The translations under genes and the position numbers were made by a program. A model generated the notes under the pieces. The model did not search any database, was not told the origin of the DNA, and saw only the letters and a list, made by a program, of their open reading frames with translations. From Octopus sinensis (lineage: Eukaryota): a stretch of 64,000 nucleotides of DNA. This document shows positions 1 to 64,000 of this stretch, one piece after another. The stretch lies in contig NC_043006.1 of NCBI RefSeq assembly GCF_006345805.1, positions 3,038,001 through 3,102,000 on the forward strand, read 5' to 3'. Position 1 is the stretch's first letter, and every line of letters starts with the position of its first letter.

Positions 1-59
1 TGCATCTGGCATTATGTTGACTCTAGCTCAATTAACTGAAATGCTTATACTGTAAACAT

Positions 60-770
60 CAGACATGTCTTTGAGAGTCTACAAATATCAATGGCCCAAT
101 CTGTTGGCCCTATCCTGTTGTTGTCCATTGCATAGCTAATTGACAAGTGTTTTCTTTTTGGCCTTTGTTCAATTATTTCACAGTAGACTACTATGAAAGA
201 AGGTCGTTTCCATAAATTGTTTTCTCGATCAAAAAGAACTTAAAAATCGTGTGCTGTTCCTTCTTCTGTGAGAAAATTACATTGTTTCTTGGTACATAGT
301 TATTTTTACTGCAAACTTTCTACAAAAGCCGACAAACTATTTTGCACCAAAGCAAAAAATTGTAGCTTCAGGGCAGACAAAAGAAGCCACCAATAATTGG
401 GTGCTTCAACATCTTCCATATTTATTGAAACAATGTTTTCTTTCTGTTTTATTATAAGGGAAACTGAAAAAAGAATAGCTGATAGTTAATCTACTTGATA
501 TTTCCGTGTGAAGTTTTAGATGGCTGTTGACCAGACTTCATTAATACACATGCTGAAAGGTTTACCAACTAAAATGAAAAGAACTCATTTATTTTCATAT
601 CACTGATGAATGTAGATCTGAAATGCTTTTATCTACTGCTGTAGCCTAAAACTCAGCATATAATATTAAAATCCGATCTTGCCATAAATCTTAAGGGAAA
701 AAAAGCGTTGACCTCTCCTTATTCTTAGAATGTGCCAAATTAGTGGTTATTTACCCCCTTGAAAATTGTC
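60..770 (+). mobile_element. Possible very old CR1/L2 APE endonuclease remnant
   Basis: FESLQI..GPILLLSI and IIGCFNIFHIY* (cf. IIGDFNLPxIDW) in the expected order; heavily interrupted. Confidence 0.25.
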
Positions 771-1817
771 TTAATATTTTTTTAAATAATATTTCTATAA
801 TGTGGTTCTTAGTTTCATAACTGACTTCTTTGTGTCTAGAAATCATAAAGCCAATGGCATTTGCTTGTGCATGTTTCTTGTTACTTAAATTGAGAATTCT
901 TTAGAACAATTTCCCTCTCACTGGTCAACCAACCAAAGATGGTGTGTAGATTCTGTTTAGTAAAGAGTTATAGTCATTTCAGAGGATTATGAGTAGGAAC
1001 TTGCTTAACTGTACCCCAGGGTTAGCACTGCCATCACACTATGAGTCTCAGATTTTAATAATATAGTCCTTATAAAATTAGTCATCTAATATATCTGTTA
1101 CAGGTAGCTTTATGAGTATGAATTATGGAATTAGGTTGGATTGTATTCATTCCTTTTTGTAATGTCCTTCCTCTCTCTATTGGCCTGACTGAAACATTTA
1201 TCCGTCCTTCAAATATACAAATGACATGTAGGCTGTTGAATTTCAATGCGTTTTCTCACCAAGTTTTTCATAACCATGTCATAATAACCTACGCTCACAA
1301 AGTTTAGTTAGAAGATTTCGAATACATTAAATTTGTAGAATTGATGGGAACTAATTTTACTGACAGTTCATTCTGTCGGTAGCAATAGAGATTTGCTTTT
1401 TATTCTTTCAGAAACCTCTACAAATAATTATCTTTCTGGGCTTCTTTCATTTCTTCTGTATATTTCTCTCTATCATCCACCTTCTCTTCCTTACATATAA
1501 ACCATCCACAAAAAAAAAAAAAAAACGAATATATATTTTTCTATATTATTCCTCCCTGCTAATTATCCTTGTCATTTCCCTACACAAATACCTTCACAGT
1601 TCTGTGGTGGCCTCGTGGAACCTATTGTTTTCTTTTCAACATTACTGTCCTTTTACATTTCCACTTTGTCATCAGCTGTTGTCCAAAGCCCAGCATCATT
1701 CTCCACTTGCTTCAGTGATGTCCAGCAGGCTTCTGTTTACAGGAACACACCCAAACCATGTTTTGTATGCCAACGTATAATATATTCATAGTATGTCAAT
1801 GTTTCTATTGCAAATGC

Positions 1818-1866
<49 letters not shown>

Positions 1867-2554
1867 TATGTAATGTGTCCAGGACTCTTTTTCCTGCTTT
1901 TAGCGAGCTGGGTTTTTTTTTCCATTTATTGGCAAATGAAGGTTGTAAGCTTAAGCTAAGGATCATTGAGTCTGAAGTAATTTGTCATCAGGTGTCAGTG
2001 GGTGGTGGTCACTCAACAACAGGAAGGAAAAGCTCTTCAGTCTGATAAAGGACAACTGGAGAGGCAGAAGACTGATACCACCTCATTAGAATCATCCTTG
2101 ACATCTCTCATTTCTTCTACAGAATTGAATGACGCTCAGCTCTTTCTCCTTTTCTTCTGTCGTTTAATATCTTTTTTATCTTCTCTGTCGTCTACTTGCT
2201 ATCTTCTTTGTTCCAACATCATTCATTGATGCTGGTACAGAAGTTAAAAAGCTGTACTCTGATATGTTGTAATCTCAATCTTTGTCTTCAAGTATCTGTG
2301 GTTAATTTTGGTGTAAATTTTTAAATAATAGCTAATATTATAAGTTAGTTTTAATTGACGGTTTTGGCTTTATTATTCCCCACTCATCTCACATTTCAAA
2401 AAATAAAAAGGAAAAGGAAAAAAAAAACCCAACATTTACTGCTTACCAGAGAGATTATTTCTCCTATATCACTTTTGCATCTTCTCATTTTTTCTTTTGC
2501 TCTTTTTATTCAGTATCCTGTCAGTTATCTCTTTCTCTCTTTCCATCACATGTG

Positions 2555-2585
<31 letters not shown>

Positions 2586-3360
2586 CATCCACTCACTCTC
2601 TCACTCTCTCTCTCTCTCTCTCTTTCTATTCTCCCTTCACCTTTACCTCTTTATTGTAGGCTTTCTTTTCTCCATTGTTTCCTTGTCACTTCAACATTTT
2701 TCAGAATTTATCTGACAGTCACATGGTAGTTTCTTTCCCTTTGATGCTCTGAAATTATTGTCCACTTCCACTGTAAAAAAAACAAAAACAAAAACCCCAA
2801 CTGTCCCTGATCCCTCACCTTTTCCCCCTCACTTTTATTTATCCATTCTTTCTGCCTAAATCTCCACATGAACACACATCCTTCCAGCCAATGTCAACAG
2901 TCATTTGTTGACTGCCCCACTCTATCTCCTTACTCTCCTCTACCTTTCCCTCCTACTATCATTTCAATTGCACTTAGTCTCTCAACTGGTAAAAAAAAAA
3001 AGAAGTAATTATAACCTGCTAAAGTTCTCTTCTGTGATCCAATAACTTTTTATTTATTATTTTTTTTTCTTTACTAATCAACAATGATTTAATCTTAACT
3101 GCTGATTTGTCTCCAGGATGCTCCCCTGCTCTCCCTCACTTTCTACACACACACACACACACACACATGCATGTATTATTGCAAAGAAGACAACAAACGA
3201 ATCCAGCATTTCTGGGGTTGTTTCTCGTCCACCCCACCCCACCACCACCCTTCTCTCTTCCCTTTCTGGCAACAACTCTGCTGTCGGTACTTTACTTGAG
3301 GTTACTAAGTTTTAGGTTATGTGCATGTGAAGTTGATTCTCAGATAACAACGGTTTAAAT

Positions 3361-3666
3361 CAATGGTTCCCAAACTCTTTTGGCCTGCTGCTCCTTTGGC
3401 ACCCGGGTCACACTCCTAGAGCCAACTGCCCCCACCCTCCCTACTCACCACCATAAGCACAGACTTCTTTCTGCAGCAAATTCAAAACAACTGTATTTCA
3501 CAAAGAAAACTTAATCTAATTAACCCATTATTTTGAGGGGTTTTTTTTACATCCATCTCCCCACTTTTTGACCGTCCCCATTATTGCCCCTTTTTTCTTC
3601 ATCCCCTCCTCGCCAATCTTTCTACCACTCTCAAGGGGTTAGTACCATCTACTTTGGGAATAACTG
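3361..3666. mobile_element. hAT-type MITE
   Basis: Imperfect TIRs CAATGGTTCCCAAA / TTTGGGAATAACTG with a perfect 8-bp TSD GTTTAAAT. Confidence 0.8.
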
Positions 3667-4199
3667 GTTTAAATTAAACCAAATATTAACAAAGTCATCT
3701 TCATCCGGTTGTGTCAATGAGTCCAAAATAGGTGGCAATTTCTGCTGCACTTTTAGCTTGGCATTAATCTTGCTGACTCAAAGTGTTGATTTCCATTCTC
3801 GCTGCAGGAAAGCTACATGTAAATGGACTAAAGACCTCTCCAGAACCTTTATTTCTCATTCCTTTAACACTATGGAAACTTGTGGACCCTTCTAAGAAGG
3901 AAAGGAGCTACTTTTTAACAATATCATGTCAGAGACAATAAAATCTTGGCGAATATAGTCCTAGGAGAAAATGTTAAGTAAATTGGCTCATTTTTGGAGA
4001 AAGCCTAAATGTCACCTGTTAATCGTTTAATTATCTATCTAGCTTCTTTTTGACTTAGGTATTTGGCCTCCTTCGCTCCATTAGTAAGTTTCAATTATAT
4101 CCTGTTTCTTCAGTGTTTCCGAGATTTAAGCCAACAAAACCAAACAAAAATTAAAATAGCTCATATGAGTTGTTCCTCCATTCTTTCTTTTAAGTTCAT

Positions 4200-5974
4200 A
4201 TATATATATATATATATATACATACACACACAAACATATATATGCATGTATGTATGTGTATATATATATAACATTAGTTGGATCCTTCAGATGTCAGAAC
4301 ATTCTATTGATCAACATAATGATTCAATTCCCTTATCTCTCTGTAGCTGTGTCTATTCACTTGTTTATTTGAATATTTGAAATATTTCACAATGAGATTA
4401 ATTAGCTGCTGACACATAATGTCCTCGCTCACACATCAATAGAGATATGCTTACATACTAGACTACACACACACACACATTGCATAGCAGCACATGCAAT
4501 GCCTTAAATAATGACACAAGAGGGAAAGATAACTGCTGCGTCCTTGACCCTCCTCCTCTTCCTGCTCCTCCTCCTCCTCCTTCTCTTACCCTCCCCCTCT
4601 CCCGAAAAACTTGCTTGACTGGCTAAAATCGACACTAAATCTCTGACAACATCCTAATTTTCGAAAAACTCGACTGTCAAAATGCCTGGTTTCTTCTCTC
4701 CAGTATGGCATTTGTGGGAACAGAAATAACCCATCATTTTTTTTTTTTTTGTTCCTGTTGTTCTTTTTGTTGTGTGTATGTGTCTCTGAACAAGAAACAG
4801 CATTGGAGTTCTCAGTTTTTTTCTGTTTTTTTTTTTCATTATTTTTTAAAAGGCAAAAAAATAAAACAAAAAGAAAACAAAGGTAAAAAAAAAACCACCA
4901 ACCAAGATAAAACAAAAAAAAATTGAAACAGATCATATAACTTTGATGCCATTATGAAAAATCTGCTATTCTGGGTTTAATTTTTCTACTCCTCTCTTTG
5001 ATTAAGCTTTGTTTTTGAAAGAGAACTTTAGATTATACATACACACACATATATATATATGCGTATATGTATATATATGTGTATATATATATATATAATA
5101 TATATATACATACACACACAAACTATATATGCATGTATGTATGTGTTATATATATATACATTAGTTGGATCCTTCAGATGTCAGAACATTCTATTGATCA
5201 ACATAATGATTCAATTCCCTTATCTCTCTGTAGCTGTGTCTATTCACTTGTTTATTTGAATATTTGAAATATTTCACAATGAGATTAAGTTAGCTGCTGA
5301 CACATAATGTCCTCGCTCACACATCAATAGAGATATGCTTACATACTAGACTACACACACACACACACATTGCATAGCAGCACATGCAATGCCTTAAATA
5401 ATGACACAAGAGGGAAAGATAACTGCTGCGTCCTTGACCCTCCTCCTCTTCCTGCTCCTCCTCCTCCTCCTTCTCTTACCCTCCCCCTCTCCCGAAAAAC
5501 TTGCTTGACTGGCTAAAATCGACACTAAATCTCTGACAACATCCTAATTTTCGAAAAACTCGACTGTCAAAATGCCTGGTTTCTTCTCTCCAGTATGGCA
5601 TTTGTGGGAACAGAAATAACCAATCATTTTTTTTTTTTTTGTTCCTGTTGTTCTTTTTGTTGTGTGTATGTGTCTCTGAACAAAGAAACAGCATTGGAGT
5701 TCTCAGTTTTTTTCTGTTTTTTTTTTTCATTATTTTTTAAAAGGCAAAAAAATAAAACAAAAAGAAAACAAAGGTAAAAAAAAAACCACCAACCAAGATA
5801 AAACAAAAAAAAATTGAAACAGATCATATAACTTTGATGCCATTATGAAAAATCTGCTATTCTGGGTTTAATTTTTCTACTCCTCTCTTTGATTAAGCTT
5901 TGTTTTTGAAAGAGAACTTTAGAAATTATACATACACACACATATATATATATGCGTATATGTATATATATGTG

Positions 5975-5990
<16 letters not shown>
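4200..5990. repeat. 887-bp near-identical tandem duplication
   Basis: TTAGTTGGATCCTTCAG occurs at 4274 and 5161; copies differ mainly by homopolymer/microsatellite indels; breakpoints lie in TA/CA tracts. Confidence 0.95.
4590..4785 (-). other. Candidate exon (duplicate at ~5480-5675)
   Basis: Minus-strand acceptor CTGTTTCTTGTTCAG| and donor GG|GTAAGAG. Open frame MPYWREETRHFDSRVFRKLGCCQRFSVDFSQSSKFFGRGG runs to the donor; no recognised homology. Confidence 0.35.
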
Positions 5991-6007
<17 letters not shown>

Positions 6008-8518
6008 GTGTATATATATATATATGTATGTATGTATGTGTATATATATATATATGTATGTATGTATGTGTATATATATATATGTATGTATGTATGTGTA
6101 TATATATATTAATATATATATGTATGTATGTGTATATATATATTAATATATATATATATGTATGTGTATGTATATATAATTCATAAAGGTGAGGGCTATT
6201 TTTTTTTATTTAGTTTTTGTATACTCAATTGCTTTTACTCTGCTCCTTCCCCTCCTCCTCACTTCAAAACTTTTTTTATATTTTATTTTCAAAACCTGTT
6301 TGATCACCTCTGTGTAAATTATTTTTAATTTTAAGAAGTCATTTATTTTATCTCACTTCTTCTTTTTCTCCCTCCTCCTCCTTCTCTCTCTTCAATTTGT
6401 GGGAATATATATATATATTTTTGTCAATTTGCTACTATGTCTCTCGCTCTCTCTATTTTTTTTTTTTTTTTTTGTGGTCTAAATAGTTCTGAAGCTCTGA
6501 TTGAAAATAACCCAAACCTTTCTTTTTCGTTTTTTTTTTGTTTTGTTTTTGATTTTTTTCTCTCTCTTTCTCTCTACAATATCTTCTCATTGTAATTTCT
6601 TTATATTTATTTTTATATTTTTCTCTCTGCATCAGTGTAATTATTATATTTTTCAAAATTTTTCAATTTACCTTTTTTTAATAAATAAATAAATAAATAA
6701 ATGCTTCCCGGGTAGCGTTGCTACCTTAGGCTACCACTGCCGCTGGTCAACACCAATAACCATCGGTAGAAGAGCCAACAGTCTGCTGCTACTGCTGCTG
6801 CTGCTGGTGTTTAAAGCAAATGGTTTTCTCTGAATAATATATTTCAAAAAAAAAAAAGCAATTAATGTCTATAACTTTATTAGTGGTTTGATACAGAATG
6901 TCTTATGATGATGATGATGATGATGATGAAAGCCTGTGTGTGTGTGTGTGTGCTGCTTGTATATAGACGACCGTGGCAGTGGTAGCCTCCCTCGCCCTGC
7001 TCTCCTACCCTCCCCCTCATGTGATTCACAATACCAAAGTCAATTGTCTGTTGGTCTGTACATCTGTCTGCAGTATAGAGATATATGTGGTGAAGTAGAC
7101 AGCCAGCTTTACCCAAAGAGGACATCGGGAATATGGTTCTATTTTTACACAAATGCCATGGCTTTTGCCAGCTTGTGTAAATTTGTTAATTTCAAGATAA
7201 CAAAAATCGAGAAAAAAATTTTAAAAATTATTAAAAAAAAATATAAGTTGAATTTTTTTTTTTTTTTTTTTTTTCAAAATGCAAGCCAGAAACTCACATA
7301 ATTCATGTTGACAATCAAATGACTTGATAAATCATTGCTGCCGATATATAAACATTGTCTTCTGTTGTTTTTTTTATTCACTCACCTAATTCTCCACCTT
7401 GCCTCTCTATCTCTGTCTCGCTTTCATAACACTGTTCCAGCGATCGAAGTTTCCACTGAATTGAACATGGATGTCTGAGGAATACTTTGTGACCAATGTT
7501 TTAAGGTGGTCTCCCACTTTTACCTCCAGGGCTACAAAAGCAACAGTAATCTGTCTTGACCCAGATAATCATCCCTGAACTAAAAAAATGTTCACCATCA
7601 GCCATTGTTTTATTCTTTTACTTGTTTCAGTCATTTGACTGCGGCCATGCTGGAGCACTGCTTTGAAGGGTTTTAATTGAACAAATCAATCTCAAGACTT
7701 ATTCTTTGTAAGCCTAGTACTTATTCTGTCAGTCTCTCTTGCAGTTTATCTCCCTGTTACAGGGACATAAACACACCAGCATCAGTTGTCAAGCGATGGC
7801 AGGGGGACAAACACAGACATACATAAATACATTCACAGACACACATGTATATATATATATACACACGATGGGCTTCTTTCAGTTTCCTTCTACCAAATTC
7901 ACTCACAAAGCTTCTGTTGACCCGAGTCTATGGTAGAAGACAGTTGCCCAGGCTCTCCCACAGTGGACTGAATACAGGACCATTGGTTGGGAAGCAAGTT
8001 TCTTACCACACACCCACACTTATTTGTTTTTTTTTCTTGAGACACATTTCGTAAGATTAAATTCCGTAGCCATTGCTTGCAAGCGAGAATGACTCGGTGA
8101 CACGTATCATGTTTTCACTAATTGTTGTAGATGCCTCTCTAGTCGCGAGTAGGTATAGACACCTTTGTGATTATTCCTCCATTAAGCCAGGTTGTGATGG
8201 CTGGAAGGAAGGGAGAGAGAGAGCTTCCTCCGCACTTGGCTGGTACCTGTCTCCTAGTAGAGTACATTGGAACACAACACAATGCCCAGTGCAGGAAGTG
8301 AGACCTTACTATTGTGAGCCTGAGCCCTAAGCAATAGGCTATGAACCTTGAATAGGGTTTGTGAAACAAATATTTCAAATGAAGGTGAGATAGTCACACA
8401 TCAGGTATTTTCCTTTCAGCTTGGCAGCTGTATCAGTCTTATGATTTAGTTTCAGTCATTTGACTGCAGCCAAGCTGGAGCACAACCTTGAATTTTTTCA
8501 AATAAACCGACCCTAGTA

Positions 8519-9792
8519 CAGGGTGGAGCAGAGAGGATGGACGTTTTTGAAATGGCGATTACTTATCCCCAGGGAGAGGGACATCCAACAGGTACCATTC
8601 GGTCCGTGGTGTCTTAGCATTTTTTCCCTTTTCAGGTGAAACCATGGCGCTGTGGACGATGGAGCATGGCGTGTTTGCCTACAACCGCCACTTCAACATT
8701 CACCAAAATCAGGCTGTTCCCACCCGTAACACAATAATCTTATGTTGGGTGAATGCACTTCCTACACGAGGTACACTAATGAATAGGATACTGGTGGGGG
8801 CGCCACGAACGGTTCGGGCCCTGAAAAATGTGGAACGCGTCAGACAAGCTTTGATACGGAGTGCGAATCGCTCTGGTTGGAGGCATCCCACTGAACTTGG
8901 CATCGATAATCGATCAGTAAGGCGTATTTTGCATGAAGACCTGCATTTCCACCCGTACAGATTAGTTATTGGGCAACAGTTGAAACCATGGGACTCTGCA
9001 CAGAGCCTTAACTTCGCACTTGAGATGGAAGAAATTTTTGAGGCAAATGACAACTTCATTTTGTTAATGAGTGATGAAGTTCATTTTCATCTCAGTGGCA
9101 TGGTGAATCAACAGGACTGTCGTTATTGGGCTCTTGAAAATCCGATGCACTAAAGACCACTGCACAACCCAAAAGTGACGGTCTGATGTGCTGTTGGGAA
9201 AGCTGCCGTCATTGGTCCTTACTATTTTTAAGGAAATACTGTTACTGTGAACTACAAGCGTTACATCGAGATGATAAACAACTTCTTTGTGCCTGAATTA
9301 CGACGAAAACCTATGCCTATTCGACATCTGTGGTTTCAGCTGGATGGGGCCACGGCCCACACTTCCAGAGCTTCAATGGACGTTTTTCGCCCTCTCTTCG
9401 GTAACCGCCCCATTTCCAGGTTTGCTGACATTCCTTTGTCCTCCTCGGTCCCCTGATTTGTCTATGTGTGATTATTTCTTGTGGGGGAAACCTCAAGGTA
9501 CGTGTGTATGCGCATAAGCCCCGTACATTGGACGATTTGAAGGAAGCTATTCGCGTGGAAGCTGCCCAAATCAACAGAGCAATGCTGGAGAGAGTGGAGA
9601 CCAACTTCTAAGAGCGCCTTCAGAAATTTATCAATGAAAACGGACACCAGAAGATGGATGTTGCTTTCCACACTTGATTTTGACAAATGTTAGATTCACT
9701 ACGAACACATTGATGTCAATAAAATTTGCTTGCCGCTAAAATAATGATTTTGTGAATTTTTTAAAAACATCCGACCCCTCTGTCCCACCCAG
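8519..9792 (+). mobile_element. Full-length defective Tc1/mariner transposon, DD41D (rosa) family
   Basis: Imperfect ~34-bp TIRs (CAGGGTGGAGCAGAGAGG.. / ..CCCCTCTGTCCCACCCAG) with TA on both sides. Transposase motifs SDEVHFHLSG, WFQLDGATAH and PPRSPDLSMCDYFLWG give 41 residues between the 2nd and 3rd Asp after correcting one frameshift. Stops and frameshifts are present. Confidence 0.9.
8644..9677 (+). pseudogene. DD41D transposase pseudogene
   Basis: ORF pieces 8644-9153, 9247-9456 and 9287-9517 join into an HTH + DDD transposase with in-frame stops and a frameshift. Confidence 0.85.
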
Positions 9793-9959
9793 TACTTATT
9801 TTATGTAAGCCTGGTACTTATTCTATTGGTCTCTTTTGCCAACACCAATTGTCAAGTGGTGAGGGTGGGGCGAACACACGCGCACACACACACACACAAT
9901 GGGCTTATTTCAGTTTCTATGCATCAAATCCATTCACAAACCTTTGACCGGCATGGACT

Positions 9960-10650
9960 AGAGTGTTAGACGGGAGCTGGCAAGGCTAGGAGCCGCACCA
10001 AGTTCCCTAGTCTGTTTGGCTTGATTTCTACAGCTGGATGCCCTTCCTATCGCCAACCACTTTACAGGGTATTGGGTGCTTTTTACGTGGCGCCAGCACC
10101 GATAGGGTCACCAAGTGCTTTGCAAGACAAAACCCCCTCAATTAGGAGGGAGTAGTATTGAAGGTGTGAGGATTTGTGCCAGTTGAGAGATTTAAAGTAT
10201 AGAAGAGATAGATATAGGTGTCTTGCTGTAGAGTAGATACATGGATACTCAATTGGAAAACAAAGGAGAGTGAGAGATGCTGGCGAAAATGTGTCGGGAC
10301 ATTGGGGTAGATGAGAACGAGGTGATATAGAGGCTTGGCCAGGATGAGATGACTGAAGCAAATGATGAAGAGAGATATACAAGAGGCTTGGGGACGAGGA
10401 TTTCAGTAAATATGTGAGGGCATTGAGGATGATAGCAGGCAAGCGAGGAGTTGATGATGAAGAGCAATACAAGGAGAGGAGAGATGGCGCTGAAAGGAGG
10501 TGTTTGGTGGAGACAGTAGTCGGAGGAAGAAATGTAACTTGTCCACGAATCTGGGTCGTTAGCTCAGACATCGTTGCTGTGGATACTGGTAAACAAAATG
10601 GATAGAAAGGAGTAATATTTCGGAAGAACAACTGTTCCATACAAACTTAA
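9960..10650 (-). mobile_element. Retroposon family D fragment
   Basis: Shares TTTCTACAGCTGGATGCCCTTC with 49370-49497; the 185-aa minus ORF is low-complexity and not credible. Confidence 0.5.
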
Positions 10651-10884
10651 AATTTAGGAACTTTTCTTTAGCGACAAAGCATAAAGTAACTAGCAAAAGA
10701 ATGAATGTACTAATATCACATTTATTCCTTTGTTACAATCGTTTCAACAACATATGTGTCATCATTTAAAAAGTTGGAAAACATGAATATAAGCAATGAT
10801 TATATAAAACTTATTCAAATAACCTGACACTTACAATGATTTCTTCATGACTGGCTGATATTGTATATGTGCGTGTGTGAGTAT

Positions 10885-11338
10885 GCTGGTCAATCTCTGG
10901 TTGGAGAGGGTTGCTGCTGGAGGATTCGGCTCCTTGCCATAATTCCGGAAAGAGCCAGAAGTGCTAGTCGGAAAATTCTACAACTTCACCAGCTCCAATT
11001 TCTGGCCCCCTAATTCCATCGATTTTAGTCCCATGGATTATCGAGTGTGGAGCAGTTGAGAAAGATACCAATTGCTCCGCCTGCAATTCCAAGGCCGAGT
11101 TACCAGATCAAGGAGGTGTTCAAAGATCTTCCTGGGGACACTAAAGAACGCATGCGCTAGGGTCCGGAACCGTCTTGAGGCCGTGGTGGAAGTTGAAGGC
11201 GACTACTTTGAGCAAACTGTCATCTCCCAGTCATAATCTTGTTGATATTTTTTTTTGATTTTAAATACTTTTACTTTTGGCTGGGACACTGCCTTTTATC
11301 CTTTTGTGCAGACTGTCAAATTTAGCCCGAACACCCTG
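10885..11338 (+). mobile_element. maT/DD37D-type mariner 3' fragment
   Basis: Translates to ..DSAPCH..NFWPPNSIDFSPMDY..RNRLEAVVEVEGDYFE and ends in TIR-like CGAACACCCTG|TA. A related minus-strand piece ([12 protein letters not shown]) lies at ~16870-16985. Confidence 0.7.
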
Positions 11339-11907
11339 TAGGGTTCCGGTTCAACTTACGCTGATATGGAAAAACAAATTAAATGAACAAATGCTTACGT
11401 ACGTGCGAAGATACAGATTGTGTAGGAGGATCGGTTACTGCTGACATTTTCGCCACAACTTTCTCTCATTCTTTCCTTCTGCATCAAGCAGCTCACCTGC
11501 GACGGACTGGCATCCCGTCCAGGTAGGGAACCTATACGCCAAGAAACCGGGAAACCGGCCCTTATGAGCCAGGCGTGGATCGAGAAGGAGCAAACAAGAA
11601 ACAAACTAATACTCGTTGTCGTGCGGTGATGGGGACAAACAGGCACACATACGGAGGGCTTCCACACAGTTCCCGTATTAAATTCCCTCGCAAGGTATTG
11701 GTCGAATCGGGGCTCAAATAGAAGACACTTGCCTAGGGTCCCGCGCAGTGGGGCTGCACCCGAAACCACGTAGCTACAAAGCGAGAAAGCGACCTTTTTA
11801 ACCTCGCTGCTATGTATTCCTGCGCTTATGACCGAGCCTGAAAGCTTAGAATGGCTTATCACCTAAATACATACCTCTGATCACGTAATGTCAAATATTT
11901 GAATCTA

Positions 11908-11967
<60 letters not shown>

Positions 11968-13529
11968 ACTGTAAACATAGATACCTGGCTGGCAGAAATT
12001 ATTCATTGATTAGAACGATTGCTGATTAACTTTTGAGAGATTTATTATACTTTCCCATCACACAGGTTTAATCTTGTATTTACTGTAAATACACAACTGC
12101 CAAGATTACTCAGCCAAATTGGAATTGTTCAGGATAATCCGTATTTAGAGATTAACGTTTTAAAGATACTTCAACACATTTACTTAACTAAATCAAATCG
12201 TTTCCCATGAATTGTGAGCAAACGTTTTTCGCTCATTCATTCAAAATGAAAAAAGAAGAAAAGAACGATTCAGTGAAACCCAATCCAGACGATAAAGATG
12301 AAACTGTTTTCAAGATTATAATGCTTTCGTTTTTGCTTTCTCTTACTATTTCCGAAGGAATGTTTCTGAAACTGTACATATCATACCAACTAAATATGTA
12401 GGTAGTATTGATTTATTTTTTCATTGCAGAGGGGAATCTAGTAAGTCTTCTAGTAAACTATCCACACCCAACCAAATCTGTTTGGTCCATTAGTGTTTTG
12501 TTTCCATACATCGAAATAAACCATCACCAATCACTATCATCCTCCTCATCATCATCATTGCTTTCATGTCTGTTTTTCTATACTGGCTTGGGTTGGACGA
12601 GTTTTTTAAGGTATATTATTTCTACGACCAGATACTTTTCCTATCACCAGCCCTTTAGTCGCCTCTTACGCTACACCTGTTCCGAAACCGCGATACACAC
12701 AGTTTACTGAAATACACAAATTGATTGAAAATACTTCGTAGAACCTTCAGATATTCAGAAGAACTTTTTTTAAAACCCTCGCTTCATAAGGGACATAAAA
12801 TATAATGTCTACTTAAAGGACTCCAGCATAATACAGGTATGACCCGGTCCCTATTCCCAACAGCTTACTGCAATAAACTTTATTCTCTTCTAATATACAA
12901 TCGAATGCCTGCAACAGAAGTTGTCTGATACTCTACCGATTCTAATTACGTTGGCTGTACAAATAGAACTGGTAGAGCGTTAGACAAAAATGCTTAGCAG
13001 TATTTAATTTCGACCTTTTACGTTCTGAGTTCAAATCACACTGAAGTCGACTCTACCTTTTATAATTACTCGATCGATCAAATAAAGTATCTGTCAAGAG
13101 TTGAGTTAGATTTATCTTCCTATAATGCCTCGATATCCTTTTCACTTGTCCTACCTCGATCTTCGATGATTCCTTTTGCATTAATAGATTTTCGTGTTTG
13201 CTGCACTTTGGAAATACCATCAGTTGCTCAACCTGCTGGAAACAATTGTCAAACCTCCCTCTGATCTTTGACTTAGAAAGGTTTCATTGTGTCATACATT
13301 CTTGGATATATTATGGCTAAATAAAAGAGGGAACAGTCACAGTAACAAAATGTTAATCAAATGTCTACCAGTGTAGACGGTTCCTAGCAGAACGGCTCAT
13401 GGGCTACTCACAGGTCTGGTTGTGTGTACAGTAACATGAATTAATTCACATCATAAAATAAAAGTTATGTTCTAATTGGTAATAACCAACACATTTTTTA
13501 AAGCTATTATAAGAAAACATTGCAATTAT

Positions 13530-13800
13530 GTGGCGCAAACGAACCTTCACTCCATAAGGAGCATAAACTACCAACAGCTTTTCTCCATTGTTCTCGACTC
13601 TTTTCTGTTTCCCTTCAATTAGATCCTTGCTTTCTCAGTTCTGCCTCAATAACCCACATCATATGTTTCCCTGAGGGACGGCCTTCCTCTCCCAGGCCTT
13701 GGTTTTGAATTATCATTGATGCTTCTACAACATAACTTTTTGCTAGGTAGAGGTGTTGGCCCTATGCAAATCCATTTTACTTTTGTGAAAAGGTGGTCCA
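13530..13800 (-). mobile_element. RTE LINE 3' fragment
   Basis: Minus strand PRPGRGRP.. followed by a decayed RTE C-terminal segment. Confidence 0.45.
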
Positions 13801-14965
13801 CATTGGTCTGACCCCTATCCTTTGACCTGTCCAGCATGGGAGCTATGCAAGCTCGGCTGGCCATTGAGACACACAAGCAGCTATACAACCACAAGAACCG
13901 GACCTTTTGTTGGTCCATCCTACATTGAATCAAACTTTGCAGATGTAACTTTATGTTAATTTTCTATATTCGCCAGAGAGATGAAAAGTGGGTTATTTTC
14001 GACGAGATTTTAGCAAAGGCTTAAGTGTAACAACATCCTTTTTGATACCAACCCGCCGAAGGTCGGCCCTGGTTTTACGATTCGCACTCAAAATAAAGCC
14101 CTCCTTATAAATTTTATATTAATTTATGATCCAAATACTAGTTTAATAATCCTTTCTACTATAGGTACAAGGCCTGAAATTTGTGGGGAGGAGGCTAGTC
14201 AATTACATCGACCCCAGTGCGTAACTGGTACTTATGTCATCGACCCCGAAAGGAAAAAAGGCAAAGTCGACCTCGGCGGAATTTGAACTCAGAGCGTAGG
14301 GGCGACGAAATACCTATTTCTTTACTACCCACAAGGGGCTGAACACAGAAGGGATAAACAAGGACAGACAAACGGATTAAGTCGATTACATCGACACCAG
14401 TGCGTAACTGGTACTTAATTTATCGACCCCGAAAGGATGAAAAGCAAAGTCGACCTCGGCGGAATTTGAACTCCGAACGTAACGGCAGACGAAATACCGC
14501 TAAGCATTCTTCCCAGCGTGCTAACGATTCTGCTAGCGAATCGTCTTATACTAGTTTAATAATGACAAAATTAATTTCGCTAAATCCTTCATTATTTCCA
14601 AAATCAATTAAAACAAATGTAATGTATTTCAATAGAAATATAGTAAAAAACAAAAGAGACGTTATACTATGAAGTATGTATCCCAATGTTTTCTCGTGCT
14701 TCAAATGGTTACTTAAACCTTAAGTATATCTCTAATTCATTTGAGAATTTTTCTAATTTTTCATAGTAGATGTCGAAAAGATTAAATTGATAAAAGAGAT
14801 ATATAAAATGTGGCTGTGTGGTAAATAGCTTACTTACCAACCACATGGTTCTGGGTTCAGTTCCACTGCGTGGCACCTTGGGCAAGTATCTTCTACTATA
14901 GCCTTGGGCCGATCAAAGCCTTGTGAGTGGATTTGGTAGATGGAAACTGAAAGAATGCCGTCGTA

Positions 14966-15418
<453 letters not shown>

Positions 15419-16471
15419 GTATGTGTATGTATATGTTTGTGTGTCTGTGTTTGTCCCCCAACATCGCTTGACAACCGATGCTGGTGTGTTTACGTCCCCG
15501 TAACTTAGCGGTTCGGCAAAAGAAACCGATAGAATAAGTACTAGGTTTACAAAGAATAAGTCCTGGGGTCGATTTGCTCGACTAAAGGCGGTGCTCCAGC
15601 ATGGCCGCATTCAAATGACTGAAACAAGTAACAGAGTTAAAAGAGAGAGTATAAGTTGCATCAACTCGCATTTAAGTGAAATATGAAAGCACAGCTACGG
15701 TGTATTTTGTGGACAAAAAACGTCAGAATTGGACTGCAATGGCTTTTGTATTCTGTGTCCAGAGATACTCAACCACTCTCAAAAATGGAGAAAGAAAATC
15801 TGAATCATTGGATTTCGTAGCCAATTAAAATCAATTAGCGCCGATTCTATACTAATGACTCTTAATTTCGCAAAATAGTGAAATTGTAATTAATTAGTAA
15901 TTAGTTAATTTCGGGTTTATCATATGTGTCAATTAAGCAGACAAGTATATTATATATATATTTATATAATGAGTTTGTGTCTGTATTTCAAAGGGCCAGT
16001 GTCATGCTGAATCTCCTTGAGAATTACGCTAAGGATATGTGTGTCTGCGGAGTACTCAGCCACTTGCACACAGAACGTAACAAGGCTGGCCCTTTGAAAT
16101 ACAGACACAAACTCATTTTTGCCAACAGAATGGACTGAAGCAATGTAAAATAAAGTGTCTTGGCCAAGGACATAATGCGCCGCCGGGAATTGAAACCACG
16201 ACCTTGCGATCGTGAGTCGAATACCTTAACCAATAAGTTCACTTGTGATCTAAACGAATATGTACGCTGAGTAAGTGCTATAGTTAGTCGTCCGTCAGGT
16301 TCCAAGCTCACAGCTGAAGCTTGATCTAGGGATCCGTATTAGGGTTCCATTATAGCAGGTCTGTATTATATTAGAGGAAAAAAACAAAACCAAGGTAGAG
16401 CGAGTATCTCGGGTCATTTAGAGTAATTTAATTAGCGAAAGGTTGTACGATGAATAAACTGTCGTCTAAAT

Positions 16472-16767
16472 CAGTGCTACTCGAAGTGGTGGTCCGCGGG
16501 CCATCAGCTGCTGGGACGCGGAGAGTTTCCACATAAGAAAGAAACGTTATAAAAGGCTTATAAAATGCTTCTGTAATATTATGATATTTGTTTACAAAAT
16601 AAATATAAGATGAAACAAAAATTGTCAACTTTTATTAGATTCATTATATTTATTGTTTCCGGTATAAATTAATATCATTATGAAATATTACCGGTCCCTA
16701 GAACATTGTGTGTGTGTGGGGTGGGGGAACTGCCGGTACGCCACATCAGATAGTTTGAGAAGCACTG
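16472..16767. mobile_element. hAT (Charlie-like) MITE
   Basis: TIRs CAGTGCTACTCGAA / TTTGAGAAGCACTG with a perfect 8-bp TSD GTCTAAAT. Confidence 0.85.
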
Positions 16768-17006
16768 GTCTAAATTATGCAAAAATCAAAATAACACTGA
16801 CATCTCATCTTAACAGACATATTTACCAAAATTACATAAAAATATCTTGAAATACTAAAGAGTAAATTTAGTCAATAAAATCGCCATTGGGCTTCAACCA
16901 CGGCCTCCAGACGACTTCGGAATCTCCTGCAACTCTTCTGGATGGTCTCCTTGTTTAAGTTGGTGAATGCTGCCATAATCTTTGCCTTCATATATATAAA
17001 TATATA

Positions 17007-17099
<93 letters not shown>

Positions 17100-17145
17100 G
17101 TATGTATGTATGTATGCATCTATGTATGTATATTTATAAGCGTGA

Positions 17146-17540
17146 GTGTGATTTGCTAATACATACCTTTGATAAGTGCCAATACACGAGACTCGGTCTT
17201 GAGTCACTTCGTAATTTCTGCCATAAAAAGACACAAATGTATATAAGTGTGTGTGTGTGTGTGTGTGCGTGTATGTGTGTGTGTATGTGTGTGTATGTGT
17301 ATGTATGTGCGTTTGTGTGTGCGCGTGTGATTGCTAATGGATACCTTTGATAAGTGCCAATGCACGAAACTCGGTCCTTGAGTCACTTTGTAAATTCTGC
17401 ATTAAAAAGTTCCCCCCCCCATATACATGCATATATATAAGTGTGTGTGTGTGTGTGTTTGTGTGATTGCTAATGGATGCATTTGATAAGTGCCAATGCA
17501 CGAAACTCGGTCCTTGAGCCACTTCGAAACTTTCGCCGCA
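17146..17540 (+). repeat. Three ~80-bp units separated by microsatellite, each with an HHR-like motif (4th copy at 23141-23215)
   Basis: GTGATTGCTAAT..TTGATAAGTGCCAATGCACGAAACTCGGTCCTTGAGTC repeated with variation at ~17146, ~17326, ~17461 and ~23141. Confidence 0.8.
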
Positions 17541-17720
17541 AAAATGACACACACACAGACACACAGACACACAGACACACACGTACGTACGTAAATACAT
17601 ATATACATGCATGCATGCATACATACATGCATATTTACACGCACACACATATAGATAGGTTGACAGAGACAGATAGGTAGATAGATAGATAGACAGAGAT
17701 AGACAGACAGACAGACAGAC

Positions 17721-17770
<50 letters not shown>

Positions 17771-17774
17771 ATAA

Positions 17775-17807
<33 letters not shown>

Positions 17808-17808
17808 G

Positions 17809-17871
<63 letters not shown>

Positions 17872-17931
17872 CAGATAGATAGATAGATAGATAGATAGAT
17901 CGATAGATAGATAGATAGATAGGTAGATAAG

Positions 17932-18014
<83 letters not shown>

Positions 18015-18525
18015 ACATATATTGTGTACGTTTCGCACAAATGCGTAATAAATTTACACATATCTACATGCATGCAATGCAATGAACCATTAATTCCTTG
18101 GTGGACTCGCGGTGGGGGGGACTACCTTGTAACTTATGGCGTGTCTTGCTCAAATTTTAGACATAGCAGTTTAGCAGTTCTTATTCTTCAGGTCTGAAAT
18201 CCCAATCGATTTCGTCGAGAAGAGAAAGAGGCAAAAAAAATAAAATAAAATAAAATAAAAAAGAAAGAAAGGAAGAAAGAAAGAAAGAAAGGACAGAAGG
18301 AAGAACATAATTCGAGAGCGAGAAAGAATCGATCCCTGTGCAGAAATAGTAATTTATTGATATCTCGAAAGGAGGAAAAGTAAGATTAACATCGGTGGGA
18401 TTTGAACTCAGAGTGCAGGAATCTGGAATTACCGAAAAGTTGTGAGGGGTGTATGAAAAGTGTTGAGCCTTCAAGGCCTTTGAGCCATGCTTTGTTTTTG
18501 TCGGCTGAAGACATTTTATACACCC

Positions 18526-18601
<76 letters not shown>

Positions 18602-18996
18602 AATACATACATACATACATACATACATATTCTTTTACACGTTTCAGTCATGCTGGAGCACCGCCGTTAGTCGAAGAAATCGACCCCAGGACTTATTCTT
18701 TGTAAAACTAGTACTTATTCTATTGGTCACTTTTGCCGAACCGCTAAGTTTCGGTGACAGAAACACACCAACATCGGTTGTCAAGCGATGGTGAGGGGAC
18801 AAACGCAGACACAAAGACACACGCACATAAATATGACGGGCTTCTTTCAGTTTCCATCTACCAAATCCACTCACAAGGCTTTGATCGGTCCGAAGCTATA
18901 GTAGAACACATTTGCCAAAGGTGCCACGCTGTGGGAGTGAACCCAGAACCATGTGGTTGGGAAGCAAGATTCTTACTTCAATGCCACGCCTGCGTC

Positions 18997-19068
<72 letters not shown>

Positions 19069-19123
19069 GAGAGAGAGAGAGAGAAAGAGAGACGCAGGTG
19101 TAGCTTTGTAGTATGTATATATA

Positions 19124-20023
19124 TATGGTGGCCCAAAAGTCATGAAGGGATTTCAATATTTAGTATCTCGTCTATTTGGTGTGAAAATTGTGATATTTTA
19201 GTAGATATGGTATAGAAAAAGGATATGAAATTTATTTCCTCTTGGTGGGAAAGATGGCATCTTCTAAATGGCGTCCATTTTCCAATTTACACAAACGTGC
19301 TTTTTTTATGGCGTTTCTATTACAGCCCTTAACGTTTGTAGCTCCAGTGATCTAATTCCTGTTCTAATGTTATTTTTGAGATCTGCAGTTGTTTGAGACT
19401 TGTTGACATAAACATTTTCCTAATGATAGCCCCATAGAAAAAAGTCTGGAGCCGTTAGATCTGAAGAACGAGATGGCCAATTTATCTCTGAAAATCGAGA
19501 AATTCATTTCTATCCAGAATTTACATGAGCATTTCCATTGTTTTGCTTGCCGTGTGAACTGTGGCTCCATCTTGCTGAAACTACATACCGGGCATATCTT
19601 GAACTGCTGGACACAAGAAATTCTGGATCATGGAGTGGTATCCGTTTCAAGTGATAATAACGGTGTCTCCATCCACATGTTCGAAGTCCTATCACTTTTT
19701 CTGAACTCATCCCGCACCTATTCTTGGCAGGTCATTTACTGATCCTTGATCTTCAAAACGACCAATTAATCACGTGACCATTGATTCATTTGGACAATTC
19801 ATTGTGCCATAATGACGACGATATATGCTCGTTGAGTCCGAATTATTGATCCATGGTGTTGGTGATGAAATTTCACAACATGCGTTCGCTGTTCCGTAGT
19901 GTACTTTTCCATACTTCAGTTTTCGAGTCTTCTTTATATAAATCTAAAATAGAACAACAATTAAATAGGTATTTAAAAAGTTATTGATTATTGAAAACGC
20001 CTCGTGACCTCTGGGCCACCCTG
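19124..20023 (-). mobile_element. Internally deleted rosa/DD41D-like transposon
   Basis: TIRs TGGTGGCCCAAAAGTCATGAAGG / CCTCGTGACCTCTGGGCCACCCTG. The minus strand encodes MEKYTTEQRTHVVKF.., FQQDGATVH and SSDLTAPDFF/LWG remnants. Confidence 0.75.
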
Positions 20024-20025
20024 TA

Positions 20026-20122
<97 letters not shown>

Positions 20123-20131
20123 TTGTGTAAG

Positions 20132-20333
20132 GGATCGTGGGTAAGGCCAGAACAATGCGAATTAAATGCAAGGCAAATCACAAGAAAACAAATATATGAA
20201 ATAATGTATTCTTACCTTGCATCATTCGCTAATTTCTTAAAAATACAAGGTAAGTCTACATTAATTCATATATCTGTTTTCTTGTGATTTGCCTTGCATT
20301 TAATTCGCATTGTTCTGGCCTTACCCACGATCC
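20132..20333. repeat. Long near-perfect palindrome (foldback/MITE)
   Basis: Arms of ~90 bp (GGATCGTGGGTAAGGCCAGAACAATGCG..CTTACCTTG and its reverse complement) around a ~25-nt spacer. Confidence 0.9.
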
Positions 20334-20379
20334 TCTATACAATATATTCTACACAACGCTTCATAGTAATTATTCCATT

Positions 20380-20424
<45 letters not shown>

Positions 20425-20891
20425 ATGTATGTATATATATATATAATATATGTATATATATACTAGCAAAGGCCTCCCCGCCCACTGCCCATTGGACGGT
20501 GTAAGTTCGTGATAAGACTGGAGTCTAGAATAGTGTAATTCCGCCTCTGTCTATGCTTAAAATTGAGGATTATTTGATGTAGTCGAGACGTTAAATAAAA
20601 AATGAGCGGGTATTCAAAAAGGAACACGTTTTGTTTGCAGATATGGGCATGAAAATCTGAAAATCTGGAAAAATTATCGTTTCGAACGCCGTTTAATTGA
20701 CTGAAGAATCGGTACAAAAAGCATGCACAATATTTCTATGGACATGAAGGCAATCTGTAAGAAAGGTGTTTAATGGCAATATGAAATTACCTGAGGCATC
20801 TGGGATGCTGTGCATAAAAATGAAAAATGCTTGACTTTAACAATGGGCATTTGTGTGTATGTTTGTTTGTTTGTATGTGTACCCATATGAA

Positions 20892-21220
20892 GGCACATGG
20901 CTTAGTGGTTAGGGGTATTCGGCTCACGACCGTGAGTTCGATTCCCGCTGAGTTCGATTCCCGCTGAGTTCGATTCCTTGAGCAAGACACTTTATTTCGC
21001 CTAGCTCCAGTCCACTCAGCTGGCAGAAAATGAGTTGTATCTGTAATTAAAACAGGGCCAGCCTTATCACATTCTGTGTGACGCTGAAAGTCCCTGAAAA
21101 CCGCGTTACGGATGCACGTGTCTGCGGAGTGCTCAGCCACTTGCACTTAAATTTCACGAGCAGGCTGTTCCGTTGATCGGATCAACGGGGATCATCGTCG
21201 ACGCAACCGATGGACTGCCA
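20892..21220 (+). mobile_element. tRNA-derived SINE family C; representative copy
   Basis: TGGCTTAGTGG A box, GAGTTCGATTCC B box (locally triplicated), CCTTGAGCAAGACACTT. Relatives at 16010-16230(-) and 42931-43278(+). Confidence 0.8.
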
Positions 21221-21329
21221 GTTGTGTACATATAGACACACACAGACATAATAGTCACTGCTTAGTAGGTTCAAGCGAAGTGCACAGTTCAACAATTCGG
21301 CTCCTACTGATGTTTTATAGGCCTCACAA

Positions 21330-21900
21330 AAGTTTATATTAAGCACTATTAACATAGAGACCCTTGGGAGCATCCTCTTGAAGTTGGGTTGATCTGGAAA
21401 GATAGTAAACCTCATTCGATTATATTCTTTAAAGGAAACCGTTAAGGCCAGCTTTTGTCTTAAATGGAGAAAGCAAGTTGACTTCCATGCTCCCACTTAT
21501 TTTGCCATATTTGCTGATGTGTTAAAGAAAGAATTTACTGATAATAAAACACTGACACTTCTATGAAATACGGCACGACACGAGACTGCATAACATCCCT
21601 TGATTTCTGTGATCTTCAAAGAATTTCGTCTATCTATGCTGCTGACAAGTGATCTAGTTTCTCACTTTGAGTTTGACTTGCAGATATTGATTGACTACTT
21701 CTCGGTAATATGTGAGATGTTTGGATTAACAATTAATGTCAAAAACAGGGTCCTTATGTAGCAACCAGTGCCTACAAGAGCACACCATCTTCTTACCATC
21801 TTTGTTAAAGAGAATGCAGTTTGCATACACAGTAGTACAATTTCTCGATTCAATATTCTGGATGAAAAACAATCAGCCGCAGGGTCTGAAAAGTCGCTGA
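21330..21900 (+). mobile_element. RTE-clade LINE RT fragment
   Basis: APTYFAIF and LVSHFEFDLQILIDYFSVICEMFGLTINVK..VLM*QP resemble RTE RT motifs. Confidence 0.6.
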
Positions 21901-22637
21901 TCGAAAAGAGACCCAGAACAGTCATATACCAAAGCCAGTTAAAAGGGGGAAAAAAAGGATACGTGTCAGGAACATGTGCTTAGAGTACTGCTGGGAAACA
22001 CGAATAATATATAGCAAACAACTTCAACATCTAGAACACAACATAACCACCGACGGTGTTTCCATTAATAGTGATTGTGTAGTATTATGAGAATCTCTTG
22101 AAAATCCTTTGTGCGGGATTCAAACTTGCTTCAGCAAGTTTATTTAACAAGTATAGAGACCATCATAATGAAACAGAGGTAGAATGGTGTTCTTTGAGGG
22201 ACGGTCAGTTACCCGGACGGATAATGGATAGGAAGCCGAATGAGGGAAAGCGTTCGTAATGTAAGCCAAGGAAAAGGCGTGCCTGGATGCATTCTAGAAT
22301 GCAATTACATATGTTCTTTCATGAAATTGCTTAAAAGGCTTTAATGTAATTAATGATCTGATGCTGATTGGACGAATATAGCGGCTGTTCGTACGTGATT
22401 TGCGGAATGATAGCCAATAAGCGCCATTGAAATCGGATTTTCCATCAAGACCTTGATTAAAAAAGGCGAAATCTCACTTTGAAACCAACGATTATGTTAT
22501 GAAATTTAACTGATGCACTCACTGGGACACCCTTTACCTATGTGCAAAACTTTAGCACGATCGGCTGAAAGATACGGCCGTTATCATCTTTTACACACAC
22601 CCACACACAGATAGAACGGTGTTATATATATATAATA

Positions 22638-22682
<45 letters not shown>

Positions 22683-23019
22683 TATATATATATAAGGAGA
22701 GAAAAATAAGTTCAAAAAGAATAATTCAAACTTTTTGAGAGATCCAAAAAGGGAGAAAAAAGTAATGATTTCTATTAAAGATTCATCAGATAAAAAATGA
22801 CATCCAGAGCAAGTAATAAGAATATGAAAATAATAGTTGAAAAATATCGTTAAAGGTGTAAATATACCATGAACAGGTATTAAAAAATGGAGGAGAAAGA
22901 GATGTTGAATCAAAATTAGATTTAATACAAAATTGGATTCAATACATACGCACGTTTCAAAAGACCCAGAACCATGTGGTTGGTAAGCAAGCTATAACAT
23001 ATATGTATATATATTTGTA

Positions 23020-23081
<62 letters not shown>

Positions 23082-24142
23082 CACATATATATACATATAT
23101 GTTATGTATGTGTGTATGTGTGTGCGTGTAGGTTGGTTGGGTGATTGCTAATACATACATTTGATAAGTGCCAATGCACAAAGTTCGGTCCTTGCGCCAC
23201 TTTGTAACTATTGTCGCAGGTGAAGTCTGAAATGCGAATTTCAGAGTCTACATCGCCATCGTCCGTTCTAATATCAGCGGCGTAGGTTGTCCTCTCACCC
23301 CCAACGACTTTGGAACACGGTTTGATTTCACTTTCATCGTGTCACCAGAACTAAAGGAGCCGCTTGCAACGAGAATACAGAGCTACATCATCCCTGCATC
23401 CATTTCTATTATAGATCCTATGAACATGTACTATGAAATATAAATGTGTAAAATTCGTTTTGACGTATCACTTACAGAACATATTAGAAGAGTGAACGCA
23501 AAAATCAGTAATGGATGCATGTCAGTTCTATTATGAATGTGAATAGAAATGGGTTGAAAGGCCATATTATGTTCATGCACCACGGCTTACAATGAGTAAA
23601 AGTATTGCCTTGGTTTACATAACATTAGCATTTCATTCGATACACAGCCAAGACTCTTTACAATGCAATTCATTTCATTACGGTTTCCATAGAACAGGAT
23701 GTTACATACATACACACATATATATGTATGTATGTATATATGTATATATGTATGTATATATGTATATATTTATGTATAAATGTATATGTATATATATGCA
23801 CATATATATATATATGCATATATATATATGTGTGTGCGCGTATGTATGTATGTATGAGTATATATATTAATATATACATATATATATATACATGTACACA
23901 CATATACATATGCACATAATATACATGCTCACGAACAGATTTGGATGCACAAATGGGAGAAAAAGTATTCAATACTCAATACTCGTGTATGTCGTAGTTT
24001 GTTCGTGTGTGTGTGTGTGGGGGGGGGGGTGTTATGTATATGTACAAAACAATGTTACAAGCATACATAGATAAACAGATACGTACACACCAGCAAACGC
24101 TCACTTACGTATGCTGGCACATTCATTCTTACACACATCTCA

Positions 24143-24220
<78 letters not shown>

Positions 24221-24323
24221 CATACATACATACATACATACATACATGGTAGAAATCAACTCTTGCCTGTGTACAAAATTTTCCTACACTGCGACTCCAC
24301 TTCATTAATATACGCTCTCTTTA

Positions 24324-24540
24324 AGGCGGCGAGCTGGCAGAAACGTTAGCACGCCGGGCGAAATGCTTTGCGGTATTTCGTCTGCCGTTACGTTCTGATT
24401 TCAAATTCCGCCGAGGTCGACTTTGCCTTTCATCCTTTCGGGGTCGATTAAATAAGTACCAGTTGCGTACTGGAATCGATCTAGTGGACTGGTCCCTTCC
24501 CACCAAAATTTCAGGCCTTGTGCCTAAAGTTGAAAAGAAT
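24324..24540 (+). mobile_element. tRNA-derived SINE family B (Meta-domain-like); representative copy
   Basis: GGCGGCGAGCTGGCAGAA..TTCAAATTCC head and GCCTTTCATCCTTTCGGGGTCGAT..AAGTACCAG domain. Other copies: 14150-14545(-), 29315-29546(+), 38153-38353(-), 47700-47900(-), 54038-54700(-), 54925-55135(+), 55162-55360(+), 55700-55868(+), 56600-56818(-). Confidence 0.9.
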
Positions 24541-24682
24541 ATATGTTCTCTCTTCGCAAATAAGTTGCGAGATGATACGTCAGTCTATCCAGGGATTTGA
24601 AACCAGTTCACCTTGTCGGTAGGAATTCGTACATTTTCGTGGAATGCTTTAAAAATGGTCTTTTAACCCACGTTTTCTTGTA

Positions 24683-25578
24683 TTGGGTCATCCCATAAAT
24701 AATGCAATTTTTTTTATACTTCTTTTATTTTTCGAAATTAAGATAAACAAAGTTCTTTTTTAATCTAAAATATACTTTTCTTCATTTTCTACAATGCTTT
24801 TCCATCTCTCTGGTAGACTTGCAAAGCCCCTCTTCCAAAATTCACCTGTCCGTGGCGAAAAATATTCCTCCAATAATTTTCTGACCTCGTCTACAGAGTT
24901 CATATTTTTTTCATCCAAATGATTTTGAAGACTGCAGAATAAATTGATAATTAGATGGGGCATTGTCCAGCGATTATGATGGGTGGGGCATCGTTTTACA
25001 TTCAAACTGCTCCAGCCTTTGGAAAGTCATCCTCGCTGTATGTAACCGAGCATTATCCTGATAGAAAAATGGTCGTTTTACTTCTAGCGCTGGTGTCGAT
25101 GAATGGTTGAATGATCAAATCGAAGCTTCTTTGCTCAACAGTTACGATGGGATTTTGTTCCACCAGGTTTTGCAGGACGTCCTCGTTGAGCTCTACAGAT
25201 CTTCCATGACGAAGCTCGTCTTCTAGGCTGTAGTTTCCGGCTCCGAATTTCTGGAACTACTGTTGTCACTGGCTTACGCTTATTGACTGATCCCCATATA
25301 CTGTATTAATATTCCTCGCACTTTCCATTGCATTGTTGCCTTTATTGAACTCATAAAGCAAAATGTGCCGAATAGGCTCCTTTGTCACCTCTATGACAGC
25401 TTTGGAAAAATAGCTGTTAAAATCGAACTTCACTCTTCAAAACTTGCACTAAGAATAAGTACGAGGTAAAATTACTACCTGCTTTTATAACAAGTTGATG
25501 CAGGTAATTTATCCAGTCCTCGCTCCCACTTTTAGCTTATGCAATTGTAAAAACCGCTTTATTTATGGGACGACCCAA
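24683..25578 (-). mobile_element. Internally deleted mariner element
   Basis: TIRs TTGGGTCATCCCATAAATAA / TTATTTATGGGACGACCCAA with TA TSDs. Minus-strand remnants include IRHILLYEFNKG, QDNARLH and LPERWKSIVENEEKY. Confidence 0.85.
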
Positions 25579-25999
25579 TACATACATAGATACATACATA
25601 TATACACACATACATACATACATACATACATACATACATACATGCATACATACATACATACATACATACCTACATACATAAACAACATGGACATACACAA
25701 CACATAGATGCTGTATATATACGTGCACGCATGCACGCATGCATACAGACATACATGCATGTATACATCCATCCACCTATCCATATATACATATACCCGA
25801 ACCTTTGTTTGCATGCTAAGTTATTGAGTCATTTGTTTAGATCACATTTTTCTTGTTTGTAACATGTTAGCAGCTTATTGAAACAGGTTAAACGGCTTCA
25901 TAACTATAGGAATATGGGACAGTTTCCGTGAGAATTGTTCATTCCATGACATGTATATATATATATATATATGTTTATATACACGCATATATTACACGC

Positions 26000-27020
26000 C
26001 AGTGGACACTGAGGTAGAACACGAGAAATCCTATGGTACCTTTTCTGTAAAGGTTAAACCTTTGCCTAAATTATTTTTTAAAATTCTGAAATCAAACTTT
26101 TCGCAGCATCATAGATACCACTGTATCTTTAACAAATCGTTAGTCAAATTATCTTACTCCACCACACCAAATTTAGGAAATATTATAGCCTCTATTAATA
26201 TATATAAAATTCAGTTTCGGACCCCATATTAGTCCAAAAATAGCACAAGTAATATAAATGGTGGAGCAATAAAGAAAACCTGTAATTGTCATATAGCTAT
26301 TTCATGCCCGCTTGGAGGCTTCTGTCTGCGTAAAAATGTAGTTTATAAATGTCTTGTAGAAATACTAAGTAAACACTAAGCACCATAGATTTTAAACGGC
26401 GATGTAGGGCTCACTTAAATTCTTTCAATATGATAAAATACAAATTTTCGACATCATTAGCCACACACATACAGGATCTTAAATCATAAAACATACAATA
26501 TACACTGGCTTGGTCCATTATAAAAGAAGCTCCTCCTTATAATAGAAAGATAGGCAAAAGCAAGCTATGCTTAAAAGTGTCATTTATTATTCTCCGTCTA
26601 CACAACTCGTCGATATTAAATAAATTTTCTGATACTATCTACTCTTGCAAACACGTTTTATTCAACATTTATGCATTATGATTGAGGATAGAGGTGAGAA
26701 CCAGCCTCCACACCAATTGAAACTTTTTCTGTAAAATAATACAACACTCCCCATCCCTACCATTAGAGCCACATGTAGCCTTATTATGTCATGCATTGTA
26801 TTTCCTCCTCCAACCACTCAAAAACACTTCCACTCCTTGGTCTTCTGCATATAGCTCTAAAAAATACTCAGTAGGTAATTCCCATTAAAACATGAGCAGT
26901 ACACGTGAGCCTTTTTTAGAGACTTATTTTTTCAGATGAAGGAGGAGATGTCGTATAACGGATGTAAATATTTTTTATATGACAGGACAACTGAACCACC
27001 AGAAACGGCCGTAGGTTTAT
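26000..27020 (+). mobile_element. Penelope-like element 3' remnant (GIY-YIG region and pLTR)
   Basis: IFNKSLVKLSYSTTPNLGNIIAS, TCNCHIAISCPLGGFCLRKNVVYKC, FKRR..H..SF and WSIIKEAPPYN..KLCL are typical of the PLE linker/endonuclease. A degenerate HHR-like motif follows at 26933-27013. Confidence 0.75.
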
Positions 27021-27568
27021 TAACCGGATTAGTAATACCCAAACATTTTTATAGTCTTAAATGTTTTTATGATTTCATTTTATAATCTGTGAGTCGACCT
27101 ACATATGTATTTATTTTTTTCAATATATTTTTAATGTATACATCTATATATTCATATATTTTTATAGGTGCAGGTGGTTGTGTGGTAAGTAGCTTGCTTA
27201 CCAACCACATGGTTCCGGGTTCAGACCCACTGCGTGGCACTTTGGGCAAGTGTCTTCTATTACAGCCTCGGGCCGACCAAAGCCTTGTGAGTGGATTTGG
27301 TATATAGGCCAAAGAAAAAAATACGTTATAAAACCACCTTTAGCTCCTGTAAAAATACGGGTTGTCGATGAGCAAAGGAAAAATACAAATAAAACTCCAC
27401 AGTCAATTGTGTATTGGTCGAATTTCGAGATTAAAGCAGTAAAATGGCTTATTTCTCATCCCCAACACAATATTCAAAGAAATATAGTCACGAATATTTA
27501 TACAGATTCGTCCAATCATATGCCAGTATCCGAGCTTATCACTCTCACTCTCTCTCTCTCTCTCTTTC

Positions 27569-27621
<53 letters not shown>

Positions 27622-27652
27622 ACATATATATGCACATACATACATATATACA

Positions 27653-27723
<71 letters not shown>

Positions 27724-27826
27724 ACACTCATATATATATAATATATATCTATATTATCTATCCATATATATATATAAATGTACAGGTATCTACTTGAATT
27801 TCATTTTATTATTTACGTAAATTTAA

Positions 27827-28046
27827 CCCTTTAGCATCTAGATTACTCTGTCATATTTAATAGTTATTAATTTGCATTGTTTTGAATTAAGCATGCATTA
27901 TCGTGTAGCTTCAAGATTTGCATGGCGTAATTATGTATTTTTAGAATGACATTGCAGGGTAGTTATGAAAGGCTGGAACTAGCCAGTTTGAACATAAAAC
28001 AGGTAGAATATCTGAGCCGGATTTGGCCAGTTTGAATGCCAAATGG
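27827..28046. mobile_element. piggyBac-type MITE
   Basis: TTAA|CCCTTTAGCAT ... ATGCCAAATGG|TTAA: TTAA TSD with imperfect TIRs. Confidence 0.6.
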
Positions 28047-30384
28047 TTAATGTTTATTCAATGTAGAGTGTGTTGACCAAGGTGACCACCGTTGGTTTCA
28101 AGAGGATTGGTATTCCGGAAAGACTTTGAAATCAAAGGTTCCGGAAAATCGATGTTGTATATGCATTTTCAATATTACACCAATGATACCTACGAAGATG
28201 GAATAACATGATGGCACGTGCCAGACAGCTCTTTCATAACGTGTACCTTTATTATCAAAGTCGTTAAATCAAATTTAACAGAGAGACGCAGGCGTGGCTA
28301 TGTGTTAAGAAGTTTGTTTCCCAGACACATGGTTCCGGGTTCAGTCCCACTGCGTGGTACCTTAGGCATGTGTTTTCTACTATAGCCTCGGATCGAACAA
28401 AGTCTTGTGATAGGATTTTGTTGGCAGAAACTGAAAGAAGCCAGTCGTATATCTATATATATCTATGTGTATGTGTCTTTGTATCTGCGTTTGTCCACCT
28501 CTACCGCTTGACAACCGGTGATGGTGTGTTTACGCTCCGTAACATAGTTCGGCACAAAAAACCGATAGAATAAGTACTAGACTTAAAAAAGGTCGATTTG
28601 TTTGATTAAAACCCTTCAAGGTGGTGCTCCAGCATGGCCTCAACCAAATGACTGGAATAAGTAAAGGTAAAATATAAATTTTTCAGATGTCTTCTTGAGA
28701 GTGTCTGCAGGCTCAATTAGCTGTTCGCAGGATCGAGCTCAAACGTCCGCGCGGAGTCCGGCTTTTAAGGTAGTTATCTATAAAATGTTAAAGCGATACC
28801 CTTAAATTTTCATAAATACGGCTCGATGCAGTTTTAAGCCAGATTAAAACACGTTACGATAAGAATCAACTCGATGGATGCGCAATGGAAATAAAAATAA
28901 AAATAGAGAAGAGGAAAACGCTGGGTTTCCTTGACCATCGAAATAGCTCAGATTCAATGTCAAATAAGACATGTTGGCAATTGTCAGCTTGATCAGCCAG
29001 GGACAGGATTAGAATTTCGGCCATGCCACTTAAAGTCTGCGAATGTGCGTGTATGTGTGTGTGTGTGCGTGTGTGTATGTGTGTGTGTGTGCATGGTGGG
29101 TGGGGAGTTGTGTATGTATGTATGGATAGATAGATGGATAGATGTGAATGTGTGTGTGTGTATGTGTGTGTATTGTGAAGATCTTGAACTGTCTGTCGAC
29201 GTGAACATTGCTATAAATTCGACTCTAGTCTCAATATAGATTCGTATCAACAGCGACTGCTTCATTATTATTCTTGCAAGTGCTTTAAAATAATAGCATT
29301 GTTTTAATACACGAAGGCGGCGAGCTGGCAGAGTGGTTAGCACACCGGGCGAAATGCGTAGCCGTATTTCGTCTGCCGCTACTTTCTGAGTTCCAATTCC
29401 GCTGAGGTCGACTTTGCCTTTCATCCTTTCGGGATCGATTGAATAAGTACCAGTTACGCACTGGTGTCGGTATAATCGACTCAATCCGTTTGTCTGTTCT
29501 TGTTTGTTCCCTCTGTGTGTAGCCCCTTGTGGGTAGTAAAGAAATAAGTAATGTTTTAATACACACACTCATACACGCACAAGCACGCATATACGCATAC
29601 ACACGCACGCACGCACGAGCACACACATACACACAGAGACAAGTATACATGACAGAAAATGCTGTTGGAAAATGTTACAGAAAAATCAATTCTGATCCAC
29701 GAAACATCGGCAGAAGCTGCAAAAATTTGTGAGAATTATGTAAGCCATGTACAGAGATGCTGTCAGTAAGATGGGAATCATTTATTATATTTTTTATCTT
29801 TTACCTGTTTCAGTCATTAGACTGCGGCCATTCTGGAACACACCTTTGAAGAATTTTTAGTTGAATAAATCGACCCCAATTCTTATTTTTTCGTTTTTTT
29901 AAAGCTTGGCACTTATCCTATCGATCTCCTTTGCCGAACCGCCAAGTTACGGGAAGGTAATCACACCACACCGGTTGTCAGGCGGTGGTGGGGGACAAGC
30001 ACAAATACTTAGACACACACACACGCACACGCACGCACGCACGCACGCACACACATATGACGGACTTCTTTCAGTTTCCGTCTACCAAATCTATTCACGA
30101 AGCTTTGGTGAGCCCAAAGATATAGAAGAAGACGATTGCCTAAGGTATCACGCAGTGGGACTGAACCCGGAACCATGTGGTCAGAAAACAAGCTTCTTAC
30201 CACACAGCCACGTCTGAGAACGAGATCAGCGAAGAATTTAGCGTTCAGGTTGATATACATCAAGACTCAGTTTTCCTGCTCCTAAAGAAAGGAGTTCACA
30301 ACCAGTTGTTTGTTGGAATTTCCTGTACGAAAGATGGTAATTGCGTAAAGTAGTGCCAAGCAATACAAGGTACTACGAACCTTC

Positions 30385-30484
<100 letters not shown>

Positions 30485-31049
30485 AATATTGGCTTGACAA
30501 GAATTAATGAAAGCTTATCTTAGAAGGTTGTACATCACGAAGAAGGTGACTGATGTAGCAAATGGCGAGAAATTGTGCTGAGGAATTGTTGAACTTTGGA
30601 GCCTCGAGAAACGAACGCAAAAGTAACTCTCGTTGACTTACATTTTTTTTATTTTCTGAGAAAATATTAATTAAAAAAATATTCTAGTAATTTACACAAT
30701 TACTTTAATGAATTATTTTCCCGATCATTAACTTACTTTTCCGAAATGTATTGCAATGCTTGCGGCCATACATCATTCTTTTTTTCCTGCGAGTTAATAA
30801 AAATAATTTTCTGCTGTTTCTAACTCTGCGAAATATAACGTCCAGTCGAGCGTGAGAAAAGTTATGTGATTCCAAATTTAATCGAGTAACTTCATAATTT
30901 TGTTCTTCTGCAAAAGCAAGATGCAGTTGAAATTGAAGTTGTTTAACTTTGCAGGATATTTCTATGGAGAAGAGAGGAATTCTTGAAAGGAAAACATAAA
31001 AACTTTTACTTGATCCGTCCTGTCATAACTTATTTGCTTCTATAACGTG

Positions 31050-32680
31050 TGGAAGCATTTTTTAAACTATTGGACGAGGCTTATTGCAAAGTAGAAAAGG
31101 TGGATTTCTAAGAACAATGAGTAATTCTTGCTTCAGGAATATCCAATATGTGTTCCTGTAAAAAAAAGAAAGAAAAAAAAGAATGGTTCCTAAATTCGGT
31201 GCTTGACGGAAAAAATGGCTCCCTACAGAATAGATTGTGTTCATTATTCTACTTCCTTACTTGGGGAAGCTACTATAGGTTTGGGATATTAGGTTACGGA
31301 TATGGATTGCTGCAGGAGAGGAAACATTTCAGGCAGATTCTTTAATCTGTGACACATCAGCGGTGGAGGAAGAGAGAAACTCTACATCGTCTTCCTTATA
31401 AGGAAGACGGTTGTAAGCCAACGAAGGGAAACTGTTTTCATAACGAGTACAGACAACAGCAAATATCTCTCATTCAGCAGAATTTGGTGGAGACCACTGC
31501 AAACAACAGTGTTATTTCGCTTGTGGTATCATCGGGTTTCGTGTCTCTTCATCTCTGAATCTGTGGCACCAATGTAAGGTTTTATATTCCTTTCACACAA
31601 TCACTTGATAACTTTTCTGGATAACTGTCATACTTGGGTACCTTGGATGCCTGCTAATGTTGCAGGATGTTAAATTTAATGAAATGAGCAGCTCTTCAAT
31701 CTGTCGAAAGTGTTACACCTACGCAAGGAGAATCTGCAGCAAGAGATATTTTGGAAAGATCAGGTTGCTAAGAAATACGTTGTTAGTTTCTTCAGATGCA
31801 TTTAAGAAAAGAATCCTGGGTCCCTTTGCGGAGATCGATCAGCTTATTTCTTTATAGTAATTTCTATGATTTGGTATCAGTTTTGACTCGAGTTTTTTTA
31901 TCATACTCACCCAGATAAATGCTTTTGTACAATGCTTCTCTGAACACTGCACAACTCTGAGTTTTGATGCTGTCTTTTTGGCGACTGCATGCAAATATTG
32001 AAAGGTATTCCACACATTAGCTCTACCAAATCTTCCATTTAGTAACGAATAAAGTTAAATGTATCTTCTATGGAGATCGACTGAGGGCTTTCTGTATTGT
32101 TCCGAGTCTTTATGTGAGTTGTCTTCACACATGGATTCCTTATACTTTTCCCAACAAATATCGAGTAACCCAAAAAGTTTGTGCAGTTTCTTTATAATAA
32201 AATTTGAGCAACTGCGAAAATGTTTACTGCATGTATTACTCGTCGAAATAGGCACCTTCACAAAACGACACCACCCTTTCCCATCGAGAAACATATTGGT
32301 TTAGTCTTACTTATATAACGTTTTGTCTTTAGAAGAGAAACAAAAACCTGGCTATCTTATTCCCTTTCTGTTTTGTATATGAATGTTTAGCGACGAAAAA
32401 AGAGGAGAAATGTCTGAAGAATGTGATGAAAACGAAAGTAGATGCCATCTCAAAGCATAAATTGGCCCACAGGTCAGCTTTGCAGTATAAAGCGTTGTAT
32501 TGTCTTGTATGAATACCATTATTTTAGTTAACTAAACCTGGCTGCTTCTGGAGCAAGCTATCCTGCATAAACGTAAGTTGCATGGAGTAACCATAATTGT
32601 TTGGCCTGCAACGAGAAACTCATAGTGGACAATACAGGCCCACTAATCATGGCCTCGTGGGAACGGAGTGTGCCATTTTC
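31050..32680 (+). mobile_element. Highly decayed DIRS-like (Ngaro/PAT-type) retrotransposon RT/RNaseH
   Basis: Ordered degenerate motifs recognised by eye: NSVLDGK; TWGSYYRFGILGYG (cf. YYxFxVLPFG); RWRKR..LPYKEDG (cf. YLDDG); LLVSSDA (RNaseH); GVTIIVWP..W. Confidence 0.45.
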
Positions 32681-32719
32681 TTCTTTGACCATAAGACACA
32701 TTTTTCATCACAAGTGAGT

Positions 32720-33185
32720 AAACAACTAAAAAAATGATTCGTTTTCTGCCTTTTTGTTAAAGTGAAATGAGCTAAGAACAAATTGATAACCTCTGAAGTT
32801 TATTGTCGTCTGATAATGCATGTAGAGCCCATTTGCTCAGATTCCACGATTCTCGTTGTTGAAGCAATTATAAGCTAACAGTTTCAGCATATATATATTG
32901 AACATTTGCAAAAGTTCTCGACACATTATTTTAGAATTATATTCAACAGCAACAAACAACTCTTAAATATCAATAATGGAGATCTCTTCCCTTACATTGT
33001 CCATCTTCAATGGATGAACATCGTTTGGTATTCATCTCCAGAAACAAATATTGCAAACAAGTACGTTCTGTTGTTGGATGTTTTCCAGATGTTTTGCATA
33101 TCTTACGTGACGCCATTGCAGCTTTTAAACCAAGTTTGAACTCATAAAGTAAATCAGCACGAATGACATTACGTTCAGATAGCTT
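32720..33185 (-). mobile_element. Decayed mariner transposase N-terminus
   Basis: ORF 32970-33290 contains IRADLLYEFKLGLKAAMASRKIC..TERT..SIED..GR, matching the mariner paired-like HTH. Confidence 0.55.
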
Positions 33186-33856
33186 TTCAGAAGGGTTCAA
33201 AGTTATAGAAAAGAGACACAGATTGTAAAAGAGCAGGCCGATCGACTGGTGTGTATCACTGGCTTCTGACACGTATGGAAATTTTAGCACTGGAAACTAG
33301 CATATATGGGAAAATGTCACTGTAGTTAACTGTTCCAAAACTGCACAAATTCTTTTGGTTTTCTGGTATATTGGATTTTATGTTTTGATATAAGAAGATG
33401 TGTATGGCGAGAAAATTAAGCAAAATTTTGATGGAATTTGGAGGATTTGGCACCTTGTACTGTTTTATTTCAGTGTTCGTCAACAAGAACCCGAAGTTTT
33501 GGCATGCTTCTCTGAAGTGGCTGAACTAAATTCTGTTTACGGCTTTCAGATATTCAAATGAGACAAGTCCTTAAATAATCCCTCATCTTGCTAGACATAG
33601 CAACCAGATCTCCCTCAAATCCTATGCTACTGCCTTCGAAGTGGACTTAGTCAAGAGTACAGAAATCCTGTGGTAACCACTGATGGACCGTGATTATAGA
33701 CGTGTTTGATTAGAATGATTTTTGAAGCTAAATAAGAGTAACAACAACATTTCAACACATATCTAAACGCATTGTTACTCATGCACATGCGCACGCACAT
33801 ACACATACATGTATCTGCATAAACACATGAATCAAAACAACATTAAAACTGGTATA

Positions 33857-33940
<84 letters not shown>

Positions 33941-34171
33941 AAGTACACTTAAATACTCCAACAACTCGTTCCCCCTCCCACGCAGGGAAACGTGTAATGT
34001 GTGTGTGGGAGGTGAGGGCAGAGGATGGCGTAAGAATAGTAGAACATTAAATAAACCATTCCATTGTACAATGTTCTTGAAGAGTTAATTGCTTTACTTA
34101 AATAGAAGTAATTAAAAGAATAAACGCTGCGAAACGAATCAAGTTAATTTCCAACGACCTAACAAGCTTCT

Positions 34172-34218
<47 letters not shown>

Positions 34219-35349
34219 TGTATAGCAAATGAAATGATCGCCATTCTTTCTACAAAACAGAACCAATAAGAGAATCTCTACTCTATTGGGGTACGAGTGA
34301 AGTACAGAGCAGAGGAAGGGAATCTCTACAGTATAAGAGGTCATGCGCTACAACACAAGGGATGGGAGAGCCACAATAGTACCAGGAATGGGGGAATGTC
34401 TACTGTAGAATGGTTGAGAGAATACCAGCAGTACTAGGGATGGGAGATCTGTTATGGTATCAGTGCTGGGAAACCTTCCCTGCTACAGAAGAACTCCCAT
34501 GCACAAGCCTATCAAGGACTACAAGGCCGATTTTCTCTCTCCTATTGTGGAAGTAGGTTAATCACATCCTCCCAAAGTGAACTATGAATAATTATCAATT
34601 AACCTCGAAATTAGGAATTTGACATTATCAAAGCACTGGAAGAGCAGTGCCATCATTTTCCACTGGTTTCACAGCATCAAAAGTAAAGTGTCTTGCAGTT
34701 CCACTCAAATCGCCATTGGTCTTTTGCTCAATCTATCTCTAAGTTACTTCTGAAACTCTGGGATTTTGGGAGATATCTCACCACAATTATTCATTTAGGC
34801 AGCAGGATAATTACGAATGTCACCTTTACTATGAAGATCCGACTGGGTTAAAACTTAGAGCGAACTATTGTTTCTTGTTTCCATACAGAGCTACAATGGA
34901 GCTATGATGGAGATGAGTGAAAGAGACCTGTGAAAGAGACTCTTAGCTGAGGAAGTCAGAATGATATGGAAACACATCCGGTGTTGTCTTCGGAAGTTTG
35001 CAGGATAAATGAAAATAATCTAAACCATTGACCAATATCGACATTTCCTTAATGCATATTAATTTTCAATTAACTTTCCAATGACCTGTTGATCAAATAT
35101 ATTAACTCTAAATATATTACTATCAGACTTAACTATTGTTTTCATGCAAACGGCTAAATTGTCTTATTTAATTTCTAAACAATTTCATGTTCCTATGCCC
35201 AGTATCACATATTTCGCTCAATGACATAATTATGTACGCCGTATGCTATGAAACTGAAACATGCTAGAGGTTCTCGTTCTAGTCCTTAATGCATATATAT
35301 ATATATATTTTAAAGGTTTAAATGCTATAAGCTATATTAAATTTGTTTA

Positions 35350-35795
35350 GGCGCAGGAGTGGCCGTGTGGTAAGTAGCTTGCTTACCAACCATATGGTTC
35401 CGGGTTCAGTCCTACTATGTGGCACCTTGGGCAAGTGTCTTCTACTATAGCCTCAGGCACTGTGAGTTGATTTGGTAGACGGAAAGTGAAAGAAGCCCGT
35501 CGTATATATGTGTGTATATATATATATATATTATATATATATATATATATATAATATATATGTGTGTGTGTGTATGTGTGTGTGTATGCATATGTTTGTG
35601 TGTCTGTGTTTGGCCTCCCCAACATCGCTTGACCACCGATGCTGGTGTGTTTACGTCCCCGTAACTTAGCGGTTTGGCAAAAGAGACCGATAGAATAAGT
35701 ACTAGGCCTACAAAGAATAAGTCCTGGGGTCGATTTGCTCGACGAAAGGCGGTGCTCCAGCATGGCCGCAGTCAAATGACTGAAACAAGTAACAG
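35350..35795 (+). mobile_element. tRNA-derived SINE family A (CORE-like, internal microsatellite); representative copy
   Basis: A box TGGCCGTGTGG, B box GGTTCAGTCC, CCTTGGGCAAGTG core and tail CCAGCATGGCCGCAGTCAAATGACTGAAACAAG. Other copies: 7612-8020(-), 8436-8518+9795-9955(-), 11618-11800(-), 14810-15650(+), 18632-18995(-), 27168-27303(+), 28288-28670(+), 29797-30213(-), 47226-47615(+). Confidence 0.9.
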
Positions 35796-36169
35796 TGAAT
35801 ATATGATGCACGGGAGCAATAATTATAAGATGAAATAAATTCAAATCGGGTTTTGAAATGGCAAAAAATTAGATGACGGTTACAATTAAAGAAAGGTATT
35901 GTTATAGTTTGTAAGTCGACATAAAAATGCTCCGTCGCGGAATCGGTCGTTTACAAGTAATCTACTTTATACGATAAGTAATACTACAGTAACACACCGT
36001 AGTCTTAGTAAGTTAATTAATATATACTAGTAAGAGATTGGGATTGAATCAAATAGCAATGCCAGCTTCTGCTTAGAAGACTAGTGAAAAAATAAGCATG
36101 TAAACACACATACGAATATGCGCAAACACACAGAGACACAGACACAGACACACACACATATATATGTAC

Positions 36170-36217
<48 letters not shown>

Positions 36218-36218
<1 letters not shown>

Positions 36219-36582
36219 CTATATAACGGCAGTTTGTGCTGTGCGTGTTTCTGTGTGTCCGTTTGCTTGTACCCTCACCCTGACCACGGCTTTCAACCGA
36301 TTCTGATGAAACTTGACACACCATAGCCCAATGTCATAATTCAAAACTAACGCAGCGAAAATTTTGAAAAGTTCCCCAGTTCTGAAAAAAATCGATAAAT
36401 TCGACATGGGGTCGAGAATCAGAAACACAAACCACAGACCGTCTAGGGGACGCAACTCCACCTTTTTTAACTCTCAAAAAAAATTTACCATCATTTTTTG
36501 CTATTTTTTGGCTATAACTCTCTAAAAATGCTTTATAGTTATTTCCCTTACAAACCTGAGCAACGCCGGGCGATACTGCTAG
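36218..36582 (+). mobile_element. Non-autonomous Helitron, copy 1
   Basis: Starts TC, contains the AACCGATTCTGATGAAACTTG motif, ends with GC hairpin CCTGAGCAACGCCGGG then CTAG|T. Confidence 0.75.
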
Positions 36583-36617
36583 TATATATATATATATATA
36601 TATGTACATATATATAT

Positions 36618-36860
36618 AACGGGAAGGTTTACGAAAATAAACAAAAGACGAAGGCAGGTGGAGTACAAACAAACAATTGTATTAGTATGGCGCTCAGAAA
36701 TAGAAATAAAACAAGTCTTTTACGTTTCGAGCCTACGCTCTTCGACAGAAAGATACACAGAAAAGAAACAAGGAGAGAAAAAAAATGCGTGTAGGAGCTT
36801 ACGGTCCATCATGGCGTTCTGATTTCAGACAAAAGTCAGAGGTCAGAGGTCAGACGTTAG
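36618..36860 (-). mobile_element. Second copy of the (TA)n-inserted HHR-like element
   Basis: Near-identical to 15072-15342, including CGTTTCGAGCCTACGCTCTTCGACAGAAAG. Confidence 0.6.
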
Positions 36861-37158
36861 ACGCTAGAGGGATAGTAGAGGAGATAACAGGGTCAAGTGA
36901 CTTCGCCCCAACATGAAGGTGTGTGTGTGTATAAGAGAGTATGTATGTGCGTGTGAAAGAGGGCTGGTGGTTTGGATGTATGTATGTATGTATGTGTGGG
37001 TGTGGAGATTTGGGGATGGGTGTGTGGGTGGTGTGTTGTGATGTGATGTGTAATGTCGTATGGTGTAGTGTAGTGTGGTGTGATGTTGTGGGGAGGTGGG
37101 GGGGCGAGAGTGGGGAAAGCCCATGTGGGGAAAGCCCATGTGGGGTATGGGTTCGGCA

Positions 37159-37221
<63 letters not shown>

Positions 37222-37223
<2 letters not shown>

Positions 37224-37572
37224 TATAAACGGCAGTTTGTCTGTGTGTGTTTCTGTGTGTCTGTTAGGTTGTACCCTCACCTGACCACGGCTTTCTGATG
37301 AAACTTGACACACACATAGCCCAATGTCATAATTCAAAACTAACGCAGCGAAAATTTTGAAAAGTTCCCCCAGTTCTGAAAAAAACGATAAATTCGACAT
37401 GGGGTCGAGAATCAGAACACAAACCACAGACTGTCTAGGGGACGCAACTCGACCTTTTTAACTAAAAAAAAATTTACCATAATTTTCTTTCCATTTTTTG
37501 GCTATAACTCTCTAAAAATGCTTTATAGTTATTTCCCTTACAAACCCGAGCAACGCCGGGCGATACTGCTAG
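37222..37572 (+). mobile_element. Non-autonomous Helitron, copy 2
   Basis: Highly similar to 36218-36582; ends CCCGAGCAACGCCGGG..CTAG|T. Confidence 0.75.
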
Positions 37573-37574
37573 TA

Positions 37575-38737
37575 TCTAATATAATAAATGTGAAAACTAT
37601 TTCCTGTGTGTCAGTGTGTCACACTTCGACTCCTCTCTTACTATTCAATGACACTTCTACTATTACTCATGATGGGGTGAGAGCAATAGTAGGCATAGAG
37701 ACGGTGAGAGCGGTGAGAGCGGTGAGAGAGAGAGAGAGAGAGAGAGAGATAGGAAAAGAGAGGGAGAGAAAAAGAAACAAAGAAATTTAGGGAGAGTTGA
37801 TGATGTTTTATTAAAAGTAGTAGTGTTGATGGTGGCAGTGGGAATAATAATAAGAGAGAGAGAGAGCGAGAGAGAGAGAGAGAGCGAGAGAGAGAGAGAG
37901 AGAGAATGGGTATGTGAGAGAAAGAGGGTGATGATGTACAACTTTGTTTAACCATGTCTCTGACAGAAATTCCCGTCGCCAACATACTGAACTCTATCGT
38001 TTTTGTTTTATGTTTTGCTTTCTTTAACACACGCACACACAAACACACACACAGAATACACTTTAATTGAAATAAATTTTCCCCAAAATTAAACATATCT
38101 AATATAATAAATGTAGTGTGTCAGTGTGTCACACTTTTTCAACTTTAATAAATCCTTTCTACTGGAAGCACAAGGTCTCAAAATCTCGGGTGGGGGGGGA
38201 TTAAGTCGATTACATTGACCTCAGTACGTAACTGGTACTAAGGATGAATCGCAAAAATTGACATCGGCGGAATTCGAACTCAAAACCGAACGGCAGACGA
38301 AATACTGCTAAACATTTCGACCAGCGTGCTACCGATTCTGCCTGCTCGCCGCCCTAATATAACAAATGTGAATGTCGGTGTGTCAGTGTGTCACACTTTT
38401 TCACCTTTACTCCTAGAGGCCGTAGCCCAACATATCATACCGTTTTCGAATCAGGCTGACGTGAGTAAATTAGAAACATTCCGAGTCGAATCCTGACCTG
38501 CAATCCTGAAATTTTGGATTCCTATGTTTTCATTATTGCGACTGTTGTCGGTGATTTTTTTCACATGATTTGTTGCGACGAATACGATCATGATTGGGAT
38601 ATGACTCTGGAGGAAGCAATTGCTACAAAGTCACCAAAACAAGTCAGAGATCTGTTTGCAGATCTTCCCATCCGGGGTCAGTTGCTTAAAAGCTATATAC
38701 TAGCTTAAAGCTAAATACCGGGCGGCTTTTGAGCTAG
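37575..38737 (+). mobile_element. Composite Helitron with three 5' ends and a RepHel fragment
   Basis: (T)CTAATATAA..GTGTGTCAGTGTGTCACACTT recurs at ~37575, ~38098 and ~38355. Peptide DHDWDMTLEEAIATKSPKQVRDLFA resembles Helitron Rep/helicase. Ends in CTAG|T. Confidence 0.6.
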
Positions 38738-39199
38738 TAAATATATACATATACATATAAATGTGTGTGTGTGTGTGTGTGTGTGTGTGGTTGAGTGCAT
38801 GCATATGTGTTGAATCGTTAATCATCTTTTTCTGTCTCCGTTTTTTTTGTTGCGTCTCTCCATTATTTCCCCTCTTAATCCTTTCTGACGAAGCCCTTCG
38901 GTTCCAAACGTCAAAGACTTATCCATTCTTCCTGAGCGTCAAACTAATACACCTGCTCATTGTTCCCTCACCTGTCTTTGTCTTTTGCATTCTGTAAATT
39001 TGATCTGTGTACACACACACACACACACATTACGTATGACTAAGGGTGTTAGAAACACCTACGTTGCTAGAAATAAGAGCTAAAACGCTTTAATGCTGCA
39101 GTCAAATCACATAATTGTATGCTTTCATGTTAACAGGGACCGTAATCAGCTGGAAGCAGCGGTCGAGACATCCGCGCACTGATCGGTCAGTTTCGCCTT

Positions 39200-39610
39200 T
39201 TCGCCTTTTATACATACACCAACTCAAGGAATACTATGGTGGAGTATTCCCATCAAAACGTCTTCCAAATGTAAATATAACAGGTCGGATATTATTGTTT
39301 GGGTCAGAGGGGTAAAGGTATGTACCATCATAGAGGTCAGCTGCTCTGCAGATATAAATATCTCTTTGAAAATCAAAGAAAAAGAGGATATGGACAATTG
39401 CTTCGAAACCTCCAGACTATGAATTCATATGACTACTAATAATAATTGGAGTACTAGGTTTTGTTAGTAAATGCTTAAAGGAGAATCTGGATAAACTGGG
39501 ATTTTCAGAAAGAGAAATCGACCGGCTAATTCGTACATTACAAGGGCAATCTGTCAGTGGAACAGTACAAATATGCAAGACTTTTCTCAAGTTCCAATTG
39601 TGAATTTGCC
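39200..39610 (+). mobile_element. Third REL-endonuclease LINE 3' fragment (R4-like)
   Basis: Plus strand reads KYNRSDIIVW..CTIIEVSCSADINISLKIKEKED and IIIGVLGFVSKCLKENLDKLGF..GTVQICKTFLKF. Confidence 0.65.
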
Positions 39611-39760
39611 TCGTATCTTTGTTGGAAACCGGCTCCCTATTCAGTGGAAGATTTATAATAATTAAACAATAGAAGACATACATAAATTACACACACACAC
39701 ACAACACACACACACATTTATATATGTGTGTGTGCGAGTATGTGTGCGTGCGCGCGTGTA

Positions 39761-39898
<138 letters not shown>

Positions 39899-39932
39899 CC
39901 TACCTCCCTACCTATCTATCTACATACATACA

Positions 39933-39965
<33 letters not shown>

Positions 39966-39998
39966 TCATACATACATACACACATACATGTATCTGTA

Positions 39999-40044
<46 letters not shown>

Positions 40045-40570
40045 ATATATATATATATATTTCTATGTCTACGCACGTACTTAAAGGCACGTGACCTAGT
40101 GGATAGTGTTGCATTTACTATCGCCAAGTCGTGATTTCGATTTATACGCACTGAAATACAAAATAAAAGTACAAACCGTCAACGTGCATTATTTCTCATA
40201 TCTTGCAATGCTCTGGCCTTATGAAAAAAAAAAAAAAGATCACGCGTGCGCGCATGCACACATATGTACATGCATTTGTGTATGAATATGTGTGCGCGTA
40301 TATGTACAGATATTTATGTGTATGTGTATAAATGAGCGAATATGTAGATGTATTTATATACAGATTTAATAATTTACAGATACATGGACCCCAGACAAGA
40401 TTCTCTCCTAGAATCTGTGAGACAGAACGTGCCGCAGACAGATCTTTGGTTTAGAGCTAAAGTCCATCTTAGGGGCTTCCACACAGTCCTCTCTCACCTA
40501 ATTTCACTCTCACACGCTTTTATCGACTCACCTTTACGGGATCGAACTCAACATCTCATATATACATGTA

Positions 40571-40926
40571 TTCGGTTGTCCGGAAAGTTCGTGCTGGTTT
40601 ATAGTAGCTTAGCTTTCGACTTATTTTAGAACATGGTTGAGTCCATAACATAGGATTTGACCACATCTCCATTTAGAGCACAGTTTAAGCTATCTTTTCG
40701 AGGAAGAAGGTTTATGTTCCTATAACCTGTGTTAATTCTGTAACCCTCTAAAATGGAAGAAAAGAAAGTTCGTTTTCGGCACTTGATGCTTTTCTTTTTC
40801 CGTAAAGGGAAAAATGCCTTACAAGCAACCAAAATCCGTCGTTCATGAGGACCTGGGAAAGCTTGGGTAATTTATTGGCCTTTTTCTTTCCTTTAAAAAT
40901 CGGCACGAACTTTCAGGACAACCCAA
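40571..40926 (+). mobile_element. Mariner deletion derivative (MITE-like)
   Basis: TIRs TTCGGTTGTCCGGAAAGTTCGTGC / GCACGAACTTTCAGGACAACCCAA with TA TSDs. Internal MEEKKVRFRHLMLFFFRKGKNA is a transposase start. Confidence 0.85.
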
Positions 40927-41298
40927 TATATATACATATATGCATATTTGTATATGTTTACATGTATGTATGCTTATATACGTATGTGTGTTTGTGTGTA
41001 TAAGTGTATATATATATATATATAATTAATTAATAAGGGTGAGAGAATTAGATACTAATTTAATAGTATATCTATTCAACACCAAGTGGCCTAGTGCTCC
41101 GAGAAACCTGGATTATTATAATATTTTATAATATATTATAATATTTTTACAAAATAAATATAAGAGAGTGGTCACTATATGGCTCACTCTAGCACCAGTT
41201 AATCCAAAAGGTTTCAACCACAAAAATACATGTTTCCCATGAAAGTCAGTACGATTGTTAGCTCACACGGACAGGGCAAATAAAAAATAACAAAAATA

Positions 41299-41394
41299 CA
41301 GATTATTTTGGGACAATTGTTTCGCTATTAATGAATTAAATGTAATTTTACTTACAAAAAAATCCACTTGTAGCTCCTCAGCCAAAACTATCTG
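41299..41394 (-). ncRNA. Inverted second copy of the same hammerhead ribozyme
   Basis: Reverse complement of 41925-42020. The only core difference is at the freely variable position 7 (CTGAGGA vs CTGACGA). Confidence 0.85.
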
Positions 41395-41924
41395 GATGAA
41401 ATCCACAGTAAAATTACATTTTTGGATTAACTGGTGCTAGAGTGAGCCATATAGTGACCACTCTCTTATATTTATTTTGTAAAAATATTATAATATATTA
41501 TAAAATATTATAATAATCCAGGTTTCTCGGAGCACTAGGCCACTATCTGGATGAAATCCACAGTAAAATTACATTTTTGGATTAACTGGTGCTAGAGTGA
41601 GCCATATAGTGACCACTCTCTTATATTTATTTTGTAAAAATATTATAATATATTATAAAATATTATAATAATCCAGGTTTCTCGGAGCACTAGGCCACTT
41701 GGTGTTGAATAGATATACTATTAAATTAGTATCTAATTCTCTCACCCTTATTAATTAATTATAATTATGCTACATTTATTTCTAAATGCAGTCTTTGTTT
41801 TCCGTGAAAGTTTGGCGCGCTGTTAGTTGGGGCATTTGAATTATAACGTCGGATGTAATCAATTGAACCACACGCGTATTTATCGTTATGGTAAAATCTG
41901 GCGTGTGATTGAGTGGATTTCATC

Positions 41925-42020
41925 CAGATAGTTTTGGCTGACGAGCTACAAGTGGATTTTTTTGTAAGTAAAATTACATTTAATTCATTAATAGCGAAAC
42001 AATTGTCCCAAAATAATCTG
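41925..42020 (+). ncRNA. Type I hammerhead ribozyme with extended stem II insertion
   Basis: Stem I CAGATAGTTTTGG / CCAAAATAATCTG; core CTGACGA (41938-41944); stem II GCTA...TAGC enclosing a ~43-nt insert; GAAA; stem III AC-AATT-GT (palindrome ACAATTGT); cleavage triplet GTC ending at 42007. All canonical core residues are present. Confidence 0.85.
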
Positions 42021-42789
42021 TATTTTTGTTATTTTTTATTTGCCCTGTCCGTGTGAGCTAACAATCGTACTGACTTTCATGGGAAACATGTATTTTTGTG
42101 GTTGAAACCTTTTGGATTAACTGGTGCTAGAGTGAGCCATATAGTGACCACTCTCTTATATTTATTTTATATATATATATATAAATAAATAAATAAAACA
42201 TATGCATATATACATACATATATGTACGTACATACCTCTACATGTATATATACATGCATATATATGGGTACAGGACACCAAAAAAATAACGTCGAACACA
42301 ATGAGAAACGAAAACATAAAAAAAACCGAGGAAATGGAAATTTTTTTTAAACAACGAAAAAATAGATTACAAGACATACAACACAAGGAAAATTCCCCCT
42401 CTTTAGTCGCCTTAATTTCATCTACTCCACATACATATACATATATGTGTATACATGCACATAGATATGTATGTTTATCACTCAGAAACATGCGTTCGAA
42501 AATTTAGCGTGAACCTGCTTTCACACATTTATTATATATTCATTTTTTTCTAACTCTTACACATATCCATAAAAATAAACCAACATTTCTATAATGTGTA
42601 CGCATATTTGTATCGGTGTATACATACACAGATACACAAATGTGTGCGTATGTGTGTGTGTGTGTGTATATATATACATATATATATGTATATATATAGT
42701 ATATATAATATATACATATACATATATATACATATGTATATATATATATAGATATATATATATATATATATATATATTATTATATATAT

Positions 42790-42887
<98 letters not shown>

Positions 42888-43315
42888 ATATATAATATAT
42901 ATATACACACACACACGCACGCATGCTGTGAGGCACAATGGCCTAGTTGTTGGAGCAATGGACTCATGGTCATAGGATCACGGTTTCGATTTCTAGACCG
43001 GGCGTTGTGAGTGTTTATTGGGCGAAAGGCTCCGGAGGGAGTGGTGGTGAACCCTGCTGCACCCTTTTGCCAAAACCTTCTCTCACTATTTCTTCTTGTT
43101 TCTGTTGTACCTGTAATTTAAAGGGTTAGCCTTGTCACGCTTTGTGTCACGGTGCATCTCCCCGAGGACTACGTTAAGGGTACAGTGGTCAGCCACCTGC
43201 ACGTTAATTTCACGAGCAGGCTATTCCGTTGATCGGATCAACTGGAACACTCGTCGTCGTAACCGACGGAGTGCCATAATATACGAGTGTATAGGTTTAA
43301 ACATATGCGTGTGCA

Positions 43316-43382
<67 letters not shown>

Positions 43383-43440
43383 GCATATATATATATATGT
43401 ATATATATATATACATATATATGTATATATATATATATGT

Positions 43441-43473
<33 letters not shown>

Positions 43474-43514
43474 GCATATATATGTATATATATCTATTTA
43501 TATATATTTGTGTG

Positions 43515-43636
<122 letters not shown>

Positions 43637-43669
43637 TCACACACACACACACACACATCGGCCTACACG

Positions 43670-43830
43670 CTATATGCCGGAAATATTACGCTGGAAGGAA
43701 ACTTCAGAACACATTTGCATTTATCCGCCATTTTAAAATGTGTTTAACTCAATCTTACGGCTGAGTGAGCTTAACTGAAGTGGAAAATAAGAAAATTGCG
43801 TTTCTCTCGATTGCCGTGTCAGGTAAGAGG
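43670..43830 (+). promoter_or_regulatory. Possible promoter/first exon
   Basis: ETS-like CCGGAAAT, YY1 consensus CCGCCATTTT, then donor-like CAG|GTAAGA at ~43822 in non-repetitive sequence. Confidence 0.25.
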
Positions 43831-44146
43831 CATGAATCACTCTGTGTTCGTCTTATGTCTATAACCCAGCTTTGTTATCAAGTGTACATCAATTAATCAG
43901 ATTTACTTAGAACAATCGTTGTTATAAAACTCTTCTTAAGTCTATTAGTTGTAAGTGCACGTTTACTCTCCGACACCTTTTCTCGTTTAACTTCGGGCGA
44001 ACACATTTGTATCGTAATTAATGCGCTTGCCGTGTACTTAACTCTTCCAAGTCCTCATATCTGCTGCTGCTGCTGCTTTTCCGCTGCCGCTGCTAGTAGT
44101 AGTAGTAATAATAGAAGTAGTAGTTATGATGATGATGATGATGATG

Positions 44147-44177
<31 letters not shown>

Positions 44178-44195
44178 TGGTGATGATGATGATGA

Positions 44196-44281
<86 letters not shown>

Positions 44282-44296
44282 GTAATAATAGTAATG

Positions 44297-44327
<31 letters not shown>

Positions 44328-44689
44328 TGATGATAATAATAATAATAATAATAATGATAATAATAATAATAATAATAGTAATACATGATTTTGTATCATT
44401 GGCATAAGGCCATAAATATTTTTGGTGGTAAAAGGTGCGTGGCTTGGCATTCCACTTTAAGACAGTCCACCACCGCTGTAAAGATTAGAAACAACAACAA
44501 CAATAACGACAACGGCAACAGCAACAATAACAACGATAATTGTTAGGGATTTAGAAGCACAAGGTCAACGAGGGGAGAAGTTAGTCAATTGAATCGACCT
44601 CCGTACGTGATTAGAACTTTATTTTGTCGACCCTGAAAGGCTTAAAGGCTAACATGAATCCTACCGGGATAATAATAATAATAATAATA

Positions 44690-44741
<52 letters not shown>

Positions 44742-44821
44742 GTAATAATAATAATAATAATAATATAATAATAATGATAATAATATAATAATAATAATAA
44801 TATATAATAATAATAATGATA

Positions 44822-44900
<79 letters not shown>

Positions 44901-44901
<1 letters not shown>

Positions 44902-45738
44902 TTACTGGACTAAACTAAATGCAAAAGAAATAGACAAAGAAAAATTCCAGCAATGGTTGAGAAGCTCAGGACTCAAAGCAGAGACAGAGGGATTTTTAAT
45001 TGCAGCACAAGACCAAAGCCTCCCCACCAGAAATTACCAAAAACATGTAATGAAAAGAAATATTACAAGTAACTGCAGAATATGTGGAGATGGACAAGAA
45101 ACAATAAATCATATTATCTCTGGCTGCCCAGTCCTGGCTAAGAAGGAATATATTCACAGACATGACAGAGTTGGAACCTACATATATTGGAAGCTATGCC
45201 AACATTATGGAATAACAACAGAAAAAAGATGGTATAGGCACACACCAGAAAAGATCACAGAAAACGAGAAAGCAACCATACTCTGGGATATGCCGATACA
45301 CACAGATAGAGAAATTAAGACCAACAGACCACATATGGTTGTCAGAGATCATGAAGAAAAAAATGCTTTCTAATTGATGTATCAATACCAGCAGATGACA
45401 ACGTGTCTCTAAAAGAAATGGAAAAACTTTCAAAATACAAAGACCTGGAAATAGAGGTAACCAAAATGTGGAATCTAAAAACAGAAACAATTCCTATCAT
45501 AATAGGTGCATTAGGCATGATAAAAAATATTCAGACAAATACATAACAAAAACACCAGGACTTACAAACACATATAACATACAGAAAATTGCACTACTAG
45601 GCACTGTACACATCCTACGCAGAACACTTTCAATACAGTAACCATCAGAGCATCACAACAAATCACAGCACATACCCAAGGCACACAGAGCTGCGCTCGG
45701 TAGTGAAGTGAAAGCACGCTATAAAAATAAAACTACTG
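44901..45738 (+). mobile_element. 5'-truncated R4/Dong-clade non-LTR retrotransposon (CCHC + REL endonuclease)
   Basis: ETEGFLIAAQDQ, CRICGDGQETINHIISGC (CCHC), RHD, ILWDMPIHTD..NRP, LIDVSIP..KLSKYKDL and PIIIGALG, with frameshifts. (TAA)n on both sides. Confidence 0.9.
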
Positions 45739-45768
45739 AATAATAATAATAATAATGATAATAATAAG

Positions 45769-46322
45769 ATGCCCTGAAGCAGTACCAGGCAGTGGCTTTC
45801 ATGGCTTCTGATCTTAACTGATTGTAAGTGTCATCATGTACATTGTTTTGTCTTGGTATAAAAGATGGGCTACAGCAAATATTCTGCTTAATACCAGATT
45901 TGCTTGTCAGTTGTTTGACCTTAACCAGTTGAGCATGTCCCTTAGTGGCTGACGATATGTGCATCTCTGATCACGAGCAGAAGTAGTGGGGGAGCATCAT
46001 AGCCATGTTTTGAGGGGGATTCTTTGGGGTTTGAATAATTCACCTCTGGAAACATAGGTGGTTCTTTCAACATCCTTAAACAACCCTTATTCAGGGACCT
46101 TTTGAGCGGGATGGGCCAATCGACCAGAAGAAAATTCTAACTGGGCCCCACCTGCAAGGTCATACGCTGTTTATCTTGATATGAGATCACCATGTCGCGC
46201 ACATATGGTTGTGATGCATGTGCCTGGTGTACCCTTATCAGACGGGTAGTCATGATGGGTATATTGGGCTTCGTATATTTTACCCCAGTGTCACTTTGAT
46301 GGCATGAACTGCTCTCTCACTC
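45769..46322 (+). mobile_element. ~550-bp non-coding (TAA)n-associated repeat, copy 1
   Basis: Starts ATGCCCTGA.GCAGT and ends CTCTCTCACTC followed by an AAT-repeat tract; recurs five times in the window. Confidence 0.85.
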
Positions 46323-46323
46323 A

Positions 46324-46358
<35 letters not shown>

Positions 46359-46369
46359 GTAATTATATT

Positions 46370-46860
46370 CTCTTTATCACAGGTTTTGTTAGAGCAGTCT
46401 ACGGTACTATACTATTCATTCTTTCAGCTATCTAATACTTTCCTGATTATTCTGGTCGTGCCAAAGAGGCAAACCTTTTGTAACAGTTCTACTGGGCACT
46501 CTATTCCAATTTCCTTTATATTCCTCTTGATGCCTTCTGATATTGTTCCCAAGGACCCAATAATAATTGGCACTATCTTCACCTACTTCATTTTCAATAG
46601 CTGCGCTATTTCCTACTTAAGAGGGTTGTAGTTATCTATCTTTTCGTCTTCCTTCTTGACTATTCGTGGGTCAAAGAAGCATGTGGCATCAATTATATAA
46701 CATACGTGGTGCACCTTGTCCACCACCACCATTAGGTCCGGTCTGTTATGCTGCAGCACCTGATCTGTTTGGATTGTGGAAATCACAGAGGATTTTGCTA
46801 GTCTCCAACTCTGCAACACACTGCGATCTGTGCTCATACCACGTCATTATTATTCTTTCT
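46370..46860 (-). mobile_element. Second R4/Dong-like 3' fragment (different subfamily)
   Basis: Minus strand reads TIQTDQVLQHNRPDLMVV..IIDATC..EKIDNY..PIIIGSLGTI..LLQKVCLFGTTRIIRKVL. Confidence 0.75.
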
Positions 46861-47908
46861 TTATCAAGCACAAAGAGTTTACATCAAAGACATTGTGGAC
46901 AGCAGAGGACAAATAGAAAGTGGAGTTACAGGAAAGTCGTGTAAACAATAAAAACAATAAAAAACAAATCGATTATAGCAAAAAAATTCCCCCAAAGTGG
47001 GAGACTTCTTAGGACTGCTCGTGGGAACCTCACAAATCCACGATTGCCCTAAACCCTCTCTCCACTTTGCCTACAGGCGCATACTTAAAGTAGGCCCATT
47101 CATTGGGGCCATTCTTGTAACATTCACCCACCTTTTAACAAAATTACTGGGTGGGGCGGGGCGGAAGTTCTCTCTTCCTTTTCAATAATAATAATAATAA
47201 TTGCGGAAAGAGAAACTGTGAGATCTAGCTTGCTTACCAGCCACATGGTTCCGGGTTCAGTCCCACTGCGTGGCATCTTAGGCAAGTGTCTTCTACTATA
47301 GCCTCGGGTCGACCAAAGCCTTGTGAGTGTATTTGGTAGACAAAACTGAAAGAAGCCCGTCGTATATATGTTTATATATGTATGTGTGTGTATATGTTTG
47401 TGTGTCTGTGTTTGTCCCTCACCTCCCAACATCGCTTGACAACCGATGGTAGTGTGTTTACCTCCCCGTAACTTAGCGGTTCGGCAAAAGAGACCGATAG
47501 AATAAGTACTAGGCTTGCAAAGAATAAGTCCTGGGGTCGATTTGGTCGACTAAAGGCGGTGCTCCAGCATGGCCGCAGTCAAATGACTGAAACAAGTAAA
47601 AGAGTAAAGGAGTAACAGCAAAATGGTGTCCGCTCTCACAGAATTTACCAGAGCAAACGAAACCGAGCGTTTTGAGAAGAAAAACAATAAAAATAATTTC
47701 AAATTTTGGTGCTATGCCAGAAATTTCGAGGGGGTAGGGGCTAAGTGGATTACATCGACTCCAGTGTTCAACTGATACTTATTTTATCGATCCCGAAAAG
47801 ATGAGAGGTAAAGTCGACCTTGGTGGAATTCCAGCTCTGAACGTTAAACGGACGAAATATTACTTAGAATCTTGCCTGATGGGCTAATGACGCTGCTACT
47901 TCACAATG

Positions 47909-47948
<40 letters not shown>

Positions 47949-47970
47949 TAATAATAATAATAATAATGAT

Positions 47971-48019
<49 letters not shown>

Positions 48020-48035
48020 TAATAATAATAATTGG

Positions 48036-48067
<32 letters not shown>

Positions 48068-48108
48068 TAATAATAATAATAATAATGATAATAATTAATA
48101 TAATATAA

Positions 48109-48154
<46 letters not shown>

Positions 48155-48216
48155 TAATTAATAATAATAATAATAATAAAATAATTAATAATAATAATTG
48201 GAATAATAATAATGAT

Positions 48217-48256
<40 letters not shown>

Positions 48257-48298
48257 TAATAATAATAATTGGAATAATAATAATGATAATAATCATAA

Positions 48299-48333
<35 letters not shown>

Positions 48334-48372
48334 TATTAATAATAATTGGAATAATATAATAATAATAATAAT

Positions 48373-48406
<34 letters not shown>

Positions 48407-48533
48407 TAATAATAATAATAAATAATAATAATAATAATAACAATAATATAATAATGATAATAATAATAATTAATAATAATAATTGGAATAATAATAATAA
48501 TAATAATCATAATAATAATAATAACAATAATAA

Positions 48534-48614
<81 letters not shown>

Positions 48615-48626
48615 TAATAATTAATG

Positions 48627-48657
<31 letters not shown>

Positions 48658-48680
48658 TAATAATTAATAATAATAATTGG

Positions 48681-48712
<32 letters not shown>

Positions 48713-48718
48713 TAATAA

Positions 48719-49263
48719 ATGCCCTGATGCAGTGGCTCTCATGGCTTCTGATCTTAACTGATTGGAAGTGTTATCATGTACATTGTTTTGTCTTGGTATA
48801 AAAGATGGGCTACAGCAAATATTCTGCTCAATACCACAGATTTGCTTGTCAGTTGTTTGACCTTAACCGGTTGAGCATGTCCCTTAGTGGCTGACAATAC
48901 GTGCATCTCTGATCACGAGCAGAAGTAGTGGGGGAGCATCATGGCCATGTGTTGAGAGGATTCTTTGGAGTTTGAATGGTTCACCTCTGGAAACATAGGT
49001 GTTTCGTTCAACATCCTAAAGCAACCCTTATTCAGGGACCTTTTGAGCAGGATGGGCTACTCAACCTGAAGAAAATTCTAACTGGGCCCCACCTGCAAGG
49101 TCATGTGCTGTTTATCTTGATATGAGATCACCATGTCGCGCACATATGGTTGTGATGCATGTGCCTGGTGTACCTTTATCAGACGGGTAGTCATGATGGG
49201 TATATTGGGCTTCGTATATTTTACCCCAGTGTCACTTTGATGGCATGAACTGCTCTCTCACAC
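48719..49263 (+). mobile_element. ~550-bp (TAA)n-associated repeat, copy 2
   Basis: Same sequence and ends as copy 1; flanked by (TAA)n. Confidence 0.85.
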
Positions 49264-49289
49264 AATAATATAATAATAATAATAATGTT

Positions 49290-49322
<33 letters not shown>

Positions 49323-49524
49323 AATAATATAATAATAATAATAATAATAACAATAATCATCATCATCATCATCGTCGTTTAACGTCCGTTCTCCATGCTA
49401 GCATGGGTTGGACGGTTCGACCGGGGTTCTGGGAAGCCAGAAGGCTGCACCAGGCTCCAGTCTAATTTGGCAATGTTTCTACAGCTGGATGCCCTTCAAT
49501 AATTAATAATAATAATAATAATAA

Positions 49525-50079
49525 ATGCCCTGATGCAGTACCAGGCAGTGGCTCTCATAGCTTCTCATCTTAACTGATTGGAAGTGTTATCATGTACATT
49601 GTTTTTCTTGGTATAAAAGATGGGCCACAGCAAATATTCTGCTGAATACCAGAGATTTGCTTGTCAGTTGCTTGATCTTAACCAGTTGAGCATATCCCTT
49701 AGTGGCTGAGGATATGTGCATCTCTGATCACAAGCAGAAATAGTGATGGAGCATCATAGCCATGTGTTGAGAGGAATTCTTAGAGGTTTGGATAATTCCC
49801 CTTTGGAAACATGGGTGGTTCATTCAACATCCTTAAACAATCCTTATGCAGGGACCTTTTGAGTGGGATGGGCTACTCAACCTGAAGAAAATTCTAACTG
49901 GGCTCGACTTGCAAGGCTATGCGTTGTTTATCTTGATATGCGATCACCATGTCGCGCACATATGGTTGTGATACATGTGCCTGGTGTACTGTTGTCAGAC
50001 GGGTAGTCATGATGGGTATACTGGGCTTCGTATATTTTACCCCAGTGTCCCTTTGATGGCATGCACTGCTCTCTCACTC
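49525..50079 (+). mobile_element. ~550-bp (TAA)n-associated repeat, copy 3
   Basis: Same sequence and ends; flanked by (TAA)n. Confidence 0.85.
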
Positions 50080-50146
<67 letters not shown>

Positions 50147-50242
50147 TAATAATAGTAGTAATAATAATAATAATTTTGGCACAATTCCAGAAATTTCGCG
50201 GGAGGAGGATAGTCAATTATATCGGCCCCAGTGCTTCAATGC

Positions 50243-50304
<62 letters not shown>

Positions 50305-50543
50305 TCAAATTTATTCAAATTTATCGAAATACACTTAAATTACATATATGTGCCACTACATGTCCGTGGAAAGATTGTCCGGCATGAAGCCGGTCCGTGT
50401 TATAACAAATGGTTGGACACCAGTGATATACCGAACACTTCAAAACAGGCTTGAAGGACAGAGTAATACAGGAATCCATGGATGATGCAGTTCTTTACGT
50501 TCAGTGGAACCTCCAATAGAGTCAATAAGAGAATCTTATAAAT

Positions 50544-50807
50544 CAGTGGTTCTCAACCATTTTTTTTTTACTCATGGGCCCCTTTGATTCCTAGTTTTCC
50601 TCGGGTGGACCTTCATAGCCATTCAATGTTTTAAATAAAAACTTATATTATTTTTAGAATGAAATATTATTAGGAATTGCAGAACCAAAAAAAATCGAGT
50701 CATTTATTACGTTGAAGAAGTAGAAGCAGATAAATTTCAACAGAACAAAAGAGAAGAAATTTTCTGGACACCCCAAGAATAATATGGAGTCTGGTTGTGA
50801 AGCAATG
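50544..50807. mobile_element. Degenerate hAT-type MITE
   Basis: CAGTGGTTCTCAACC left end and GGTTGTGAAGCAATG right end; TSD only partly matching. Confidence 0.45.
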
Positions 50808-51990
50808 CCAGAAATGGAAAACCAATTCGACACCAAAGCTGCATTCCTCTTCTCAACTGTTGTTCTCCGATATACGAGCGTTTAGCATGGTTTGATTGGA
50901 ACAGCCTCTTTTTGGTCTATAGGCACTGGATGATGATGATAATGATGATGATGGTGATGGTGGTGGTGGTGGTGACAGGAGAATGGTGTGGTGATGCTGG
51001 TGGGCGTTATGGTAGCAGTGATGGTGGTCATGGTGGTTGTAATGGTGGTGATGGTGTTTATGATGATGGCAGAAGAGGTGGACGCGGTGGTGGTGATGAT
51101 AGCGGCGGAGATGGTGGCGATGATGATTATGATGGTGGCGGAAGTGGTAGTGGTAATGACGACGACGACAACGATGGTGATGATGATGATGATTTCTTAC
51201 TTGGAACGTTAGCCCAGGGACTGAATACATCAAGGCGTTCTACGATTTCTGTCATACTCCACCACTAGCACCATCGTAGAGACGACGACGACGACCACCA
51301 CCACCATCATTAACATTATTAATTGGCTGTTGTAGCTGCAGTTACAGTTGAGATGTTAACAACAACGACAGCTCGTTGTCAATTCTGCATTTTTTACAGT
51401 TGTTCTCTCGCTCAAAGTTTTCTTGCTTCTTGTTCATGTAATTATATTGGTGGTGGATGTTGTTTTTGTTGTTACTGTTGTTATTGCTGCTGCTGCTGCT
51501 ATTGTTGTTGTTGCTGTTGTTGTTGTTGTTGCTGTTTACCAGCAAAATAGTGACCAGGATAAGCTTCAGTTGCACGGAGAATATTATATCAAAGCTCTGT
51601 CAAGCATGAAGAGAGGTGGACGAATCTCTCTCTCTCTCTCCGCACACACACGCATGCGTGCACACACACACATGCTATCACGCACGCGTGCACACGCATA
51701 CGCATGCCAATGCCACGCATCTCTACACAAATATATAGGCATTTAAGTACTTCCATATATACTCACTCACACCCACAACTCCATACACACACACACATAC
51801 CCACATGTATATGTATGCATGCATACATATATACATATTTATATATACGTGTATGAATATATGTGTGTTTGTATAAATATATGCATGTGTATACATAAAT
51901 ATATGTACATATATATATGAATACACAAATATTTACACACTCATGTGCATACATGCATGCATATATACATACGCACATACACACACACAC

Positions 51991-52035
<45 letters not shown>

Positions 52036-52283
52036 GGCATACATGCATACATACAATAGGCATATGCATGCATGTATACACAGACACACGTACATACAAC
52101 ATGCACACACATAACATACACATACACATAAATACGTACAAATACACACACACACACACGTAAGTACGTAAACGAACACACATACATACATTTGCTCATA
52201 AACATGAATTTGAGAGCATTGTGTGCACGAGGCCGTGCGCATATCTGTGTGTCCATGTCTATACACACACGTGTCCTCTAACG

Positions 52284-52366
<83 letters not shown>

Positions 52367-52944
52367 GTAAATATGAAGATGTTGAAAATCCGCCATTTTC
52401 TGGTGACGTTGTCAGTTGGAACTGGTACAAGTAGAAAAGCCATTTATACGCCAGCAGTTTGAATAAACTAATTAACGCATAAACTCGACTCGTGAAATTA
52501 GATTTTCTCATTCACTTCCTTGTAACTTTTTTTTAAATGTTTTTTTTTTTAATATTTCGAGCAAAACAAGCGACGGTTTTAACATTACGAAGGAGACCCT
52601 GGCAAAATGCAGTTGACGATTACGTGTTGTAGTGGCGTTCATAAAGAAGTCAGCGATTCGTATTTCGGAATTTGTGTTTTACTATGTTACAATTTTTTAT
52701 CGTGGTTTAACTATCTGTAATCATATACTATGAATCACTACAGCATGCGGAGCATTAAAAGGAAAAAAAAAAAGGTTGTATGATCCTTTAGTGGTGAGCT
52801 CAAATGCTGTCCTGGACCTTGGTAAAGAAAAAAAGATGACAAATGCGACAGAAGTATCAGAGAACGAGTAAAGGAACACCCGAAACCGAAGAATGTAAAG
52901 ACTCGAAGATGTTATTGTTGCTTCTTCGGTTTCTCTGTTGCTTT

Positions 52945-53269
52945 GTAGTAGCAGCAGCAACAGCAGCAGCAGTAGCAGTAGTAGTAGTAGTAGTAGTAGC
53001 AGTAGCAGCAGCAGTAGTAGTAGCAGCAGCAGCAACAGCAACAGCAGCAGCAGTAGCAGCAGTAGCAGCAGCAGCAGCAGCAGTAGTAGTAGCAGCAGTA
53101 GTAGTAGTAGTAGTAGTAGTAGTAGTTGTTGTTGTTGTTGTTGTTGCTGCTGTTGGTAATACCAGCGACAGCAATAACATTAACACTAGAAACAGTAACA
53201 GCAGAAAGAAGAAGAAGAAGAAGAAGAAGAAGAGAAGAAGAAGAAGAAGAAGAAGAAGAAGAAGAAAAG

Positions 53270-53367
<98 letters not shown>

Positions 53368-53375
53368 CCACAACC
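52945..53375. repeat. Compound trinucleotide microsatellite (GCA/GTA/GTT/GAA/CAA)
   Basis: Directly visible; similar compound arrays at 44060-44385, 50925-51195 and 62915-63220. Confidence 0.95.
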
Positions 53376-56300
53376 AATAAAAATTTTGCTAAGATGAGAT
53401 TTTGAATTATAAGACTTTTAACCTTAGAATGGTAATAAGAATGACAAACTGACGGCTGTTAAAAAACACATAAAAAAAGACGAAACATAAACTGCCAAAT
53501 ACAAAATCGTGTTGAAATTTAGGTGAAGACATGTCTTTATGTGGTCACAATTTTTACGCATTGACTGATCAGCATAAAACTAATAAGGAGAAAAGATGGC
53601 GACAAAGTGACCATGGTGATGGTATCAGTTAATAGTCTTAGATGCAACAACTGTTGTTTGCTACAACTTCACACAACTGAGAAATCTTCAGGCACTGAAG
53701 ATGTTTATGGAGAATATTTTCAGTAATCTCCGGGCATCTGGGAAATTTCGGGACGACGGTAATGTCATGTCTGTCGAGTCACTTTCGTCGATTTTCGTAA
53801 ATCTCGGAAAGGTTCGGCTAACGGTAATATCACGCCTGTTGAGTGACTTCCATCGATCTTTGTGCATCTGGGAAAGGTTTGGTTATGTCCTTTGAGTTTC
53901 TCCAGAACCAGAGATGTCAGACAAGAATTTGAAAATATCAATAATCCATAAAAGGAAGAGAGTCATTAATTGATCCCAACTGATTCTTAGTGACCTCCAT
54001 AGAACACTTCTTTATAAAATGCAAAGGTTGATATATTTTTCTACTCTAGGCACAAAGCCCGAGATTTTTGGAGAGGGGGGGCTAGTCGATTAGATCGACC
54101 CCAGTACGTAACTGGTACTTAATTTATCGACCTCGAAAAGATTCATCCTTTCGATAAATTAAGTACAATAAATTAAGTATGATTAAGATAAATTAAAGCA
54201 AAGTCGACTTCGGTGGAATTTGAACTCAGAACGTAAAGACTGACGAAATACCTATTTCAATTTCTTTACTACCCACATGGGGCTAAACATAGAGGGGACA
54301 AAGAAGGACAGACAAACGGATTAAGTCGATTACATCGACCCCAGTGCGCAACTGGTACTTAATTTATCGACCCCGAAAGGATGAAAGGCAAAGTCGACCT
54401 CGGCGGAATTTGAACTCAGAACTAGCGGCAGACGAAATACCGCTAAGCATTTCGTCCGGCGTGCTACCGTTTCTTTACTGCCCACAAGAGGTTACACACA
54501 GAGGGGACAAACAAGGACAGACAAACGGATTAAGCCGATTATATCGACTCCAGTGCGTAACTGGTATTTATTTGATCGACCCCGAAAGGATGAAAGGCAA
54601 AGTCGACCTTGGCGGAATTTGAACTCAGAACGTAGCGGCAGACGAAATACCGCTAAGCATTTCGCTCGGTGTGCCAACGTTTCTGCCGGCTCGCCACCTT
54701 AATGCAAAGGTTGATATTGCAATATCTACATTGTCGAACTGGCTGTCAATTGTCGGCGTCCGATAACAATCCAGATGTCGGGTGTCAAGTATGGGACTAA
54801 ACTATGTCATAAATTTTAACTCCGTGAAAAGGAAAAAGAAGTGCTGCAGGAAAACGTGTTTGACAAAAAGATGACCACATCTGACGCTGTCTATAGATGA
54901 AGCCCTTTCATTATATAGCTGCATAAGGCAGCGAGCTGCCAGAATCGTCAGCTGGTCGGGCGAAATGTTTAGAGTCGTTTCGTCCGATCTGTCTTTACGT
55001 TCTGAATTCAAATTCTGCGGAGGTTGACTTTGCCTTTCATTCTTTCGGAGTCGAGAAACAAGTACCAATTAAGCACTGGGGTCGATGTAATTTACTTTCT
55101 TACCTTCTCTCTCGAAATTGCTGGCCTTGTGAAAAATTTGAAATCACTGTATACCTGCATAAGGCAGCGAGCTAGTAGATTCGTAAGCATGCCGGACAAA
55201 ATGCTTAGCAGCATTTCGTCCGTCCTTACTTTCTGAGTTCAAATTCCGTTGAAGTAGACTCCACCTTTCGGGGTCGATAAAATAAGTACCGTTTGAGCAC
55301 TGGGGTCGATTTCATTGACTTGCTCTGTCTCCGAAATTGCTGGCCTTGTGCCAAAATTTGAAGCCATTATATATCTGCATTGTAGGAAACTGTATCCCTG
55401 GCACTCCAGACAGAGGATCGTTGTAGCAGTCCTGACCAGGGTAACACACCCTTCCCACAAGAAGCGTGTTGCTTGCAGGGAAATGATGTTGTACGGTAGT
55501 AGCAGATGGATGTTCTGACGAGCGGGATTCCTCCCTAACACACGAAGCACATTGACTGCGGGGGAAATAAGTTTAGCGAATTTCTACTTTTATTTCGCGA
55601 TGGAACTAAACAGAGAGCAAACATGGTCAAATCGATAAAGTAGCGTATAAACAGATAATAGCAAATACATTTAACTGTTTCGATAATTAGTCCAGTCTCA
55701 AAATGCTTAACAGCATTTCGTCCGTCTTTACTTTCTGAATTTCAAATTCTGCCGAGGTCGACTTTGCCTTTCATCCTTTCGGGATCGATTAAAATAAGTA
55801 CCAGTTGAGTACTGGGGTCGATGTAATCGACTTCCCCGCTTCCCCGAAATTGCTGGCCTTGTGCCAAAGTCAATAATTGGTCCAGTCTGCATAGCTGTAA
55901 GTTGTTACAACTGAAGAGACTAAGTGATCGTTGTAATCAGCGGCACCACCAACACGTTGAGTGGCGTTCACGGCCATGATACAGCTACGGATAGTTCATT
56001 TTCTCTTGCTGTATGTAGGTGATACTGAAGAGACTAATTTTTCGGTGTAAGTGGTGGCAGCACTGTACAATTGAGAAGTGTTTTGTTAGTTTGCAATGCT
56101 GATCTCACCATCTCCCAGATTCAAGGTGGGTACCACATCTCTAATTTTATCTTGGTATACATGGGCCAACGTCGGAGCCTCTAAACGGTGGTTCGATCTG
56201 GCAGAAACAGTAGCTAAAACAGCCTCAGAGCACATCCTACTATACTGGGAAAGGAAAGGACGCGCTGTGCAATATAGTCCTAAATATCCATAAAATGAAT

Positions 56301-57064
56301 GGATTAGTCATGGCTGGAATGCCCTTGATCATAATTCTGTTTAAGGAAAATTGGTCTAGGGCTAAACAACGATAACAGGAGCCAATTAGGGAAACTCCAC
56401 GTTGTCAATAGGCTTGCTAGAAATAGCAGCCAAATGTCTTTTAAATCTCACTACCATCTTTTAAAGAAATAGGTGACATTGGTTTGTGCACTTCTTGATG
56501 TAAGACATCTGAAAATAAATGGCATGGTCATGGTTAGACCGTTTTTGACCAGTAATCTGCTTCATGAGAGTTGACATAAAGCTAAATAACAAAAACAGCA
56601 CTAATGGTTTCTGACTTGGTTACAAAGCCAGCGATTTTGAGGTGGGGAGGGAAGTCTATACCATCGAATACTGTACTTGACTGGGCCTTTATATTATCGA
56701 CCCCAAAGAGTATAATTGACCCCCAGCGGGGTTTGAACTCAGTACGTAAACATCCGTGATAAATACAGCAAATAATTTTATCTGACACTGTAAACGATTC
56801 TATCAGTTCACTGCCTTAACAACCATACTATACAGTGCCATCTTAGGGTATGGACACACTGGCGGCTGCTCGGGTGCCGCACAGGTCATTGGATCCTGTG
56901 TATGTTTTGGTAAGCATAGGGATTAAGCGTGTTGGAGTTCCACTGCATTGCTCTGTCCAGGGGCCTAGAATGCCGTCAAATGGGTTCTGCAGCATTCATC
57001 TAGACGGTTTATTACCTATATTATAACTGGTGAACAACAAGGTTGTTGATAGTAGGTTTCCACT

Positions 57065-57660
57065 GTAAGTTCATCACGGGTAATTTCATCAGGATTAATA
57101 CAACACCTGTAATTTCATCGCCTGGTAATTACATCTGATCATTTCATCGCCTGATAATTTTCATCACCTGGTAATTTCATCGCCAGCAAAATTCATCGCC
57201 TGGTAATTTCATCAACAAGTAATTTCATCGCTTAGTAATTTCCTCACTTGGTAATTGCTTCGCCTTTAATTTGATCACCAGACAATTTCATTACTTGGTA
57301 ATTTTCTTGTCTGGTAATTATATCACCTGGTAACTACGTTGCTTTTAATTTCATACACTGGCAATTTCATCACCTGGTAATTACATTGCTTGGTAATTCC
57401 CTCACCCGATAATTTCCTTGTCTGGGAGTTCCATCGCCTGATAATCACATCGCCTGATAATCTCATCGCCGGTAATTACACCACCATTAATATCATCTCC
57501 TGGCAATTTCATTGCTTGCTAATTTTATCGTCTGGTGTTCAGATCGCTTAGTAACTTCATCTCCTGGTAATGCGATCACTTGGAAAATTCATCGCCTGGT
57601 AATTTTATTCCTTGTAATTTAATCTCTCGGTATATTCATCACCCGATGATTTAATCGCGA
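57065..57660 (+). repeat. Degenerate 16-bp minisatellite (GGTAATTTCATCGCCT)
   Basis: Roughly 35 diverged units visible by eye. Confidence 0.9.
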
Positions 57661-57690
57661 AGGAACCTTATCGTCAGTTAATTTTCAGGC

Positions 57691-57750
<60 letters not shown>

Positions 57751-58189
57751 ATCAGCTCAATTAATCGTTAAGCCAAATATCTCGTCATTCAATTTCATCC
57801 TCATACATTTTATCCACAGAATAGATTAATCGACAAACGTTATTTTTATTAAGTCCCTATTCAAAGATTGAATAAGTTATATATATTATTGCCGATCAAA
57901 ACGAAAGTTAAAAAATAAAATTCGTGCAATAGGTATTTTTTTTTTTTGAAATGTATAAAAAACATTTAACGACATCAAGAAACAAAATAAACAGTCGAAA
58001 TTCAGTGACAAAAATCCCTTCGAACGATTTGGAATTCTTCGGAAATGTTTTAAGTGGAACAATCAGGAATGGAAGTAAAAACGTAGCGGAATATCGTCAA
58101 ACTGAAATGCAACATCGGAAAAAGAAAAATTTAGTGCAGCAAGAATTTAACGCTTCAAAATTCTAAAAATTAACAAGCGCATAGATGTA

Positions 58190-59910
58190 TATATGCATGC
58201 ATATATACACATGTACATACATACATGCATTCATACGTACATATATACGTATATACATACATACATACATACATTCATACATACATACATATGGTACATA
58301 CATACATACATATGATATATATATACATACATACATACGTACATACATGCATACATACATACATACATACATACATACATACATACATACATGCATACAT
58401 ACATACATACATACATACATACATACATACATACATGCATACATACATACATACATACATACATACATGCATACATACATACATACATACATACATACAT
58501 ACATACATGCATACATACATACATACATACACACATACATACATACATACATACATACATGCATACATGCATACATATACATATACATACATAACTACAT
58601 TCATATTTATACATGCACACATACATTCGTGTATACACATATACATACATACGTACATACAAACATACAGATGTACATATAAATACATATATACATACAT
58701 ATAAAAAATAAGCGAACAACTAAATTATTTCAGATGCGTTACTCATATTTTTTCACCTGTTCCTTCATTAAATTATAACAGTTTTATCTTTTTACTGTAA
58801 ATTTTTGTGATTCTATTATCAAAAATGATTTTGATTTGTTTGTCATGTATAGAATAATTATGACGTTAATGTCACCTTTGAATATCTTTTTAATTGTTAA
58901 TCAAATGAGGTATGTTTGCTTTGAGAATAAAAAAATATATATATAATAGTAAGCGCTGAATTTACTCTGCTGACAAAATGTATGAAGATGAATTTATGAA
59001 CGATATATGGATCCACAGTATAATTGCAATGTAATTAACGGACGTCTATTGGGCGAACCAAGGATCTGTTTCATTATAATTATGATGCTGAGAGTGGCAA
59101 ATGAAGCATCGAAAATTGATTGCAAGCGATTTCGTTCGAAAAGCAAACATCATGCCGACATACATACATACATACATACATACATACATACATACATACA
59201 TACATACATACATACATACATACATACATGCATACATACATACATACATGCATACATACATACATACATACATGCATGCATACATACATACATACATGCA
59301 TACATACATACATACATGCATACATACATACATACATACATACATACATACATACATGCATGCATACATACATACATACATGCATACATACATACATACA
59401 TACATACATACATACATACATACATACATACATGCATACAAACATACATACATACATGCATGCATACATACATACATGCATGCATACATACATACATACA
59501 TGCATACATACATACATACATACATGCATGCATACATACATACATACATGCATACATACATACATACATGCATACATACATACATACATACATAAATACA
59601 TACATACATACATACATGCATGCATACATACATACATGCATACATACATACATGCATACATACATGCATACATACATACATGCATACATACATACATACA
59701 TGCATACATGCATACATACATACATACATGCATACATGCATACATACATGCATACATGCATACATACATACATACATACATGCATGCATACATACATACA
59801 TGCATGCATACATACATACATACATACATACATACATACATGCATACATACATACATACATACATACATACATTCATACATACATACATACATACATACA
59901 TGCATACATG
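58190..59910. repeat. (TACA)n/(TGCA) microsatellite blocks
   Basis: Blocks at 58190-58700 and 59158-59910; source of the long HTYI/MYVC ORFs. Confidence 0.95.
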
Positions 59911-59914
59911 ACAG

Positions 59915-60465
59915 CTGCAAACTCGTGTGCGAGTATTGCCATTGCCTGATCGAAGGTTCCACACATGCGAAGGCTGCGACCAGCCATTTTTGTAATAGAG
60001 CTTACATTTATTCTTCCAAACGATGCATGTGCATGATGATCTTTTATGGTGGGGAAAGGATTTGCACAAAGCCAATCCCATTCCCTGAACATGGGCAAAA
60101 TAAACTCGAAAAGCAGAACTAGTCAACATCATCGAATATTCTCAATGTCACAGGTTTTCTCTCAAAGTTTCCCTGTCCTAGAGAGATGTTGTGACAACAA
60201 CAGAGGGGCCTCCTACACTCAGCGAGCCAACCGCAAGCCGGAACCACCAACCCATGTATTTCCACGATCCCGCGCATACATACATGGCCATTGACAACTC
60301 ATCCCCACATTGACAGGTCTTAATTTTCGTCCTGCAGGGTATCCAACAACCACTCTTCTCACCAAGAATACTTGATGAGATCGCCGGTTTAGTCGCCGAT
60401 GAGCCGACCATGCGACAGGTTGTACTGGGTTACATGTTACCAGTAGCGCCCAAGAGCGACCTGAC
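59915..60465 (-). mobile_element. RTE-like LINE 5' UTR and start of endonuclease (decayed)
   Basis: GC-richer island between (TACA)n tracts. The minus strand has TCTAGGACAGGGAAACTTTGA (RTE 5'UTR-like) then a WN..AILAHEF remnant. Confidence 0.4.
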
Positions 60466-60739
60466 ACAAACATATATACATACGCATACATGCATACATA
60501 CATACATACATACAAACATACATACATACATACATTCATACATACATGCATACATACATGGACATACATAGATACATACATGCGTACATAGTACATACAT
60601 GCGTACGTATATGCATACATACACACATGCATACATGCACACACAAATACATACTTGCATAATACGAACTTATATACGTACGCATATACATACAATCATA
60701 CACATACGCACACACATAATATTTATGTGTGAGTGAACG

Positions 60740-61810
60740 AAAGGAATGGAAGAACAGTTCTGCTCAAGCAAAATTACCCTCTCCTACTTATAGAAAATAG
60801 AATATAACGAGCAAAAGAGACGACTATAGAACAACTTAGGGCAACACGAGAAAGACGAACCCGTCAACAGAACACAATATCATTTCTAGTAACACACAAT
60901 CCGCACCACCGAAACATTTTTAACACCATCAAAACAAATTTGCCAATCATGAAACAGAGTGAACAATTAAAAAAAACAATTACTAATCAAACACTTACCT
61001 TAAGCAAAAGGCAACCACATAACCTAAAGAAACGACTAAAGGCAAAATTCGACATGAACAAAGAGGACAAAACATTGACAGTATCCAAGCGAAATGGAAA
61101 CAGATGTGGAACGTGTCAATGCATGCAGACGGGAAGATCCATTGGAACAAAAAATGGACAGATTTTCACAAATGCAGATATGAATTGCGAGGAACTATAT
61201 ATTGGTGAGACAGGGAATGCATTATCGGAAGGCTCACGAGTCTACAGACAACAAATCCGGAACACTGATGTTTGCCAAATTCCATTGAGCGAATGTATAG
61301 AAACACGTGGTCAGAAAATGTTTCTCATTTTTCCTTTCCACAAACTACGTGTCACAAGTGAAGTCGGAAGAAAGATAAAAGAAAAATGGTTTATGAAAAT
61401 ATTCAAACTTGAACGGAAATAACAACAAGAATATAACAACCAGTTAAGGATCAGGGGATTAAAAAATATCTTTAACATATGAATATAAGCGAATTACAGA
61501 AAACTCCCCACCAACTGAAATAAAAAACGATCGAAACCAACTAAGTTTGCTCCCTCATAAATCCATTTCATGTAAACCGCAAGCTAATTGGTTAAAACTA
61601 AAGGCGGGATCTATGCCAGTAATATCGGTACACCTGGCAAACCGTGACATTTAAGCTGCATGCGGATTGGTCAAAACTATATTCCAAAAATTCAGCTTGT
61701 TGGAGCGTTCTAAGAGGTACTACAGTTGCAAAGAACTCAACTGTCAGTTAAATACATTTTGAAATCTGATGATTACTACGAACGTATGAAAGTGCTAATT
61801 GAACTTTATG
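60740..61810 (+). mobile_element. Penelope-like element 3' remnant (CxxC + GIY-YIG) with HHR-like motif
   Basis: ORF 60940-61422 contains SKRQPHNLKK, RCGTCQC, LYIGETG and RKIKEKWFMKIF. Downstream CTGATGA-TTACTACGAACGTAT-GAAAGTGCTA at 61766-61797. Confidence 0.8.
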
Positions 61811-61934
61811 AACATTACAAAATATATTTTTAATGTTAAAATACCATAATAAAAAACATGAAAACCAGACAATGTTTCAACTTTATTCAACTGATATATT
61901 ATTCTACACACATTCACACATATTTGGAAAAAAT

Positions 61935-61979
<45 letters not shown>

Positions 61980-62474
61980 TTCTCTCTGTCTATCTCTCTC
62001 AAAAGGCGGACTACTGCAGAGTTTTTGTAAGCCGAAATTCCACACAAGAAAATTTCACACAAGAGAGTAAAAGATGCATTTGTTGAAACTAAGGGTATAT
62101 CTGAGGTACCTTTCAGTGGGTCGAACCCAGAACCGGGTGTTTGCAAACTTTAAACTCTTCACCTTACAACCATACAAGGACTCATGTGCAGTTTACGTAA
62201 GACATGATTTCATTGTACTTTGGATGGGATACAATGGAGTGCTGTTCTGTACAAGGATGGGCTTTTTATGTACAGACTACCGGTCTATGTCAACACTCAC
62301 ATCCATGAAATCCTGTAAATATTGGTTCTTGTATTACCGCGACTTATTAGTAATTTACTGAAAAAAACAACAATTCTGTTCCTGGCTGCAAACTTGCATT
62401 GAATTACACAATCCATAAACATCCTGTATCTCTCTGTTTTGTATATTATGATCAGAATCATGATCATCATCATC

Positions 62475-62907
62475 GAGTGAGAGCAGCGCATGCCATCAAA
62501 GTGACACTGGGGCAATATACGCACCATGAAGCCCAATATACCCATCATGACTACCCGTCTGATAAGGATACTCCTGGCACAGGCATTGCAACCATACGTA
62601 GGTGCATTATGATCCCGTATCAAGATAAACAATGCATGACGTTGCAAGTGGGACCCAGTTATAATTTCTCCAGGTCAAGTAGCCCATCCCATTCAAAAGG
62701 TCACTGAATAAGGGTTGTTTAAGGATGATGAACGAAACACCCATGATTCCAGAGGTTAATTATTCAACCCTCAAAGAATTCCTCTCAACACCACTCCTAC
62801 TCATGATCAGAGATGCACATATTGTCAGCCACTAAGAGAAACACTCAACTGGTTAACAGACACCCTCAACTGACCAGCAAATTTGTGGTACTGAGCAGAA
62901 ATATTTG
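62475..62907 (-). mobile_element. ~550-bp repeat, 5'-truncated diverged copy 4
   Basis: Reverse complement of the same family with the 3' end intact. Confidence 0.75.
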
Positions 62908-63052
62908 TACTCCATCTTCTTCTTCTTCTTCTTCTTCTTCTTCTTCTTCTTCTTCTTCTTCTTCTTCTTCTTCTTCTTCTTCTTCTTCTTCTTCCTCCTC
63001 CTCCTCCTCCTCCTCCTCCTCCTCCTTCCCCTCCTCCCCTCCTCTTCTTCTT

Positions 63053-63102
<50 letters not shown>

Positions 63103-63133
63103 CATCATCATCATCATAATAATAGTAAATATA

Positions 63134-63210
<77 letters not shown>

Positions 63211-63219
63211 ATTATTATT

Positions 63220-63713
63220 GAGTGAGAGAGCATGCATGTCATCAAAGTGACACTGGGGTAAAATATACGAAGTCCAGTATACACATCATGACTACCCGTC
63301 TCATAAGAGTACACGAGGAACATGCATCACAACCATATGTGCGCGATATGGTGATCTCATATCAAGATAAACAGCGCATGACCTTGCAGGTGGGATCCAG
63401 TTAGTATTTTCTTCAGGTCGAGTAGCCCATCCCGCTCAAAAGGTCCTTGAATAAGGCTTGTTTAAGGATGCTGAACGAAACACCCATATTTCCGGAGGTG
63501 AATTATTCAAATCCCAAAGAATTCCTCTCAACACATGGCTATGATGCTCCCCCACTACTCCTGCTCGTGATCAGAGATGCACATATCGTCAGCCACTAAG
63601 GGACATGCTCAACTGGTTAAGGTCAAGCAACTGACAAGCATATCTGTGGTATTGAGTAGAATATTTGCCGTAGTCCATCTATGATTCCATGACAAAACAT
63701 GTACATGATAACA
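63220..63713 (-). mobile_element. ~550-bp repeat, 5'-truncated copy 5
   Basis: Reverse complement of the same family; the 3' end abuts (TTA)n. Confidence 0.8.
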
Positions 63714-64000
63714 CTCGTAAAGGAGAGGCACGCTCTAAAACACTTGAGCAGTAATATCCTAAAGATTGCTAGTCATAGCCTCTCAGAGAGTGACCTGTTG
63801 TTTCACATCCATGAAGCACTTAGCCCTATAGTCTCAAATGCCCGCACATATATGCACATGCACAGATAATTCATGGCATTCCTCTCAAGCCCACATAGTC
63901 GATATCAACCTGAAAATTATCCATGAAAAAATATACCAAAGAAAAGAGTATTTGCCGTAAACGTTGTGTATTTAGCCAAACATTTCAACGTATTGCACAA

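What the first reader, a model, noticed from the sequence alone, without database searches (positions are those of the whole stretch)
41021..42168. Non-coding 535-bp ribozyme-bearing unit in inverted plus circularly permuted tandem form (retrozyme / non-autonomous Penelope-like system)
Seen: a 386-bp inverted copy (41021-41406); a junction filler AGTAAAATTACATT identical to the HHR loop II sequence at 41967-41980; a 155-bp direct duplication; then 1.1 units of a 535-bp monomer (41581 = 42116); TA tracts on both sides; near-identical copies; no ORF. Known: inverted plus partial-tandem pLTRs are the hallmark of Penelope insertions. Inference: a young RNA parasite copied from a multimeric or circular RNA with RT template jumps, using PLE enzymes such as those whose remnants lie at 26 kb and 61 kb. 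There is only one HHR per strand, so this locus could not itself release a monomer, but read-through RNA would form long dsRNA.
Basis: partly seen in the sequence, partly recalled or inferred. Interest (0 to 1): 0.75.

Follow-up and report, generated by a model that had tools for sequence, protein, structure and literature searches.

The report
Two-armed hammerhead retrozyme insertion
This is one copy of a young, genome-wide, protein-free 535-base repeat with a hammerhead ribozyme motif; its mirror-image insertions pair two different fixed end points, which likely records a Penelope-type retrotransposon enzyme copying one small, probably circular RNA from two start sites into a single DNA break.

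Summary
Observation confirmed. The 535-bp unit has a type I hammerhead motif, with compensatory changes across subfamilies. The family-specific pattern occurs 1,526 times in the genome against 0 for the control, in arrays up to at least 17 units. It is a new member of the metazoan non-LTR retrozymes. Two-armed insertions pair end A (unit position ~53) with end B (~183) in 53 distinct loci; A/A or B/B never occurred, and 4 loci had one other or overrun end. An intact RT+GIY-YIG element in this genome leaves the same footprint. All units and both arms of a locus share one haplotype, and arms run through the cleavage site; this favours multi-lap copying of one circular RNA (inferred). Corrections: the 155-bp duplication spans the finished inversion junction, so it is later slippage or an assembly error. 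The 26- and 61-kb remnants are broken and share no homology with the unit. RNA and the partner enzyme are not shown. The scan has noted this kind repeatedly elsewhere in this genome, probably this family too.

The parts
41021..41406 (-). Minus arm, 386 bp, 5'-truncated at unit position 333; its 3' end is fixed end B (unit position 183) at 41021, running into (TA)n
41306..41387 (-). Type I hammerhead motif of the minus arm (core starts at 41381, N7 = G; predicted cleavage after 41312)
41407..41419 (+). Junction filler, a copy of unit positions 387-399 (41967-41979, in the ribozyme stem II hairpin), overlapping the plus arm start by TT; likely a short template jump of the plus-arm cDNA
   Evidence: the mechanism is inference
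41387..41541 (+). First copy of the exact 155-bp duplication (last 20 bp of the minus arm, the filler, and unit positions 530 to 116)
41542..41696 (+). Second copy of the 155-bp duplication; ACT microhomology at the breakpoint; repeats the inversion junction
41575..42168 (+). Plus arm, 594 bp (1.1 units); its 3' end is fixed end A (unit position 53) at 42168, running into (TA)n
41581..42115 (+). One 535-bp non-coding unit, predicted to be strongly folded (z = -7.3)
41932..42013 (+). Type I hammerhead motif: stem I 41932-37/42008-13, core 41938-44, stem II 41945-48/41992-95 with a long loop, GAAA 41996-99, two-pair stem III with palindromic AATT loop, predicted cleavage after 42007
41634..41763 (+). 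130-nt 'tail' between fixed end A (41633 in this unit) and fixed end B (41763); both ends fall in or at the edge of loops of short predicted hairpins

Best explanation
The locus is one insertion of a genome-wide, non-coding 535-bp repeat family with a conserved type I hammerhead motif (a non-LTR retrozyme), likely written into a TA repeat by the RT/GIY-YIG enzyme of a Penelope-like element copying one RNA molecule, probably a circle, from two fixed start sites. Inferred cycle: (1) Tandem arrays elsewhere in the genome are transcribed. (2) Paired ribozymes cut out monomers (the short palindromic stem III suggests dimer cleavage), and a host ligase closes them. (3) The PLE enzyme nicks both strands of a (TA)n target. 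(4) One DNA end primes at site A and the other at site B, 130 nt apart. (5) Each cDNA runs for part of a lap or many laps. (6) The two cDNA ends are joined in the middle by microhomology, here through a 13-nt templated filler. The 155-bp repeat arose afterwards by slippage at ACT, or is an assembly error. Shown: anatomy, copy number, end rule, haplotype sharing, motif conservation. Inferred: transcription, cleavage, circle, enzyme, twin priming.
For: Family: 187 matches at 93-100% from 40 of 753 candidates scored; 1,526 exact matches to the ribozyme pattern against 0 for the reversed control; 20 public runs from 9 studies and five organism labels hold at least half of its words. Ribozyme: the core is nearly invariant in about 140 unit copies; in 10 aligned variants 95% of cells pair and 7 of 23 pairs change on both sides, with 0/500 shuffles as high (the rows are related, so this is not a probability). 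End rule: of 57 regions, 39 are A/B (37 distinct), 1 is B with an overrun end, 4 are cut off, 13 are one-armed, 0 are A/A or B/B. Of 25 further regions picked by pattern on contig C1, 17 are A/B (16 distinct), 3 are B/other, 1 is cut off, 4 are one-armed, 0 are same-ended (counted by eye). Junctions: of 35 simple two-arm loci, 23 have 1-9 nt overlap, 8 are blunt, 4 have 1-3 added bases. TA steps lie on both sides in 59 of 65 insertions, and 4 two-armed loci show 13-27 nt target duplications. One template: at the six commonest polymorphic sites, 0 of 187 locus-by-site comparisons with two or more copies are mixed; loci differing from the window unit at 14-20 sites carry those alleles in every unit of both arms; a variant not seen in the other loci examined is in 17 of 17 units of L204; 6 locus-private variants are shared by all copies. 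33 of 35 A arms and 26 of 35 B arms cross the cleavage site, and none stops there (loci were picked for long matches, so lengths are biased up). Same footprint in an autonomous element: intact RT+GIY-YIG frames (L092) end at two sites about 26-30 nt apart in (TA)n, one short and one long in 3 of 3 inverted loci. Literature: two internal RT start sites make the PLE tail (PMC11167929); a tail at one end and an inverted 5'-truncated copy are typical of PLEs (PMC8557442); circRNA-templated tandem cDNA by PLE RT was hypothesised (PMC7229834).
Against: No autonomous partner was identified: 88 PLE-containing loci show no pLTR homology to the unit. The 130-nt tail is much longer than the 30-40 bp in PMC8557442 or the 26-30 nt of the L092 family. 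Twelve locus-private variants are carried by two or more but not all copies of a locus, and 122 more by a single copy; L208 is mixed at N7 and other sites. So arrays also change after insertion, or some templates were mixed multimers. This locus itself differs between its arms at N7. Cleavage is untested, and only 1 of 9 predicted Xenopus retrozymes cleaved in vitro (bioRxiv 10.64898/2026.07.22.740005). In the anole PLE, uncleaved RNA was the main template and the two strands did not differ in start site (PMC11167929).
Confidence: 0.78

Rival explanations
1. Same PLE-driven element, but the template is an uncleaved linear multimer transcribed from a tandem array. Arrays are lengthened and kept uniform at the DNA level (unequal exchange, conversion) or by RT re-jumping, and no circle is involved.
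For: Arms crossing the cleavage site fit an uncleaved multimer equally well. Twelve variants are shared by some but not all units. Unprocessed RNA was the dominant substrate for the anole PLE (PMC11167929). The bioRxiv paper proposes local tandem amplification.
Against: Arrays up to at least 17 units are bounded by precise A/B ends and 5' truncations, and whole haplotypes, including private variants, are shared across opposite arms. Linear copying alone can only shorten arrays, so a monomer-to-multimer step is still needed.
Confidence: 0.14
2. The unit is the pLTR of an autonomous Penelope-like element not found here, and the copies are its truncated ends.
For: The hammerhead type, (TA)n target, inversion and tail are all PLE pLTR traits (PMC8557442, PMC4209133). 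Only the best candidates were scored, so rare ORF-linked copies may be missed.
Against: Arms longer than one unit continue into another unit, never into an ORF. In 57 regions tblastn found only 2 short PLE fragments, both outside the element. There is no homology to 88 PLE-containing loci.
Confidence: 0.05
3. The complex middle of this locus is an assembly artefact. For the 155-bp duplication alone I put this at about 0.3; for the inversion as a whole it is very unlikely.
For: The duplication is 100% identical and lies at a palindrome centre. Many units show scattered indels typical of long-read consensus error.
Against: 53 distinct loci share the inverted architecture with base-precise different ends. 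Other loci have templated or multi-piece junctions (C3:46176355, C2:177100181, L183, L194).
Confidence: 0.03

Closest known systems
Metazoan non-LTR retrozymes (Cervera and de la Pena 2020, PMC7229834: passages and Discussion read; Li, Clavereau and Pollet 2026, bioRxiv 10.64898/2026.07.22.740005: parts 1-3 of 5 read, supplements closed)
   Same: Non-coding tandem units with one type I hammerhead each, low GC, no LTR, PBS or PPT, dispersed monomers to multimers, co-occurring with PLEs; within the 51-972 bp range of the 2026 survey.
   Different: The unit is longer than the 170-400 nt circles shown experimentally. Two-armed insertions with two fixed ends are not described in the parts read. No parent pLTR was found. 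RNA is not shown here.
EN+ Penelope-like elements and their pLTR/tail footprint (PMC8557442: passages; PMC11167929: parts 1-2 of 4; PMC4209133: passages)
   Same: Partial tandems, an inverted 5'-truncated copy, a tail at one end only, AT-rich or (TA)n targets, a hammerhead in the repeat, two internal RT start sites.
   Different: No ORF; the tail is 130 nt rather than 30-40; the strict one-A-one-B pairing is quantified here, whereas in vitro no strand difference was seen.
Non-autonomous Chlamys elements such as MRC1 (PMC8557442, passage)
   Same: Non-autonomous PLE derivatives with multicopy head-to-tail insertions.
   Different: Those resemble their autonomous family at the 3' end and belong to a clade without canonical hammerheads.
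L1 twin priming (recalled, from no call)
   Same: Two target ends prime on one RNA; the truncated cDNA ends join in the middle with microhomology.
   Different: In L1 the second priming site is variable and the first is the poly(A) tail; here both sites are fixed and internal.

Membership tests
Non-LTR retrozyme | Type I hammerhead motif in each unit | tested here: met
   Rfam models do not score it
Non-LTR retrozyme | Tandem units, at least two consecutive with a complete motif | tested here: met
   Met for the family (arrays of 2 to at least 17 units); this locus has only one motif per strand
Non-LTR retrozyme | Non-coding, GC under 45-50%, not framed by LTRs | tested here: met
   PBS and PPT were not searched for separately
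Non-LTR retrozyme | Dispersed, recently mobile copies | tested here: met
   Mean 0.8% substitution between loci in the first set; many contigs; target duplications in 4 two-armed loci
Non-LTR retrozyme | Self-cleavage in vitro | not testable with these tools
   needs a transcription assay
Non-LTR retrozyme | Expressed as linear and circular monomer RNA | tested here: inconclusive
   Only contigs were available, and no run is on record as RNA
Autonomous EN+ PLE | RT plus GIY-YIG ORF between pLTRs | tested here: not met
   No ORF in the unit; none attached in 57 regions
Non-autonomous PLE derivative | PLE insertion footprint (inversion, partial tandem, tail at one end, microsatellite target) | tested here: met
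Non-autonomous PLE derivative | Sequence homology to the pLTR of an autonomous family | tested here: inconclusive
   None in 88 PLE-containing loci from two protein searches; other PLE families were not sampled

The most novel reading that the evidence does not exclude
Each insertion records a dimeric Penelope-type enzyme gripping a single circular RNA at two fixed hairpin loops 130 nt apart, priming both cut DNA strands on that one circle and rolling round it for up to at least 17 laps. The strict A/B rule would be direct genomic evidence for how PLE inversions and tails form, and the unit would be a ready minimal template recognised by fold rather than by homology to its driver.
Probability: 0.4. 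Interest if true: 0.68.

Novelty: new member of a known kind. Interest (0 to 1): 0.47.

Why it matters
How animal retrozymes spread, and how Penelope-like elements make inverted ends and tails, are open questions (PMC7229834 Discussion; PMC8557442; PMC11167929). This family gives hundreds of near-identical, ORF-free insertions whose ends, junctions and haplotypes can be counted. They predict two exact RT start sites and a single, probably circular, template, which can be tested in vitro with the intact PLE frames in the same genome. The kind of element is known, and this particular copy is an unremarkable dead end apart from its duplicated junction.

Tried and rejected
(1) Rfam: no family at gathering score in the window. 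The only hits at E<=5 were two U4 snRNA matches at E 2.5. Host U4 genes and their 300-bp upstream regions aligned to the unit no better than shuffles (best 19/300), so a U4 or U4-promoter origin was rejected; U1/U2 promoters were not tested. (2) Expression: no RNA holder listed. Run X1, only guessed to be RNA, has a 565-nt contig (535+30), which fits a circle or tandem DNA equally and is not counted as evidence. (3) Read check of this locus: contigs of X15, X19, X16, X1 and X15, X19, X18, X17 did not cover the locus-specific junctions (zero depth at 41545-41574; none spanning). These may be other individuals, and the tool says a hole proves nothing. (4) A genome search with the A-B tail returned nothing because common words are skipped. 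(5) Partner search: no pLTR homology in L061-L104 and L135-L178. Short hits in L077 (40 nt, AT-rich, a different repeat) and L165 (44 nt, the ribozyme 3' half of another family) are not pLTR matches; those in L065, L085 and L145 look like chance. (6) Two templates for the two arms of this locus: rejected, because the three closest G7 loci (L189, L191, L192) carry a linked change at position 126 that the minus arm lacks. (7) Pfam on ten window ORFs gave nothing meaningful. (8) The sigma-70 scan is irrelevant to a eukaryote and at chance level. (9) The 35-bp match at 16576-16610 is AT-rich and probably chance. (10) Literature searches found no paper on cephalopod retrozymes or on a strict two-end pairing rule. 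Papers outside the library and the bioRxiv supplements were not seen and could hold this.

Full report
Observation. The described anatomy is exact. A 386-bp minus arm (41021-41406) is followed by a 13-nt filler copied from 41967-41979, an exact 155-bp direct repeat (41387-41541, 41542-41696) and a 594-bp plus arm ending at 42168, between TA tracts. The unit is 535 bp, non-coding and folds far better than shuffles (z -7.3). A descriptor search of the whole window found two type I hammerhead motifs, one per arm. Rfam does not detect them, probably because of the long stem II loop (inference).

Ribozyme motif. The plus-strand motif has stem I, the core at 41938, stem II, GAAA, a two-pair stem III with a palindromic loop, and GUC at 42005-42007. 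Core positions are almost invariant in about 140 unit copies. An alignment of 10 variants, including older subfamilies and one different family, gives 95% paired cells and 7 of 23 pairs with changes on both sides, 5 of them in stem I and its extension. The rows are related, so the shuffle result (0/500) is not a probability. A short palindromic helix III is described as needing dimers (PMC4209133, passages). Activity is untested.

Family. A search of the own genome gave 187 matches from 40 of 753 candidates scored, mostly 97-100% identical. The ribozyme pattern matches 1,526 times, against 0 for the reversed control. Arrays reach at least 17 units (L204). Twenty public runs from 9 studies and five organism labels hold half or more of its words. 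Earlier scan notes call the genome an octopus; I did not test that.

The end rule. I merged 90 loci into 57 regions. Arm 3' ends fall at unit position ~53 (A) or ~183 (B). Thirty-nine regions are two-armed with one A and one B end (2 are segmental duplicates, so 37 distinct). One has B and an end that the alignment overran, 4 are cut off by the fetched stretch, and 13 are one-armed. In 25 further regions chosen by pattern on one contig, 17 are A/B (16 distinct), 3 are B with another end, 1 is cut off and 4 are one-armed (counted by eye). No A/A or B/B locus was seen; with independent 50:50 choice, 53 of 53 has a chance of about 1e-16. The 5'-truncated ends meet in the middle: 23 of 35 simple junctions have 1-9 nt overlap, 8 are blunt and 4 have 1-3 added bases. 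TA steps flank both sides in 59 of 65 insertions, and 4 two-armed loci show 13-27 nt target duplications. Both sites lie in or at the edge of loops of short predicted hairpins. This is the geometry of twin priming (recalled from L1) with two fixed internal start sites. PMC11167929 showed that two internal RT starts produce the PLE tail, and PMC8557442 notes a tail at one end and an inverted truncated copy.

One template. At the six commonest polymorphic sites, none of 187 locus-by-site comparisons is mixed. Within-locus differences are 0.23% against 0.80% between loci. Divergent loci carry 14-20 alleles in every unit of both arms, and one variant is in 17 of 17 units. Arms run through the cleavage site (33 of 35 A arms and 26 of 35 B arms) and none stops there (the sample is biased to long arms). 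This needs a monomer-to-multimer step, most simply RT laps round a circle, as hypothesised in PMC7229834. Against this: 12 private variants are shared by some but not all copies and 122 are singletons, so later mutation, conversion, assembly error or mixed templates also occur.

Enzyme. The window remnants are PLE-like: 60751-61407 is 55% identical to an intact frame (E 3e-69), and 26041-26654 matches another family (E 7e-39). Both are broken 3' pieces. The genome holds intact 770-777 aa frames with RVT_1 and GIY-YIG matches and the Cys motif that PMC8557442 gives for Neptune/Nematis. That family ends at two sites 26-30 nt apart in (TA)n, one short and one long in 3 of 3 inverted loci. No pLTR homology to the unit was found in 88 PLE-containing loci, and no unit is attached to a PLE frame in 57 regions. 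The class of driver is therefore inferred from the footprint; the family is not named.

This locus. It is a B/A two-armed insertion with one ribozyme per strand, so it cannot release a monomer. The filler overlaps the plus arm by TT and fits a short jump of the plus-arm cDNA to a site about 130 nt upstream (inference). The 155-bp repeat contains the junction and filler twice, with ACT at both breakpoints, so it was copied after the arms were joined, or is an assembly error. Other loci have templated or multi-piece junctions. Public contigs did not cover the junctions and cannot decide. The single N7 difference between the arms is best read as a new substitution.

Comparison and novelty. It works like a non-autonomous PLE and meets every sequence-level criterion of a non-LTR retrozyme; cleavage and circular RNA are untested. 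It is not an autonomous PLE. The kind is published, including a 2026 preprint deriving animal retrozymes from PLEs. Seven searches found no paper on cephalopod retrozymes or on the strict pairing rule. The scan's own notes report the same pattern for several families in this genome; I had seen the rule before reading them, and they are not independent support.

Verdict: real, a new member of a known kind, with a countable mechanistic footprint. Interest 0.47.

Noticed in passing
window 60751-61407 (+): Broken 3' remnant of a Neptune/Nematis-type PLE, 55% identical to an intact young family in the genome.
   Followed up: yes
window 26041-26654 (+): Broken 3' remnant of a second PLE-like family related to the frame in L165.
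   Followed up: partly
L091-L100, L102, L104 (e.g. L092:2787-5823): Young PLE family with intact 730-777 aa frames, two fixed 3' ends about 26-30 nt apart in (TA)n, and a hammerhead-like motif with U4 changed to C in its 3' repeat (seen by eye). A candidate driver for retrozymes and a test enzyme.
   Followed up: partly
L165:5188-5587 and 6194-6593: A different hammerhead family with the same stem III sits two-armed just upstream of a PLE-like frame that has another hammerhead in its own 3' region. Related sequence occurs in L069, L170 and next to copies of our family in L132-L134. It could be a 5' element of that PLE or an RT switch between RNAs.
   Followed up: partly
L049:330-422, L187, L203: An older subfamily (about 77-88% identical) with the same A and B ends, a shorter tail hairpin and compensatory changes in stem I; in L049/L050 a young copy landed next to an old one.
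   Followed up: partly
G000:C2:30409763 and C2:30417927 (L132-L134): Two copies of one insertion site 8 kb apart with different central junctions (310/524 against 287/517), suggesting that the palindrome centre is edited after insertion, or an assembly duplicate.
   Followed up: no
G000:C3:46176355 (L123): Four-piece junction with 3-nt overlaps at each step, consistent with repeated template jumps.
   Followed up: no
L209-L220: Clustered host U4 snRNA genes on C4 near 104.34-104.37 Mb, repeated on a small contig.
   Followed up: no
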